Shown: positions 1 through 64,000, numbered from the stretch's first letter. The stretch: DNA of 64,000 nt from an uncultured bacterium (GCA_946542925.1 CAMNLA010000006.1:19512-83511); one strand, 5' to 3'. Made by a program: numbers and translations. The notes: generated from the letters alone by a model not told the origin.

Positions 1-692
1 ACACGCTGTCCTTCCCTTACATTACCTATATCGGCCTCATCAATATCCGCCACAACCTGCATATCCGTCAAGTCGTTAGCGATGACGAAGAGAGTTGGAG
101 TACTGAAAGAAGACGCCACCGTCTGTCCTTCCTCCACCGAACGACTTAGCACGACTCCATCTATCGGAGAATAAATGGTTGCATAGCCTAGGTTTGTCTG
201 AGCCTTGGATACTTCATTCTTTGCCACCTCATAATTACTTTTTGCCTTGTTGAAGCTGGCATATGCCGATTCATAGTCAACATCGGCAATCAGCTGCTTC
301 TCGTGTAGATACTTCTGACGTTCATAATTCTTCTGCTCAATTTCATAATCAGATTTCGCTGCCGAAAGGTTGCTTTTTTTTGACTCCAAGTCAGACATAA
401 GGTTCGTCTTATCGAGTTCAGCAATGACCTGACCTTTTTTTACTTCGCTATTGTAATCCACATACAAACGACTGACGATACCAGAGACCTGGGTACCCAC
501 CTCCACTTGAGAAACAGGTTCTACAGTCCCCGTAGCTGTAATAGAACTACTCATCGTTACTCTCTCCACCTCAACCATTTCATAAGTCACCTTTTCGGAA
601 TTCTTTTTCCCGAGGAACCACCACAAAGACAAACTCACCAAAGCAATGAGAACAATGGTGACAAGAACTTTTGTGACATTTGACGATTTCAT
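1..692 (-). CDS. Efflux transporter periplasmic adaptor (HlyD/MacA-type membrane fusion protein); C-terminal part runs off the window
   Basis: Absent from the ORF track because it is truncated. My reverse translation from the ATG at 690-692 gives MKSSNVTKVLVTIVLIALVSLSLWWFLGKKNSEKVTYEMVEVERVTMSSSITATGTVEPVSQVEVGTQVSG..., an N-terminal TM anchor followed by the TGxVEP...V..QVSG start typical of HlyD-family adaptors. It lies 36 nt downstream of a TolC-family gene on the same strand. Confidence 0.75.
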   Translation of the reverse strand, partial: MKSSNVTKVLVTIVLIALVSLSLWWFLGKKNSEKVTYEMVEVERVTMSSSITATGTVEPVSQVEVGTQVSGIVSRLYVDYNSEVKKGQVIAELDKTNLMSDLESKKSNLSAAKSDYEIEQKNYERQKYLHEKQLIADVDYESAYASFNKAKSNYEVAKNEVSKAQTNLGYATIYSPIDGVVLSRSVEEGQTVASSFSTPTLFVIANDLTDMQVVADIDEADIGNVREGQR

Positions 693-727
693 ATACCTCT
701 TTTTTTATTAATATTACTTATACTAAT

Positions 728-2062
728 TTATAGTAAAGGCTCTCCTGCATATAACCGCAACATGTTGATATTATAGACAGCCAAGTACTTTGCCTTAAGG
801 AACTCCTCCTTAGCAGAAAGGAGCAAATCTCGTTGGGCAAGCAGATCTGTCGGATTTTTAAGTCCCACTTCATATTGTTGCTCGACAAGATTGTAGGAAG
901 TACGTGCAGCGGAAAGCTTCTCTTTTGCTGCCAGATAACTCAACTGAGCCTTTTGTGCATCCAGCCAATAATTCTCAATCGTCCACAAAAGATTGTTTCG
1001 AGAATCCTCCAGATTCAATCTGCTATTCTCCAGATTCAGTTTTGCCCGTTCCAATGCCGACTTGTTCTGACGTCCACTGAGCAAAGGGAGATTGAAAGTC
1101 AGGCCCACAGAATTACTCCAATTATCCTTAAGTTGTTCACTCACACTCTGTGATGCCCTTGCCTCGTTAGCCGTACTGATTCCTGCTCCGACAGAAAGTG
1201 TTGGATAAAAGCCTGCACGTGCCACCTTAACAGAGGACTCTGCATTATATATTGCCAATTCGCTTGATTTGATCTCAGGACGATGTAATAATGCCAGACG
1301 ATAAACATCCTTACATTCTGGCAAAGGAGAGAGTATCACTTTTTCATCATAATCCATCCCAGAGATAAAGAAATCATAATCCGGCTCAACATTTATCAAC
1401 TGACACAATTCCAAGCGGTGGCTTCTAACCGCATTACGTGCTGAGATCAGAGTGTATTGTTGCGATGCATATTGTGATTGCATTTGGGCATATTCACTAA
1501 CGGCAATTTGCCCTGCCTCGTACAAAATACGAGAACGCTCCATCTGTTTTGCGACAGTCTGTAACGAACTGTCATTCGTTAAGACATTTTCATCTCCATA
1601 AAGAATATCTATATACGTCCGCATGATATTCTCTATCAGTGTATTCTCACTCTGCTGCAAATTCAAATCTGCGACCCTCTTTTCGCGTTTGGCAATATCG
1701 ATGTTAGATTGCCGTCCAGCATCGAAAAGCGTCCAATTAGCAGTCAGGTCATAACTTCCATTATAGTGATGGGAAGGATCGCCATACGGTCTGTTTGAAT
1801 ACCGTTGTGATGAACCTACTGACAAAGAAGGGAAATAAGCAGCTTGCGCTGATCTTTCATTAACAGAGGCGATATTCTGGGAAATGCGTCTTTGTCTGAT
1901 TTCAACATTGTGAGACAGAGCATAGTCAATACATGATTGCAATGTCCAAACATCACGTTCTCCCTGAGCTGTCACCATATTACAAAGAAACAGCTCCACC
2001 GCCAATAAAACCAAAATCCTATCGCATTGTTTCCGAATTCCAGCTTGTATGATCTTCCTCAT
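728..2062 (-). CDS. TolC-family outer membrane efflux protein
   Basis: 444-aa ORF with a hydrophobic N-terminus (ILVLLAVELFLCNMVTAQ). It has the two-repeat architecture with coiled segments (DIAKREKRVADLNLQQSENTL / LERAKLNLENSRLNLEDSRNNL) typical of outer membrane factor proteins. It is co-directional with the adaptor gene. Confidence 0.85.
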   Translation of the reverse strand: MRKIIQAGIRKQCDRILVLLAVELFLCNMVTAQGERDVWTLQSCIDYALSHNVEIRQRRISQNIASVNERSAQAAYFPSLSVGSSQRYSNRPYGDPSHHYNGSYDLTANWTLFDAGRQSNIDIAKREKRVADLNLQQSENTLIENIMRTYIDILYGDENVLTNDSSLQTVAKQMERSRILYEAGQIAVSEYAQMQSQYASQQYTLISARNAVRSHRLELCQLINVEPDYDFFISGMDYDEKVILSPLPECKDVYRLALLHRPEIKSSELAIYNAESSVKVARAGFYPTLSVGAGISTANEARASQSVSEQLKDNWSNSVGLTFNLPLLSGRQNKSALERAKLNLENSRLNLEDSRNNLLWTIENYWLDAQKAQLSYLAAKEKLSAARTSYNLVEQQYEVGLKNPTDLLAQRDLLLSAKEEFLKAKYLAVYNINMLRLYAGEPLL

Positions 2063-2140
2063 TCCTTTACCTATAAATTAATGCATCCTTACTATATTTT
2101 GTAGCTTACTTCCTCTTCTCCGCAAAAATAGATTTTTTTC

Positions 2141-2183
2141 TAAAAAAATGAGAGAGTTGACATTTACAACTCCCTCATTTTTC
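2141..2183 (-). terminator. Rho-independent terminator-like hairpin downstream of the SPFH gene
   Basis: The arms atgagagagttg (2148-2159) and caactccctcat (2167-2178) form a 12-bp stem with one mismatch around a 7-nt loop. An A7 run lies on the + side, which is T7 after the stem on the minus strand. Confidence 0.55.
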
Positions 2184-2308
2184 TGCTGTTATTCTAAATT
2201 CTATCTTCTCATCCCGCCGTGCTTGGTTTCGGTTCTTCTCCTGAGCAGAGATCATGAGAATTCTGCCACGAGCGACCTACATTATCTTCTATAGGTAAGA
2301 AAGACAGA

Positions 2309-3250
2309 TTAGGCGTCCTTAAAGATTTCCTTGATTCCACCTATACTTCCCATCAGGTTAGTTGCCTCATAAGGAAGATAAACCGTTTTTGCCTGAGAAC
2401 CTTTCGAAAGCTGTTCCATCATTGCGATGTACTTCTGTGCCAGAAGGTAGCTTGCCGGGTTTGTCTTTCCACCCAAAGCCTCAGCTATCTTCTCGATAGC
2501 CACAGCCTCTGCTTCTGCTTTTCTAATACGTGCCTGAGCTTCTCCTTCTGCCTTAAGAATTGCCGTTTGCTTAGCAGCTTCTGCCTTATTGATAAGCGAA
2601 GTTTTCTCTCCCTCTGACTGAAGAATTGCTGCGGACTTTTCTCCTTCACTTGTCAAGATTGTAGCACGTTTATTTCTTTCTGCCTGCATCTGTTTCTCCA
2701 TAGCCTGTAATACGCTTTCAGGAGGGGTAATGTCTTGCAGTTCTACACGATTCACCTTGATGCCCCATTTATTGGTGGCATCGTCTAAGACAGCACGGAG
2801 TTTCGTATTGATCGTATCGCGAGACGTAAGTGTCTGATCCAGTTCCAATTCACCAATGATATTACGTAAAGTTGTCTGTGTTAATTTCTCAATGGCCATT
2901 GGCAGATTGCTGATCTCATAGACAGATTTGAACGGATCTACAATCTGGAAGTACAACAAAGCGTTGATCTGCGTTTGAACATTGTCTTTCGTGATTACGT
3001 TCTGTTTGTCAAAATCATACACCTGTTCACGTAGATCAATAAGAGACGTCGAAACATAGCGACCACGCACAAGCGAAACGACGCTTTTTGCCTTATCAAT
3101 AAACGGTACGATGATGTTCACTCCAGGAGAAAGAGTAGCATGGTACTTTCCCAAACGCTCAATAATGCGCGTCTCGGACTGAGGAATAATCACAAGGGAC
3201 TTTGCAATCAGAATGATTGCAAGCAAAACCAAAATAAGTACAGGTACCAT
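2309..3250 (-). CDS. SPFH/Band-7 (stomatin/QmcA-like) membrane protein
   Basis: 313 aa with an N-terminal TM segment (VPVLILVLLAIILIA) and an SPFH core (IIPQSETRIIERLGKY...NVITKDNV...YFQIVDP). The tail is an Ala/Glu-rich coiled coil (AEAAKQTAILKAEGEAQARIRKAEAEA). Confidence 0.9.
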   Translation of the reverse strand: MVPVLILVLLAIILIAKSLVIIPQSETRIIERLGKYHATLSPGVNIIVPFIDKAKSVVSLVRGRYVSTSLIDLREQVYDFDKQNVITKDNVQTQINALLYFQIVDPFKSVYEISNLPMAIEKLTQTTLRNIIGELELDQTLTSRDTINTKLRAVLDDATNKWGIKVNRVELQDITPPESVLQAMEKQMQAERNKRATILTSEGEKSAAILQSEGEKTSLINKAEAAKQTAILKAEGEAQARIRKAEAEAVAIEKIAEALGGKTNPASYLLAQKYIAMMEQLSKGSQAKTVYLPYEATNLMGSIGGIKEIFKDA

Positions 3251-3368
3251 TGTTGCAAAAATTTAAGGTTAAACTATAATGTCGTTTATATGTTCTTTTT
3301 CAACAGGCCTTATTGAGCCATGTCTTATTCTAAAAAGTTCAACATCAACTCATGTGGTTAAAAAAGGG

Positions 3369-3821
3369 TTAAGCCACTTTCTCAACGGTGACAATAATAC
3401 TGTCACGTGAGAGGATTCGTACTCGAGTTCCCTTTTCAATACGCATAGCATCCTGACTTTGCGCTTTCCAATCATCACCATCCAGTTTGACTCTTCCAAA
3501 TCCATTCAGTTCGATAGTCTCACTGACTTCTCCCACTCGACCTATGATTGCATCCGCATTCGAAACTTTCTGTTCACTCTTACGATAAAAATACTTGACA
3601 GCAACCGGTCGAATGACGAGCAAAGAAAGTACGGAAAAAACAGCGAATATTGCCAACTGTCCATAAAAAGAGATTCCGAATAAAACGGCAATCATTGAAA
3701 CAAGAGCCCCAAGAGAGAAACAGACAATAAAAAACCCACCAGAGAAGAGTTCCATAACCAGGAACAATAACGTCATAGCAAGCCAAAAATGGAAAAGATG
3801 TGTAATTATGAAAGAAGTCAT
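3369..3821 (-). CDS. NfeD-family membrane protein (partner of the SPFH protein)
   Basis: 150 aa. The N-terminal half is hydrophobic. The C-terminal part is an OB-fold-like segment (GRVGEVSETIELNGFGRVKLDGDDWKAQS...RVRILSRDSIIVTVEKV). It sits immediately upstream of the SPFH gene on the same strand, which is the classical pairing. Confidence 0.85.
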   Translation of the reverse strand: MTSFIITHLFHFWLAMTLLFLVMELFSGGFFIVCFSLGALVSMIAVLFGISFYGQLAIFAVFSVLSLLVIRPVAVKYFYRKSEQKVSNADAIIGRVGEVSETIELNGFGRVKLDGDDWKAQSQDAMRIEKGTRVRILSRDSIIVTVEKVA

Positions 3822-3930
3822 GTTGCCTTATTTTTCTCAAAGATAAGCTATTTCTACTGAGAAATGCAAATTCTTCAAAAAAACTATCTAAAATTTTCCG
3901 TTATAAATATGCTTAAGGTATTCTATCTCC

Positions 3931-5544
3931 TTATTTTACCCGGATTTTCTGGCCAATCTGTAAACTTGAATTCCTGCTACCGTTCAACTGTTGCAATTCC
4001 CGTACAGAGGTTCGGTACTTCTGAGCTATCGAATAATAGGTTTCTCCCTTCTGGACCGTATGATATGCTGCTGTACTCTTCTTTCCTATCGGCGACGTTT
4101 TCTGCTCTCCAAGACGAACTTTCAACCTCTGTCCAGGTCGAATTGCCGTTGTTGTCAAGCCGTTCCATTCTTCCAATTGAGTTATTGAGCATCCGTACCT
4201 CTGGGAGATAGAGTATAGTGTTTCACCCACTTTTACGATGTGAGTTTCAGTCTGGTCAAAAGAAGGAGTCCGCGGCTTTTCTTCCCTGGCGGAAACTTCG
4301 CTGCTTTCAGTACTTGTTCCTTTTTCAATGGATTTAGCTGTTGAAAATTCCATTCCCTTTTCGCTATCCTGGAAAGACCGCTGTAAGCTTTGCCTGTTCT
4401 GACTATAATCCTGAGATCCTGCAGGAATATCCTTCGGAACAGAATCAAGACTCTCCGACGTAACAGTCGTTTCTCCTGAAGAAGAAATAACGTAAGTTGT
4501 CACTGTTTGTCTTCGTTTTGCAGGAGGAGGATTCTCCGACTGACGATCTGAAGGCAACGACGTCATAAACTGATCTTTCTTAGCGTCGTAAACCACTTCG
4601 TAATCATCCTTCGTCGATTCTTTGGATGCTTGTTTCGTAACAGAATCAGAGCGACCCCCCCCATGTCGAATCTTCAGAGAACGCCCCACATAAAGTCGTG
4701 AAGAAGAGAGATTGTTCCACTGTTTAAGCTCCTCAACCGTGCAGCCGTATTGTCTGGCAATACTACTCAGAGTTTCTCCTTTACGTACTTTGTGTGTTCC
4801 GTAATTATCCAACTCTTTGTCAGAAGTCTTTTGTCTGCCAAGAGCAGAAGGGATTTCCTCGTCAGATGTGTCAAACTCACCACCATCATCCTGTGAATTC
4901 AATTCCATCATCGTAGATTTGAAAAAATCATCATCCAATTCCGAACGATTAAATCCGTTCGAACCAGTCTCACCAATCAGACGACGTGCCGTGACATAAC
5001 GCGCAGCGTAGTATCGCTGAGCACTATTGTCAATAGAAATACCTTTGGAACATGCGGCATGAATAAAATCGAAGGTTCCGTCTCCATTATTACGCACTAC
5101 GATACCCACATGACCCACATGGCCAGAACCTACCCGACTTCCATTAAAGAACACCAAATCGCCTGGTTGCCATTCCGAATGCATCACCGGCATTCCATAA
5201 TTGGTCTGTCCGGCAGAACTGTGCACTAAATTATATCCAAGATGGCGATAACAATACGATGTAAAACCAGAGCAGTCAAAAGAATAAGGTCCCGTTGCGC
5301 CTCCCCGATAAGGACGTCCTAAATAATGGTGAGCATAAATCAGCAGAGAATCCACACTTCGGTCATCAGAATAGACCCCATGGTAAGCCGGCTTTCTGTC
5401 CTTCTTTTCGTCCTTTACTTGCTGAACCGATGAGTGTTGAACCTGCTCCTTTTCATGCTTCTTACGCGTACCAAACCATGCATAACTCTGTCCTGCAACA
5501 AACAAGAGAATTAAGAGAAGTCCTATTCGATATAGATTTGACAC
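3931..5544 (-). CDS. NlpC/P60 (C40) peptidoglycan hydrolase with three LysM repeats
   Basis: It has a signal-like N-terminus. The catalytic region is FDCSGFTSYCYRHLGY...GHVGIVV. The three LysM units are HKVRKGETLSSIARQYGCTVEELKQWNNL, HIVKVGETLYSISQRYGCSITQLEEWNGL and HTVQKGETYYSIAQKYRTSVRELQQLNG. Confidence 0.9.
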   Translation of the reverse strand: MSNLYRIGLLLILLFVAGQSYAWFGTRKKHEKEQVQHSSVQQVKDEKKDRKPAYHGVYSDDRSVDSLLIYAHHYLGRPYRGGATGPYSFDCSGFTSYCYRHLGYNLVHSSAGQTNYGMPVMHSEWQPGDLVFFNGSRVGSGHVGHVGIVVRNNGDGTFDFIHAACSKGISIDNSAQRYYAARYVTARRLIGETGSNGFNRSELDDDFFKSTMMELNSQDDGGEFDTSDEEIPSALGRQKTSDKELDNYGTHKVRKGETLSSIARQYGCTVEELKQWNNLSSSRLYVGRSLKIRHGGGRSDSVTKQASKESTKDDYEVVYDAKKDQFMTSLPSDRQSENPPPAKRRQTVTTYVISSSGETTVTSESLDSVPKDIPAGSQDYSQNRQSLQRSFQDSEKGMEFSTAKSIEKGTSTESSEVSAREEKPRTPSFDQTETHIVKVGETLYSISQRYGCSITQLEEWNGLTTTAIRPGQRLKVRLGEQKTSPIGKKSTAAYHTVQKGETYYSIAQKYRTSVRELQQLNGSRNSSLQIGQKIRVK

Positions 5545-5628
5545 AACAAATGGTTTTTATGGGGTTTTACTGAGTACGTTATCGTTTCGCCAGGCCTTTT
5601 ATCGTCTGACCCTACTGGAAAAAAGAAC

Positions 5629-6420
5629 TTATTTCTCGTCTAAACGCGCTGTTTTCGCCCTTTCGCGATGAGCAAACTGCGGAATAGGAGTAGGAGGAAT
5701 GTAATTGATATCACTCTCGGGGGTCAGCTTTTCTTCCTTGCGTCGATAATAATAGACCAAACCATATTTCTGGCACTCCATCAGACGTTTGTATGGTGGC
5801 AACATTGCAAAATGAGCCTCAACCTCGTTCCAAATCCGGAGAATGATAGCGTCTCCTTCTTTTCGCTTATCTGCCACACGTTGCAAATAGCGAGCCGTGC
5901 TCTGCTGATATATTTTCTGAGAGATCTTGTAATCCTTAAACTCCTCGTAGTGCACTTGAACCTTAGCAATACCAGGGTTATACATTGGAGCACCACCATT
6001 ACGCATACGCTCGGTTTCCCCATCTATGAGAATCTGTCCCCACTTCAGGATGGCCGCTTCTGTCGAAAGATCTGGAACTGTAAAATCATCCGGTTTCAAA
6101 TGGTAGAATACCTTATGTTCTCTCTTGATATCCTTACGCAGAACCGCAAGGTTCAGTACTTGAATAAAATGAGAAATATACAATCTAGCCACATGCGACT
6201 CATGTTGGTAGTTCTTATTCGCTGAAACTTGAGCGTCCAGAGCCTGTTGATACTGTGCCAGAGCTTTCTCAAAATCAGACAAATAGTTCTTGGCCTCATT
6301 GATCAGCGGATACGGTAACCGGAAATCACCGGCATCAATACGGGATTCGTTCTCCATGATAGCATTGCGCAGGGCCCTTACGCGTGCCTGATCTGTGTTG
6401 GGTAATCTTCTGTAAGGCAT
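5629..6420 (-). CDS. Hypothetical cytoplasmic protein, no family recognised
   Basis: The ORF is 5629..6459. I place the start at the internal Met (MPYRRLPNTDQARVRALRNA...), 13 codons into the ORF. There is no TM or signal peptide and composition is normal. No motif is known to me. Confidence 0.5.
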   Translation of the reverse strand: MPYRRLPNTDQARVRALRNAIMENESRIDAGDFRLPYPLINEAKNYLSDFEKALAQYQQALDAQVSANKNYQHESHVARLYISHFIQVLNLAVLRKDIKREHKVFYHLKPDDFTVPDLSTEAAILKWGQILIDGETERMRNGGAPMYNPGIAKVQVHYEEFKDYKISQKIYQQSTARYLQRVADKRKEGDAIILRIWNEVEAHFAMLPPYKRLMECQKYGLVYYYRRKEEKLTPESDINYIPPTPIPQFAHRERAKTARLDEK

Positions 6421-6578
6421 AAGTATAAAATTGTTGTTCCGATCAATGAATACATGCAATCGCTGTTCGAGGAAACGAAACGAAAAACCACCTTGTCATC
6501 CCATCACAGGGTCATGGCAAAGCATAATCCGGCTTCCTGCGAACAAAAGGAATGGGCAAGAGCCTATCCTTCCCTCGA

Positions 6579-7550
6579 TCACAGAGTCCTGTTCATTAAT
6601 CTTTGGGCGAGAGAAGCAAGCTGCGAGGTGCGTTCTGATCGATGTAGCTCGTCAAGGAGTTGGAGCGCCTTGTCGAGGTATTGGTCCATCCGCTGTTCGG
6701 TCAGAAATTTGACACCAGTCGCATCATATAAGGCCGTCACGGCAGCAATCTTCTCTTGCGGATTATAATCCGTTGCTGCCAGCCAGTGATTCAATTCGTT
6801 ACGTTGCTGAAGATCAGCATAGCGCAAAGCATTGATCAATAAAAAAGTTTTCTTATTACAGAGGATATCTCCTCCAATCTGTTTTCCAAAAGTTTTTGCA
6901 TCACCATACACATCCAAGAGATCATCCTTTAATTGGAATGCCAAGCCGATGTTAATGCCGAAATCATACAATCGGGAAGCGTCCTGATCATTTGCACCTC
7001 CGATTATGGCACCAATCTTCAACGCACCGGCCAGCAAGACAGCTGTTTTCAGCCGGATCATCTTCAGATATTCCTTCTCCGTAACATCGTTTCGATGTTC
7101 GAATTCCATATCATATTGTTGTCCTTCGCAGACTTCCAAAGCAGTCTGCGTAAAAACAGTCAGAGAGCGAGACAATTTATCTTCCGGCATCTTGGCAAAG
7201 AATTCGTACGCCTTTACAAGCATTGCATCGCCAGATAAGATTGCCACGTTTTCGTTCCATTTATTGTGGACAGTCGGTTTCCCCCTACGAATGGGAGCCT
7301 TGTCCATCACATCATCGTGCAACAGGGTAAAATTATGAAACACCTCAACTGCCAAAGCCGGCATCAAAGCACCTTCCACCTCTTCACAAAAGACATTGCA
7401 TGCCATCAGAGTCAAGAGTGGCCGGAGGCGCTTTCCTCCCAAAGACAACACATACTCGACTGGAGCGTACAAGTCTTTTGGTTCTTTCGTCCAATCCATC
7501 TGACTCATGCGAGTTGCCACCAGTTCTTGTATTTCCGCAGTCGTCAACAT
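6579..7550 (-). CDS. Polyprenyl diphosphate synthase (trans-isoprenyl diphosphate synthase, IspB/GGPPS-like)
   Basis: 323 aa. It carries both aspartate-rich motifs: first LLHDDVMD, second FQLKDDLLDVYGD. GKRLRP is present near the N-terminus. Confidence 0.9.
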   Translation of the reverse strand: MLTTAEIQELVATRMSQMDWTKEPKDLYAPVEYVLSLGGKRLRPLLTLMACNVFCEEVEGALMPALAVEVFHNFTLLHDDVMDKAPIRRGKPTVHNKWNENVAILSGDAMLVKAYEFFAKMPEDKLSRSLTVFTQTALEVCEGQQYDMEFEHRNDVTEKEYLKMIRLKTAVLLAGALKIGAIIGGANDQDASRLYDFGINIGLAFQLKDDLLDVYGDAKTFGKQIGGDILCNKKTFLLINALRYADLQQRNELNHWLAATDYNPQEKIAAVTALYDATGVKFLTEQRMDQYLDKALQLLDELHRSERTSQLASLAQRLMNRTL

Positions 7551-7889
7551 ATACGTTCAGTTAGTCGTCCTAAAAATTTCTTAGTCATCTTAAAGACACG
7601 GTCTATCAATCAAACCTATCCTCCTCACGATTAGGAACTCACGAAAATAAACAAAAAAAACTTTTTTGCGAAAACTATTTATCGACAATCCGCCTCTCCC
7701 CCTCTTCGCAATCCCCAACAGAAAAGCGAAGGACACCATTTCTTAAAAAAACAAAAATTCTTCGACACGTCTATAATGACGTTCAGTCAGCACAAAAAAA
7801 AAATCATATGACGAGTTAAAAAGACAAAAAGTAATTCACTGCGGAAACAAAAACTGGCACCATTTTTGGGAAAGTCAAGGAGAATCTTC

Positions 7890-7897
7890 TATTTTTG
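7890..7897 (+). promoter_or_regulatory. Candidate Bacteroidota -7 promoter element (TATTTTTG)
   Basis: Matches the established Bacteroides -7 consensus TAnnTTTG. It lies 23 nt upstream of the ATG at 7920. Confidence 0.35.
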
Positions 7898-7919
7898 TGA
7901 AACAAAAAAACTACAGACC

Positions 7920-8381
7920 ATGAGAATCTTCGCAACACCTATTCGGCTCTCAATACTGCTTGCTGCTATTATCATTTCCGTCAATACACATGCCGGCATG
8001 GTAGCAATCACCATCAACACCGATATGGAAACCGCCATCCTACGTCATGAAAAAGCCGGTGCCGTAGTACAGGTCATTCCATGTCAGGACGAGAACTACC
8101 CAACCACCATCCGCGCAAAATACAAGGACAAATCCGGAACTTTTCTTGTGACAGACGTTATTGCAAGTGGAGAAAACAATGTCAGCAAACAGGTAATTGT
8201 CTGCAAAAACGCAGATGCACTGCGAGGCCTTGCCACATGGTTCAACCAACAAGACAATTATTCGTTTGTTTCCGCAGACAAATGGAAAACCGAGGTAGAT
8301 GGAGAATCTGTCGTTGTGTACTTTGAACCTGTTGACCTATATGGCGAAGGTATTATTATCGAGAAAGAACGATTCAAATAA
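7920..8381 (+). CDS. Small secreted hypothetical protein
   Basis: The ORF is 7866..8381. The start is placed at the internal MRIFATPIRLSILLAAIIISVNTHA, which looks like a signal peptide. No family recognised. Confidence 0.5.
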   Translation: MRIFATPIRLSILLAAIIISVNTHAGMVAITINTDMETAILRHEKAGAVVQVIPCQDENYPTTIRAKYKDKSGTFLVTDVIASGENNVSKQVIVCKNADALRGLATWFNQQDNYSFVSADKWKTEVDGESVVVYFEPVDLYGEGIIIEKERFK

Positions 8382-8406
8382 GCAAAGACACACAATGTTC
8401 TTTTCC

Positions 8407-8448
8407 ATCCCATTACCTGCAAAACCGGTGATGGGATTATTTATTTCC
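8407..8448 (+). terminator. Rho-independent terminator-like hairpin after ORF 7920-8381
   Basis: The arms atcccattacc (8407-8417) and ggtgatgggat (8427-8437) give 10 Watson-Crick pairs plus one G-U pair around a 9-nt loop. A T-rich stretch (tatttatttcc) follows. Confidence 0.55.
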
Positions 8449-8487
8449 CATAGAGATGCCACACAAAAATGACAGATGAACAGAGAA

Positions 8488-8586
8488 AGCATATATTATC
8501 TATACTTTAACTATATTATATCTATGCTTTAACTATACTATATCTATGCTTTATGTATGCTTTAACTGTGCTTTGGCAGTGCTATG
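8488..8586 (+). repeat. Degenerate AT-rich short tandem repeats (TATCTATGCTTTAAC-like units), part 1 of composite element A
   Basis: Read directly: ...tatctatactttaac tatattatatctatgctttaac tatactatatctatgctttatgtatgctttaac tgtgctttggcagtgctatg. No ORF of 60 aa or more covers it. Confidence 0.8.
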
Positions 8587-8589
8587 AAT

Positions 8590-8765
8590 ATGAAGAAGTA
8601 GAGGAAAAGGAATGGCGGAGCAACAGCGAACAGGAATCGGGGGCGGCAGGAGAGGAAAAGAAAAGGCAGAGACGTAGGGAAAGTTGAGGCAGAAAGAAAG
8701 GAATGGAAAGTGGCAAGAAAAGAAATGAAAGCAGGATGGGACGATGAGAAGTGAAAGACTGGGCT
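8590..8765 (+). repeat. Polypurine (GA-rich) tract, part 2 of composite element A
   Basis: My hand count of 8591-8760 finds 29 pyrimidines in 170 nt, about 83% purine on the + strand. It is non-coding in all frames of the ORF track. Confidence 0.8.
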
Positions 8766-8992
8766 TATAGCCGCATTCTTAGTGGCAACTATCCTCTTTA
8801 GGATTTTTCTCCCTTACGACTGCGGCAGGTTCTTGAAATTCCTGCTCACAGATGTGACGTGGTACGGCTTTAACGTCTGTATCATAATAATCATAGTGGA
8901 ACTGGCAATAAACAAATAGACAGACTTTTAACAACCGTTTATATAGACAACTTATTCAGTTAAGACGCTCACTCTCTAATTAAGGCAAGGAT

Positions 8993-9433
8993 ATGGAAAA
9001 ATGGGTTTTATTCATTGTCGGTGCACTGACAGGAATCGTCCTCACGATAGGGGGCCTGTTCTATTACCACACGTCTGGAGAATTCAACACAGGCGAGGCG
9101 AGAAAGGATTCGACACTAAGCATGCAGAAACTGCCGCGCGGTGCCATCGTATTTGAGAAACCAGAACGAGCCTTTGAGGAGGAAACACTAAAAGTATCAC
9201 GTACTGTTGCGAACCACACTGCACTCGTCACTGGAAAAGAAAAGGGGCAGGAATATCTGCTGACAAATGACGAGTCAAAATTCTATTACGATAATGAAAT
9301 CATTATTGTCCCAAGAGAAAAAATGCTGCAACAAATCGGTGTATATCATGGCAGTATCAGCACTGTGCCTATCGTAAGAATCACAGGGAAAGACACTTCC
9401 TCAAGGATACAACAAAACGAAATCCTCAAGTAA
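8993..9433 (+). CDS. Membrane-anchored hypothetical protein
   Basis: 146 aa with an N-terminal TM helix (WVLFIVGALTGIVLTIGGLFYY). The remainder is soluble. No family recognised. Confidence 0.5.
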   Translation: MEKWVLFIVGALTGIVLTIGGLFYYHTSGEFNTGEARKDSTLSMQKLPRGAIVFEKPERAFEEETLKVSRTVANHTALVTGKEKGQEYLLTNDESKFYYDNEIIIVPREKMLQQIGVYHGSISTVPIVRITGKDTSSRIQQNEILK

Positions 9434-9470
9434 TAATCTTTTCCTCGTTCCACCTTCACACGAAAAGGCG

Positions 9471-11672
9471 TTAAAAGTTATCAGCAAGCGAAAAGTCCAG
9501 TTGTTTTTTCTCAAGATTAGTTTTGCTGACACGCACGGTGATCGGGTCGCCCAGTTGGAACTTGCGATGACGACGTTTGCCGACGAGACAATAATTTTTC
9601 TCATCCAAGACGTAATAATCGTCGCCTAATTCCCGTACAGGAATCATTCCCTCGCACTTATTCTCGTTGATTTCGACATACACTCCCCATTCTGTAATAC
9701 CCGAAATGACTCCGTCAAATACTCGTCCTATCTGGCCGGACATAAATTCCACCTGCTTGTATTTAATAGATGCACGCTCTGCGCTAGCAGCCAACTGTTC
9801 CATGGCTGAACAATGATCACAAAGTTCCTCGCATTCATTCGCACTTACCGACTTTCCTCCCTGCAAATAACGTTCGAGCAGACGATGAACCATCATATCA
9901 GGATAGCGGCGGATAGGAGAAGTGAAATGGGTGTAGAAGTCAAATGCCAACCCATAGTGACCTATGTTTGTGGTCGTATAAATTGCTTTTGCCATTGAAC
10001 GCACTGCAACACTTTGGACCAAATTCGCTTCCGGTTTGCCGTCAACCTGAGCAAGCAAATCATTAAGAGAGCCTGATATGTCTGACGCTTTCCCTGTTGT
10101 CTTCAGACGATATCCAAACTTCCGCACAAAATCCGAAAAGGTCTTAAACTTCTGCGGGTCAGGAGAGTCATGCACACGATAGACAAAGGTTTTTGCCTTT
10201 TGTCCCTTGCCCGGTTTGCCGATATGAGTTGCCACCGTACGATTAGCAAGAAGCATGAACTCCTCAATGAGTTTGTTTGCATCCTTTGATTCCTTAAAAT
10301 AAACGGAAAGAGGTTTTCCTTTTTCATCTATTTCGAAACGGACTTCCGAACTCTCAAAAGAAATAGCGCCGTTACGAAAACGTCTTTCGCGCAGTTTTTT
10401 TGCGAGAGCATCTAGTTGCAGGATTTCGTGTCTCATATCCCCCTCTGCTCCTTCAATAATTTCCTGCGCCTCTTCGTAAGCGAACCGACGGTCAGAACGA
10501 ATGACGGTACGACAGATCTCGTATTGCTGCACATTTGCCTCATCATCCAATTCGAAAACCACAGAGAATGCCAACTTCTCTTCGTTCGGCCGCAAAGAAC
10601 AAAGTTCGTTGCAGAGATGTTCGGGCAACATAGGAATCGTACGATCTACGAGATAGACAGACGTAGCACGTCGCTGAGCCTCTTCATCAATAGGAGATCC
10701 TGGCGTCACATAATGTGTCACGTCGGCAATATGCACACCCACTTCCCAATGTCCATTATCCAGTCTTTGGATGGAGAGAGCATCATCGAAATCCTTTGCA
10801 TCCCGAGGGTCGATAGTAAAAGTCGGCACAGAACGCATATCCCGACGTTTTGAGAACTCCTCTGGCGTAAGATCATCTTTGATTCGGTCCGCCGCCAATT
10901 CCAAAGCTTCCGGATATTTATAAGGGAGCCCAAATTCCGCCAGGATGGCATGCATCTCCGTATTGTTGTCACCTACGTTTCCGAGAATATCTACGACTTC
11001 TCCTATGGGATTTCGGTCACTAATGCCCCACTCTACAATACGAACAATGGCCTTTTGTCCATCCTTTCCACCGTGAAGATTATCTACAGGGATGAAAATG
11101 TCGTTAGTCAGAATCTTGTTATCAACACGCAAGAAAGCATAGTTACGTGCGACCTGCAATACTCCGACAAAAGTATCCTGAGCGCGTTTGAGAATCTCTA
11201 CTACTTCTCCCTCCGGTTCATGTCCGGGAGGCAACGCATAAAGGAAAACGCGCACTCGGTCATTGTTGAGAGCATGGCGCAATCTTCGTTCAGCAATGAA
11301 TACAGGACTGCCACCATCATCGGGCAGAAGGTATGTTTTCCCGTTGGAACGACGATCAACAACTCCTTCGATGTATCCACTTCTGACATTTAGTTTAAAG
11401 CGATTCGGTTCAACCTCGTCTACCACTTCCTGCAGGACCAATCCATCCAAAACGGAAGCCAGCAACTGCCGTTCTCCAGTAGTATGCAAAGCCAGCGCCG
11501 AAGCCAGTTGGCGGGGATTGAAAATCTTCTTGGGGTTTTCCTGCAGGACATCCATCAGACTCTGTGTCAACTGTTTTTTATTTAGTCGCTTTGCATTCTT
11601 CGTCTTCTGGAAGTTTACCGGACGGACGGAATGAGATCTGTCCGCACTGCGTTTCGTATCTTTTCGTTTCAT
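9471..11672 (-). CDS. rnr: Ribonuclease R
   Basis: RNB-domain motifs are present: TIDPRDAKDFDDALS, HIADVTHYV and HYGLAFDFYTHFTSPIRRYPDMMVHR. There is a C-terminal S1 domain (GRVFDGVISGITEWGVYVEI). The ORF-track start at 11693 is a TTG, so I prefer the ATG at 11672 (MKRKDTKRS...). Confidence 0.9.
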   Translation of the reverse strand: MKRKDTKRSADRSHSVRPVNFQKTKNAKRLNKKQLTQSLMDVLQENPKKIFNPRQLASALALHTTGERQLLASVLDGLVLQEVVDEVEPNRFKLNVRSGYIEGVVDRRSNGKTYLLPDDGGSPVFIAERRLRHALNNDRVRVFLYALPPGHEPEGEVVEILKRAQDTFVGVLQVARNYAFLRVDNKILTNDIFIPVDNLHGGKDGQKAIVRIVEWGISDRNPIGEVVDILGNVGDNNTEMHAILAEFGLPYKYPEALELAADRIKDDLTPEEFSKRRDMRSVPTFTIDPRDAKDFDDALSIQRLDNGHWEVGVHIADVTHYVTPGSPIDEEAQRRATSVYLVDRTIPMLPEHLCNELCSLRPNEEKLAFSVVFELDDEANVQQYEICRTVIRSDRRFAYEEAQEIIEGAEGDMRHEILQLDALAKKLRERRFRNGAISFESSEVRFEIDEKGKPLSVYFKESKDANKLIEEFMLLANRTVATHIGKPGKGQKAKTFVYRVHDSPDPQKFKTFSDFVRKFGYRLKTTGKASDISGSLNDLLAQVDGKPEANLVQSVAVRSMAKAIYTTTNIGHYGLAFDFYTHFTSPIRRYPDMMVHRLLERYLQGGKSVSANECEELCDHCSAMEQLAASAERASIKYKQVEFMSGQIGRVFDGVISGITEWGVYVEINENKCEGMIPVRELGDDYYVLDEKNYCLVGKRRHRKFQLGDPITVRVSKTNLEKKQLDFSLADNF

Positions 11673-11848
11673 AATGCCCTGTTTTCTTATCAAGTTAAAA
11701 CCTTATTATTCATGTATGATGTGGTTTTACAAATATAGGAATAAAGAGAAGCGAACTCCAACAGAAAACCCTTTTTTCGTCATGACGGCATCCCAGTGTT
11801 ATTTCCCAAGTTTTTCGCTAGATCTGAATAGCGTTTTTTCTTTTGTAA

Positions 11849-13873
<2,025 letters not shown>

Positions 13874-13925
13874 TAAGGTTACAACCATTATCGATATTAT
13901 ATTCATTACTAATACTTAAAACACA

Positions 13926-15281
13926 ATGAATCTATTCTTCAAAAAACTCTTCGGAAAGCTTACGAAGACGGAAAAATTCGAGAAGGAGGAAGGACGCCTG
14001 CTAGCCGCATACAAGAGGTATTGCGACGTACAGACATCAGCAGAACTAAAGGAGTACACAGAACTCTTCCACATCGTAAAATCCGCAGCATTCCAAGAGA
14101 AGAAAAAGACATTGCAAAATCGCAAATTCTCCGACACAGAAGAATATCGCGATGCTCGCAAGTACGAAAAACTTGAGAACAATGCCGACGTAAAGCAATA
14201 TTTTCAAACGTTGGTCAGTCCATCACTCAAGGAATACCTTGAATTTAAAAAGACTCCTGATTATGAAAAACTCGGGGATCCCAACATCTGGAAAACAGAT
14301 GAACGGCTGAGCCAATTCAAGGCATATGAAAAGTCGGCAGAATTTAAAAATTTCGAACGATTGAACGGCTCATATATCATCAAAGAATATGAGAAACTTC
14401 GTAATATTGTTACAACTGATGAATTCAAACAGAGAAAGGCTTTCTGGGAAAATAAAGATCGATGGAAAACCACAGAAGAGTACAAGCAGGAACAAAGATT
14501 CTATGAGCTCCAACGTACGGAAAGCATTTTATTCTATGAAAAAACAAACCCTAAAGAGTTCCAAAAACTAGACGAGTGGAAACTAACTTTTGAGGATACG
14601 TTTGATGGTAATACACTATCCAATCAATGGAGTCAAGGCAACTATCACAGAGCACAGTCTCTTAAACGAATCTACTCATTAGCAAACGAAAAACAAGCCA
14701 CCACAGATGGGTCCAACGTACAGGTAACGAACAGCACGATGAATATCAATACGTTATCTGAACGCGTTAAGGGGCTTACATGGGATCCATCAAAAGGCTT
14801 TTTCAGTAAAGAATTCGCATTTACGTCAGGCGCCGTGAATACCGGAGACTTTTTCCAACAACGTTACGGGAAAATACAGGCAAAGATTCGCATTGTAAAC
14901 AAGAAAAGTGATGTAAGCCATGCCTTTTGGCTCGGTACAGACGGAAAACTACCGCACATCAACATTTTCGCCTATAACGGAAAAGAAATCAGTGTTGGTC
15001 TCTGCACCTTACAAGGTAACGAAGTAAAAAAAGACCGCGATGTAATAAAAGGCATCTCTGCTGAGAACTATTACGTCTATACTTTGGAATGGACTCCGCA
15101 GGAAATCGTCTGGAAAGTCAACAATATTACAGTAAAGAAAGTCAAGAATAACATATCAAGCGCAATGTATTTGGCTTTCAATTCCTTCATCGGTCCAAAC
15201 AATGAAGGAGGAAATGCCACAATGCAAGTTGAGTGGGTAAAAGCATATCTCCCTAAATCCATGGTAACAATCAAACACTAA
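13926..15281 (+). CDS. GH16-fold (concanavalin-like glucanase) domain protein with a charged N-terminal repeat region; predicted non-catalytic
   Basis: The C-terminal half shows GH16 landmarks: HAFWLGTDGKLP, YYVYTLEWTPQEIVWKVNN and MYLAFNSFIGPNNEGG. The position of the EIDIME catalytic motif reads HINIFA. The N-terminal ~215 aa are K/E/Y-rich repeats (LKEYTELF, TEEYRDARKYEKL, LKEYLEFKK, IKEYEKL, TEEYKQEQRFYEL). There is no signal peptide. Confidence 0.7.
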   Translation: MNLFFKKLFGKLTKTEKFEKEEGRLLAAYKRYCDVQTSAELKEYTELFHIVKSAAFQEKKKTLQNRKFSDTEEYRDARKYEKLENNADVKQYFQTLVSPSLKEYLEFKKTPDYEKLGDPNIWKTDERLSQFKAYEKSAEFKNFERLNGSYIIKEYEKLRNIVTTDEFKQRKAFWENKDRWKTTEEYKQEQRFYELQRTESILFYEKTNPKEFQKLDEWKLTFEDTFDGNTLSNQWSQGNYHRAQSLKRIYSLANEKQATTDGSNVQVTNSTMNINTLSERVKGLTWDPSKGFFSKEFAFTSGAVNTGDFFQQRYGKIQAKIRIVNKKSDVSHAFWLGTDGKLPHINIFAYNGKEISVGLCTLQGNEVKKDRDVIKGISAENYYVYTLEWTPQEIVWKVNNITVKKVKNNISSAMYLAFNSFIGPNNEGGNATMQVEWVKAYLPKSMVTIKH

Positions 15282-15305
15282 ATTTCTGACTGAGAAGACC
15301 GAGGT

Positions 15306-15914
15306 ATGACAAACGAGGAAATCCGACAGTTACTACAGGACGAGGCGAAAGCCGTTCTTTCGCTTCCCATTACAGATCAATATCAAAAAGCTATTGATCT
15401 GATTGTAGAACAAGTCAACCATAAGGGGGGGAAACTCGTAGCGAGCGGAATGGGCAAAGCAGGACAGATAGCCATGAACATTTCCACCACTTTCAGTTCC
15501 ACCGGAACGCCTTCTGTATTTCTACACCCTAGCGAAGCCCAACATGGAGATCTTGGCCTACTTCAAAAAAACGACATACTACTTGTTGTTTCCAACTCGG
15601 GAAAGACACGTGAAATAATCGAGTTAATACAATTGGCACGTGGATTGAAACCAGATATTAAATTTATTCTGATCACAGGTAACCCGAATGGCGAATTGGT
15701 AAAAGATGCCGATGCAGTACTCCTTACCGGCAATCCTCCCGAAGTCTGTGCGTTAGGACTTGCCCCAACAACATCAACAACCATGATGACAGTCATAGGA
15801 GACATCCTTGTTGTCGGGACAATGAAACAAATTCATTTTTCTTATGAAGAGTATGCCAAACGTCACCACGGAGGGTATCTTGGGCAAAAGTCAAGGGAGA
15901 ATAGTCAGAAATAA
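15306..15914 (+). CDS. SIS-domain sugar-phosphate isomerase-like protein (KpsF/GutQ N-terminal type, no CBS pair)
   Basis: 202 aa. Motifs KLVASGMGKAGQIAMNISTTFSSTG and LLVVSNSGKTREI are typical of SIS domains. The protein ends right after the SIS fold. Confidence 0.8.
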   Translation: MTNEEIRQLLQDEAKAVLSLPITDQYQKAIDLIVEQVNHKGGKLVASGMGKAGQIAMNISTTFSSTGTPSVFLHPSEAQHGDLGLLQKNDILLVVSNSGKTREIIELIQLARGLKPDIKFILITGNPNGELVKDADAVLLTGNPPEVCALGLAPTTSTTMMTVIGDILVVGTMKQIHFSYEEYAKRHHGGYLGQKSRENSQK

Positions 15915-15943
15915 ATCGGACAAAACCTATTAAAAACAAGAGT

Positions 15944-15979
15944 CAGGCTGATCAGGGAAATGATCAGCCTGTTTTATTT
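15944..15979. terminator. Bidirectional terminator-like hairpin between convergent SIS and S41 protease genes
   Basis: Perfect 11-bp stem, caggctgatca (15944-15954) with tgatcagcctg (15961-15971), around the loop gggaaa. It is followed by ttttattta. Confidence 0.65.
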
Positions 15980-17588
15980 ATTTCGAGTTCTTCGTTTCTA
16001 TCCCTTTCTGAAAAATCTGTTCATATGCGCCTGAAGTAGCAAGTAATTCGATTGCCTTTTGATAGATTTCGGAGTACTCGTTATGGACACGATAAAAACC
16101 TTCTTCTCCATATAATCTTCTTGCAAAAAAGGACTTAAGATTATTTTCAATCAAACGTCGAGAACGAAGAAACGAATATTCGTCATATTTCAGTTCCTCT
16201 TGTTCTCCTGCCTCAACAAGGCCTTTGAGAATATCATCTGGAATCACAAAATCTCTTAAAAAGTCAGAAACAAGAGGGTATTTACTTTTCCATATCTTTT
16301 CATTCTTATCTACAATCTGCGCTGAATATGATTGAAGGATGCCTCCACCAATCAATTTAGAAAGATAGATGGAAGTTTCTGAAGTGTCAATAGGGACATA
16401 ATAATCCGGCATTATACCGCCTCCTCCATAGACGATCCGACCCATCTTCAATGTTTTATATTTCAAGGAATCTGGGAAATGAATACTGTCAGCTGAAGTG
16501 AGTTCACCTCGATTATAACGATCAATGGCGTCCTGTTTGTATTTCTGCAGTCCCTCTTTATACGGACGTTGAATGCAACGCCCTGACGGTATATAGTATC
16601 GGGCAACAGTCAATCTCATCTCTGCTCCATCACTCAAAGGAATCGGCTGCTGAACCAACCCTTTCCCAAAAGTACGGCGTCCTACAATGACTGCTCTGTC
16701 AAGATCCTGCATTGAACCCGCAAGAATTTCGGCAGCAGAAGCTGTGGACCCATCCACCAAAAAAACGATGCGACCTTTTGTAAACATGCCCCCGTGGCTT
16801 GCCGAATAGGTCTTAGATATGTGTCTTCCTTTTGTAATAAGTACATTCGTGTTTTCGTCAATGAAATCATCGGCAATATCTATCGCTTGATTCAGATAAC
16901 CTCCACCATTAGATTCAAGGTCAAAAACAAGATCTGTCATACCCTCCCTTTGAAGTTTTCTCATGGCCTGTTTGAACTCCTCGTATGTTGTTTCTGAAAA
17001 ACGAACTAATTTAATATACCCTACTGTAGGAGAAACCATAAACGAAGCCGCCACACTATAAAGAGGAATCTTATCACGAACAATACGGAAAGTAAGCAAT
17101 TCACGCTGTCCGCTTCGCTTAACCCTAACCGTAACTGCGGTTCCTTTCTTCCCTCTCAGCCGTTTCATTACATCAACAGAACTCATCTTTACACCCGCAA
17201 TTATCGAGTCATCGACCATCACTATACGGTCTCCGGCAAGGAGTCCCACTCTCTCTGACGGACCTCCAGGGATGACAGCCTCAACATGCAAGGTATCCTT
17301 AAGCATAATAAACTGTACACCTATTCCCTCAAAATTACCGACCAAAGGCTCATTGGCCTTTGCCTTCTCATCCTTATTAATATAAACTGAATGAGGGTCA
17401 AGATTTTCGAGCATTCCGATGATGGCATTTTCCGTCACCTTGTCTTCGTTTACAGTGTCAACATACATGCCGATAATCTTACCCCTTGCTTCCCAGAAAC
17501 GCTGCAATTGTCGTGCGTCAGACGTACGGTCGGACCAAACGTATACACTAATCAGCAAGAATAATAATACCGCTAATTTCCTTTTCAT
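15978..17588 (-). CDS. S41 carboxy-terminal processing peptidase with PDZ domain
   Basis: PDZ segment: GIGVQFIM...GGPSERVGLLAGDRIVMVDD. Catalytic region: GSTASAAEILAGSMQDLDRAVIVGRRTFGKGLVQ. A signal peptide is present. Confidence 0.9.
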   Translation of the reverse strand: MKRKLAVLLFLLISVYVWSDRTSDARQLQRFWEARGKIIGMYVDTVNEDKVTENAIIGMLENLDPHSVYINKDEKAKANEPLVGNFEGIGVQFIMLKDTLHVEAVIPGGPSERVGLLAGDRIVMVDDSIIAGVKMSSVDVMKRLRGKKGTAVTVRVKRSGQRELLTFRIVRDKIPLYSVAASFMVSPTVGYIKLVRFSETTYEEFKQAMRKLQREGMTDLVFDLESNGGGYLNQAIDIADDFIDENTNVLITKGRHISKTYSASHGGMFTKGRIVFLVDGSTASAAEILAGSMQDLDRAVIVGRRTFGKGLVQQPIPLSDGAEMRLTVARYYIPSGRCIQRPYKEGLQKYKQDAIDRYNRGELTSADSIHFPDSLKYKTLKMGRIVYGGGGIMPDYYVPIDTSETSIYLSKLIGGGILQSYSAQIVDKNEKIWKSKYPLVSDFLRDFVIPDDILKGLVEAGEQEELKYDEYSFLRSRRLIENNLKSFFARRLYGEEGFYRVHNEYSEIYQKAIELLATSGAYEQIFQKGIETKNSK

Positions 17589-17632
17589 TCTCCTATCTAT
17601 TTCTTTCCTACCGGATGGGATTCTTTATAGAT

Positions 17633-18808
17633 TTACTTGCAGAGATCCAAGACAGTACGGGAGCCTTCCGTATTTAACTTGACGTAAGAACCGAAAACCT
17701 CCCCTTTATTACGGTGCAGGTTAGTGTTAACCTTATCCAGGTCTAAAGGTTCACTTGTTAATTCGCTCAAAGTCGTAGGAAGTCCAATGCTATGAAAGAA
17801 GATTTTTAATCGTTCAATCCCCTCTCTCGCCATAGCACCAGGATCGGCTGACGAACGAACACCCCACACACGTTCTGCCATTTGCGCAATTTTCTCAGGA
17901 TTGGTCCGCGCAGCAAATGACAGCCATGCCGGATAGACTACAGAAAGACCAGCTCCATGAGCAATATTAGACTGTATTGCACTTAATTCATGTTCAATAA
18001 AATGCGACCCCCAATCCTCTTCACGCCCTACTCCACACATTCCGATATGCGCCTGTGTTCCTGCCCACATGATATTAGCACGAGCTCCGTAATCTTTCGG
18101 ATTATTCATGACACGAGGTGCCATTTCTATAATAGAAAGTAACAGAGCCTCACAAAGACGATCTGTCAGACTCACGTCTTTCGTGTTTGAAAAATATCGT
18201 TCCATGATATGTGCCATCATATCAGAAATACCACAGGCCGTCTGGAAAGGTGGGAGAGTTATCGTCAACTCTGGATTCATAATAGAAAAAACGGGTCTCA
18301 ACAATTCTGGCTGCCGTATTGAAAGCTTTTGTTGTGCCTGTTCATCCGTAATAACAGAGTTCCCTGATCCTTCACTTCCAGCAGCGGGGATAGTCAAGAC
18401 ATCCGCCACCTTTAATGCTTTTGTTGGAGTGGATTTTCCAATATAAAAGTCCCAAAAATCACCCTCGTAATAGTAACCTACCGCAATTGCCTTGGCAGTG
18501 TCAATAACCGAACCTCCTCCCAAAGCCAAAAGTAGATCAGGATGTTCCTGTCGAGCCAAAGAAATTCCCTCACGAACTTTTAACGTCTCAGGATTGGCTT
18601 GCACCCCAGACAACTCAACATACGACAAATGTTCCTCGTCCAATACCTGTTTCACACGGTCCAACAAGCCACTTCGGACGGCAGAACCTTTGCCATAGAC
18701 AATCATCACCTTATGAGCACCATACTTAACGGCCAGTTTCCCCGTTTGGTTTTCCGCCCCACGTCCAAAAACGAATTCAGTAGGGCTATAATAACTAAAA
18801 TTTTCCAT
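17633..18808 (-). CDS. Iron-containing (group III) alcohol dehydrogenase
   Basis: 391 aa. It has GGGSVIDTAKAIA and metal-binding His clusters (DMMAHIMERYF, FIEHELSAIQSNIAHGAGLS). Confidence 0.9.
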   Translation of the reverse strand: MENFSYYSPTEFVFGRGAENQTGKLAVKYGAHKVMIVYGKGSAVRSGLLDRVKQVLDEEHLSYVELSGVQANPETLKVREGISLARQEHPDLLLALGGGSVIDTAKAIAVGYYYEGDFWDFYIGKSTPTKALKVADVLTIPAAGSEGSGNSVITDEQAQQKLSIRQPELLRPVFSIMNPELTITLPPFQTACGISDMMAHIMERYFSNTKDVSLTDRLCEALLLSIIEMAPRVMNNPKDYGARANIMWAGTQAHIGMCGVGREEDWGSHFIEHELSAIQSNIAHGAGLSVVYPAWLSFAARTNPEKIAQMAERVWGVRSSADPGAMAREGIERLKIFFHSIGLPTTLSELTSEPLDLDKVNTNLHRNKGEVFGSYVKLNTEGSRTVLDLCK

Positions 18809-18913
18809 CTTGTTTTATGAATTATATATGATGTAAAGATACTAATTATATCGTATGTCTATTCCCGTCTGAGAAAAGAGCCATATCTTCCTTCTCCTCC
18901 ATCCTCCTCCGCG

Positions 18914-19834
18914 TCACTGAACTGTCAAATAAACCGCAGTTCTCTGCCAGAATTCCGTCGTCAGATCCGGAAGTTTTCTCAAATCATCAAGAGAAGAAAC
19001 ATGTCCGTGATTCCTTCTATATTCAAAAATGGATTGTGCTTGTCTGTATGAAATATAAGGGTGGCGACACATCTGTTCAATGGATGCCCTATTAACATTG
19101 ATTCGACGCACTTGTGATGAATCCACAATCATACGAGAGCGCAAATATTCTACATAGTGTTTATTTGCCCAAGGGATAGCCTCATAAAGTTGTTCTGATG
19201 AAACATACCCTCCCAGGGTTTCCCCATAGTAAACTATCTGACGAGCCACCACTGGCTTCATAATTTTCTGTAACGAAAGTGTGTCCAGCTTATTCAGTTC
19301 TATTCGGGTTGAGACCTCTTTTTTTTGATTCTCAATCTTTTCCGTTTCATCCTTTGTCAGTGAGTTTGATGAAATCACAATATAAGGGCGAAGAGAGGCA
19401 AACAAAGTAGAAGATAGCCCATAAATTCTCGAAAAATCTTCTGCCTTGCGAAAACGACCTCCTTTCTGCCGATATAGCATCACATTATGCGCCTGCCATG
19501 GGAGGAGCCCTAAACGAATAAACGAAGCAGAATCCAATTTGTTCGGGTCAAACAGGAAACGTTCTATTTTGACCGGTTCTTTCCTATCTTGATTACCTAC
19601 ATACGACTTCGAATCATATTTTAACCTGTTTCGATTAATTTTATCCTTATGTATGCTTTGAGACAATAAATCTGTCTGTTTACTATAGTTTTCGTTCACA
19701 AGCACAAGGTCGGAGGTCCGCACATCCGTTCGGAAATAGAAAAAATCAATGACAATCAACAACAAAAGCAAGACAAATAAAACCAACATCGTCATGCGTT
19801 GAGTCGAAGAAAAGCGAAAAAAGTCTCCCCACAT
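18914..19834 (-). CDS. ComEA-like helix-hairpin-helix DNA-binding membrane protein
   Basis: It has a TM anchor (MTMLVLFVLLLLLIVIDFFYF). There are repeated HhH-like units (FDPNKLDSASFIRLGL...; ELNKLDTLSLQKIMKPVVARQIVYY...; INVNRASIEQMCRHPYISYRQAQSIFEYRRNHG). The ORF-track start at 19912 is a TTG, so I use the ATG at 19834. Confidence 0.65.
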   Translation of the reverse strand: MWGDFFRFSSTQRMTMLVLFVLLLLLIVIDFFYFRTDVRTSDLVLVNENYSKQTDLLSQSIHKDKINRNRLKYDSKSYVGNQDRKEPVKIERFLFDPNKLDSASFIRLGLLPWQAHNVMLYRQKGGRFRKAEDFSRIYGLSSTLFASLRPYIVISSNSLTKDETEKIENQKKEVSTRIELNKLDTLSLQKIMKPVVARQIVYYGETLGGYVSSEQLYEAIPWANKHYVEYLRSRMIVDSSQVRRINVNRASIEQMCRHPYISYRQAQSIFEYRRNHGHVSSLDDLRKLPDLTTEFWQRTAVYLTVQ

Positions 19835-20016
19835 AGCCTTAATTATTGGTATACCTTTTACAAATATAGAGGAATATTGTTCTTGTATTACAACTTTTGA
19901 TTCTAACCACAAAGTATGTCAGGGACTGTTTTTCTAAGAATGAAAAGAACTTTGGGATGTAACCTCACTGAAAAAAATATACCTATCTTTGCGAGAAGAG
20001 ACGAAATGTCAAAACC

Positions 20017-20562
20017 ATGAACAAGATTTATCTTATTGGCTATATGGGATGTGGCAAAACCACCATTGGTCGTCTGCTGGCGAAACAGATAGGATGGTCC
20101 TTTGTTGACATGGACACGTACATTGAGAACCGACATCAAGAAACCATCAGCGAATTATTTGCCAAACAGGGAGAAAGTTTTTTTCGAAAAGCAGAACATA
20201 CTTCATTAGAAGAAATCTCAAAATCAGAAAATATCGTCGTTTCTACAGGAGGAGGAACCCCATGTTTTTTTGACAATATTGACCTGATGAACCGAACTGG
20301 ATTAAGTTTCTACATTTATATGAGTCCAAAGGCATTGTCCATTCGTTTGGAAAGCAATACGAAGAACAGGCCTCTTCTACGGGATAAGAAAGGGAAATCT
20401 TTGGAATGCTTTATCGAGGCACAACTATCTCAAAGACAACCTTTTTATGAAAAAGCCCTCTATAGGGTAAACAATGAGAGAGAACACCCACAAGCTACCG
20501 TGGAGGAGATTATCAATATACTTAAAAATAATATATGGACAATGGTAAAATCTGAGTGCTGA
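20017..20562 (+). CDS. aroK: Shikimate kinase
   Basis: N-terminal MNKIYLIGYMGCGKTTIGRLLA (P-loop) followed by DMD. Size and layout are typical of AroK. Confidence 0.9.
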   Translation: MNKIYLIGYMGCGKTTIGRLLAKQIGWSFVDMDTYIENRHQETISELFAKQGESFFRKAEHTSLEEISKSENIVVSTGGGTPCFFDNIDLMNRTGLSFYIYMSPKALSIRLESNTKNRPLLRDKKGKSLECFIEAQLSQRQPFYEKALYRVNNEREHPQATVEEIINILKNNIWTMVKSEC

Positions 20563-20672
20563 AGAAATTGTCCATTACCCGCATTTAAACGAATACAGAT
20601 AATTTGCAATGACATTAAACTGGTTTTTCCAGGCCTCTAAACTGACTGAAATAAAACTAAAACGACATAGAT

Positions 20673-21305
20673 ATGACAGCTTCAGAAAAACAAGTAGCAG
20701 AATGTCTGCTAAAAATCAAAGCAATAAAACTACAGCCAAACAATCCATTCACATGGGCATCCGGATGGCACTCCCCTATCTATTGCGACAATAGAAAAAC
20801 CCTCTCTTATCCTGAAATTCGAACACTTATCCGCGACGCTTTTGTAGATAAAATCAAGAAAAACTATCCCCAAACGGAACTGATTGCCGGAGTAGCCACA
20901 GGTGCCATCGCACAAGGTGCTCTTGTAGCGCAAAGCCTTGGCCTTCCCTTCGTCTATGTTCGCAGTAGTCCCAAAGATCATGGACTAGGGAATCTTATTG
21001 AAGGTGACTTGAAAAAAAATCAAAAAACCGTCATCATCGAAGACCTTATTTCTACTGGAGGAAGCAGTCTCAAGGCAGCAGAAGCCCTAAGATCATCAGA
21101 AGCTGATGTTTTGGGCATGGTGGCCATCTTTACATATGGATTCCACGTTTCAGAAAAAGCGTTTAAAGAACACTCGATTAATCTTACAACACTCTCGAAC
21201 TACAATGTTTTAATTGAAACTGCACTTTCTGAAGGATATATCTCAGAATCCGATGTTGAAAAACTGAAAGAATGGAGAAAATCCCCTGACTCTTGGGGTA
21301 AATAG
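20673..21305 (+). CDS. pyrE: Orotate phosphoribosyltransferase
   Basis: 210 aa with the PRPP-binding motif VIIEDLISTGGSSLKA and FTWASGWHSPIYCDNR near the N-terminus. Confidence 0.9.
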   Translation: MTASEKQVAECLLKIKAIKLQPNNPFTWASGWHSPIYCDNRKTLSYPEIRTLIRDAFVDKIKKNYPQTELIAGVATGAIAQGALVAQSLGLPFVYVRSSPKDHGLGNLIEGDLKKNQKTVIIEDLISTGGSSLKAAEALRSSEADVLGMVAIFTYGFHVSEKAFKEHSINLTTLSNYNVLIETALSEGYISESDVEKLKEWRKSPDSWGK

Positions 21306-21317
21306 AATCGAAAAAAT

Positions 21318-21737
21318 ATGGAAGAATACACCAGTGATGTAAAGATTATCGCTGCGAACGATGTCAACGTCTTCGCCAAACTTAGCAATCTCGAAAATCT
21401 GCAACAATACAAAGACCTTATACCCGAAACAAGTGGAATAAGGGATTTGAAAAGCGATCGAGATACAGTTAGTTTCAACATTAATCCTGTTGGAGAAATA
21501 AAATTATCCATCATAGAAAGGGAACCCAATAGAACCATTAAATTTGGGGTAATGCAGTCTCCCATTGCCGCAAACTTTTGGATACAGTTGCTCAAGACGA
21601 ACGAGAAAGAGACAAAACTTCGATTAACTCTAAAAGCAGATCTCCCATTCATGATTAAAGTAATGGTCGGTTCCAAGATACAAGACGGCATCAACCGTTT
21701 TGCCGATTTATTGGCTCAATTACCATATGAACCATAG
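21318..21737 (+). CDS. Small hypothetical protein (possibly SRPBCC/START-like fold)
   Basis: 139 aa, soluble, and tightly packed between pyrE and argH. The fold assignment rests only on my memory of Bacteroidales synteny. No motif could be verified. Confidence 0.4.
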   Translation: MEEYTSDVKIIAANDVNVFAKLSNLENLQQYKDLIPETSGIRDLKSDRDTVSFNINPVGEIKLSIIEREPNRTIKFGVMQSPIAANFWIQLLKTNEKETKLRLTLKADLPFMIKVMVGSKIQDGINRFADLLAQLPYEP

Positions 21738-21773
21738 AAAATTTGTAAAAAGTCAAAACCAAAAGGCATAAAA

Positions 21774-23126
21774 ATGGCAGAAATGAAACTTTGGGACAAG
21801 GGACATCCCGTTGATAAAGACATTGAAAAATACACTGTCGGAAAGGACCGAGAAATGGATCTTTTTCTTGCCAAATCCGACGTGACAGGCTCAATGGCTC
21901 ATATTACCATGCTAGAAAGCGTAGGTCTGCTAAAAAAGGATGAATTAGATTGCCTGCTAAAAGAATTGAGAACTATCTACCGGGAAATTGAGAAAGGATC
22001 CTTCTCCATCGAACCAAATGTAGAAGACATCCACTCTCAAGTTGAATTGATGTTGACACGCAAACTTGGTGACCTTGGCAAGAAGATTCATAGTGGACGA
22101 TCTCGCAATGATCAAGTGCTAGTGGACTTAAAATTATTTACCCGGAGGAAAATATTCGAATTAGCAAAAGCGGTCAATAGTTTGTTTCTTACTTTAGAAG
22201 AACAATCAGAAAAATACAAGAATGTCCTTATGCCCGGCTATACACACCTGCAAGTCGCGATGCCTTCGTCTTTCGGTCTATGGTTTGGTGCCTACGCAGA
22301 ATCCCTGACAGACGACATACAGCTCTTGCTTGCCGCTTGGAAAATTTGCAACCGGAACCCTCTAGGGAGTGCTGCGGGCTATGGCTCTTCCTTTCCCCTA
22401 AACCGCCAAATGACTAGTGATCTATTAGGTTTTGATGGTCTAAACTATAATGTTGTCTATGCCCAAATGGGACGAGGTAAAATGGAACGCTGCGTAGCCT
22501 ATGCTATTGCCTCAATTGCCAACACTATAGCCAAACTGGCTTTTGACGCATGTCTCTTCTCTAGTCAAAACTTTGGGTTTGTAAGACTTGCGGATGAATA
22601 CACAACAGGATCATCCATCATGCCTCACAAAAAGAACCCCGATGTCTTCGAACTGACTCGCGCCAAATGTAACAGACTACAAAGTTTACCAAGCGATATC
22701 CTACTTATCACGAACAATCTCCCGTCTGGATACTTCCGCGACCTACAAATTATTAAAGAACTTTTCTTGCCAGCTTTCGACGAATTAATTTCAGTCTTGA
22801 CGATGACACAACACATGATGAAGGACATCAAGGTTAATGAAAATATTCTTGAAGACAAACGCTATGATTCTATGTTCTCAGTAGAAGAAGTCAATCGTCT
22901 GGTTAGCGAAGAGGGAATGCCATTCCGCGATGCCTATAAAAAAGTAGGTCTTGAGATCGAGGACGGTCGGTTTTGTCCAAACAAGAACATCCAACATTCT
23001 CATGAAGGCAGCATCGGGAATCTGTGTACTGAACAGGTCAAGTCATACATGAAACAGATTCTGAATGAATTCTCTTTCGAACGAGCCTTCTCTGCGGAGC
23101 AGAAACTCGTTCAAGGAGAAGATTAA
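21774..23126 (+). CDS. argH: Argininosuccinate lyase
   Basis: It carries the fumarate-lyase signature GSSIMPHKKNPDVFE, plus SGRSRNDQV and TGSMAHITML. Confidence 0.95.
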   Translation: MAEMKLWDKGHPVDKDIEKYTVGKDREMDLFLAKSDVTGSMAHITMLESVGLLKKDELDCLLKELRTIYREIEKGSFSIEPNVEDIHSQVELMLTRKLGDLGKKIHSGRSRNDQVLVDLKLFTRRKIFELAKAVNSLFLTLEEQSEKYKNVLMPGYTHLQVAMPSSFGLWFGAYAESLTDDIQLLLAAWKICNRNPLGSAAGYGSSFPLNRQMTSDLLGFDGLNYNVVYAQMGRGKMERCVAYAIASIANTIAKLAFDACLFSSQNFGFVRLADEYTTGSSIMPHKKNPDVFELTRAKCNRLQSLPSDILLITNNLPSGYFRDLQIIKELFLPAFDELISVLTMTQHMMKDIKVNENILEDKRYDSMFSVEEVNRLVSEEGMPFRDAYKKVGLEIEDGRFCPNKNIQHSHEGSIGNLCTEQVKSYMKQILNEFSFERAFSAEQKLVQGED

Positions 23127-23129
23127 GAC

Positions 23130-24368
23130 ATGTTCAATCGCATCAGACACTCCGAAATCCTCCTGAATGGCATCAAACTGATATCTGCCTCTTCTCTTAG
23201 CCAACTTGTTGCCGTTCTCGCATATCCCTTCATCACCCGTCTATATGATCCGAGTTCTCTAGGGCAACTGAGCCTCTTTCTCGCTTTGGTAGGACTTGGC
23301 TGCATTCTTGCATCTGCTCAATATGAAAATGCCATCATGATTGAAACGGACAGCAGAAATGCAGCAACCGTAGTAGACATTTGTTTTCTTCTTGCTATAA
23401 TCACAAGTTTTCTCATCTTCGTCATCTCCTATTCTTTTTTCTTGTTTCTGGGAGATGACTATTGTTTTCTGCTTCTCGTCGCTCCGCTCACACTATTATC
23501 ATCAACAGGATGGGTCTATTCGTTTTGGTGCAATCGCAATAACCATTTTGGCCACTCTGCTGCATATACAGCCATACAAAGTCTTGTTTCTTCTGGCATG
23601 AAGATAACTTTGGGGTTGTTTCATCTTCAAAAATGGGGGCTCATACTCGCCACCTTCGTTGGACAGATTGTCGGTCTTTTCAGTATCATCTTTTACCGCC
23701 CAAAGAAAAACGCACATCTTTTCCAATTCTCATTCAACAGAATGCAGATCCTTGCCCACAAACACATCAACTTCCCAAAATATACTCTTCTTCACCGATT
23801 ATTGAATACCGTTGTAAATAATCTGCCTATTCTTGTTTTACCTTTAGCCTTTGACATGGCAGATATCGGTTTTTTTGCTTTGGCCATAAACGTTAGTTTG
23901 AAACCAGTTCTGTCGTTTGCACGCTTAGCAAACCAAGTTCTGTTTCATCGTATCGGAAGAAATCATCGTAACGGTATCAAAAGTTATCGACAATTGTTGC
24001 TCTTCTTTCTGAAGATATTACGTATTGCCATTCCTCTATTACTTATTATCTACATTATTCTGCCTCACACGACAATATTCATCTTTGGAGACGGATGGCA
24101 GAAAACCGGACAATTATTACAAATAATATTACCGTGGATTCTGGCATCATTTCTAGCCCAAACTCTTAATTTCATTCCATTTGTCTTTTCCAAACAACGA
24201 GAGGCTTTTATATTCGAGATTATCGGAACACTGCTTCAATGTTGCATTCTAATCTTTGGCCTTCATTTAGAAAACTTGACCCTTGCCATCACTCTTCTTT
24301 CTTGCACAAATACAATATTTTATATTAGCCAAATTTGGTGGTACTTCTATTTGCTGAAGAACAACTAG
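23130..24368 (+). CDS. Wzx-like oligosaccharide flippase (MOP superfamily)
   Basis: 412 aa and strongly hydrophobic throughout, with roughly 12 TM segments. The N-terminal pattern ISASSLSQLVAVLAYPFITRLYDPSSLGQLSLF is typical of polysaccharide biosynthesis or translocase proteins. The start lies 3 nt after the argH stop. Confidence 0.7.
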   Translation: MFNRIRHSEILLNGIKLISASSLSQLVAVLAYPFITRLYDPSSLGQLSLFLALVGLGCILASAQYENAIMIETDSRNAATVVDICFLLAIITSFLIFVISYSFFLFLGDDYCFLLLVAPLTLLSSTGWVYSFWCNRNNHFGHSAAYTAIQSLVSSGMKITLGLFHLQKWGLILATFVGQIVGLFSIIFYRPKKNAHLFQFSFNRMQILAHKHINFPKYTLLHRLLNTVVNNLPILVLPLAFDMADIGFFALAINVSLKPVLSFARLANQVLFHRIGRNHRNGIKSYRQLLLFFLKILRIAIPLLLIIYIILPHTTIFIFGDGWQKTGQLLQIILPWILASFLAQTLNFIPFVFSKQREAFIFEIIGTLLQCCILIFGLHLENLTLAITLLSCTNTIFYISQIWWYFYLLKNN

Positions 24369-25657
24369 ACATTCTTCGCAGTTTGTTTGCGTATTTTACG
24401 ACATGCATAACGGCAATAGGACATCTCACAAATTCCAGCAAAAGTCATAGCAAAAGCGACAGCAAGAACTTCATAGTTAGGCAGAATTCGATCAAAGACC
24501 GAAGCCAGGATAAGATACCCGAAAAGACAGGTTATGAGAGAGACAATCTGCGTCATCGTTACATACGAGTAATGGTTCTCAGGAACAAAGATAAACTGCT
24601 GAAATGCAGCGGAAAGCAGAGATGCGTAAACCGTAAAACTAAGAACCACAGCAACAGGGTAAGCCAAGAGCATTTCATGTCCACCCAGTATCCAAACAAC
24701 AGGATAACCCAAAAAAAGAATGCCACATATGACAGCGAAAGATACATACCTCTCATATCGCAGAACACGGTATATGCGAGACGAATTTGTATTCTCCATG
24801 ATTTCTGGAAACAGAACAGTATTAATACTTTGTGTGAAATTCTTGACTATAGTAACAAGCTTATTTCCCAAATCGAAAATAGAAACCTCAGTCATACCAA
24901 TGAAGACACCGACAAGTACACTGAGAGTACTAGTCTTAAGCTGACCAAAAAAATATGCCCCGAAAAAAGGCAGACACTCTCTGACTTCTTCTTTCAATCC
25001 TTCGACCGTCACTCGTACTGGACGGAGTCCTTCTCCAACAAAGAGCCAAAATAAAGACCAGAGCGAAGTGGACATGAGGGATATTGAAGTAATGCACATG
25101 TAGGTAACATTATCATCTGGTCCTTTAATAAACAGGAAAACGGCAGGAATCATCAATAAGCGAAAAATGATTGTCGTAACACTAGTAATACGCAACTTTT
25201 TTATAGCTTGGTAAAACCACTGAACATTGAAGAGTTCCGCAAATAACATTCCGAAAGAGAAAAAAAACAGTTTTTTATGCTGAGACAATAAAGGACTTAC
25301 ATAAATCGTCACGATAAATGGTATGGAAACAAGCAGAAACACACACACTTTGATTGTCAACACCTCCATCAATACTCGACTCTGTCGGGTTCTATCTCCT
25401 TGACACTCAACAATGCGCTTAGCCGGTGGTATATCCAGCCCAAATGAAATAATCTGGACAGCATAGCATGCGATTGCTTGGGCAAAAACAAAATATCCAT
25501 AACTGTCTGCTCCAATACGTCGAATGACGAAAGGATATAAAACAATTCCAATAAGTGGACTAATAAAATTCACCAATGAAATCCAAGCATAGTTTTCTAG
25601 CACCCCTGTTCGTTGCAAACCCCCTATAAATCGTCCAACTCTCTCAAACAACTGCAT
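24365..25657 (-). CDS. Wzx-like polysaccharide flippase (second, convergent copy)
   Basis: 430 aa polytopic protein with N-terminal VLENYAWISLVNFISPLIGIVLYPFVIRRIGADSYGYFVF. Its stop codon shares the palindrome CTAG (24365-24368) with the + strand flippase. Confidence 0.7.
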   Translation of the reverse strand: MQLFERVGRFIGGLQRTGVLENYAWISLVNFISPLIGIVLYPFVIRRIGADSYGYFVFAQAIACYAVQIISFGLDIPPAKRIVECQGDRTRQSRVLMEVLTIKVCVFLLVSIPFIVTIYVSPLLSQHKKLFFFSFGMLFAELFNVQWFYQAIKKLRITSVTTIIFRLLMIPAVFLFIKGPDDNVTYMCITSISLMSTSLWSLFWLFVGEGLRPVRVTVEGLKEEVRECLPFFGAYFFGQLKTSTLSVLVGVFIGMTEVSIFDLGNKLVTIVKNFTQSINTVLFPEIMENTNSSRIYRVLRYERYVSFAVICGILFLGYPVVWILGGHEMLLAYPVAVVLSFTVYASLLSAAFQQFIFVPENHYSYVTMTQIVSLITCLFGYLILASVFDRILPNYEVLAVAFAMTFAGICEMSYCRYACRKIRKQTAKNV

Positions 25658-25687
25658 TTGACAAAATGTTTCTTTCTTTTATCCTAT

Positions 25688-26662
25688 TTACCAACGTGAT
25701 AAAATTCGCTCCAGTGGGATATTTCCTATTTTAGCTGCCGTCTCTGGAAAACCACTAACATACATCTCATCAATAGCTGGAGAATAAATTTTTTTTGCTT
25801 TAGATAGCATCAACAAATCAAGAATTGACTTTCCATACGTAGCAAAAGAGGCTCCTTTGATTGTGTCTTCATGCGCACCCTTCCCTTTTAACGGAAAAAT
25901 CCCTTTTCTATTGTCCATAAGAGCGAGAAACCTTGTACTGTCAGACGTTACGAGCAACGGAAGATTCTCCCTTCTCTGGATTTTGGAAAGACAAGAAAGG
26001 CCCCATTCTGCCAAATCGTTCTGACGAGAGATCGAGAGAGGCTGTAAGTCATATTCCGGATAATCACCAAAAATATTTTGGAAGCGAAATGCCACACCAA
26101 TATATTCAGATCCAATCTGTTCGCGATATGTTTTCATTTGCTTCTGCAAAAAATCACATGGAATAAACAACTCCGACCATAGGGACGACCAACTAAATTT
26201 TGTCCCAAAACGCTCGTTGATTAGCGCCACTATATCGCGGTTGGCATTAACGTGTAATTGACGATTCGTCCTGCTTTCCTTAAGGAGACGATTAATGTTC
26301 GCATCTCCTATAATGCGCAAAAGACGACTATTCAGAAAGTTACAGGAGAGTTCTTCTGTTCGCAAGCGCCAGTCATAGACTCCTGGCAAAAAATAATCTT
26401 GAAGGTCGAACGGGAAAATATAATGGATACGAAATGGCCTATGGATGGCTTTACAAAACGCATAAAGCGATACTATACCTTTGAATCTATCACATAGTCC
26501 CCCATGAAAACCAGAACCATCTACCTCAAATACAACTATTTTTTCTTGTCCCCAAGTTCCCCATAGAGGATAACGTCTAATTGAACCTAAAACATCACGC
26601 AGGCTGGGAGTAAGCGGTGACAAAAATAAATCTTTCAGTTTACTAAATTGAAAAATAAACAT
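25688..26662 (-). CDS. Hypothetical protein, possibly a fucosyltransferase-like glycosyltransferase
   Basis: Soluble protein. YIGVAFRFQNIFGDY and the C-terminal ILDLLMLSKAKKIYSPAIDEMYVSGF resemble motifs of GT11/O-fucosyltransferase-like families as I remember them. The start is placed at the internal MFIFQFSKL, because the longer ORF would overlap the upstream gene by 46 nt. Confidence 0.4.
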   Translation of the reverse strand: MFIFQFSKLKDLFLSPLTPSLRDVLGSIRRYPLWGTWGQEKIVVFEVDGSGFHGGLCDRFKGIVSLYAFCKAIHRPFRIHYIFPFDLQDYFLPGVYDWRLRTEELSCNFLNSRLLRIIGDANINRLLKESRTNRQLHVNANRDIVALINERFGTKFSWSSLWSELFIPCDFLQKQMKTYREQIGSEYIGVAFRFQNIFGDYPEYDLQPLSISRQNDLAEWGLSCLSKIQRRENLPLLVTSDSTRFLALMDNRKGIFPLKGKGAHEDTIKGASFATYGKSILDLLMLSKAKKIYSPAIDEMYVSGFPETAAKIGNIPLERILSRW

Positions 26663-26664
26663 TT

Positions 26665-27585
26665 TCAAGACCTCTCTCCTTTCAGACGATGATAAATCTG
26701 GACCAGCCATTCTGGATGAAGTCGACTTACTTTGTAGTATATCTGTTCCTGAGCTCCAAATCCACGATAAAAACGAGAAACCCCATCTATCATCGATCCC
26801 TCAAAATCTAAGATAAGAGACTGAGCACAGTTGAGGCGTATTATCTCATCCACCAAACGGAACATTGCCGACTGGCGTCGTCCTTCTGGAGAGGACGCAG
26901 GCAACAGATAAATAAGACGATGGTCGGTTCTCAGCAGAAACGATACCGCCAAAAGCTCTGACGATAATGGGTGACGAACGCCCAGCAAAATGGATGATCC
27001 TTGCGACTTTGCCGCCTCGAACAGCGAAACAAGAAGGGATGGAGAAGCAATATTATATCTGTTATTTCTCTGACAAAACGGCAAAAATTCTTCAAAAGTA
27101 ATAGTAGAAACCAGCAAGTCAGATGATTTACGAACATTTCGGCGCGTATTGTCCGAATATGATTTAAAAAGAGTCTCATATGTCCGATCTAATAGTATTG
27201 TAAGATTTGTACGTCGCTTAGTTCTGAAAGGCAATGATTCTATAGGATTGCTTTCATTCAATTGAAGTACAAAACTTTTGTATGGAATGGCCTGAAGAAA
27301 AGCTTTTACTTCTTTTTCTAAAAGTGGTCTAGAAGAAAATAGGCCTAATTGCTGCGTTAAAACAGGCTGAACTAAACGCCGAATACCACATAATGGTTTG
27401 ACAGGAAGTGGAAAAATCACATCATAATCATTTTCCCCAGAAACTGATACAAGACCCTCCCAACCAGGAGACACGACGTCTAAATACCATGACATTGCAT
27501 ACGGAAGACCTACTGTTGCGGACGACGCTACAGCATCCCATTGAAGGCGATTTATTTCTTCATGGTGCAGATGTCGAATAATCAC
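26665..27585 (-). CDS. FemAB-like / GNAT-fold acyltransferase-like protein
   Basis: 306 aa. The N-terminus EINRLQWDAVASSATVGLPYAMSWYLDVVSPGWEGLV resembles uncharacterised FemAB-family or BioF2-like acetyltransferase proteins, from memory only. It is first in a three-gene minus-strand operon that also holds the GT-like gene and a flippase. Confidence 0.45.
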   Translation of the reverse strand: MIIRHLHHEEINRLQWDAVASSATVGLPYAMSWYLDVVSPGWEGLVSVSGENDYDVIFPLPVKPLCGIRRLVQPVLTQQLGLFSSRPLLEKEVKAFLQAIPYKSFVLQLNESNPIESLPFRTKRRTNLTILLDRTYETLFKSYSDNTRRNVRKSSDLLVSTITFEEFLPFCQRNNRYNIASPSLLVSLFEAAKSQGSSILLGVRHPLSSELLAVSFLLRTDHRLIYLLPASSPEGRRQSAMFRLVDEIIRLNCAQSLILDFEGSMIDGVSRFYRGFGAQEQIYYKVSRLHPEWLVQIYHRLKGERS

Positions 27586-27619
27586 ATTAGAAATTTTTAC
27601 TCACTTTTACAAAATTAGA

Positions 27620-27627
27620 TAATTTTG
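27620..27627 (+). promoter_or_regulatory. Candidate -7 promoter element (TAATTTTG) for comF-like gene
   Basis: Matches TAnnTTTG. It lies 45 nt upstream of the ATG at 27672. Confidence 0.3.
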
Positions 27628-27671
27628 TCGGATGAGCAAGAAAAACAGCCAGAGCAATCCGCAAGACCATC

Positions 27672-28436
27672 ATGATAAAAAAAACTTCTCATTTCATTTT
27701 CTCTCTCACCAAGAGGCTTCTAGACCTGACCTTCCCGCCTGTCTGCGAAGCTTGTGGCCGTTTACTTGTTGAGGGAGAACATATTATCTGTACGCACTGT
27801 TTTGTCAATCTTCAAAGATCTGATAACCAACAAGGGAACTCTCTAGAACAAAAGTTCTGGGGGCGTGCTCCTATTGAACGTGCTGTTTCGATAAGCCCTT
27901 TCATGAAAGGTAGTATAATTCAGATTCTAATCCACTCTTTAAAATACAAGAATCGAAAAGAAATAGGTTTTTATTTAGGACGTATATTATCAGAAATCTT
28001 GATTCAGGAACACATAGACCAAGATATAGACATAATCATTCCGATTCCTTTACATTGGAGGAGAAAGAAAAAGAGGGGTTATAATCAAAGCGAACTTATT
28101 GCGATTGGCATCGCAGAAGGCTTAAACCGACATCGCCAAAACAGGGAGCCTGTCACCATAGAGACCAAATGTGCACAAAGAATGGTCAACACCGAAACTC
28201 AAACAATAAAAAACGGAGAAGAACGATGGAAGAATGTACAAGGTGCCTTTCAATTAAAAAATACAGAAAAACTTCTTGGAAAGAAAATCCTATTTGTAGA
28301 TGACGTAGTCACTACAGGTTCAACTTTGATTTCTCTTTTGGACTCACTGAGACAAATACAAGGGATTTGCCTTTATGTAGCATCTGCCACTTATGTCCCC
28401 CCTTCTTCCCCTATCGTGCCAAATACTTCCCGTTAA
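27672..28436 (+). CDS. ComF-family protein (phosphoribosyltransferase-like)
   Basis: It has N-terminal zinc-finger-like Cys pairs (PPVCEACGRLL...ICTHCFVNL) and the PRTase motif ILFVDDVVTTGSTL. Confidence 0.85.
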   Translation: MIKKTSHFIFSLTKRLLDLTFPPVCEACGRLLVEGEHIICTHCFVNLQRSDNQQGNSLEQKFWGRAPIERAVSISPFMKGSIIQILIHSLKYKNRKEIGFYLGRILSEILIQEHIDQDIDIIIPIPLHWRRKKKRGYNQSELIAIGIAEGLNRHRQNREPVTIETKCAQRMVNTETQTIKNGEERWKNVQGAFQLKNTEKLLGKKILFVDDVVTTGSTLISLLDSLRQIQGICLYVASATYVPPSSPIVPNTSR

Positions 28437-28482
28437 CCAATTCTGACCCTTGATGACAGTTGCGTTGATTCCCAGTTTATCC

Positions 28483-29313
28483 CTATTTCTTCTTCCCTAA
28501 ATAGGAGGAATTTGGTTGTTTCAAGCTTGAAGTTGATGCCAAGTAAGCCTTAACCGACCCAACTCGAATTTTAGCTTCCACGTATACTGGTATATGATTT
28601 TCGTCATCCGTAATCCACACTGTCATGGCGTCCTCCGAACGAAACACCTTTCCTTTGATGAGTTTAGGACGAAGTTTGATACAGCGATAACGTTCTCCAT
28701 TTTTAAGAGTAATATTCTCTTTACCTAAATAGCGCAAATTAAGATCGAATTTCTGGCCGTCATCGTCATATACAATAGAAAAAGGGATCGTCTGGCCCAA
28801 TTGTAAACTAGAAAAATTCTGTTCTCGCAAACGATAAAGCGCTGAGACAAGATCTGTCACAGTCCCCTTTAAATGTAACGTTTGTTTCTTTACATCCTTA
28901 TTTCGTCGATAACAATGCGTTCGTACTGTGGTCGATTGCGGAGTGACTTGATCAAAATAAAAATCATCCTGAGCCCAATAATTATCTTCATGAGCAACAC
29001 GCTGATAGAAATAAGGATACAATGTTTGCTTGTCTGCGTAGGAATATAGCGTATCGTAAACTTGATAAAAGCGAGCAAACGTTTTCAGAGTACGACCCGC
29101 AGCGACAAAATGATATGCAGGATGACCATTATAGATACCATTACGTACGGTAAAATCTACACGAGCAGCCTGCAGCCAGACAAAACCAATATTAAAGTAG
29201 GCATTATATGTTATTCGCTCTCCCGGTTTAAATGACGTCACTGCCGATGCCTTGAACGTGGGAATCTGAGCAAAAATCACGAAAATCAGCAAAAAAAAGT
29301 ATATTCGTTTCAT
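28483..29313 (-). CDS. DUF3108-like secreted protein
   Basis: It has a signal peptide (MKRIYFFLLIFVIFAQIPTFKA). GERITYNAYFNIGFVWLQAARVDFTV resembles the DUF3108 N-terminal beta-strand pattern as I recall it. Confidence 0.55.
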   Translation of the reverse strand: MKRIYFFLLIFVIFAQIPTFKASAVTSFKPGERITYNAYFNIGFVWLQAARVDFTVRNGIYNGHPAYHFVAAGRTLKTFARFYQVYDTLYSYADKQTLYPYFYQRVAHEDNYWAQDDFYFDQVTPQSTTVRTHCYRRNKDVKKQTLHLKGTVTDLVSALYRLREQNFSSLQLGQTIPFSIVYDDDGQKFDLNLRYLGKENITLKNGERYRCIKLRPKLIKGKVFRSEDAMTVWITDDENHIPVYVEAKIRVGSVKAYLASTSSLKQPNSSYLGKKK

Positions 29314-29382
29314 TGCGGCACTTCATTTTGTTTGTTATATTAGGGATTCCCTCGTCTATCTTATTTTGGCTTGTAAAACAAG

Positions 29383-31230
29383 TTATTGGAAGTCAATATC
29401 CCATCTTTGCTCTACATCCCAATTAGCTCGTAGACGGATTGTACCGTTAAAGTTGTATACTGTCTCTGGCTGTTTCCGACTTTTCCAATCTCCCGGAGTC
29501 CAAAAACCATCACCATTATCATCAACATACAAACGAATTCGGTATTCTCCCGGATTAAGATATTCAAATAGTGTGCCATCCGATTCTGCCAGACGTTCTC
29601 GTATCACTTCCCCCTTTTTTGCATCCAACAACTGAATCCTGCATTTCGACAAATCACCTCCAAAAACTGAAACCATCAACGATGAGAACTGATCGGCTCC
29701 TTTGATGGAAAACTCTGATTCCGAACTTTTGGATGACCTACCTAGAATATCCATTGTTGCGGCAGAATCAACACGTAAAAAATATGTTTTTTCCGAGTCC
29801 CAATCTACCCTGCACTCATATGCAAGTGCAACTTTTTCTTTAGACATCGAATCAAGTAATACGGGCACTAGGATAGGCAATGGTTCCTCTACCAATGCCG
29901 TATCTTTTTTACAATACAGATGTATGTGCGACATATCAAGCGATACCATCGGAGTAGAAGAGGAAATTCGAAGCGGTTCATGAATCGACACTTCTTTACG
30001 AGGAAGTAGAAGGCTATACTGTCCCGCATTGCCAGATGGAGATGCACTCCCTTTACTCCTATGCACATGACGATAATAGGCAGACACAGTATCTGTCTGA
30101 TCCTTCAGGTGATACGCAGTATCCTTAACTACGTAAGACACAGAAAACCGAAGAGTGTCTTTCTGATACAAACCTTCATCGGTTATATAACATGTGATTG
30201 TGTCATTCCTGTTTGAATAGTGGAAAGCTATTCGCCCTGGATTTTTTTCCAAGAGATGAATTTGTGGACGGACAGAAGTAGTATCATTCATATAGAACGT
30301 AACAACATGCTCTTGTTTCCGTTCTGTTTTTATGAGATATTGTTGTTTTCTCTCTCGAATCGAAAGTAACAACACTAAGTTGTCTGGGTAATAATGTGTC
30401 CTGCTGCGGAGCACTACCGAGTCCACCACCATGGAGTCACGCAAGACGTATGCTCTGCGTGGATTACGCTTTACAGATTTGCGCATCTCTCGGCGGATTA
30501 CCGGATCTTCTGTTGCATAATGACGCAAGGTATCGCTATAGGACTCTGTTTCAAAGTAGGTTTTTACTGGCGTCGCCAAGAAAGCAAAAGGCTCGCCATC
30601 ATCTAAAATGAGATTGAAATTATTATCTGATAGGGCACACACCTGATAGTTGCCATTCTTCAGTCCGCGAAAAGTAAACCGACCAGTGGTGTCTGTCCGT
30701 GACACGTAAAGAGGGATTTGCGACATAGGAGCGTCACTCTTTCCGTCGTAAAGGACTACCGTGATGCCGTTTTGTGGTGTAAGATCAGCCCCCGATACAA
30801 CAAGACCAGAGATTTCCATCGTATCTAACTGCTCTCCTGTAGAAAAAGTGTAATGTAAGTTTTTAACAGAATTCCCTTCATTTATGTCACGAATAGCATC
30901 CGCAAAATCTATGCTGTATGTTATGTTTGATCGCAACGTATCATTAAATTCAATTCTGACTTTTCGACCCGATGCTGAGTAGGAGGGCTTTTGTTGCTGT
31001 GGGGGAGAGACAGTTATTAGGCTCTGCGGATTAGACAACTGCACATACTCATCAAATACCAATTCTATTGATTTACCCGCAAAATGCACTGAAGATGGAC
31101 TTGGAGAAGACATGACAAATTTCGGAGCACGATTGTCTCGTAATCCCCCCTGCGGTCCATTGCCTCGATTGGCACAGGACACAACCATAACGATCATAAC
31201 CAGAGAAAGGAGAATTTGTTTCAGCCGCAT
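29383..31230 (-). CDS. Ig-like (SbsA/Big_5-type) domain lipoprotein
   Basis: It has a lipoprotein-type signal (LSLVMIVMVVSCANRG). The Ig-like N-terminal domain reads DNRAPKFVMSSPSPSSVHFAGKSIELVFDEYVQL. A carboxypeptidase-regulatory-like beta-sandwich segment follows (ISGLVVSGADLTPQNGITVVLYD...GRFTFRGLKNGNYQV). Confidence 0.6.
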   Translation of the reverse strand: MRLKQILLSLVMIVMVVSCANRGNGPQGGLRDNRAPKFVMSSPSPSSVHFAGKSIELVFDEYVQLSNPQSLITVSPPQQQKPSYSASGRKVRIEFNDTLRSNITYSIDFADAIRDINEGNSVKNLHYTFSTGEQLDTMEISGLVVSGADLTPQNGITVVLYDGKSDAPMSQIPLYVSRTDTTGRFTFRGLKNGNYQVCALSDNNFNLILDDGEPFAFLATPVKTYFETESYSDTLRHYATEDPVIRREMRKSVKRNPRRAYVLRDSMVVDSVVLRSRTHYYPDNLVLLLSIRERKQQYLIKTERKQEHVVTFYMNDTTSVRPQIHLLEKNPGRIAFHYSNRNDTITCYITDEGLYQKDTLRFSVSYVVKDTAYHLKDQTDTVSAYYRHVHRSKGSASPSGNAGQYSLLLPRKEVSIHEPLRISSSTPMVSLDMSHIHLYCKKDTALVEEPLPILVPVLLDSMSKEKVALAYECRVDWDSEKTYFLRVDSAATMDILGRSSKSSESEFSIKGADQFSSLMVSVFGGDLSKCRIQLLDAKKGEVIRERLAESDGTLFEYLNPGEYRIRLYVDDNGDGFWTPGDWKSRKQPETVYNFNGTIRLRANWDVEQRWDIDFQ

Positions 31231-31378
31231 ATTTCCTCAGGATACAATTACAATTGTCAACATCAGTCTTGACGATTCGCTTGACTTCCAATCGAAAAAG
31301 GACTTGCAAAAATAAGGTTTATTTCTTGCTTTACATTAAATTTGCAAAACGTTTTACGCTGATATTCTGATTTTGACA

Positions 31379-31990
31379 ATGAGTTTTTCAACTGACAGTA
31401 CACACATTTTCGAACAGGCAATTGCCGACTATCACAAAACGGACAATGTAGACGCAACACTTGTCAACCCATTCAGTCCAGACTCTATCAACGGTATTCT
31501 CTATGTTAAAAATTGGATTGATACCGTACAATGGCATCTTGAGGATATTGTCCGACAGCCAGACATCAACCCCATCGAAGGTTTGGCCATCAAACGCCGA
31601 ATTGATAAAAGCAATCAGGACCGGACCGATTTGGTTGAAGCCATTGACTCTTATTTTCTCCATCAATACAAAAACGTTACTCCACAAGCCAATGCGACCA
31701 TCAACACTGAGTCTCCAGCATGGGCCATTGACCGTCTTTCCATCCTCGCTCTAAAAATCTATCATATGCGCATTGAATCCAAACGTAAGGATGCCGATGA
31801 GACTCATAAGGCTCTTTGTCAACAAAAACTGGAGATTCTACTCGAACAACAAAAGGACCTGTCTTCTGCTATTGATCAATTGCTTGCTGATATTGCATCT
31901 GGACGCAAATTCATGAAAGTCTACAAGCAGATGAAGATGTACAACGATCCTTCTCTTAATCCTATGCTCTACGGAAATAACAAAAAATAG
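31379..31990 (+). CDS. DUF4254-like protein
   Basis: About 203 aa and soluble (VQWHLEDIV...KSNQDRTDLVEAID...WAIDRLSILALKIYHM). It lies directly upstream of a GT9 gene, an arrangement I recall for DUF4254. The ORF-track start at 31373 is a TTG and the ATG is at 31379. Confidence 0.5.
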   Translation: MSFSTDSTHIFEQAIADYHKTDNVDATLVNPFSPDSINGILYVKNWIDTVQWHLEDIVRQPDINPIEGLAIKRRIDKSNQDRTDLVEAIDSYFLHQYKNVTPQANATINTESPAWAIDRLSILALKIYHMRIESKRKDADETHKALCQQKLEILLEQQKDLSSAIDQLLADIASGRKFMKVYKQMKMYNDPSLNPMLYGNNKK

Positions 31991-32054
31991 CGCCACTTCT
32001 GTTTGACTGGCATTCCCCCTCTACGAACAATCCCCCTTTTTCATAATCTAAAAA

Positions 32055-33122
32055 ATGATTGACGAAGAAAAGAATCAGACCATTCTGGTTATCCGACTGT
32101 CCGCAATGGGAGATGTTGCAATGACCGTTCCTGTTCTTCATTCCCTGAAGAAACAACATCCAAACCTGAACATCATCATGTTGACGACTTACGGGAATGA
32201 CCCGATGTTCGACCATTTACCTGGAGTTCATTTGGTACATTTCGATAGGCACGGCAAACATAAGGGATTATCTGGGGTCTTCCGTGTATGGTGGAAACTA
32301 CGAAGAAACTACTCCATTGATTATATCGCTGATCTACACAACGTTATTCGCTCACGATTGCTGACGGCTCTATTCCGTCTGACTTCACCACACATGAAGA
32401 TTCGGCACGTTGACAAGGAACGAAAAGAACGTCGCAAGCTGGTTCTGTTGGGACATAAAAAATATGGGCACCCTTTGTCTTCCTCTTTCGAACGCTATCG
32501 CCGTGTCTTTGAATCACTTGGCATCCGCTTTGATTTTGACTTTAAGACAATCTTCTCTCGAAAAACCCCTGATCTCGAAGAGGACATGTTGGAACGCTTT
32601 GGTCCAAAAGAGAATAAACGTTGGGTTGGCGTTGCTCCTTTTGCCGGACACCGAAGCAAAATCTATCCTATGAAACGGATGGAGCGTTTTTTGGAACTGC
32701 TCAATCAACAAGAAAACATTGAGATTTTTCTCTTTGGGCATGGAAATGAACGACCTAAAATAAACGATTGGGAAAATAAATTTAAAAACGTTCATTCCAT
32801 GCCGCGAGGGACTTATCTTCCTCAAGAACTCGAGTTGATGGCACATTTGGATGTCATGGTCTCCATGGATTCAGCCAACATGCACTTAGCCTCACTCGTG
32901 AACACACCTGTTGTTTCCATTTGGGGTGCCACACATCGCTATGCAGGCTTTCTTGGCTGGGGACAGAAAGAGGAAAATGTAGTCGAACTGCCTTTGGATT
33001 GCAGGCCGTGTTCTATTTATGGAGAAAGACATTGTCCAAAAGGAACTTACGAATGTATGCGAGACATTGACCCGCAAACCATTGTGGACAAAGTTCTTCA
33101 ACAACTCTCATCTCTAAATTAA
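32055..33122 (+). CDS. Glycosyltransferase family 9 (heptosyltransferase-like)
   Basis: The N-terminal ILVIRLSAMGDVAMTVPVL and the C-terminal DSANMHLASLVNTPVVSIWGAT are classic GT9 motifs. Confidence 0.85.
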   Translation: MIDEEKNQTILVIRLSAMGDVAMTVPVLHSLKKQHPNLNIIMLTTYGNDPMFDHLPGVHLVHFDRHGKHKGLSGVFRVWWKLRRNYSIDYIADLHNVIRSRLLTALFRLTSPHMKIRHVDKERKERRKLVLLGHKKYGHPLSSSFERYRRVFESLGIRFDFDFKTIFSRKTPDLEEDMLERFGPKENKRWVGVAPFAGHRSKIYPMKRMERFLELLNQQENIEIFLFGHGNERPKINDWENKFKNVHSMPRGTYLPQELELMAHLDVMVSMDSANMHLASLVNTPVVSIWGATHRYAGFLGWGQKEENVVELPLDCRPCSIYGERHCPKGTYECMRDIDPQTIVDKVLQQLSSLN

Positions 33123-33154
33123 TTAGTAAAATCCTGTTCTTTAACTCATTCATC

Positions 33155-34201
33155 GTGAAACGTACCGAAATATCCACGTTGGGAGAATTTGGACTCATAC
33201 AACACCTCACCAAAAACATAAATTTAATTAATTCCTCTACCGTAAAAGGAGTAGGAGATGATTGTGCCATCCTGAAATATAATGATGACAAGGAGGTTCT
33301 TGTCACAACAGATCTGCTTTTGGAAGGCATTCACTTTGACCTTACTTATACACCACTCAAACACCTTGGCTACAAGTCCGTCATGGTGAATCTGAGCGAC
33401 ATCTATGCCATGAACGGACGACCAAAACAAATTACGGTCTCTCTGGGGCTGTCAAAACGTTTTTGCGTAGAAGATGTTGATCAGCTTTTTGCCGGTATTC
33501 TGCTTGCCTGCCAACAGCATGGCGTGGATCTTGTCGGAGGCGACACCAGCGCTTCCATGACGGGCTTGACCATCTCCATAACAGCAATAGGAGAAGGAAC
33601 GAAAGGGAAAACCGTAAGACGTGATGGAGCAAAAGTTAATGACCTTATCTGCGTGTCTGGAAATCTCGGCGCAGCTTATATGGGACTACAGATTCTCGAA
33701 CGGGAAAAAGCCGTTTTTGAAGGCACAAAAGAAGAGAACATTCAACCAGATTTCGCTGGCAAGGAATACCTTCTGGAAAGACAACTCAGACCCGAAGCAA
33801 GACGTGACATCATTGACCGATTGGAAGAAAAGGGAATTATCCCGACAGCCATGATGGATATTTCCGATGGACTCTCCTCCGAACTGCTTCATATTTGTCA
33901 TGCAAGCAACGTCGGATGTCGCGTATTTGAAGATCGTATCCCCATTGATTTCCAAACTGCCTCAACCGCCGAAGAATTCAACATGTCTCTGACAACAGCC
34001 GCAATGAATGGTGGAGAGGATTATGAACTTCTCTTTACCGTACCCTTGGAACTGCATGACCTCATTAAACAAGTGGAGGACGTACATCTAATAGGTCACA
34101 TCTGCGAGAAAAAATTCGGCTCTTCATTAGTTGCAAGAGATAACCAGGAATTTGAACTCAAAGCACAGGGATGGCAGGCTTTCAATAACACAGAAAAATA
34201 A
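33155..34201 (+). CDS. thiL: Thiamine-monophosphate kinase
   Basis: GEFGLIQHL, GVGDDCAIL, DLLLEGIHF and VGGDTS form the AIR-synthase-related fold signature of ThiL. The start codon is GTG. Confidence 0.9.
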   Translation: MKRTEISTLGEFGLIQHLTKNINLINSSTVKGVGDDCAILKYNDDKEVLVTTDLLLEGIHFDLTYTPLKHLGYKSVMVNLSDIYAMNGRPKQITVSLGLSKRFCVEDVDQLFAGILLACQQHGVDLVGGDTSASMTGLTISITAIGEGTKGKTVRRDGAKVNDLICVSGNLGAAYMGLQILEREKAVFEGTKEENIQPDFAGKEYLLERQLRPEARRDIIDRLEEKGIIPTAMMDISDGLSSELLHICHASNVGCRVFEDRIPIDFQTASTAEEFNMSLTTAAMNGGEDYELLFTVPLELHDLIKQVEDVHLIGHICEKKFGSSLVARDNQEFELKAQGWQAFNNTEK

Positions 34202-34219
34202 TTTATTCGCCCTAAGAAA

Positions 34220-34672
34220 ATGAAACCGTTTAAAGAGATTTCTATCGCCGTCTGCTCTGACCATGCTGGATACGAACTGAAAAATGCCGTTCTTCAGCAC
34301 CTGCAGAATCTCGGAGCCATGGTCAAGGATTATGGAACTTATTCTTCCGAGTCCTGCGACTATCCGGACTTTGCACATCCAATGGCACATGCCGTGGAAA
34401 ATGGAATACAGGACTTTGGCATAGCCATCTGCGGTTCTGGAAATGGAATCAGCATGACAGCGAACAAACATCAAGGCATTCGCTGTGCCCTCTGTTGGAA
34501 TACTGACCTTGCACAACTTGCTCGTCAACACAACAATGCCAATGTCCTTTCCCTTCCGGCTCGTTTCATTTCCCAAGAATTGGCGTTGGAAATCGTTGAT
34601 GCCTTTTTCTCAACAGACTTTGAAGGAGGACGACATATCCGTCGCATCGAGAAGATTCCGGTAAAATCATAA
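34220..34672 (+). CDS. rpiB: Ribose-5-phosphate isomerase B
   Basis: 150 aa with IAVCSDHAGYELK and ICGSGNGISMTANK (RpiB/LacAB family). Confidence 0.9.
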   Translation: MKPFKEISIAVCSDHAGYELKNAVLQHLQNLGAMVKDYGTYSSESCDYPDFAHPMAHAVENGIQDFGIAICGSGNGISMTANKHQGIRCALCWNTDLAQLARQHNNANVLSLPARFISQELALEIVDAFFSTDFEGGRHIRRIEKIPVKS

Positions 34673-34727
34673 AACAGAACTCCTCAATCGCCCCGCGATG
34701 AGAGTATGATCATTATTTTCTTGTCTC

Positions 34728-36686
34728 TTACTCTACCGTCAGACGATTCTCTATCATTCGGACAACGTATTGTTGAATGACCGCCTTCATTCTTTTTTCC
34801 AACGTGTTAAGCCGTTCTCTTGAAACCGATGGCAATATGTTGTGTTGCAACTCTGTATCTTTGACGAAATTATAGACTGCCTTTGTTTGCTGACCATCAA
34901 ATTGCAACATCAGCGAATCCGTAAAGAGTTGGAATATCTGATCATTATGATTGAGCGCATAATGGTGCGCATAATTGGGATCCAAAACGTCATGTCCGAA
35001 AGCAAAATATGGTTTTTCATAGTTTAGATACCCTAAGACTGTGGGCATGATATCCGTCTGCTCTGCTATGACAGGAAGACGGCCTCGCAAATCCCCGTTT
35101 GGTGTATAAAAGATTATCGGAACCTTATAATGACCTGCATCGTTGATGTATTCCTTCCGCGTCAGAGCATTGGTATGGTCTGCCGTAATAACAAATAGTG
35201 TATTCTCATACCATGGCTGCTGCTTTGCCGTGTCAAAGAATTTGCGTAGCGCGTTGTCCGTATATCGTACACACTTGTGAATCTTATGGATGCCATCCTC
35301 CGGATAAACTCTTTCATACTCAGACGGGATACGAAACGGATCATGGCTGCTGGCAGAAAACAAAGCTGTCATGAAAGGTTGCCGGAAGGTACTCATCTTC
35401 GTTGCAAAGAATTGGAAAAAGGGCTCATCCCAAATGGCCCACGTTCCGTCATAGTCTGCGTCGTTTCCATATTCGGTTTTTCCATAATACGCTTGGAAAC
35501 CTGATACTTTAGCAAAAGATTCAAATCCCATTGACCCATTCGGTGCTCCATGGAAAAAAGCAGTATAATATCCTTTCTTCCCCAACACATCAGCTATGCC
35601 GCTGACCCTATTATTCGAATACGAAGTCAAGACATAGGGTTCATAATAACGAGGTATACTACTCAAAACGGAAGGCATGGCATCAATCGATTTGCGTCCT
35701 GTTGCAAACGTATACTCAAAAGTCAAACCCTGACGGATAAGAGAGTCCAAAAAAGGAGTGTATCCCTTATACGGACTTCCGTCCGCATTTTTCAGATCTC
35801 TGTTTAGCTCTCCCACAAACTCCTTGCTGAAACTTTCCAGAATGAAAATTACGACATTCATCTCACGGAATTCTCCTCGGGGATGCGGATAGATTATTGG
35901 CTCATACTCCTTTGCTAACTCCTTCTCATCCTTGAAATATTCTGGATTCTTATAGGGTTTTTTCCCGATTGTTCGCAATAGACAGAATGGAGTATTCAAC
36001 ACAATAGAAGCCTCCAACGGCTTCTCTGTATAGACATTGGCATTGCTCAATGTAATCGGGCGGACAAAACTTCCGAAACCTCCCCGCATGCCATTCACGG
36101 ACAGAAATCCCGCCACTCCAAACGCTATGATGTTACGGACATAGTACCACCACGTCCCTCTGGGACTTTTCAGATTGAACGACGGACGAACATACAACAC
36201 GACAAGGCCCACAATCAGCACAATACCTGTCACGGTGACGTACCAATAGTTCAGCATGCCTTGACCTAAAATAGAAAACAGGTTGTCGTCATTCTGGAAT
36301 TCCGTAAAAAACGACATTGTTGTCCTGCGATTCGTAAATTTGAAATAGACCGAATCGCTTAAATTCATGAAGATTGCAATTGCGTTGACAATAATGAATA
36401 TCCACTTCGTTGACGTTTGATAGGCTGTTTTATATCGAAAACGAAAGGGAATCAGCATCATTACAATATAGAGAAGATTACTGTACAGAACTGCCGAAAG
36501 ATCGAATTTTAGACCACCCAACATAAGGGTCCTCAATCGGTCTGTACCCATATTGGGGAAGTAGTCCGACATATTAACGACATAGAACTCTGCACGACAC
36601 AACGTATAGAGAAACATCACCATGAGAAGATTCAGACAGGTGACTGCGTATATATTGCCACGGATTACGCTTATAAGTCTTTTCAT
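34728..36686 (-). CDS. LtaS-family / sulfatase-domain membrane phosphotransferase (paralogue 1)
   Basis: 652 aa with an N-terminal polytopic region followed by an alkaline-phosphatase-superfamily domain (NVVIFILESFSKEF, LFVITADHT). The start lies 6 nt after the stop of the sigma-54 regulator gene. Confidence 0.85.
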   Translation of the reverse strand: MKRLISVIRGNIYAVTCLNLLMVMFLYTLCRAEFYVVNMSDYFPNMGTDRLRTLMLGGLKFDLSAVLYSNLLYIVMMLIPFRFRYKTAYQTSTKWIFIIVNAIAIFMNLSDSVYFKFTNRRTTMSFFTEFQNDDNLFSILGQGMLNYWYVTVTGIVLIVGLVVLYVRPSFNLKSPRGTWWYYVRNIIAFGVAGFLSVNGMRGGFGSFVRPITLSNANVYTEKPLEASIVLNTPFCLLRTIGKKPYKNPEYFKDEKELAKEYEPIIYPHPRGEFREMNVVIFILESFSKEFVGELNRDLKNADGSPYKGYTPFLDSLIRQGLTFEYTFATGRKSIDAMPSVLSSIPRYYEPYVLTSYSNNRVSGIADVLGKKGYYTAFFHGAPNGSMGFESFAKVSGFQAYYGKTEYGNDADYDGTWAIWDEPFFQFFATKMSTFRQPFMTALFSASSHDPFRIPSEYERVYPEDGIHKIHKCVRYTDNALRKFFDTAKQQPWYENTLFVITADHTNALTRKEYINDAGHYKVPIIFYTPNGDLRGRLPVIAEQTDIMPTVLGYLNYEKPYFAFGHDVLDPNYAHHYALNHNDQIFQLFTDSLMLQFDGQQTKAVYNFVKDTELQHNILPSVSRERLNTLEKRMKAVIQQYVVRMIENRLTVE

Positions 36687-36692
36687 AAGTGA

Positions 36693-37847
36693 TTAAATAA
36701 CGAAATTCTTAACGTCTTCCTCTGTGATGACGCTTCCTCCCAATATAATCAGCCGCTCTACCACGTTGCGCAACTCTCGGATATTTCCGGACCAGGTTCG
36801 TCCCTGTAGTTTTTGAATTGCTTTTTCATCGAATTTTCTAAGCGCCACTCCCTGCTCTTCACAGATTTGAGATGCAAAATGATGGATGAGCAAGGGGATA
36901 TCTTCCTTTCTTTCGTCAAGTGACGGAACATCAATGATAATGACGCTCAAGCGATGATAGAGATCTTCTCTGAAATTTCCCTTCTCTATCTCTTCTCGCA
37001 GGTTTTTATTGGTAGCGGCTATTACACGCACGTCTATTTTAATGTCCTTGTCTGAGCCGACCGGAGAAATTACATTCTCTTGCAGACAGCGCAACACTTT
37101 GGCCTGCGCCGATAAGCTCATATCTCCTATCTCGTCAAGGAATATGGTCCCTCCGTTGGCCTGTTCGAATTTGCCGCTTCGCTGTTTGATGGCAGATGTA
37201 AAGGCTCCTTTCTCATGACCGAATAATTCGCTCTCTATCAGTTCCGATGGTATCGCGGCACAATTCACCTCCACAAACGGAGCTGACTGACGCCTGCTCA
37301 ATTGATAGATCTGACGAGCGACAACCTCTTTTCCTGTGCCGTTCGGACCGGTAATAAGAACTCGGGCCTCTGTCGGCGCAACCTTCTCTATCAAGTCCCG
37401 AACCTTTTCCAGGGCCGCCGATTTCCCTATCATCTCATATTTCTTGTCTATCTTCTTCTTCAGGACTTTGGTTTGCGTTACCAGCGACGTCTTATCCAGG
37501 GCATTGCGCATCGTGACAAGAAGACGGTTTAGGTCAATCGGTTTTTCTATGAAGTCAAACGCACCTTTCTTGATACATTCTACCGCCGTTTCTATGTTAC
37601 CATGCCCCGAGATCATCACGACAGGTACCTCATCATTCTGCTCGCGGATTTTTTCCAGCACCTCTATTCCGTCCATCTGAGGCATCTTGATGTCACTGAA
37701 TATCAAGTCATACGTCTTCTCTTTCAGTTTCTCCAATCCTGTCATGCCATCTTCCGCACTGTCCACCTCGTTCTTCTCATATTCGAGAATGTCCTTCATC
37801 GTGTTACGAATGCTCTTCTCGTCGTCAATTACCAATATTTTTGCCAT
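36693..37847 (-). CDS. Sigma-54-dependent response regulator (REC + AAA+), lacking a C-terminal HTH domain
   Basis: The receiver is canonical (ILVIDDEKS, LIFSDIKMP, VVMISGHG, FIEKP). The AAA+ domain has GPNGTGKE, GHEKGAFTSA and GGTIFLDEIGDM. The protein ends about 20 aa after RELRNVVERLIIL. Confidence 0.9.
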   Translation of the reverse strand: MAKILVIDDEKSIRNTMKDILEYEKNEVDSAEDGMTGLEKLKEKTYDLIFSDIKMPQMDGIEVLEKIREQNDEVPVVMISGHGNIETAVECIKKGAFDFIEKPIDLNRLLVTMRNALDKTSLVTQTKVLKKKIDKKYEMIGKSAALEKVRDLIEKVAPTEARVLITGPNGTGKEVVARQIYQLSRRQSAPFVEVNCAAIPSELIESELFGHEKGAFTSAIKQRSGKFEQANGGTIFLDEIGDMSLSAQAKVLRCLQENVISPVGSDKDIKIDVRVIAATNKNLREEIEKGNFREDLYHRLSVIIIDVPSLDERKEDIPLLIHHFASQICEEQGVALRKFDEKAIQKLQGRTWSGNIRELRNVVERLIILGGSVITEEDVKNFVI

Positions 37848-37904
37848 CGTCTTCTTATCCTTTTTTGCTGGTTAATCGTCTGTCATGATCATCTTTGGAG
37901 AGTG

Positions 37905-37920
37905 TATCTTTACAAAGATA
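37905..37920. promoter_or_regulatory. Perfect palindrome TATCTTT-AC-AAAGATA in the divergent promoter region; the minus-strand reading gives a -7 element TATCTTTG (37913-37920)
   Basis: Read directly at 37905-37920. The reverse complement of 37913-37920 is TATCTTTG, which matches TAnnTTTG. It lies 66 nt upstream of the regulator ATG at 37847. Confidence 0.35.
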
Positions 37921-37960
37921 GTGTTTTTTTCTCGCATAAGACTTTTGTGCTATTTTTCAC

Positions 37961-37968
37961 TACCTTTG
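37961..37968 (+). promoter_or_regulatory. Candidate -7 promoter element (TACCTTTG) for the LtaS2-flippase-ligase operon
   Basis: Matches TAnnTTTG. It lies 46 nt upstream of the ATG at 38014. Confidence 0.35.
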
Positions 37969-38013
37969 CATAAGATACGTTGTTCCGAACAATCGAAATT
38001 CGACACTTTGCCC

Positions 38014-39864
38014 ATGAAGAAGGCTGTCTTTTTGTTCTTTAGATACTATCTTTTCTGGATGGTCTTTTTCCTGTTTTTCAGGGGACTCTTCCTTCTGGCT
38101 AATTTATCCCTTTCTCAGACTCTTTCTGTCGAAGAACTGTTCGGAACCTTCCGTCATGGATGTGTAATGGACTGCTCCGCCGCTGCCTACTTCTCTCTGC
38201 TGCCTGGTTTGCTGATTGCCGTTTCCCCTTTCTTCCCTCGTATTTCCCGTCCCTTTATCAAGTACTACACGCTCCTGCTTCTCATTCTCGTGACACTGCT
38301 CGGACTTGCGGACATCGCACTCTATCCGGCATGGGGAACACGTATTGATGCACAAATTCTCCCTTACCTCAAAGAACCGAATGCCATCTTCAGCAGTATC
38401 ACTCTCGGACAGGTTGCCTTGGCTCTTGCCTCTCTTGCCATTATTGTCGCTTTGTTTTTTTTCTTTTTTCTTCGTTTCGTTCTCAATCCATATTCTCCTC
38501 AACAGAACCTGTCATGGAAGGCCTTCCCCGTCATGCTTCTGCTCTCGGCCCTTCTCTTTCTCCCTATTCGCGGAGGAGTTGATACTGCCCCGCTTAACTT
38601 CTCCTCGGTGTTCTTCAGTAAGAAGACTTTTGCCAACCACTCCGCATACAATTATTTTTGGGCATTCATGTATGCCATGACGCATAATGACTTTGATAAA
38701 AATCCAGTCAACTACATGGACAAGGAGGAAGCTCGACGGATTATTTCTCCCATCAGACTTTTCTCTGACGAGCCCACCCCCCTTTTCATTGATGCTCATG
38801 GACAGAAAATCAATGTAATTCTCGTGATCCTTGAGTCCTTTTCCAACAAGGTCATCGAACCGCTTGGTGGACGTAAAGGACTGACTCCGAACATCAACCG
38901 CCTTTGCAACGAGGGAATTTGCTTCACCGATTTCTATGCCACAGGAAGCCGATCCGACCGTGGACTTTCCTCTCTTCTAGCCGCATACCCTGCGCTCATC
39001 AAAGCCTCTTCCATCCTTGGATTCCCCGAGAAGATGAAAAACATAACATTCCTCCCTTCCTATTTCGGGAAACACGGATACGACCTCTCCTTCTACTATG
39101 GTGGTGACATCAACTTCTACAACACGAACATGATGCTCATCCAAAGCGGTGTGAACAACATCATTTCTCGAAAGGATTTCCCTTTCGATCAGGCTTCTCG
39201 ACAGAAGTGGGGCGCTCCTGACGAGTTTCTCTATGCCCGCTGTGCCGACGAGCTGCTACGCAAAAAACAACCGTTTTTCTCCGTCGTGTACAACATCAGC
39301 AGCCACGAACCGTTTGACGTACCGGAACACTTCAAGCGAATTACAGGAACTTCCTCAAGCGACCGGTATTGCAATTCCGTGGCCTACACCGACAGTTGCC
39401 TTGGCGTCTTCATCGATCGATTGAAAGCTTCTCCTGTTTGGAATAACACTCTGGTTATCATCACTTCCGACCACACCTCTCTCGAACCTGCCCCTGTGTC
39501 TGATATTGAGGCTCCAGAGTCTTACCTCATTCCAATGGTGTGGGTAGGTGGCGTCGTCAAGAAACCTTGGCGCTGCCACAACATTTGCATGCAAACCGAC
39601 CTCTCTGCTACTCTCTTCCAGCAACTCGGTTGGGATTTCCCAAAGTCGCCATTTTCTAAGAACATGTTCGGATCTCACCATTATGCTTTCTATTTTCGTG
39701 CCGAAGGATGGGGCTATTTCTCGCCTTCTTTGGGATTCTACCAGAACATCGACAATAGTTCTCAGCGCTTCTTCTATGGTGATGACTCTCCAGACCGGGA
39801 AGCACAGACGCTCTTTGCCAAGGCTTTCACGCAATTCCTTCACGACGATTTTATTTCTAAATAA
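38014..39864 (+). CDS. LtaS-family / sulfatase-domain membrane phosphotransferase (paralogue 2)
   Basis: The ORF is 37885..39864. I prefer the start at the internal MKKAVFLFFRYYLFWMVFF. It has a polytopic N-terminus followed by NVILVILESFSNK, GSRSDRGL and LVIITSDHTS. Confidence 0.8.
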   Translation: MKKAVFLFFRYYLFWMVFFLFFRGLFLLANLSLSQTLSVEELFGTFRHGCVMDCSAAAYFSLLPGLLIAVSPFFPRISRPFIKYYTLLLLILVTLLGLADIALYPAWGTRIDAQILPYLKEPNAIFSSITLGQVALALASLAIIVALFFFFFLRFVLNPYSPQQNLSWKAFPVMLLLSALLFLPIRGGVDTAPLNFSSVFFSKKTFANHSAYNYFWAFMYAMTHNDFDKNPVNYMDKEEARRIISPIRLFSDEPTPLFIDAHGQKINVILVILESFSNKVIEPLGGRKGLTPNINRLCNEGICFTDFYATGSRSDRGLSSLLAAYPALIKASSILGFPEKMKNITFLPSYFGKHGYDLSFYYGGDINFYNTNMMLIQSGVNNIISRKDFPFDQASRQKWGAPDEFLYARCADELLRKKQPFFSVVYNISSHEPFDVPEHFKRITGTSSSDRYCNSVAYTDSCLGVFIDRLKASPVWNNTLVIITSDHTSLEPAPVSDIEAPESYLIPMVWVGGVVKKPWRCHNICMQTDLSATLFQQLGWDFPKSPFSKNMFGSHHYAFYFRAEGWGYFSPSLGFYQNIDNSSQRFFYGDDSPDREAQTLFAKAFTQFLHDDFISK

Positions 39865-39876
39865 CCATTTGACTCT

Positions 39877-41385
39877 ATGACCGAAACGGGTAAAATGAAA
39901 AATCTGGCTAAGGAAACAGCCATCTATGGTGTCAGCAGCATTGTTGGCAGGTTTCTCAATTGGTGTCTCGTTCCCGTTTACACCTACGTGTTGGCAGACT
40001 CTAGCGAATACGGCATCGTCACCAACATCTATGCCTGGACTGCCCTTCTGCTCGTTTTCCTGACCTACGGAATGGAAACCGGATTCTTCCGCTTCGTCAA
40101 CAAGACCGACCAACGTCCACCCGTCGTTTATGGAACAACACTCTTCTCCATCGGATCCACCTCGGCTCTCTTCATTGCGCTGGTTTTTCTTTTTCGTGAC
40201 TCCATCGCTGCTGCCATGGGCTACTCCGATCACGTCGAATTTATCACCATCATGGGCGTCGTTGTAGCCATTGATGCATTTACTGCCATTCCATTTGCCT
40301 ACTTGAGATACAAACGAAAGGCTATTAAGTTTGCATCTTTCAAGCTGCTGATGATTTTTATCAACATCGCACTCAATCTCTTTTTCCTCATAGCCTGCCC
40401 GTATATCAATAATCATCATCCTGGACTCATTTCCTGGTTCTACGACCCTTCCTATGGTGTCGGATACATCATTATTGCAAACCTCATCTCCACCGCAGCA
40501 ACTCTGATTATGTTACTGCCCGACATTCTCGAGGCCTCGTTCCGTCCTGACATGACACTGCTTCGACAGATGTTGCGCTATTCGCTTCCGCTTCTTGTTC
40601 TGGGTATTGCCGGTATCATGAACCAGACCATTGACAAGATCCTTTTCCCTTATCTGATGCCTGGACAGGAGGGACTGCGACAGCTGGGCATCTACGGCGC
40701 TTGCTTCAAGGTCGCCATGGTCATGATGATGTTCACTCAGGCCTTCCGGTATGCCTATGAACCGTTTATCTTTGCACAGCACAAAGACTCGAAAAGCAAG
40801 GAGGCCTATGCTGACGCCATGAAGTTCTTTGTGATCTTTTCCCTGCTCATCTTCCTGGGCATGGTTTTCTTTATCGACATTCTCAAACTTATCATTGCTC
40901 CTTCCTATTGGGAGGGACTGTCAATCGTTCCCATCATCCTCGCCTCCTATCTTTTCCAAGGGGTCTTTTTCAACCTCTCACTTTGGTACAAACTGACAGA
41001 CAGGACTTACTTCGGCGCCTGGTTCTCCTTGCTCGGGGTACTCATCACCGTTGTGCTTAACGTCATTCTGGTGCCAGTCATCGGATACTTCGGCTCTGCT
41101 TGGGCTTCCTTCTCTTGCTATTTGGTCATTATGCTCACCTCTTATTTCATCGGGCAGAAATTTTTTCCCATCAACTATCCTCTTCGAGACATGACGCTCT
41201 ACGCCTGCGTTGCCGTCGCTCTCTATATGGTAGCTTATTTCTGTACCACGCCCTACGTAGCTGTCAACTATATCATTCGCACTCTCCTGCTCCTCTTCTT
41301 CCTCGCTCTCATCATCAAGAGGGATCTGCCTCTCTCCCAGATTCCGGTTCTCAACCGCGTCCTGAATCGCTTCCATCTGAAGTAA
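39877..41385 (+). CDS. MOP-superfamily polysaccharide flippase (Wzx/MurJ-like)
   Basis: 502 aa polytopic protein with N-terminal LAKETAIYGVSSIVGRFLNWCLVPVYTYVL. It starts 12 nt downstream of LtaS paralogue 2. Confidence 0.75.
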   Translation: MTETGKMKNLAKETAIYGVSSIVGRFLNWCLVPVYTYVLADSSEYGIVTNIYAWTALLLVFLTYGMETGFFRFVNKTDQRPPVVYGTTLFSIGSTSALFIALVFLFRDSIAAAMGYSDHVEFITIMGVVVAIDAFTAIPFAYLRYKRKAIKFASFKLLMIFINIALNLFFLIACPYINNHHPGLISWFYDPSYGVGYIIIANLISTAATLIMLLPDILEASFRPDMTLLRQMLRYSLPLLVLGIAGIMNQTIDKILFPYLMPGQEGLRQLGIYGACFKVAMVMMMFTQAFRYAYEPFIFAQHKDSKSKEAYADAMKFFVIFSLLIFLGMVFFIDILKLIIAPSYWEGLSIVPIILASYLFQGVFFNLSLWYKLTDRTYFGAWFSLLGVLITVVLNVILVPVIGYFGSAWASFSCYLVIMLTSYFIGQKFFPINYPLRDMTLYACVAVALYMVAYFCTTPYVAVNYIIRTLLLLFFLALIIKRDLPLSQIPVLNRVLNRFHLK

Positions 41386-41406
41386 ACCCGCGTTATTTCA
41401 ATTACT

Positions 41407-42696
41407 ATGAGACAAATCAGCAAATACACTTCTTCTGTCTGTTGCTTCACAGCAATGTTGGCTTGTACGCTGTTTGCTTTCAATATTCGCGACCCTCATA
41501 ATCCGGATAGCCTGCACGTGAATCTCATGAATTTCACCATGATTCTTTGGATGACTGCTTGGCTGGTGGACATCGCCTTCCGCAAACGTCCCGTTTCGTT
41601 TCACAGACCTGACCCCATCTCCGCTTCTCTTTATCTCGCTGTTCTGCTCGCCTGCTGGATGTTCGCCTCGTTCTTCTGGACCGAGAATCTTGACGACTAT
41701 CTTTCTGTCTTATCAATCCGGTTGCCATTGCTGATCTTGCCTCTGTTGGCTCTGTTCGGCATGCCGAAGGAATTCCGGTTCCGACGGGCCTTGTTCGCTT
41801 TTGCTGTTGGCGTGATTTTCTACTCCATCGCTCTGCTTTTCTTTTCCTGGGATGCGCTCCCCTATAACGAGAAAGATCCTTCCGAACATTTCGTCTGGTA
41901 CTACAACCAATTGCAGCACCGCACTCATTTTGGGGTCTGCCAGATTTTCGCTCTTTCTATTCTTGCTTATCTGCGCCCACAGATTCGCAACCGTCTGCAC
42001 AGCCGGGGGCGCTTTCGCCTCTTTTTTATTTTTTCCTGGCTGGTCGTAATGGCTTCCTTATATTTTTCCGAAGGACGCATGATGCTGGCTGTGGCACTTT
42101 TGATCTCTCTCTCCTTCCTGCTTCGTTTTCTGTGGCTTCACAACTGGAGACGGCTGACCTTCGCCATCCTGCCTCTCTGCGTCATTTTTTCCATCTTGCT
42201 GTTCGCCAACCATCCTCGACTTCAGTTGCGTCATTTCTCCGAACGGGAAATCCAGGCCTTCGAACCACGCTATGACCAATGGCGATGTGCCGTCTTTTGC
42301 ATCCAGGACGAATCTCACAACCTCCTGCTCGGCGAGGGGATAGGAGATGCAACCGATGTCTATAACCACATGCGACACGACAAGACAAGGAGCCATCTCT
42401 TTCACCCTATTTCCGATCCCTATGAGAGTGCCCATAACCAGTTCCTCCAAGGCCAGCTGGAGTACGGACTGATCGGAAGCGTTCTGTTCCTCGCCCTGCT
42501 CGTCTCTTTTCTTTTTTCTGCCCGGGAGTCACACGCTCGCTTCTTTGTCTTTCAGGTCGCTTTTGTCTGGTTCGCTTTGGCTCTGATCGAACAGTTGTTC
42601 AGCAAGAGTCAACCCGTTGACTTGTTCTGTTATTCTCTCCTTTTCTGCTATTGGGTTAAACTGGCAGGTGCGGAGAAACAACAACAGCTTCACTGA
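41407..42696 (+). CDS. O-antigen ligase / polymerase-like (Wzy_C domain) membrane protein
   Basis: 429 aa polytopic protein. It has a loop followed by ESAHNQFLQGQLEYGLIGSVLFLALL, which is typical of the O-antigen ligase family. Confidence 0.7.
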   Translation: MRQISKYTSSVCCFTAMLACTLFAFNIRDPHNPDSLHVNLMNFTMILWMTAWLVDIAFRKRPVSFHRPDPISASLYLAVLLACWMFASFFWTENLDDYLSVLSIRLPLLILPLLALFGMPKEFRFRRALFAFAVGVIFYSIALLFFSWDALPYNEKDPSEHFVWYYNQLQHRTHFGVCQIFALSILAYLRPQIRNRLHSRGRFRLFFIFSWLVVMASLYFSEGRMMLAVALLISLSFLLRFLWLHNWRRLTFAILPLCVIFSILLFANHPRLQLRHFSEREIQAFEPRYDQWRCAVFCIQDESHNLLLGEGIGDATDVYNHMRHDKTRSHLFHPISDPYESAHNQFLQGQLEYGLIGSVLFLALLVSFLFSARESHARFFVFQVAFVWFALALIEQLFSKSQPVDLFCYSLLFCYWVKLAGAEKQQQLH

Positions 42697-42726
42697 TTCT
42701 TTTTGGACCTGTCTTATAGAAAAAAA

Positions 42727-42766
42727 GGAGAAGACTCACACCCTGGAGTGTGAGCCTTCTCTTTTA
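42727..42766. terminator. Bidirectional terminator-like hairpin between the ligase-like gene and pnp
   Basis: The arms ggagaagactcacac (42727-42741) and gtgtgagccttctc (42748-42761) have one mismatch. A-rich sequence lies upstream and ttttat downstream. Confidence 0.6.
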
Positions 42767-42796
42767 TGGAAAAGAATACTTTTCGCCTGATTTCGG

Positions 42797-44929
42797 TTAC
42801 TTCTTTTCTCCGCCCTTTTCCGGACGTGGAAGCAGTACTTTATGCGAAAGTTTGAACTTGCCCGTTTTCTCGTCAATGGCAAGCAGTTTGACGTCAATCT
42901 CATCGCCCTCTTTCAGGCCGGTTTCTTCCATCGTCTCGATGCGACGCCATTCTATTTCCGAAATATGTAGCAAGCCTTCCTTGCCTGGCATGATCTCTAC
43001 GAAACAACCATACGGCATGATACTCTTCACCTTCGAGTGATAGACCTCTCCAACCTCTGGTACTGCCACAATGGCACGGATACGGGCAATAGCCCCGTCC
43101 ATCGATTCCTTGCTCGTAGCGGCCACTTCCACACGACCACAGTCATCCGTCTCTTCGATCGATACCGTAGCACCAGTCTCTGCCTGTATGCCTTGGATGA
43201 TCTTTCCGCCCGGGCCTATGACAGCTCCGATGAATTCCTTAGGTATGTTCAGCACTTCAATGCGTGGTGCATGAGGCTTCAGGTCTGCACGTGGCTCTGC
43301 GATTGTTTCCGTAATCTTGCTCAGAATATGCAGACGTCCCTCGCGCGCCTGTGCCAAGGCTTTCTCCAGGATTTCATACGACAGACCGTCCACCTTGATG
43401 TCCATCTGTGTGGCTGTGATACCGTCCTTTGTTCCTGTTACCTTGAAGTCCATGTCGCCCAAGTGATCCTCGTCACCGAGAATATCGCTCAACACCGCAT
43501 ACTTCGTTGCTTTGTTCTCCGATATTAATCCCATGGCAACTCCGGCAACAGGCTTTTTGATCTTCACTCCAGCATCCATCAAGGCCAAGGTTCCGGCACA
43601 TACCGTTGCCATTGACGAAGAGCCGTTGCTCTCCATGATGTCACTCACCACACGGACTACGTAAGGATAGTCTTCCGGTATCATGTTCTTCAACGCACGC
43701 ATTGCCAAATGGCCGTGACCGATTTCTCGACGGCCGATACCGCGTTGCGGACGTGCTTCGCCCGTACAGAATGGCGGGAAATTATAATGCAACAGGAAAC
43801 GGTCTGTGCCTTGGATCAGAGGCTCGTCTATGAGCTTCTCATCCTGCTTCGTTCCCAATGTGACGGTCGTCAGAGACTGGGTCTCTCCACGGGTGAAGAT
43901 CGCACTTCCGTGAGGACCCGGCAGGTAGCCTACCTCACACCAGATTGGACGAATCTCGTTCAGTTTCCGACCGTCCAGGCGCTTGCCCTCGTCCAGCACA
44001 CAACGCCTCATCGCCTCTTTCTCCACATCATGATAGTAGCGGTCGATCAGCGCTCCCTTCTCCTCCAGTTCCTCCTCGCTGTACTGCGCTTTGAACTCGT
44101 CGCAGATGGCGCTGAAGCCTTCTTCTCTCTTGTGCTTGTCTGCACATGCCGATGCCGCCATGGCATACGCCTTGTCGTAACATTCTGCATGCACCTTCTC
44201 GCGTAATTCTTCGTCATTCTCTTCCTGACAGTATTCACGCTTTGCCTTGCCCACTTCCGCCATGAGCTCTATCTGCGCCTGACACTGTATCTTGATGGCA
44301 TCATGAGCCGCCTTCATGGCACCAAGCAAATCTGCCTCGCTCACTTCCTTCATCTCTCCCTCCACCATCATGATATTATCCATCGTCGCAGCCACCATGA
44401 TATCCATGTCGGCCTTCTCCAACTGAGCATAGGTAGGATTGATGACGTATTCTCCGTCAATGCGGGCTACTCGCACCTCCGATATTGGGCATTCAAACGG
44501 AACGTCACTCACGGCGATTGCCGCACTCGCAGCCAGACCGGCCAACGCATCCGGCATGTCAATGCCGTCGCTCGAGAACAGCGTGACCGTTACGAAGGTC
44601 TCTGCATGATAATCGCTCGGGAACAATGGACGTAGCGCACGGTCCACCAGACGCGAAATGAGGATTTCATAGTCATCAGGACGACCCTCGCGACGCGTAA
44701 ACCCGCCCGGGAAGCGACCTGCCGAAGCAAACTTCTCTTTATAATCTACTGACAATGGCATGAAGTCCGTTCCAGGAACGGCCTCCTTTGCCGAACATAC
44801 CGTTGCGAGCAACATCGTGTTGCCCATGCGCACCATTACGCTGCCGTCGGCCTGCTTGGCCAGTTTCCCGGTCTCGATTGTAATGGTTCGTCCATCACCC
44901 ATTGTGATGGTCTTCGTAATTACATTCAT
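42797..44929 (-). CDS. pnp: Polynucleotide phosphorylase
   Basis: 710 aa with two RNase PH domains ([15 protein letters not shown]), a KH domain ([21 protein letters not shown]) and an S1 domain ([32 protein letters not shown]). Confidence 0.97.
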
Positions 44930-44973
44930 TTTTTAAACTGTACTATTTATTATTATAGAATCTTTTACTCTCA

Positions 44974-46281
44974 CTATTTCAAACGCTGCAGGAGGAACGA
45001 CTTGAAGTCGCCGAACTCCTTGCTCAGCGGCTCACTCTGTTTTGTCCCTCGCATGAACGCCTGCAGGCGTTCCGGTATCTCGAACTGCTCGCCCGTAATC
45101 TCCTCCACCTTCTCCAGAAATTTCGTCGGGTGGGCCGTCTCCAGAAAGACGCCGGTCTCTCCCGGCTTCAATCCTGCTTCCAGCGCACCGTAACCGCAGG
45201 CTCCGTGAGGATCCAGCAGGTATCCCGTCTCTCTATAGCAGCGGCGGATGGTCTCGGCAATCTCCTCGTCTCCGAAACGCGCTCCGCTGATGTCGCTGCG
45301 GATAGCCTCAATGTCCTGACCGTAAAGAGCAAGAACGCGGGCAAAATTGCTCGGATCACCCACGTCCATGGCGTTCGCCAGCGTCTGTACCGACGGACGG
45401 GGATTGTACTGACCCGTCTGAAGGTACTCGTAGAACACGTCATTGGAGTTGTTCGATGCTATGAAACGCTTCACAGGAAGACCCATCTTCTTTCCGAACA
45501 GGCCTGCCGTGATATTGCCGAAGTTGCCGCTCGGCACGCAGATCACCACCTCCTTGCCCGGCTCCAGTTTCTTCATCTGGGCATATGCGTAGAAGTAATA
45601 AAACGACTGGGGCAGGAAGCGCGCCACATTAATGGAGTTGGCGGATGTCAGCTTGTGCTTTGCATTGAGTTCTGGATCCATGAACGCATTCTTCACCAAT
45701 GCCTGACAGTCATCGAAGGTGCCGTCCACCTCAATGGCCGTAATATTCTTTCCCAATGTTGTGAACTGACATTCCTGTATCGGACTCACCTTGCCTTTCG
45801 GATACAAGACGAAGACTTGGATACCATCTACTCCCAGGAATCCGTTTGCCACCGCACTGCCCGTATCTCCACTTGTCGCAACCAGTACGTTCACTTCCTT
45901 GGCACCCTCCTTCCGGACGAAGTAGCCCAGCAGGCGGCTCATGAAACGCGCTCCTACGTCCTTAAACGCCAGCGTCGGACCGTGGAACAGCTCCAGAGAA
46001 TAGATGTTCTCCTTCACCTTCACCGCCGGAACGTCAAAACTCAGCGTATCACAGACAATCTGCTTCAGACTCTCGGCTTCGACGTCTTCGCCGAAAAAGG
46101 CATCCGCCACCGTATAGGCAATCTCATGGAAACTTTTTGTCTCGATGGTGTCATAAAAGGACTTCGGCAACTGCTTGATGCTCTCCGGCATATACAATCC
46201 CTTGTCTGGGGCCAGACCCTTGACCACGGCTTCTTCCAGTGTCGCCTTGGCTGCCTTGCCGTTTGTACTGTAGTATTTCAT
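44974..46281 (-). CDS. thrC: Threonine synthase
   Basis: PLP-lysine motif FHGPTLAFKDVGARF. The N-terminus MKYYSTNGK... is typical. The ORF-track start at 46344 adds 21 atypical residues, so I use the internal Met at 46281. Confidence 0.93.
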   Translation of the reverse strand: MKYYSTNGKAAKATLEEAVVKGLAPDKGLYMPESIKQLPKSFYDTIETKSFHEIAYTVADAFFGEDVEAESLKQIVCDTLSFDVPAVKVKENIYSLELFHGPTLAFKDVGARFMSRLLGYFVRKEGAKEVNVLVATSGDTGSAVANGFLGVDGIQVFVLYPKGKVSPIQECQFTTLGKNITAIEVDGTFDDCQALVKNAFMDPELNAKHKLTSANSINVARFLPQSFYYFYAYAQMKKLEPGKEVVICVPSGNFGNITAGLFGKKMGLPVKRFIASNNSNDVFYEYLQTGQYNPRPSVQTLANAMDVGDPSNFARVLALYGQDIEAIRSDISGARFGDEEIAETIRRCYRETGYLLDPHGACGYGALEAGLKPGETGVFLETAHPTKFLEKVEEITGEQFEIPERLQAFMRGTKQSEPLSKEFGDFKSFLLQRLK

Positions 46282-46324
46282 TGCTCTTGGGATTATCTGT
46301 TTTCGTTTTCTTGATTTTAGACTT

Positions 46325-47611
46325 CTACGAGTGCGAACTTCCACCCGACAGCTTCTTCTTCATCTGACTCTTCCACCTGCGGTACGACACTTTGATGGCG
46401 CTCGTCTGAGTCAGCTCATTCATGAATTCCGCTCCATACAACTCTCCGTAGGAACCCGACTTGCAACTCTCCTCATCATATTTCTTCACGTCATCTGCCT
46501 TCTCTCCTGGACGGTAGATCAGGAACGGAACCGCCTGATTCGAGTGAGTTCGCGTGCGGCAGAACGTTGGATGGTCCGGAAGAATCGCTATTGTCACCGG
46601 ATCGTCCTTCCATTTGCTCACCTCCTCGTAGATAGGCTTGACAGCTCGCTCTTCCAGATATTCGATGGTTTTCTTTTTCAACTCGGCGTTGCCGTCATGA
46701 CCGGCCTCGTCGCTCGCCTCGATGTGAAGGAAGACAAAGTCATTCTCGCGCAAGGCCTCTATCGTCGCCTGAGCCTTACCCTCATAATTGGTGTCAGACA
46801 GACCGGTGGCTCCCTCCACGTTGATGATTCGCAGACCCGCATAGGCTCCGATTCCCTTGATTAGGTCCACCGCCGATATCACAGCTCCGTTACGGAAATC
46901 ATAGGTTTCCAGCAAGGTCTCCATCTGAGGACGATAACCCGCCGACCATGGCCAGATGCTGTTCGCCTTATCCTTCCCCTCGGCGGCTCGCTTCACGTTG
47001 ATAGGGTGATTTTCCAACAACTCCTGCGAACGGATAATCAAGTCGTTTAGCAGATCTGCCGTCTCCTGTGCCTCTGCCGTCTCCGGCTTCACCAGCACAT
47101 CCTTCCACGGCGTTCCTGGCACGTTATGTGGCGGCGTGCAGGACAAAGACTTATTGCCGCCTTTCACTATCAGCAAATGACGGTAACTGACTCCAGGATA
47201 AAACGTCACCTTGTCACTACCCAGTTCCTTGTTCAGGTAGGCGATAAGTTCTTTCGCCTCTCCGTCACTGATGTGACCCGCGCTGTGATTCTTGATCTTG
47301 CCGTCTTCGATACAGATTAGGTTACAGCGCATCGCCATCTCATTCTTCAGGATCGGGATCCCCATACTCGCTGCTTCCAGCGAACCGCGGCCTTCGAACA
47401 CCTTCGGCACGTCATAGCCCAACAGCGACAGATGCGCAATCTCACTCCCTGGCTCATAGCCGTCCGGCACCGTATGCAACAGGCCACAACGACCCTTGGA
47501 TGCCAGGAGGTCCATCGTGGGAGTCGATGCCGCCTGAAGCGGGGTCTTTCCGCCCAACGATGCGATCGGCTCATCCGCCATTCCGTCTCCCAGGATAATC
47601 AGGTATTTCAT
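46325..47611 (-). CDS. Cofactor-independent phosphoglycerate mutase homologue (ApgM type, alkaline phosphatase superfamily); in thr-cluster context probably a homoserine kinase analogue
   Basis: MKYLIILGDGMADEP...TPTMD..., later PDHPT. I use the ATG at 47611, because the ORF-track extension to 47740 would overlap the upstream DHH gene. It lies immediately upstream of thrC. Confidence 0.8.
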   Translation of the reverse strand: MKYLIILGDGMADEPIASLGGKTPLQAASTPTMDLLASKGRCGLLHTVPDGYEPGSEIAHLSLLGYDVPKVFEGRGSLEAASMGIPILKNEMAMRCNLICIEDGKIKNHSAGHISDGEAKELIAYLNKELGSDKVTFYPGVSYRHLLIVKGGNKSLSCTPPHNVPGTPWKDVLVKPETAEAQETADLLNDLIIRSQELLENHPINVKRAAEGKDKANSIWPWSAGYRPQMETLLETYDFRNGAVISAVDLIKGIGAYAGLRIINVEGATGLSDTNYEGKAQATIEALRENDFVFLHIEASDEAGHDGNAELKKKTIEYLEERAVKPIYEEVSKWKDDPVTIAILPDHPTFCRTRTHSNQAVPFLIYRPGEKADDVKKYDEESCKSGSYGELYGAEFMNELTQTSAIKVSYRRWKSQMKKKLSGGSSHS

Positions 47612-47615
47612 TTCT

Positions 47616-48683
47616 TTATCTTGAATATGTTTTTTCTGTTTCTTGTTTACGATAGGATTCCACATACGATGGCAGAGCTGCTTCCAGACGCGACACCACC
47701 TCTTCCAGAGTTTCCGTATAGCTTTCTCCGCCTGCCGCATTCTTGTGACCGCCGCCGCCGAATAGGTCTTCCGCTATCTCGTTCACCGCAAAGTCTCCCT
47801 GCGAACGGAGCGAGACCTTTATCTTGTCCGCATCCTCACTCACGAAGGCCGAGACGAAAATCCCCTCTATCTCCATCGGCTTGTTCACATATCCCTCCGT
47901 GTCTCCCTTCTGATATTTATACGTCTGCTTCTCCGTCAGCGACAACGACGTAATAGCCGCACCTGTCTCCGGATACAGCCTCATCTTCTCCGACAGCAGA
48001 TAACCCGTCAGGCGAAGGCGGCTCTCACAGTTGTTGCAGTTCACGTCCCGATAAATCTGTTCCTTGTCGATTCCTCTCTCCATCAGGTCCGCTATGATAT
48101 AGTACAGTTCCTTGTCATTGCAACTGTACGTGAAATTCCCCGTATCTGTCATCATGCCTGTGTATATACAGCGCGCCACATCCCTCGTGAGACGGTCTTC
48201 CATTCCCGCCGTCACCAGCAGACGGTACACCAGCTCACACGTGGACGAGGCCTCCGGAACCGAAATACACAACGTCCAATCCTTCGTTGGATACAGATGA
48301 TGATCCAGCAACATCTTTCGGGCTCCTGATCTCTCAATGTCCTCCTCTATCTGACCTGCGCGACTCGGAGTGTTGAAGTCCAGACACAACAGCAGATCCG
48401 CCTTCTCGATTATCTCGCGCACCTTTTCTTTCATCGACTTGTACACCGTTGACTCTCCCACCCCGGGCATCCAGCGGAAAAATCCCGGGTACGCATCCGG
48501 ATACACCACCTGCGCGTCCTTCCCCATCTGCTTCAGCACGTGCCACATCGCCAGCGTTGAGCCCATCGCATCCCCGTCCGGACCTGTATGACCCAGCAAT
48601 ACAATGTGCTCCGACGACTCCATCAGGCGGCGCGCCGCCATGGCTTCCTCCGGGGTGATTACGTCTCGTAACGGTATCTTCAT
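47616..48683 (-). CDS. DHH/DHHA1 phosphoesterase (NrnA-like oligoribonuclease / pAp phosphatase)
   Basis: Motifs LLGHTGPDGDAMGS, LLDHHLY and GGGHKNAAGG. Confidence 0.9.
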   Translation of the reverse strand: MKIPLRDVITPEEAMAARRLMESSEHIVLLGHTGPDGDAMGSTLAMWHVLKQMGKDAQVVYPDAYPGFFRWMPGVGESTVYKSMKEKVREIIEKADLLLCLDFNTPSRAGQIEEDIERSGARKMLLDHHLYPTKDWTLCISVPEASSTCELVYRLLVTAGMEDRLTRDVARCIYTGMMTDTGNFTYSCNDKELYYIIADLMERGIDKEQIYRDVNCNNCESRLRLTGYLLSEKMRLYPETGAAITSLSLTEKQTYKYQKGDTEGYVNKPMEIEGIFVSAFVSEDADKIKVSLRSQGDFAVNEIAEDLFGGGGHKNAAGGESYTETLEEVVSRLEAALPSYVESYRKQETEKTYSR

Positions 48684-48739
48684 CTTTTCTCTTGTCCCAT
48701 CCGGCAGGTCCTTCCGCCCGCACGTTCCGATGGAATTTG

Positions 48740-48747
48740 CAAAAGTA
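48740..48747 (-). promoter_or_regulatory. Candidate -7 promoter element (TACTTTTG) for the DHH-apgM-thrC gene string
   Basis: The reverse complement of caaaagta (48740-48747) matches TAnnTTTG. It lies 57 nt upstream of the ATG at 48683, between the gene and the polypurine tract. Confidence 0.35.
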
Positions 48748-48780
48748 CGAATAATTTACCGACCAATCACCATGATTGAC

Positions 48781-49137
48781 CCTCTTTGTGCCCTCCATCT
48801 CCGTCCCACACACTCTCTGTCACCAACTCTTCCCTCCGATTATCCTTCCCTCCAACCATCCTCCTCTCCTACGCTTTGTCTCTCACAGCCTCTTCGCTGG
48901 ACCACAGGTATTCCCTCCCCCCTTTGTCTCCCTCTCCCTCTCCTGATCATCATTCATCCTCGAATCCTGCCGATCGCATCCTTTCTCTCCTCCTTGTCAT
49001 ACATCCTTCTCTCGCGCCCTCCCCTCTCTGCTCATTCTCTGAATCCCTCCTGTTCCATTTCCTCGTCCCCCCCCCCAAAAAAAACACACAGCCTCCTCCA
49101 TGCTCTTCCTGCTCTCTCTTTACCCCTTCTCTGCACT
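48781..49137 (-). repeat. Polypyrimidine (+ strand) / polypurine (- strand) tract of about 355 nt, part 2 of composite element B
   Basis: My hand count of 48781-48880 gives 7 G and 13 A in 100 nt, about 80% pyrimidine on the + strand. The pattern continues by eye to about 49137. The only ORFs are P/S/L-rich translations of the tract. Confidence 0.8.
49067..49084. repeat. Homopolymer pair C10 then A8 inside the polypyrimidine tract
   Basis: Read directly: cctcgt cccccccccc aaaaaaaa cacaca. The C run is 49067-49076 and the A run is 49077-49084. Confidence 0.9.
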
Positions 49138-49330
49138 TATAGAATAGATGATGAATAGTTGATGCATAGAGGAAGCATAGATGAAATATTGATAAGACAT
49201 AGTTAAAACATACTTAAAGCATAGATAAAACATAGATATAGTATAGATAACATATAGATAAAACATATATAAGACATACATGACTCATATATAAGGCACT
49301 GATAAAACAATATATCTCCACTATCTACCC
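49138..49330 (-). repeat. Degenerate AT-rich ATAGATA-type short repeats, part 1 of composite element B (inverted relative to element A)
   Basis: ...gcatagaggaagcatagatgaaat...gacatagttaaaacatacttaaagcatagataaaacatagatatagtatagataacatatagataaaacatatataagacataca... 49231-49246 (catagatatagtatag) is the exact reverse complement of 8533-8548. Confidence 0.8.
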
Positions 49331-49375
49331 ACTCCCGTCCTTCCATTGCCCCTTCCGGTTCGTGTTCTTTTTTGC

Positions 49376-49383
49376 TATCTTTG
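49376..49383 (+). promoter_or_regulatory. Candidate -7 promoter element (TATCTTTG) for the YgjP-like gene
   Basis: Matches TAnnTTTG. It lies 39 nt upstream of the ATG at 49422. Confidence 0.35.
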
Positions 49384-49421
49384 AACTGCTTTTTACTGTA
49401 CACGAATTTCATACTTCTTTG

Positions 49422-50135
49422 ATGGACGAGGTTCTGGACGACGAAGAATTTGGAGAAATAGATATCGTGGTCAATCAACGTGCACGCAGTCTTCGGCTGC
49501 GTTTCGTTGATGGACGGCTTCGTGCCACCCTTCCTCCTTGGGCTTCTGAACACGATTTACGCCTTTTCATCGATGAAGTTCGGCCTCGACTGCAGAAGAT
49601 GATCGAGAAGATCCATTCCGAGGAAGCCTCCCTTGTCATTGACCAAGACCACCCCCTTCAGACCCTCAGTTTCATCACGAACCTCTCTCGTTCAAACACG
49701 CACAAGTCCATCTACTATCGACTCGCCGATGGAGTACTTTACATCGAGGTGCCCGAACGGCTCCAAATCCTCAGCCCCGAAGTTCAGCAACGCATCAAGG
49801 CTGGGGTCGAACATTTTATGCGCATCGAAGCAAAACGTCTCCTGCCTCCGCGACTCCAACGTCTTGCTGCTCAATGGGGCTTCCGCTTTTCCGATGTCAA
49901 GATTCAGTCATCCAAGACTCGCTGGGGTAGCTGCAATTCCCGACGCAACATCAACCTCTCTCTCTACTTGCTTCTACTTCCTCCCAATCTGATCGACTCT
50001 GTTCTGCTCCACGAACTCTGCCATACTGTCGAGATGAATCATGGCCCTCGCTTCTGGGCTCTCATGGACAAGGTCACGCAGGGCAATGCTCAGCAACTGC
50101 GACGCGAAATACGGCGACACAGATGCCGACTGTAA
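49422..50135 (+). CDS. YgjP-like (DUF45 / M48-like) zinc metallohydrolase
   Basis: HEXXH in HELCHTVEMNHGPRFW, preceded by KTRWGSCNSRRNINLSLYLL. The start is placed at the internal MDEVLDDEEFGEIDIVV. Confidence 0.8.
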   Translation: MDEVLDDEEFGEIDIVVNQRARSLRLRFVDGRLRATLPPWASEHDLRLFIDEVRPRLQKMIEKIHSEEASLVIDQDHPLQTLSFITNLSRSNTHKSIYYRLADGVLYIEVPERLQILSPEVQQRIKAGVEHFMRIEAKRLLPPRLQRLAAQWGFRFSDVKIQSSKTRWGSCNSRRNINLSLYLLLLPPNLIDSVLLHELCHTVEMNHGPRFWALMDKVTQGNAQQLRREIRRHRCRL

Positions 50136-50203
50136 AAAAACAGACGACCTTCTCGCGGCGACCCTTTTTCTCGTTTCCACTCCGTTTTTTGGAAAGATTT
50201 CCT

Positions 50204-50211
50204 TAACTTTG
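50204..50211 (+). promoter_or_regulatory. Candidate -7 promoter element (TAACTTTG) for the REC-PPDK_N gene
   Basis: Matches TAnnTTTG. It lies 50 nt upstream of the ATG at 50261. Confidence 0.35.
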
Positions 50212-50260
50212 AATCTCTATCATACGGTCTCCCTGCTAAACCACACAACACGATGCGTCT

Positions 50261-53200
50261 ATGAAAGATACTGCCAATGGAGCACTGACACGACTGGTTG
50301 CCATTTTGAATCAGAATCTCGACCTTGACGATTTGCTTCTCAAGGCCTGCAACGAAATGGTTATCGCTGCCGGTGCCCGTGCGGGATACATCACCTTCGG
50401 AGGCAAATCCTACGAATCCAACGACTATTTTACAACCGAACACATTGTCTCCTTCCACGAATCCATTGCCGATGACCTTCTGCTCGAACTGCATCTCTTC
50501 TTCCTGTCGGCACAACAAGACAACAGCACGTCAGACATCTCACTGATGCTCCGGATCCTGACTGGCGAAGTCTCCAAAAGACGACTCTCTCTCCTCTTAC
50601 AGGACAACCGGGAACGAGTCAAGGAACTCAACGGTATTAATCAGACCGCCAGCATCATCGGAAAGGAAGTTTCCATCAGAGAAACCCTGCAGAAAATATG
50701 CAACATTATTCCCAAGTCGCTTCAGTTCCCCGACCTCGCTTGCGCACGCATTACCTATGAGGATACCTCCTACCAAAGCAAAGGATTCTGCGAAAGTGCC
50801 TGGTTCATCAGGGAAAATTTCGTTACGCTCGACGACAGGAAAGGATCCATCGAGGTTTTCTATACTCGGAAATGTCCCGATGCCGACTACGGACCGTTCC
50901 TGCGGGAAGAAATACGACTGCTTGGCAATATCGGACGACTTATTTGCGGCTATATCAACAACCACAAGGGACGTGAGGTAATGAACAAGGCCACGCGGCT
51001 CGTCGATACGAGCAAACGAGTCAACTACCGCGAGACGTATATCAAGGACCGGCAACCACTGCAACAGTTCTTCAACAAACAGATGCTCGACAAGTACATC
51101 TACTTCGACATGATGCGCTACAAGGTTAAGAACATTCTGTTTGTCGCCACGCTCTACGATGCCTACATTCTCGAAAGCGAGGACAATTTCTTCGAACAAT
51201 TCATGGGGGGAGAGATCTACCAGTTCTCGCTCTTTTCTCTGCCTCGTACCACGGCTGTAACCTCATCCGAGGAGGCGTTGGACATGCTGCGTACCATGAA
51301 GTTCGATCTCGTCATTCTGATGGCTGGACTCGACAAGAAACATCCCGTCGAACTGAGCAAGAAAATACGACGACGCTACAAGAAACTGCCCGTTTACCTG
51401 CTCGTCAACCGTAAAGACGACGTTCGCTTCTTCGAAAATCTTGTTCCCGTCAGCGATAGCATCGACAAAATGTTCGTTTGGAACGGAGAATCTCAGATTC
51501 TTTTCTCCATCGTCAAGAGCATCGAGGATCGCGCTAACGTCGAGAACGATACAACGATCGGACTCGTTCGCGTAATTCTCCTCATCGAGGACCGACCTTC
51601 CTATTATTCGAAATATTTGCAGTACCTCTATGAGATCGTCTTTGCTCAGATCGAACAGTCTCTTCGCGATGTGATGCACAACGAAATCGACAAGATAAGC
51701 CGTATGAGATCACGACCGAAGATCCTGCATGCGGCCAACTACGAGGATGCCATGTTCATCTATGAGAAATACAAGGACTTTCTCCTCTGCGTCGTTACCG
51801 ATGCGGAATTTGAACGCAACGGAACTCTTGACAAACAAGCCGGCATCAAGTTTATTCGACACGTGCAGAAACAGATGCTCTCGCTTCCGATTATCCTTCA
51901 GAGCAGCGATACGGAAAACGAAGTTCTGGCAAAACAACTTGGCGTCACTTTCATCGATAAAAACAGCGATACGATCTTCAACGACCTCCAGCGTTTCCTC
52001 ATTAGCCAACTCGGATTCGGCGACTTTGTCTTCCGTGATGCCAAGACTGGAAAACCAATTGCAGAAGCTCACACCCTGCAGGAGTTTCTCAGCATTCTCA
52101 AGTACGTGCCCGAGAAGACCATCAAGATGCACTCCGATGAGAACCAGTTCTCGCTTTGGCTCATGTCGCGTGGAGAAATTCGACTGGCTAAACGAGTAAA
52201 TCCTCTTTTATACAGCGATTTCGAGGGTGTCGAAGACTATCGGAATAAGATACTCAACCTCTTCAACGAATACGCTGAGGAAAAGAACAAGGGAAAAGTC
52301 CTGAATTTCGACGACGTTCATGAAGTAACCGAGAAGAATATCGTCAGCATGGCCGGAGGGTCTTTCGGAGGGAAAGGACGGGGTCTCGCTTTCATCAATG
52401 TGCTCATCGCTACCTCTGATTTCAGCCAATTCAGCAGCGAAATCAATATTCGTATGCCTAAGACAGTCATCATCGGTACCGATGAGTTCGACAAATTCAT
52501 GAAGGACAATGGACTCTTTGCTTTCATCGCAGATCCACATCACTCCTACGCCGACATCCGCAAGGCATTCTACGAAGCCAAACTCTCTGACTCCATCTGG
52601 ACAAAACTGGCACGTTTCCTCTCTCAGACTTCGCGGCCTCTGGCTGTACGTTCTTCCAGCATCTCCGAGGATTCCCTCTCTCAACCGTTTGCCGGGGTGT
52701 TCGACACCTATATTGTGCCGAACAACAACCCCGAAGAAAAGGAGAATCTACAACAACTCGGACATGCCATCAAACTGGTCTATGCATCAATCTATTCCAA
52801 CGAGAGCAAGCATTATTTCGACGCCATCAACCGCAACGTGGAGGAGGAAAAGATGGCTGTCGTACTGCAGGAATTGGTCGGACAGGAACACGACGGATAC
52901 TACTACCCGAATATCAGCGGAACGGCACAGTCCTATAATTACTATCCGATTGCACACATGAAACCCGAAGAAGGGTTCGCTAATGCTGCCGTTGGATTGG
53001 GATACTACGTCGTAGGAGGACAGAAGTCGTTCCGATTCTCGCCTCGGTATCCGAATATCGACATCTTCAGCACGAAGGACCTGATCAAGACGACACAAAC
53101 CGAGTTTTGTGCCCTAGACCTCAACAAACAACACATCGACTACCTGCTGAACGGCGAAGCCGCTCCGCTTGCGACCCTGCGCATTTCCGATGCCGAACGA

Positions 53201-54019
53201 CACGGAACAATCAAACACTGCGCTTCCGTTTTCAATCCCGAAAACGACAACGTCGAACCGGGACTCTCTTGCCCTGGACCACGTATCATCAATTTTGCCA
53301 ACATTCTCAAATACCACTATATCCCGCTTCCGGAATTGCTCGACGAATTGCTCGGAATAGCACAAGAAGCCATCGGAAGTCCCGTTGAAATGGAATGGGC
53401 TGTCGACCTCGAACATGCCGAAAACGGGCTTCCTTCTTTCTATCTGCTGCAAATCAAACCAATGGCTTCTGGAACGGCCATCGATGCCATTGACATTGGC
53501 AAGCCTCAGAAAGGGAAAACACTGCTCTACACCGAAAATAGCCTCGGAAACGGAATCATCAATTCCATTACTGACATCATCTATGCCGATCCCGAAAAGT
53601 TCGATAAAATGAAAACCCTTGACATGGTTAGGGAAATAGAATATCTGAACAATAAAATGGTACGCAAAAATCGACATTACGTTCTCATCGGACCGGGACG
53701 ATGGGGAACTCGCGACCGGTTTTTGGGAATTCCCGTTACTTGGCCACAGATCTCCAATGCCAGAGTCATCGTTGAAATGAGCCTCCCAGGATTCCCGCTC
53801 GACTCCTCGCTCGGAAGCCACTTTTTCCACAATGTCACATCTATGAATATCGGATATTGCTCCATCCAGGACTCTTCGCTTGTCGAGACCATCAATTGGA
53901 ACTTTATCAAAAAACAGAAGCCTTGCGAGGAAACAGAGTTCTTTAAGCATATCCAACTGAAAACTCCGCTGAAAATAAAAATGAATGGACGGGAAAGGAA
54001 AACACATATTCTCTTATAG
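50261..54019 (+). CDS. 1252-aa multidomain signalling protein: two sensor-like repeats, a degenerate receiver, a receiver domain, a PEP/pyruvate-binding (PPDK_N, ATP-grasp) domain and a ~185-aa C-terminal domain
   Basis: Residues ~40-230 hold two sensor-like repeats (ITFGGKSYESNDYF... and ITYEDTSYQSKGFCES...GSIEVFYTR...GPFLREEIRLLGNIGRLI). Residues ~288-415 are a REC-like fold without an acidic pocket (NILFVATLYD, FDLVILMAGLD, LPVYLLVN). Residues ~436-580 are a REC domain (VILLIEDRP, LLCVVTDAEF, LPIILQSSD, FIDKNS). Residues ~695-1068 are PPDK_N (GGSFGGKGRGLAF, LAVRSSSISEDSLSQPFAGVFDTY, VEMEWAVD...FYLLQIKPM). The C-terminal part reads GPGRWGTRDRFLGIPVTWPQIS...LGSHFFHN. Confidence 0.8.
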   Translation: MKDTANGALTRLVAILNQNLDLDDLLLKACNEMVIAAGARAGYITFGGKSYESNDYFTTEHIVSFHESIADDLLLELHLFFLSAQQDNSTSDISLMLRILTGEVSKRRLSLLLQDNRERVKELNGINQTASIIGKEVSIRETLQKICNIIPKSLQFPDLACARITYEDTSYQSKGFCESAWFIRENFVTLDDRKGSIEVFYTRKCPDADYGPFLREEIRLLGNIGRLICGYINNHKGREVMNKATRLVDTSKRVNYRETYIKDRQPLQQFFNKQMLDKYIYFDMMRYKVKNILFVATLYDAYILESEDNFFEQFMGGEIYQFSLFSLPRTTAVTSSEEALDMLRTMKFDLVILMAGLDKKHPVELSKKIRRRYKKLPVYLLVNRKDDVRFFENLVPVSDSIDKMFVWNGESQILFSIVKSIEDRANVENDTTIGLVRVILLIEDRPSYYSKYLQYLYEIVFAQIEQSLRDVMHNEIDKISRMRSRPKILHAANYEDAMFIYEKYKDFLLCVVTDAEFERNGTLDKQAGIKFIRHVQKQMLSLPIILQSSDTENEVLAKQLGVTFIDKNSDTIFNDLQRFLISQLGFGDFVFRDAKTGKPIAEAHTLQEFLSILKYVPEKTIKMHSDENQFSLWLMSRGEIRLAKRVNPLLYSDFEGVEDYRNKILNLFNEYAEEKNKGKVLNFDDVHEVTEKNIVSMAGGSFGGKGRGLAFINVLIATSDFSQFSSEINIRMPKTVIIGTDEFDKFMKDNGLFAFIADPHHSYADIRKAFYEAKLSDSIWTKLARFLSQTSRPLAVRSSSISEDSLSQPFAGVFDTYIVPNNNPEEKENLQQLGHAIKLVYASIYSNESKHYFDAINRNVEEEKMAVVLQELVGQEHDGYYYPNISGTAQSYNYYPIAHMKPEEGFANAAVGLGYYVVGGQKSFRFSPRYPNIDIFSTKDLIKTTQTEFCALDLNKQHIDYLLNGEAAPLATLRISDAERHGTIKHCASVFNPENDNVEPGLSCPGPRIINFANILKYHYIPLPELLDELLGIAQEAIGSPVEMEWAVDLEHAENGLPSFYLLQIKPMASGTAIDAIDIGKPQKGKTLLYTENSLGNGIINSITDIIYADPEKFDKMKTLDMVREIEYLNNKMVRKNRHYVLIGPGRWGTRDRFLGIPVTWPQISNARVIVEMSLPGFPLDSSLGSHFFHNVTSMNIGYCSIQDSSLVETINWNFIKKQKPCEETEFFKHIQLKTPLKIKMNGRERKTHILL

Positions 54020-54073
54020 ACAGACTAATCCTCCCTATTCATCAGATAAAATACGAAATAATGACAGGACAAT

Positions 54074-54727
54074 ATGATAACGATAGGTGTCTTTGATAAA
54101 CAGAAAGTAATGCGAGAAGCGATCTGCTCGCTCTTGGCCACGAACGAGGAATTCCTGCCGAAAGCAGTAACTCCGGAAACGGAAGATCTACTCGCCGAGG
54201 TAGGGAATGAGGGGTTCAACATCCTGCTTTTCAATATCTATACCCCACAGTTTGAGGAAATGAGGTTTATTTCTCAAATTCATTCCACCTGTCCTAGGAC
54301 ACGAGTCCTCGTCCTCTCGCAGAACAACGAAGAGGAACTGATTCTGAAAACCATTAAGGCAGGAGCAAAAGGATTCCTCGATGCCAATGCCGGGAAAAAC
54401 GAACTGTTTGAAGCCATCTACACCCTTCGCGGAGGATACGATTTCTACAGCGAAAGCATCACGCACATGCTCCTCGGAAAATACCTCAAGAAGATTAAAA
54501 ACAAAGAAACGGTCGAAGCTCCTGGCGTCGAAGCTCTTAGCCAGCGACAGATTGAAATCATCCGAATGTGGGGTAACAACATGAGCAACAAGGAAATCGC
54601 CGATAAACTTTTCATCTCTGTACGAACCGTCGAAAGCCACAAGAACCACATCATGCAACGGCTCAATCTCAAGACGAATATTGACATGATTAAATTCGGC
54701 ATACGCAACAATCTGATCGATATTTGA
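54074..54727 (+). CDS. LuxR/GerE-family (NarL-type) regulator with an atypical receiver lacking the phospho-acceptor Asp
   Basis: The C-terminal GerE HTH reads LSQRQIEIIRMWGNNMSNKEIADKLFISVRTVESHKNHIMQRL. In the receiver, TIGVFDKQ replaces the DD pocket and FNILLFNIYTP sits where DxxxxD-MP is expected, with no Asp. LVLSQN is retained, and GFLDAN sits where the conserved Lys is expected. Confidence 0.85.
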   Translation: MITIGVFDKQKVMREAICSLLATNEEFLPKAVTPETEDLLAEVGNEGFNILLFNIYTPQFEEMRFISQIHSTCPRTRVLVLSQNNEEELILKTIKAGAKGFLDANAGKNELFEAIYTLRGGYDFYSESITHMLLGKYLKKIKNKETVEAPGVEALSQRQIEIIRMWGNNMSNKEIADKLFISVRTVESHKNHIMQRLNLKTNIDMIKFGIRNNLIDI

Positions 54728-54745
54728 ATCCCACTCTTCTATAAT

Positions 54746-54783
54746 AAAGGAAAAGGACAGCTGCTGTGCTGTCCTTTTCCTTT
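54746..54783. terminator. Strong bidirectional terminator-like hairpin between the LuxR gene and ruvB
   Basis: Perfect 16-bp stem, aaaggaaaaggacagc (54746-54761) with gctgtccttttccttt (54768-54783), around a 6-nt loop. Confidence 0.7.
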
Positions 54784-54802
54784 ATTCATCCCCCTCCTTC
54801 GG

Positions 54803-55855
54803 CTATTCATCAAAAAGACTTCTTTGGCTGGCACCACGCCTCCGGTTCAGATGCTCGTACGCCATATCGGTAACCTCACGTCCTCGAGGCGTCCGCTTCA
54901 GGAATCCCTCTTTAATCAGAAACGGCTCATACACCTCTTCAATCGTCCCGGCATCCTCGCTCAATGCAGTCGCTATGGTTGTCAGTCCGACAGGGCCTCC
55001 GTTGAATTTGTCTATCACCGTGAGCAACAGTTTGTTGTCTATCTCGTCAAGACCGAACTTATCAATGTTCAACGCCTCCAACGCATATTTTGCTATCGAT
55101 ACGTCTATTCGGCCATTTCCCTTTACTTGGGCAAAGTCTCGCACCCGACGTATCAACGCATTGGCAATTCGAGGCGTGCCGCGACTGCGGCTCGCTATCT
55201 CTGCTGCTGCCTCTCTGACACAATCAACATTCATCAGTCTCGACGACCGAAGGATTATCTTTGTCAAGACGTCTTCATCATAATACTCCAAATGACAGTT
55301 GATTCCGAAACGGGCTCGTAGTGGCGCTGTCAGCAGACCGCTGCGCGTCGTCGCGCCTATCAGCGTGAACGGATTCAGGTCTATCTGAATAGAACGGGCA
55401 GAAGGACCTTTGTCGATCATGATGTCTATGCGGTAATCTTCCATCGCCGAATATAGATACTCCTCTACCAATGGACTTAATCGGTGTATTTCATCAATGA
55501 AAAGGACATCATTTGGCTCCAGAGACGTGAGGATACCTGCAAGGTCTCCCGGTTTGTCAAGCACCGGACCGGAAGTAATCTTAAAGCCTACTCCCAACTC
55601 ATTGGCAATAATGTTCGAGAGCGTTGTCTTTCCCAGACCAGGAGGACCATGTAACAATACATGATCCAATGGTTCCTGCCGCATCTTGGCTGCGTCCACG
55701 AAAATACGCAGGTTTTCCACTATTTTGTTCTGACCGCTGAAGTCGGAAAAGGATAAGGGACGCAAAGCGTTTTCAAAGTCCGTCTCTCGCTGCTGATTCC
55801 GTATGTCAAAAGATTCGTCTTCCATCTTCTTTTTTGTTTGTGGCCGTTTTCCCAT
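54803..55855 (-). CDS. ruvB: Holliday junction branch-migration helicase RuvB
   Basis: [19 protein letters not shown], Walker [27 protein letters not shown] and [18 protein letters not shown]. Confidence 0.97.
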
Positions 55856-55885
55856 CTCCTCAGGACAGAACTGCCTTTTTGAGAA

Positions 55886-56791
55886 TCACTTACTGGTAAA
55901 GTCTCGGAAAACATCCTCCATGTCTCGCTCCTGCAACGACAAAGTCAGCAGGGTGTTCCCTTTTTTAAACACATGACTGGACAGGTCTCCGCGGATGTCT
56001 CCTTCGCTCTCCATCGTGAAGACACATGGCCTCTCCTTCCGAATCTTCCTGATGCCGGAAAGACCATCAAAGAAACTTTCTTCTACGTCATCTCCCAGTT
56101 CCACCGTCAGAAAGACTCGGTTCGACTCCCTTGACGACACCATCTGACGCTCACTCTGATCTGCCACGATCCGACCTTCATTGATGATGATGACTCGGTC
56201 ACAGATGGCTTTCACCTCCTGCATGATATGGGTGGAAAGCATGACCGTTTTCTCTTTCCCGATATCAGATATCAATTGTCGCACTTCTGCCAGCTGATTC
56301 GGATCTAGACCTGTCGTCGGCTCATCCAGAATCAGAACCTGAGGGTCGTGAATCAGAGCCTGTGCCAGACCCACTCGCTGACGGTATCCCTTACTCAGCT
56401 CTCCGATTCGCTTCGTGCTTTCCGGAGTCAGGCCAACCCTGTCCACTATCTCATTCACCCGACGATTCAAGTGGTCCAGGCCATATAGCCGACCTACATA
56501 CGACAGGTATTCCTTGACATACATCTCCAGATACAAAGGATTATGTTCTGGTAAGTAGCCTATCTGACGCTTTACCTCTATCGGATTCTCCGACACCTCC
56601 ATTCCGCACACTTTCACTTCCCCCTTGTCATACGGAAGATAACCCGTAATACACTTCATGGTCGTTGACTTTCCTGCTCCATTCGGACCAATGAAACCGA
56701 CTATCTCTCCCGTCGCAATCGAGAACGAAACGTCTTTCAGCACATGCTGACGGCCATAACTCTTGTTTAGTAGGCTGATGCTAATGGACAT
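55886..56791 (-). CDS. ABC transporter ATP-binding protein (GldA-like, ABC-2 type)
   Basis: GFIGPNGAGKSTT, signature LSKGYRQRVGLAQAL and Walker B LILDEPTTGLD. No permease gene is adjacent. Confidence 0.9.
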   Translation of the reverse strand: MSISISLLNKSYGRQHVLKDVSFSIATGEIVGFIGPNGAGKSTTMKCITGYLPYDKGEVKVCGMEVSENPIEVKRQIGYLPEHNPLYLEMYVKEYLSYVGRLYGLDHLNRRVNEIVDRVGLTPESTKRIGELSKGYRQRVGLAQALIHDPQVLILDEPTTGLDPNQLAEVRQLISDIGKEKTVMLSTHIMQEVKAICDRVIIINEGRIVADQSERQMVSSRESNRVFLTVELGDDVEESFFDGLSGIRKIRKERPCVFTMESEGDIRGDLSSHVFKKGNTLLTLSLQERDMEDVFRDFTSK

Positions 56792-56830
56792 AGTTCCTTT
56801 GTAGATAATTCTTTTTATAGAGGAACAAAT

Positions 56831-56869
56831 TTAATAAAAATGTGCGACCCTTTTTTAAGTGTCGCACAT
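56831..56869 (-). terminator. Terminator-like hairpin downstream of the M23 peptidase gene
   Basis: 9-bp stem, atgtgcgac (56840-56848) with gtcgcacat (56861-56869). On the minus strand the stem is followed by ttttatt. Confidence 0.45.
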
Positions 56870-56902
56870 CCTATCTCTTTTTTCTTCTCTGTTATCACTT
56901 CC

Positions 56903-57841
56903 TTAACTGCAACGCAATCGCTGGCCCGGACGAAGAACCGAACGTCGTGACAGTCGATTCAGGCGGCAAAGTTCCTTCACGCTGACTCCATATCGGGAGG
57001 CAATTCCCGACAGAGTTTCTCCTTTGCGCACCTTATGATAGCGTGCTCCCCTCGACGAGGAATGACGATGATTCGATGAGGAACGATACGAACGACCCCC
57101 GTATGCCCAATCGAACGAATTGCGCTTTACAAGAAAATAATTGTCCGCAATGGCCTTATTCTCCTGGAAATCAAACAATTTTTCTGGATTGATTGGATTG
57201 CCTAAGAAACGAGCCTCGAAATGTAGGTGAGGACCCGTGCTGCGACCCGTGCTGCCTCCAAGACCAATGGTCTGGCCTGCCACCACTGACTGACCCTGAA
57301 ACACCTTGATCTCCGACAAGTGGCCATAAACCGTCTCCAGCCCGTTCGGGTGACGAATCACCACGTAATATCCATATCCGCCACGATCATACCGGGTGAT
57401 ACGGACCTTTCCGTCAAAGGCAGCTCCCACAGGATCTCCCGTGTGCAACGCTATGTCAATTCCGTAATGGTTGCGACTTCCGCGCGGACCGAAATGAGAA
57501 GTGGTTGAGCCAATCACCGGCGCCACATATCCCTTACAACTGATGACTACCGAGTCCGGAACTTCACTTACTTCTACGCGGTTGGCATTCACTCCTGACG
57601 TGCCCCACGCTCCTTCATATAAGTCATCGGCAGGATTGTCTCCCGACATATAACTGCTTCGCGATTCCTGTGCGTCTAATTCTATGTAACGGGAAATAAC
57701 GGAGTCTAAAAGATGATTCTGACGTTGATAATAAGTATTGTTTGCTGTTGCTCTTGTGCGCTGTCTGTTATTTTGGGCGGTAACAGTCGTCGCCGTGGTC
57801 AAGGCAACAAGCGAAAGAGCAAATAGAATGGGTTTTATCAT
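56903..57841 (-). CDS. M23 family metallopeptidase with C-terminal LysM domain
   Basis: It has a signal peptide. The M23 motifs are HYGIDIALHTGDPV and GSTGRSTGPHLHFE. The LysM domain is YHKVRKGETLSGIASRYGVSVKELCRLNRL. Confidence 0.9.
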   Translation of the reverse strand: MIKPILFALSLVALTTATTVTAQNNRQRTRATANNTYYQRQNHLLDSVISRYIELDAQESRSSYMSGDNPADDLYEGAWGTSGVNANRVEVSEVPDSVVISCKGYVAPVIGSTTSHFGPRGSRNHYGIDIALHTGDPVGAAFDGKVRITRYDRGGYGYYVVIRHPNGLETVYGHLSEIKVFQGQSVVAGQTIGLGGSTGRSTGPHLHFEARFLGNPINPEKLFDFQENKAIADNYFLVKRNSFDWAYGGRSYRSSSNHRHSSSRGARYHKVRKGETLSGIASRYGVSVKELCRLNRLSRRSVLRPGQRLRCS

Positions 57842-57967
57842 AAGTATTAAATCTGTTTTTGGGGTCGTTGTCTCATTGGCCTTTTTTTGACCAAAAAAGA
57901 TTTTTTCTCTTTAAGACGCCCAAATATAGACTTTTATTTCACCTAAAACAAACAAAAACCCGTTTTT

Positions 57968-60064
57968 TTAACTTATTTTACTCCAATCAATCGTTTCTTT
58001 TGTTTTTTTTCGCAGTTGCAAGGTCAAAATGGCATTCGCCGGCGCAGATAGTGACGGATCTGACTCAAGAACTCGCATGGCAGTGTCACGAGCAAGGGTC
58101 AGTAACTCGGAATCCTGAACCAAATTGGCAATTTTCAATTCAAATGGCATTCCGCTCTGCATGGTGCCCTCTAAGTCCCCTGGGCCTCGAAGACGGAGGT
58201 CTGCTTCTGCTATCTCGAACCCGTCATTCGTGCTCACCATGGTTTCTATACGTTTCCGCGTGTCACTCGCCAACTTGTAAGGCGTCAGCAATATACAATA
58301 CGACTGTTCAGAACCTCGTCCCACCCTGCCTCGCAATTGATGCAACTGCGCCAGCCCGAATCGCTGGGCACTCTCGATTACCATCACCGAGGCATTGGGC
58401 ACATTCACACCCACTTCTATCACAGTCGTGGCTACCATGATCTTGGTTTCTCCACGGACAAATCGTTGCATCTCCTCGTCTTTTTCCGTCGATTTCATCT
58501 GCCCGTGAACCATACTGACGCGAAATTGGGGCAAATGTTCCCGAATATACTCATAACCCTGCTCTACCGCCTGCATGTCACTTTTTTCCGATTCCTTGAT
58601 CAAAGGATAGACAACGTAGGCCTGACGACCCACATCAATCTCTTTTTTCAGGAAACGAAGCACCTCATCTCGTTTGGTTTCGTAATAATGAATGGTCCGG
58701 ATAGGCTTACGACCGGGGGGCAATTCGTCAATGACTGAGACATCCAGATCTCCATATACGGTCATGGCCAAAGTTCGTGGGATCGGAGTGGCCGTCATTA
58801 CCAATACGTGAGGAGGAGTCTGGTTTTTCGACCATAGCCGCGCTCGCTGCGCAACGCCGAACCGGTGCTGCTCATCAATGACCACCATCCCCAGATTCGA
58901 AAACTGAACAGTATCTTCCAACAAGGCATGTGTACCGATAAGAATCTGAAGACGACCGTCTTCCAGCGAACCGTGAATCTCTTTTCGGTCCGATTGCTTG
59001 GTCGATCCCGTCAACAGGCTCACCGTCACGCCACGACCTCTCAACATCTCACAGATAGTCTGATAATGCTGGCTTGCCAATATCTCTGTCGGAGCCATCA
59101 GACATGCCTGATAGCCATTATCCAAGGCCATCAGCATCGTCAGCAGGGCCACCAGCGTCTTACCGGAGCCGACGTCTCCTTGTAGCAGACGATTCATCTG
59201 CCTTCCGGAACCAACATCGCTCCGGATTTCGCGCAATACCTTTTTCTGCGCGCCCGTGAGCTCGAACGTCAGGTTTTTCGAATAAAAGGAATTGAAGTAC
59301 GTTCCTATCTTCGCAAACACAAATCCTCGTGATTTCTTGGATCCATATACAGACTGCTTGAGGATCGACAACTGTATGTAAAATAACTCTTCGTATTTCA
59401 GCCGCATACGTGCCGACTTCAGAGACACAGGATCCTTCGGGAAGTGAACGTTACGGAGAGCCTCATCAAGACCCATCAGATGATACGTATCAAGGATATA
59501 TCGGGGCAGGGTTTCGCGTACGGGCTGCGACAGTTCCTCCAGTGCCACATACACCAATTTGCGCATAGTGGTTGACGTTAGACCAGCATTCTTCATTTTC
59601 TCCGTCGTATTGTAGAGTGCCATCCAGCCCGTCAGTTTCTTCTCCGTCTCCGGCGTCGCCTCTTCTAATTCAGGATGTGCTATGTTATATTTGCCGTTGA
59701 AAACGGATGGTTTCCCGAATAGGATATAGGTAGTATCTGGCTTTAGACGGCTCGCCGCATACCGGATTCCACGAAACCATACCAGAGAAATACCGCCCGT
59801 TTCATCATAGAAAATCGCCTCCATTCGCTCATGACGACCCTCTCCTACCTTGCGCAGATTGCGCAGGCGACCCTTCATCTGGATATAGGAGACGTCAGAA
59901 TTGATTTCAGATACCTTGTAGAAACGCGATCGATCAAGGTATTTGTACGGATAATAGCATAACAGATCTTCTATAGTTCGGATTCCAACCTCGGATCCCA
60001 ATAGCTGAGCGCGTCTGGGACCGACACCTGGTAGAAACTGTATGTCCGATAGTAGTTCTGCCAT
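57968..60064 (-). CDS. recG: ATP-dependent DNA helicase RecG
   Basis: It has a wedge-domain N-terminus. The helicase motifs are GDVGSGKTLVALL, VVIDEQHRFGV and QLHQLRGRVGRG. Confidence 0.95.
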   Translation of the reverse strand: MAELLSDIQFLPGVGPRRAQLLGSEVGIRTIEDLLCYYPYKYLDRSRFYKVSEINSDVSYIQMKGRLRNLRKVGEGRHERMEAIFYDETGGISLVWFRGIRYAASRLKPDTTYILFGKPSVFNGKYNIAHPELEEATPETEKKLTGWMALYNTTEKMKNAGLTSTTMRKLVYVALEELSQPVRETLPRYILDTYHLMGLDEALRNVHFPKDPVSLKSARMRLKYEELFYIQLSILKQSVYGSKKSRGFVFAKIGTYFNSFYSKNLTFELTGAQKKVLREIRSDVGSGRQMNRLLQGDVGSGKTLVALLTMLMALDNGYQACLMAPTEILASQHYQTICEMLRGRGVTVSLLTGSTKQSDRKEIHGSLEDGRLQILIGTHALLEDTVQFSNLGMVVIDEQHRFGVAQRARLWSKNQTPPHVLVMTATPIPRTLAMTVYGDLDVSVIDELPPGRKPIRTIHYYETKRDEVLRFLKKEIDVGRQAYVVYPLIKESEKSDMQAVEQGYEYIREHLPQFRVSMVHGQMKSTEKDEEMQRFVRGETKIMVATTVIEVGVNVPNASVMVIESAQRFGLAQLHQLRGRVGRGSEQSYCILLTPYKLASDTRKRIETMVSTNDGFEIAEADLRLRGPGDLEGTMQSGMPFELKIANLVQDSELLTLARDTAMRVLESDPSLSAPANAILTLQLRKKTKETIDWSKIS

Positions 60065-60068
60065 GCCA

Positions 60069-61565
60069 CTATACCTTACCTATTGATCGGATGGTTCCCG
60101 CCTCTAGCTCTATACGGTGTGTGATGCAAGTCGGGATTTCATCAGGAGAATGAGATACATAGATGAGCGTGGCATCCGTTGCCGTACAGATGGAATCCAA
60201 CAAACCGATGAAACGCTGGGACTGCTCATAGTCGATACCCTGACAGGGCTCGTCCAATATAAGTAGTGGTGGATTCTTTATGAGAGCTCGGATTAGGAGA
60301 AGCATGCGCTGCTCACCAAGGGAAATCTCCGAAAAATTCTTTTTCAGAAGACCTTCCAGACCCAACGCCTTCATCCACTCTTTCGTAACCGACTCCTGCC
60401 ACTGGGTCGGACGAGAGGAAAATCCCACTTCATCATTGAATCCGGAAACAACCACATTAAGGCACGGCAGGTCTCGCACGGAAGTATGCGAGGAGGAAGA
60501 AATCTTGTGTTGGCTTAGGAAATAGAGATGAAGTTCCGGACTGACAAAGCCGATCTTCTTCTTGATGTCCCAAATACTCTCTCCGCTTCCGCGAGGCTGA
60601 CCGAAAAGCGAGATGTCATTGGCGTACGCCTGCGGATTGTCTGCCGTTATCAGACTCAATAGCGTGGATTTACCCGAACCATTATGACCAGCAAGATGCC
60701 ACCGCTCATGGTCTCTGACCTCCCAATTGATATGACTCAAGAGAGGTTCGCCCTGCATGGTGATGTGAACATCTCGCATTCGGACCACGTAGCCGTACTC
60801 CGGACGGTCGTTCGTCTTGGGCAAATGGATTTCTCCTGAGGCGACAGGCTGTTTGCGTCTTACCTTCTCCATTTCATCACAATAAGTCGATGCATCCTCT
60901 ATTCGTTTGATTTTGCCTCTCTCCAGTTCAATTACTCGGTCTGCAAACACGGGAATTTCTTTGACACCACAGACAAGGAATACCGTTTTTCCCGTTTCCT
61001 TTAGTTTCTGCATGCTCTTTCGCAACAGTTCCCGCGTTAGCGTATCAAGACCCAAAAAGGGCTGGTCCATTACATAGAGGTCTGCTTCATGCAAGAGAGC
61101 CAACGCAATCTGCGTCCGTTTCCGCTCTCCGTTACTTAACTGCAACAGGTTTCGCGTCAATAACGGATGAATGTTCAGTTGCGAGTATATCTCTTCCTTT
61201 CGGCTTTTTCCTTCAAGTTTTTCCAGTTTCTTCTCCAACCACTTCCCCACTTGAGGAAGTTCTTCCATTTCCTCCGAATATTCGTATCGCTGACCATAAT
61301 AGGTCTGAGTCATTCCTGTTTGGGAAAAAAAGTTGTCCTGCTGTGGGACATAGAAGGGTTGAATCCCTTCTCCTTTCTCCACTGTTCCTCCATAGGCCGC
61401 CAGCTCGCCCGCCACCAGCTGTGCCAACGTTGTCTTTCCGCTGCCCGCTGCTCCGACAAGAGCAACAACTTCTCCCTTTTCAACACGGAAACTCACTCCG
61501 CGGAGAATCATATTCATGTCTTTTTTTACAAAGGCGTTTCGTGCCGAAAATACTACTTCATTCAT
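60069..61565 (-). CDS. Tandem-cassette ABC ATPase without membrane domain (ModF-like)
   Basis: Cassette 1: GAAGSGKTTLAQL, LSNGERKRTQIALAL, LYVMDQP. Cassette 2: GHNGSGKSTLLSL, ISLGEQRMLLLIRAL, LLILDEPCQGID. Confidence 0.8.
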   Translation of the reverse strand: MNEVVFSARNAFVKKDMNMILRGVSFRVEKGEVVALVGAAGSGKTTLAQLVAGELAAYGGTVEKGEGIQPFYVPQQDNFFSQTGMTQTYYGQRYEYSEEMEELPQVGKWLEKKLEKLEGKSRKEEIYSQLNIHPLLTRNLLQLSNGERKRTQIALALLHEADLYVMDQPFLGLDTLTRELLRKSMQKLKETGKTVFLVCGVKEIPVFADRVIELERGKIKRIEDASTYCDEMEKVRRKQPVASGEIHLPKTNDRPEYGYVVRMRDVHITMQGEPLLSHINWEVRDHERWHLAGHNGSGKSTLLSLITADNPQAYANDISLFGQPRGSGESIWDIKKKIGFVSPELHLYFLSQHKISSSSHTSVRDLPCLNVVVSGFNDEVGFSSRPTQWQESVTKEWMKALGLEGLLKKNFSEISLGEQRMLLLIRALIKNPPLLILDEPCQGIDYEQSQRFIGLLDSICTATDATLIYVSHSPDEIPTCITHRIELEAGTIRSIGKV

Positions 61566-61582
61566 GCCAATGGATTCCTTTC

Positions 61583-62926
61583 TTAGATTACTCCTATCAA
61601 TGTCAGAAACAAGAGAGCAACAAATATCGGTGAAACAAAACGGATGAGGAAGCGCAACACGACATAATTAATCGACGGGCTTTCATTTTCGCTGTTTGTC
61701 AGTTGACTTTGCAACACCCTGCTCGGCATGATCCAGCCGGCAAACAGTACAATGAAAAATCCTCCCAAGGGCAACATGACGTTGGAGGAAACCGAGTCGA
61801 AGATATCAAACAACGGTTTCCCGCCAATCTCAAACCATCCATGACCGGATAGGGACAGCGCACACATACTTCCCGTTACCGACATGGTCAACGCAATCGC
61901 CAGACAGGCTTTCCAGCGTTTCATCCGCAATTCTTCAGAAGCAAAAGCCGTGACGGTCTCCAACAACGACACCTGCGACGTCACGGCAGCAAAATACACC
62001 AGAAGGAAAAACAAGATGGAAAATCCATAACCTCCTGGCATCTGCTGAAAGATGTTCGGCATCGTGTTGAAAAGGAGTGTCGGACCCTGTGTGGGCTCCA
62101 GACCGAACGAGAAGACGGCTGGGAAAATAACCATACCGGAAAGAATGGCAACCAAAGAATCGAAAGTGACTATGCCGAGTGCCGTTTTCGGAAGATTACG
62201 GTCCGAACTGATATAGGACCCATACGTCAACATGGCTCCCATACCCAACGAAAGGGAGAAAAAAGATTGACCCATCGCTGTCAGTACCGTTTGGAGACTT
62301 ATCTTCTCAAAGTCGGGTTTCAAAAGAAAGGTCACGCCCTTCCACGACTCCGGCAGACAGAAAAGCGAATTACAGACTAAGATAAGTATCAGCACAAACA
62401 GGGCTGGCATCAGTATCTTGTTGAATCGTTCTATCCCCTTGCTCACTCCGAGAACCACAACCACTAACGAGATTCCTAACGAAACCAGGGCTTGAAGCGT
62501 CGGCCCCGTCCCTCCTGCAAGGAACAGGTCAAAATAGTTCTTGATCTCATCCGATGACTTTCCACTGAATTCGCCGACCACTGATGCCCGCAAAAATTCC
62601 AGTGACCATCCGCCGACTACCATATAGAAGGACGTAATGACATATGCTGCGGCTACCCCCAGAAATCCAACCAGAAACCACGGACCTGGAGCAATGTTCT
62701 TGAATGCGCGCATGGCATTGCACCGCTGACTGCGACCGATGGAGAGTTCGGACAGCATCACGGGCAACGAGACCAATAGACTGACACATAGGTAAACGAG
62801 CAGAAAGGCCGACCCTCCGTTCTCACCAGCCAGATAGGGAAATCGCCACAGATTACCCAAACCGACCACTGACCCCGCTACCGTTGCAAAGGTCCCGATT
62901 CTGCTGTTGAATTCTCCTCTGGCCAT
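61583..62926 (-). CDS. Sodium-dependent transporter (NSS/SNF family)
   Basis: GLGNLWRFPYLAGENGGSAFLLVY near the N-terminus, and 11-12 TM segments. Confidence 0.9.
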   Translation of the reverse strand: MARGEFNSRIGTFATVAGSVVGLGNLWRFPYLAGENGGSAFLLVYLCVSLLVSLPVMLSELSIGRSQRCNAMRAFKNIAPGPWFLVGFLGVAAAYVITSFYMVVGGWSLEFLRASVVGEFSGKSSDEIKNYFDLFLAGGTGPTLQALVSLGISLVVVVLGVSKGIERFNKILMPALFVLILILVCNSLFCLPESWKGVTFLLKPDFEKISLQTVLTAMGQSFFSLSLGMGAMLTYGSYISSDRNLPKTALGIVTFDSLVAILSGMVIFPAVFSFGLEPTQGPTLLFNTMPNIFQQMPGGYGFSILFFLLVYFAAVTSQVSLLETVTAFASEELRMKRWKACLAIALTMSVTGSMCALSLSGHGWFEIGGKPLFDIFDSVSSNVMLPLGGFFIVLFAGWIMPSRVLQSQLTNSENESPSINYVVLRFLIRFVSPIFVALLFLTLIGVI

Positions 62927-63627
62927 CAGTTTCTCCCTTTCTTCATCAACACCTCTGCTATCAACAGATCAATAGGTGTCGTTATTTTTATGTTTTCTCT
63001 GTTCCCATCGACCAGATAAATCACGCCTCCTGCCTTTTCATAAACCGACGCATCATCCGTCAACCGACCGAGCTCTTCTTCCGTCATCGTTGACAAGTGG
63101 GAATAGGAGGACTTTAAATCCGCGCTTCTGAACACTTGAGGTGTCTGTACCAGATGATAACGGCTTCGGTCAACGGCATACGTGCCGTTTTCTCCTTCCT
63201 CCCGAATACTATCTGTCAAAGAAACTACAGGAATGGCAGAGCCGTTTCTCTCTGCACCCTGGTAACATCGTTCTATCGTGTTCCGCGATACGAGCGGACG
63301 CACTCCGTCATGAATGCCCACAAGAACACCATCCGGAACATGTCTCAAACCGTTCTCTACGCTTTGGAGACGGCTTTCACCTCCTTCTATGACGACTATT
63401 TCTTCTCTGAATTCATGCTTCTCACACAGTTTGGCCCACTGTTTGCACTGACTGGAAGGAAGAACCAACAGGACATGCAAAGATTTGTCATATTCCAGAA
63501 ATCGTCTGATTGTATGCATCAGTATGGGGATACCGCAAATCGGGAGAAACTGCTTCGGCACATCCGACCCCATGCGCGTTCCTTTCCCTCCTGCTACTAT
63601 CACGACATATCGTTCCTGCTTTGACAT
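62926..63627 (-). CDS. ispD: 2-C-methyl-D-erythritol 4-phosphate cytidylyltransferase
   Basis: VIVAGGKGTRMGSDVPKQFL, later VLVGIHDGVRP and KITTPIDLLIAE. Its stop overlaps the downstream transporter start (ATGA at 62924-62928, minus strand). Confidence 0.92.
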   Translation of the reverse strand: MSKQERYVVIVAGGKGTRMGSDVPKQFLPICGIPILMHTIRRFLEYDKSLHVLLVLPSSQCKQWAKLCEKHEFREEIVVIEGGESRLQSVENGLRHVPDGVLVGIHDGVRPLVSRNTIERCYQGAERNGSAIPVVSLTDSIREEGENGTYAVDRSRYHLVQTPQVFRSADLKSSYSHLSTMTEEELGRLTDDASVYEKAGGVIYLVDGNRENIKITTPIDLLIAEVLMKKGRN

Positions 63628-63718
63628 CCCCTTGTTTTTGACATTACATTTTACATCAAAGCAAAGATAAAAAAATAATGATAACTTTGCAGCGTTTTAC
63701 ACATCATCATTCGTCACG

Positions 63719-64000
63719 GATGAAAGGAGTTGTTTTTCTTATATGTTTTGTTTTTGCCGGCTTTGATCTGTTGGCGCAGACTCAAAGTGGAATTAAGGCT
63801 GTTTTATCCGAACTCACCGACAATTCCGACCCTTCCAAAGGCTCCGTCACCATTCGCCAAGACCCTCGCATCGAAGAGTTGATGGAAAAACGGAAAGACA
63901 TACAACCGCCTGCCTCCCACCATAGCTCAACAATCGGTTCTTTTACCACCAACGTACGATCGGGAACAGGATACCGCGTACAGGTATTCTCCAGCAATGC
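63719..64000 (+). CDS. SPOR-domain protein, N-terminal part (runs off the window)
   Basis: My translation from the ATG at 63719 is MKGVVFLICFVFAGFDLLAQTQSGIKAVLSELTDNSDPSKGSVTIRQDPRIEELMEKRK...GTGYRVQVFSSN. It shows a signal peptide, and the window ends in the GYRVQVFS start typical of SPOR domains. Confidence 0.6.

Follow-up and report, generated by a model that had tools for sequence, protein, structure and literature searches.

PEP synthase, PPDK and rifampin phosphotransferase (RPH) share with gene 1, the first gene of the two-gene locus described here, an ATP-grasp nucleotide domain in which the Lys, Arg, Thr, Glu and Gln residues for nucleotide and Mg are kept, and RPH resembles it further in having a conserved His in a C-terminal domain that follows a flexible linker. 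These enzymes do not have the two receivers and the GAF-like repeats found N-terminally in gene 1, and gene 1 in turn has no detectable swivel, no PEP/pyruvate TIM barrel and no RIF-binding domain. VadK (Rv1127c) of Mycobacterium tuberculosis, about 490 aa in length, differs from gene 1 in keeping a recognisable phospho-transfer His domain (His422), in having neither receiver nor GAF domains, and in its lack of a LuxR partner and its link to the methylcitrate cycle instead of to gdhA. It is a PPDK relative of about 50.5 kDa without the pyruvate/PEP domain, which regulates metabolism and autophosphorylates on His in an ATP- and Mg-dependent manner (PMC13400623). The best sequence-level PDB match of gene 1 is HpeI (PDB 9goj), with which it shares the motifs VRSSS..ED..FAG..TY and EW..LLQ.RP; the passages on HpeI describe it as the ATP-grasp chain of a 'two-component kinase' starting aromatic ketone catabolism (PMC12167813), and the crystallised chain of 387 aa is too short for receiver and sensor domains of the gene 1 type.

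The REC-PPDK fusion is already known as an architecture from response-regulator censuses, whose relevant passages term it a 'Bacteroides-like combination' (PMC5847659) and place PPDK among the effector domains associated with Asp-less receivers (PMC4395418). Gene 1, with receivers fused N-terminally to a PPDK-type domain, falls in this class, and the association with Asp-less receivers fits its first receiver. These census passages stop at the domain combination: the gdhA linkage and the LuxR partner do not appear in them, nor do the GAF-like repeats and the His-bearing C-terminal domain. The original prediction had overlooked the census listing (PMC5847659; PMC4395418). It knew of no experimental characterisation of the architecture, and our literature search likewise found none for the REC-PPDK family. 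PleD resembles gene 1 in placing two tandem receivers, of which one can be phosphorylated and the other is an adaptor, ahead of an enzymatic domain, but in gene 1 the order is reversed, the pseudo-receiver coming first, and the output is an ATP-grasp rather than a GGDEF cyclase. Gene 2 resembles RitR, for which the census passage gives Asn53 (PMC4395418), in having Asn at the acceptor position; it differs from RitR, which is OmpR-type, in belonging to the NarL/LuxR (GerE) class and in having a PPDK_N enzyme as its fixed partner.

The window, as we call the whole stretch of 64,000 nucleotides that was analysed, contains the following features at this locus.

50204-50211, + strand, TAACTTTG, candidate promoter motif read from the sequence, ending 49 nt before the ATG of gene 1
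50261-54019, + strand, gene 1, ORF for a 1252-aa multidomain signalling enzyme
50270-50575, + strand, GAF-like sensor repeat 1, residues 4-105, more divergent than repeat 2 (AF2 model, Foldseek)
50606-50992, + strand, GAF-like sensor repeat 2, residues 116-244, leading helix NRERVKELNGINQT, closing helix FLREEIRLLGNIGRLI
51122-51556, + strand, receiver 1 (pseudo-receiver), residues about 288-432 (Pfam marginal, hhalign 97%)
51566-52015, + strand, receiver 2, residues about 436-585 (hhalign 94% probability, E=1e-7)
51800-51802, + strand, Asp514 codon, predicted phospho-acceptor of receiver 2 (alignment and conservation)
52028-52330, + strand, helical linker domain, residues 590-690 (weak DUF5752 match, AF2)
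52364-53470, + strand, PPDK_N-type ATP-grasp, residues 702-1070 (Pfam, AF2, Foldseek)
53513-54016, + strand, C-terminal alpha/beta domain, residues 1085-1252, with the motifs GPGRWG(T/S)xD, LGIPVxW and G(S/T)HFFxN
53819-53821, + strand, His1187 codon, near-invariant, at the N-terminal end of helix 598-605 (model numbering)
54074-54727, + strand, gene 2, ORF for a 217-aa NarL/LuxR-type regulator
54233-54235, + strand, Asn54 codon of gene 2, phospho-acceptor position, aligned with NarL Asp59
54533-54691, + strand, GerE/LuxR helix-turn-helix, gene 2 residues 154-206 (Pfam PF00196, E=2.2e-16)
54743-54786, no strand assigned, perfect 19-bp inverted repeat (arms 54743-54761 and 54768-54786, loop of 6 nt) in the interval that separates gene 2 from the convergent RuvB gene

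The best reading of genes 1 and 2 is an operon of two genes whose products make up a cytoplasmic signalling module; the family to which it belongs is uncharacterised. Both ORFs, the 54-nt spacing between them and TAACTTTG at 50204 were found where the original prediction had put them, and because gene 1 has 934 homologues at E<=1e-5 we regard the two as real genes. The motif fits TAnnTTTG, which we take to be the Bacteroidota -7 consensus, and would be the promoter of the unit. The hairpin downstream is perfect, as had been predicted, but its stem is 19 bp long rather than the 16 bp (54746-54783) first given. It probably acts as a bidirectional terminator; it was not listed by a consensus terminator scan, and its stem has no trailing T-run. 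The claim that the 64 kb encode no histidine kinase agrees with our searches, which found none among the 20 largest ORFs of window positions 1-40000, where GyrB was the only HATPase_c match, and none among the genes called in about 40261-64000. Pfam found no HisKA or HATPase_c domain in gene 1, and across about 95 family loci no histidine kinase turned up as a recurrent neighbour; an unlinked histidine kinase could serve gene 1.

The five-part architecture that had been proposed for gene 1 is real by Pfam, hhalign, AF2 and Foldseek. Among the Pfam models named at the outset, PPDK_N, GerE and, in gene 2, Response_reg gave matches while PEP-utilizers and GAF/PAS did not, and in gene 1 receiver 1 was marginal and receiver 2 was missed. 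The N-terminal repeats are small (about 100-130 aa) and have no Pfam GAF or PAS match; they are weakly alike (21% identity, E=0.003) and have the same order of secondary structure. The kinase-type end helix that had been ascribed to both, FLREEIRLL, closes repeat 2 only. In the AF2 model of the N-terminal half (pLDDT 88.8), repeat 1 consists of two helices, four strands and a long helix, and Foldseek matched this model to the tandem GAF of PDE6 and to phytochrome GAF-PHY, with E-values between about 1e-6 and 1e-4 and low TM-scores.

A degenerate receiver followed by a complete one had been predicted from the residues, and alignment bears this out. Receiver 1 scored 30.1 bits against Pfam Response_reg (cut-off 30.2) and aligned with canonical receivers at 97% probability in hhalign, with Met354 opposite CheY Asp57; 56 of 72 homologues likewise have Met here. 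Since the fold is supported and Met354 takes the acceptor position, receiver 1 is a pseudo-receiver. Receiver 2, hidden from Pfam by a helical insertion that follows beta-1, carries the full set of Glu443, Asp444, Asp514, Ser548 and Lys567 (conserved in 71, 65, 68, 72 and 71 of the 72 homologues, respectively), the last three of which align in hhalign with CheY Asp57, Thr87 and Lys109. Its AF2 model has (beta-alpha)5 topology, and Foldseek matched the gene 1 receivers to the tandem receivers of PleD at E=4e-7. With all the needed residues present, receiver 2 should be open to phosphorylation by an ordinary histidine kinase that is not linked to it. The linker that follows, modelled by AF2 as a small beta-hairpin and then five helices, matched Pfam PF19027 (DUF5752) at 21.2 bits, below the cut-off of 23; PF19027 is a precomputed domain in many homologues.

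The match to PPDK_N is significant, scoring 125.9 bits where the cut-off is 27 (E=2.7e-36), and covers profile positions 4-311 of 328. The AF2 model of the domain has a pLDDT of 93, and Foldseek matched it to RPH (5hv1, E=1.9e-13), HpeI (9goj, E=6.6e-11), PEP synthase (2ols) and PPDK (1kbl). The key residues are Lys705 (GGKGRG), Arg797 (VRSSS), Thr816 (FDTY), Glu1043, Glu1045, Gln1064 and Lys1066. In the family profile alignment Arg797 and Thr816 correspond to RPH Arg117 and Thr136, which mutagenesis of RPH has found to matter. Apart from Thr816, which is outside this count, the residues are retained in 84-89 of 89 homologues (Lys705 in 88, Arg797 in 89, Glu1045 in 88 and Gln1064 in 88), so that, judged by alignment, the nucleotide-binding residues of the domain are retained, in keeping with the original prediction.

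The C-terminal domain, which a lower-confidence linker precedes in the AF2 model, had no match in Pfam and, by domain-profile search, none in the PDB, dikinases included. No swivel was found: PF00391 (PEP-utilizers) had no Pfam match in gene 1 at E<=1, and hhalign of the C-terminal domain against four swivel domains stayed under 1% probability. Pfam and NCBIfam also found in gene 1 no second substrate-binding domain of the PEP-utilizers_C/PEP/pyruvate TIM barrel or RIF-binding kind, the NCBIfam matches reaching no further than position 180-230 in models of 780-930 positions. His1187 is conserved in 86 of the 89 homologues and Gly1185 in all 89; of the three homologues without the His, two have lost ATP-grasp residues as well. 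His1187 may, as a guess, be a phospho-carrier or a catalytic residue. The proposal that PPDK_N stands in for a HisKA/HATPase module gains no support here: no swivel is detectable, and receiver 2 is equipped for an ordinary unlinked kinase.

Gene 2 matched Pfam Response_reg at 40.8 bits and GerE at 59.7 bits, and its NCBIfam matches (MctR, FimZ, UvrY, NarL) were all far under the cut-offs. That its receiver has no Asp, as first read from the sequence, survives a proper alignment: Asn54 stands opposite NarL Asp59, none of 23 orthologues has the acceptor Asp, and the gene 2 of the window has Ala at the position of NarL Lys109. Because it has no acceptor Asp, we file gene 2 as an Asp-less receiver (ALR) regulator and not as a canonical response regulator. 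Regulators with Asp-less receivers are controlled otherwise than by Asp phosphorylation. Synteny of the two genes, on which the original prediction depended, is strict in Bacteroidales loci. The gene 2 orthologue lies directly after the big gene in 19 of the fetched loci and upstream and divergent in 4 more; the pair is present in every Bacteroidales, Prolixibacteraceae and Paludibacteraceae locus with enough flanking sequence to judge, and in the clade with multiple repeats every Bacteroidales-type locus has a gene 2 orthologue after the big gene.

The family extends well beyond this pair. Its core of about 990 aa, ordered as pseudo-receiver, receiver, helical linker, PPDK_N ATP-grasp and C-terminal His-bearing domain, is widespread (926 clusters at 50% identity, E<=1e-30); receiver 2 and the ATP-grasp are always in one chain among the homologues, and tandem paralogue pairs are common. 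Most lineages have the core without a LuxR partner; of about 99 family loci, 23 have one. The LuxR protein is thus not the ancestral target, and the original suggestion that it might be the kinase substrate cannot be extended to the family as a whole. An NADP-glutamate dehydrogenase gene (gdhA) lies within 2.5 kb of the core gene in 49 of 99 non-duplicate loci, and in 30 of the 51 whose flanks both extend for 1.8 kb or more. The linked GDH is NADP-specific (NCBIfam, 772 bits), and the linkage occurs in all four orientations, also where the transcription factor is absent, in Bacteroidales, Marinimicrobia, Gemmatimonadota MAGs and many unassigned metagenome contigs. Further recurring neighbours are an NADPH glutamate-synthase-type (GltD-type) enzyme and a 2-oxoacid:acceptor oxidoreductase. 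Given these conserved neighbours, the family most likely reports on or controls the 2-oxoglutarate/glutamate/NADPH node, and because relatives adjoin gdhA in several phyla the gene pair probably signals carbon/nitrogen status. The gdhA linkage thereby provides a likely physiological role for the pair.

At ancestral Bacteroidales loci the big gene is followed by the LuxR gene, then by a conserved element of 17 bp (TMMGTRWWWYACKKAAW) and lastly by gdhA. The 17-bp pattern occurs once each in 15 loci, on the + strand of the spacer between LuxR and gdhA, and nowhere else in 103 fetched loci, evidence that is partly circular in that the pattern was built from 13 of the 15 matching loci. The window has no gdhA and no copy of the element at up to 1 mismatch, matches with 2 mismatches being at chance level. 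Its lineage has evidently lost both from the locus, so that the target here would be unlinked or changed. This linkage in the family, and its loss in the lineage of the window, had escaped the original prediction.

From the observed anatomy, residue conservation, synteny, gdhA linkage and conserved 17-bp element we tentatively propose, at somewhat less than an even chance, that the gene pair is a carbon/nitrogen-status signalling module with a route from the ATP-grasp and His1187 to the LuxR partner, the biochemistry being predicted. In Bacteroidales 2-5 GAF-like repeats that sense ligands would have been added N-terminally to the core, which would also have acquired a LuxR partner of its own, with a receiver that cannot be phosphorylated on Asp. 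The GAF-like repeats would bind a metabolite, and Asp514 of receiver 2 would be phosphorylated by an unlinked histidine kinase or a small phosphodonor. These two events together would gate the ATP-grasp, which would then charge His1187 at the expense of ATP, the C-terminal domain that carries this residue being flexibly linked. The resulting state could reach the LuxR partner through phosphotransfer to a non-Asp residue or through receiver-receiver docking, and the partner would act at the 17-bp element that precedes gdhA in ancestral loci. As a precedent, VadK, a truncated relative of PPDK with His autophosphorylation and pathway regulation (PMC13400623), counts for this proposal; the undetected swivel, the small share of loci with a LuxR gene, the loss of Asp514 in some homologues and the disappearance of the proposed target from the window count against it.

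We consider it unlikely, though deserving of attention, that gene 1 is instead a response regulator with enzymatic output, whose ATP-grasp and C-terminal domain phosphorylate a small metabolite of the glutamate/2-oxoglutarate node. Receiver 2 would first be phosphorylated by an ordinary unlinked histidine kinase, and the LuxR protein would be a separate co-transcribed regulator, possibly sensing the product through its pseudo-receiver. The censuses, in the passages concerned, file REC-PPDK in just this way (PMC5847659), the characterised PPDK_N enzymes that were matched (RPH, PEP synthase, PPDK, HpeI) use small molecules, receiver 2 is fully canonical, the core mostly has no LuxR partner and its neighbours are metabolic enzymes. 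Against this reading, gene 1 has no recognisable domain for a second substrate of the PEP-utilizers_C TIM barrel or RIF-binding type, the C-terminal domain is small (about 170 aa), and about 10% of homologues have lost the Asp of receiver 2 with catalytic residues kept. It is quite unlikely that the enzyme phosphorylates or binds GDH itself and so switches its activity at the carbon/nitrogen branch point, much as AceK acts on isocitrate dehydrogenase, with LuxR a Bacteroidales add-on for transcriptional control. The GDH of Bacteroides fragilis was reportedly found in the 1980s to be reversibly inactivated in vivo, which would favour a kinase of this kind, as does gdhA adjoining cores that have no transcription factor, whatever the orientation. 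Moreover, VadK has enzymes of the methylcitrate cycle as interaction partners and adjusts their flux (PMC13400623). A divergent orientation, however, fits a transcription regulator better than an enzyme-substrate pair, and the lineage of the window retains the gene pair without a linked gdhA.

Two further readings turn on the chemistry of the ATP-grasp. It might transfer no phosphate at all and bind ATP or AMP as an energy-charge read-out, signalling to LuxR by conformation only through receiver-receiver contacts. The undetected swivel, the pseudo-receivers in both proteins and the common tandem paralogues, which suggest hetero-oligomers, are consistent with such a non-catalytic scaffold, but we hold it improbable: Lys705, Arg797, Glu1045, Gln1064 and His1187 are near-invariant across proteins only 31-40% identical, which argues for chemistry beyond binding. 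It is highly improbable that the ATP-grasp, directly or through His1187, phosphorylates Asp514 in receiver 2 of the same protein in a self-contained phosphorelay without a histidine kinase, which would make PPDK_N a new kind of receiver kinase. Classical ATP-grasp enzymes form acyl-phosphates from carboxylates, and phospho-Asp is an acyl-phosphate; receiver 2 and the ATP-grasp always share a chain, and no histidine kinase is a conserved neighbour or was seen in the searched ORFs of the window. Known PPDK_N enzymes, however, attack ATP by His and not by a carboxylate, and orphan receivers with unlinked kinases are common. Since the acceptor Asp of receiver 2 is missing in about 9 of 88 homologues that retain Lys705 and His1187, it would not be an obligate step.

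A protein identical to the gene 1 product is found on three metagenome scaffolds, and across homologues the N-terminal repeat unit of roughly 135 aa is present in 2 to 5 copies, with total lengths of 1252, 1399, about 1530 and 1657 aa.

The two-gene unit lies between a putative promoter and an inverted repeat, and its features in the window are as follows:

50204-50211, TAACTTTG, read from the sequence, fits the Bacteroidota -7 motif and is a putative promoter
50261-54019, + strand, gene 1, an ORF of 1252 aa
54074-54727, + strand, gene 2, an ORF of 217 aa starting 54 nt after gene 1
54743-54786, a perfect 19-bp inverted repeat between gene 2 and the convergent RuvB gene

A terminator scan found no terminator-like site in the gap between the two genes, so they are probably carried on one transcript. 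Three metagenome scaffolds encode an identical gene 1 protein between the same neighbors, a YgjP-like gene upstream and RuvB downstream, and its nearest named relative, from a Paludibacteraceae MAG of yak rectum, shares 64% identity. No RNA genes were found in the window by the Rfam and tRNA scans.

In Pfam searches PPDK_N was the only clear match in gene 1; Response_reg was marginal (residues 330-388) and DUF5752, which is not mentioned in the literature we searched, was weak (603-682). An AlphaFold2 model of residues 1-620, built on the family alignment (pLDDT 88.8), gives structural matches to the receiver pair of PleD (E=4e-7) and to GAF tandems in PDE6 and phytochromes. The N-terminal half reads as two small GAF-like repeats, connected by long helices, and then two receivers. 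The first receiver aligns with canonical receivers at 97% probability (hhalign) and places Met354 opposite Asp57 of CheY, while the second (94% probability, hhalign) places Asp514, Ser548 and Lys567 opposite CheY Asp57, Thr87 and Lys109, a set conserved in 65 to 72 of 72 homologues depending on the residue. The number of sensor repeats varies from 2 to 5 among the homologues.

The PPDK_N match covers residues 702-1070 (E=2.7e-36, Pfam), and the model of residues 590-1252, also built on the family alignment (pLDDT 93, pTM 0.90), matches the ATP-grasp domains of rifampin phosphotransferase (RPH; 1.9e-13), HpeI, PEP synthase and PPDK. The nucleotide and Mg residues Lys705, Arg797, Glu1043, Glu1045, Gln1064 and Lys/Arg1066 are nearly invariant in the homologues, and Arg797 and Thr816 align with Arg117 and Thr136 of RPH, which are important by mutagenesis; the PPDK_N domain proposed in the original prediction is thus significant and retains its ATP-binding residues. 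Behind a linker of lower confidence, residues 1085-1252 form an alpha/beta domain with the near-invariant motifs GPGRWG(T/S)xD, LGIPVxW and G(S/T)HFFxN. His1187, present in 86 of 89 homologues, stands at the start of a helix, a position typical of the phospho-carrier histidines of HPr, Enzyme I and PPDK. Among the three homologues without His1187, two are also missing ATP-grasp residues, which is a weak hint that this histidine and the ATP site may work together.

We considered whether the C-terminal domain could be the PEP-utilizers swivel domain, but none of four tests favored this. There was no PF00391 match in gene 1 at E<=1 (Pfam), neither phmmer nor a profile search found a swivel-domain match in the PDB, and hhalign of the C-terminal domain against four swivel domains, whose sequences were taken from PDB alignments, gave <1% probability. 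The RPH swivel domain aligned at its start with a sub-threshold score of -3.2 bits, which does not count as evidence. No separate significant match for the C-terminal domain was reported by Foldseek, a local aligner that was run on the whole model. Because the swivel-domain tests were all negative, the gene 1 protein is assigned to the PPDK_N superfamily and is not classed as a canonical dikinase.

Gene 2 encodes Response_reg and GerE domains (Pfam). Alignment with NarL, UhpA and CheY identifies Asn54 as its acceptor position, and Asp occupies this position in 0 of 23 orthologues from the fetched loci, which bears out the claim of a receiver without a phospho-acceptor Asp. The conserved receiver Lys is replaced by Ala in the window gene 2. 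This Lys is lost in the LuxR partners of the window's clade and of locus L004, with Ala or Ser opposite NarL Lys109, and is retained in most orthologues; the Lys-less clade is the clade with two sensor repeats, and an adjacent gdhA is absent in the window and in L103 (the L004 contig does not extend far enough to judge). Relatives show the gene pairing too: a gene 2 orthologue directly follows the big gene in all multi-repeat-clade loci from Bacteroidales, Prolixibacteraceae or Paludibacteraceae, and in four loci of a one-repeat clade it lies upstream and divergent.

Tandem paralogues of the big gene occur in many genomes (L023, L025, L026, L028, L030, L038, L045, L062-L064 and L091), often as a copy bearing one GAF-like repeat and, after it, a copy that has just the core. 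The idea that one copy of each pair is dead was rejected, as both retain the ATP-grasp residues and His1187. At three loci (L062-L064) the acceptor Asp of receiver 2 is replaced by Asn in the second copy. The arrangement suggests that tandem paralogues may form hetero-oligomers.

The family defined by residues 266-1252 has 926 representatives of 50%-identity clusters (E<=1e-30), most of them stand-alone proteins of 970-1010 aa, and members are found in Marinimicrobia and Gemmatimonadota as well as on many metagenome contigs without an assignment. Its commonest neighbor is glutamate dehydrogenase (GDH), which lies no more than 2.5 kb away in 49 of 99 non-duplicate loci and is present in 30 of the 51 loci having at least 1.8 kb of sequence on both sides; by our own estimate, chance would place one gene so near in well under 1% of loci. 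The neighboring enzyme is NADP-specific (772 bits, NCBIfam) and is found downstream on the same strand (22), downstream and convergent (6), upstream and divergent (10), upstream on the same strand (8) or between paralogues (3). Next in frequency come a GltD/gltA-type NADPH glutamate synthase (10 loci), the PyrK-like FAD/NAD partner of this enzyme (7 loci), and a 2-oxoacid:acceptor oxidoreductase, whose alpha subunit is encoded at 7 loci and whose beta subunit at 8; examples of these non-GDH metabolic neighbors are at L007:3116-4606, L033:9080-9904, L035:3397-4419 and L032:1599-3443. GDH, the GltD-type enzyme and the 2-oxoacid oxidoreductase all act at the 2-oxoglutarate/glutamate node.

The ancestral order in Bacteroidales is big gene, LuxR gene, gdhA (L005-L010, L012-L014, L017, L020, L024 and L102). 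One of these genomes, at L020, carries two GDH paralogues that are 63% identical within 13 kb (L020:1-829 and L020:13414-14763), and because just one of them is directly behind the LuxR gene, the module appears to be linked with one particular GDH isoenzyme. In the LuxR-to-gdhA spacer there is a conserved element, TMMGTRWWWYACKKAAW:

17-bp element, LuxR-to-gdhA spacer of L005-L014, L017, L020, L024 and L102, for example L006:11269-11285 and L102:10924-10940

It occurs once per spacer at 15 loci and is absent elsewhere in the 103 loci. The pattern was derived from 13 of its 15 loci, so that the independent evidence is its occurrence in L011 and the lack of matches outside these loci. The element is partly palindromic, e.g. 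ACGTGATTCACGT, and precedes a -7 motif resembling TATTTTAG and gdhA; we regard it as a candidate operator-like sequence. The 64-kb window contains no gdhA and no match to the element with up to one mismatch; three matches with two mismatches were all within coding regions, at chance level. RuvB follows the LuxR gene in L103 and in P0001-P0003, the loci grouped with it in the window's lineage. The window pair is derived: it has two sensor repeats, and its gdhA neighbor has been lost.

Response-regulator censuses already list a REC-PPDK fusion, which one calls a 'Bacteroides-like combination' (PMC5847659), and another study notes an association of Asp-less receivers with effector domains that include PPDK (PMC4395418). 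Our literature search found no characterization of REC-PPDK proteins and no report of a PPDK-like protein tied to GDH. The closest structural relatives of the gene 1 protein are RPH, PEP synthase and PPDK, which share its ATP-grasp, while the closest functional precedent is VadK (PMC13400623), a truncated PPDK that undergoes autophosphorylation at His422 and is a regulator of the methylcitrate cycle. The Desulfovibrio pair Dde_0603/0604, a response regulator beside a PPDK-like protein (PMC4001038), was set aside because its architecture differs, including a PEP-utilizers mobile domain. The family to which this derived locus belongs is catalogued but uncharacterized. Within the literature we searched, there is no earlier report of the linkage to gdhA, of the dedicated LuxR partner without an acceptor Asp, of the operator-like element or of the C-terminal domain with its conserved His.

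From the observed anatomy, residue conservation, gene pairing, gdhA linkage and conserved element we tentatively infer, as our preferred reading, that the gene pair may be a carbon/nitrogen-status signaling module. The GAF-like repeats and receiver 2 would gate the ATP-grasp, which would load His1187; the resulting state would reach the Asp-less LuxR partner by docking or by phosphotransfer to a non-Asp residue, and the LuxR protein would then control gdhA or, in the window's lineage, an unlinked target. The observations of the original prediction (anatomy, Asp-less LuxR protein, synteny and ATP-binding residues) are confirmed, and its interpretation of a PPDK_N kinase wired between sensor and receiver domains and the regulator is partly supported. 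Most of the family has no LuxR partner, which points to the LuxR protein as an addition made in Bacteroidales rather than the ancestral substrate.

It is unlikely that the gene 1 protein is instead a receiver-controlled kinase of a metabolite, and distinctly unlikely that it is a protein kinase acting on GDH, by analogy with AceK. A non-catalytic role as nucleotide sensor or scaffold seems quite improbable. We consider a self-contained relay, in which the ATP-grasp would phosphorylate Asp514, very improbable, since about 9 of 88 homologues have lost Asp514 but retain Lys705 and His1187. The boldest form of the signaling reading, which we regard as a long shot, is that the PPDK_N ATP-grasp and the His1187 domain constitute an unrecognized type of signaling kinase, with no need of a HisKA/HATPase histidine kinase, that would autophosphorylate from ATP, hand on the phosphoryl group inside a dedicated circuit (to its own Asp514, the Asp-less LuxR partner or GDH) and control GDH in Bacteroidales, Marinimicrobia, Gemmatimonadota and other family-bearing lineages. 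If an ATP-grasp does signal through phospho-His without a classical histidine kinase, this would be a new kinase type in bacterial signal transduction, beside the recent VadK. Control of the Bacteroidota glutamate dehydrogenase is poorly understood, and classical NtrBC/PII logic is not known to operate on gdhA in this phylum. A large uncharacterized enzyme family is now linked to gdhA across phyla, and its Bacteroidales members, which come with their own transcription factor and a conserved element resembling an operator, offer a concrete, testable candidate for GDH control.

Two further observations concern the surroundings of the pair. The intergenic region between a DHH-family gene and the YgjP-like gene (window:48780-49278), which has no Rfam match, contains about 330 nt that are strongly C+T-rich, including a C8A8 run, followed by an array of about eight copies of an 11-nt unit, CATAGATAAAA-like, at 49142-49278. 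The window also encodes, on the - strand, a 384-aa protein (36693-37847), in which a receiver and a sigma-54 activator domain but no DNA-binding domain were detected, and a 615-aa Big_5 protein (29383-31230). A similar pair of 383 aa (L102:12482-13633) and 610 aa (L102:13655-15487) lies directly behind the gdhA that comes after the big gene and the LuxR gene at L102, and the two pairs may be a remnant of shared synteny.
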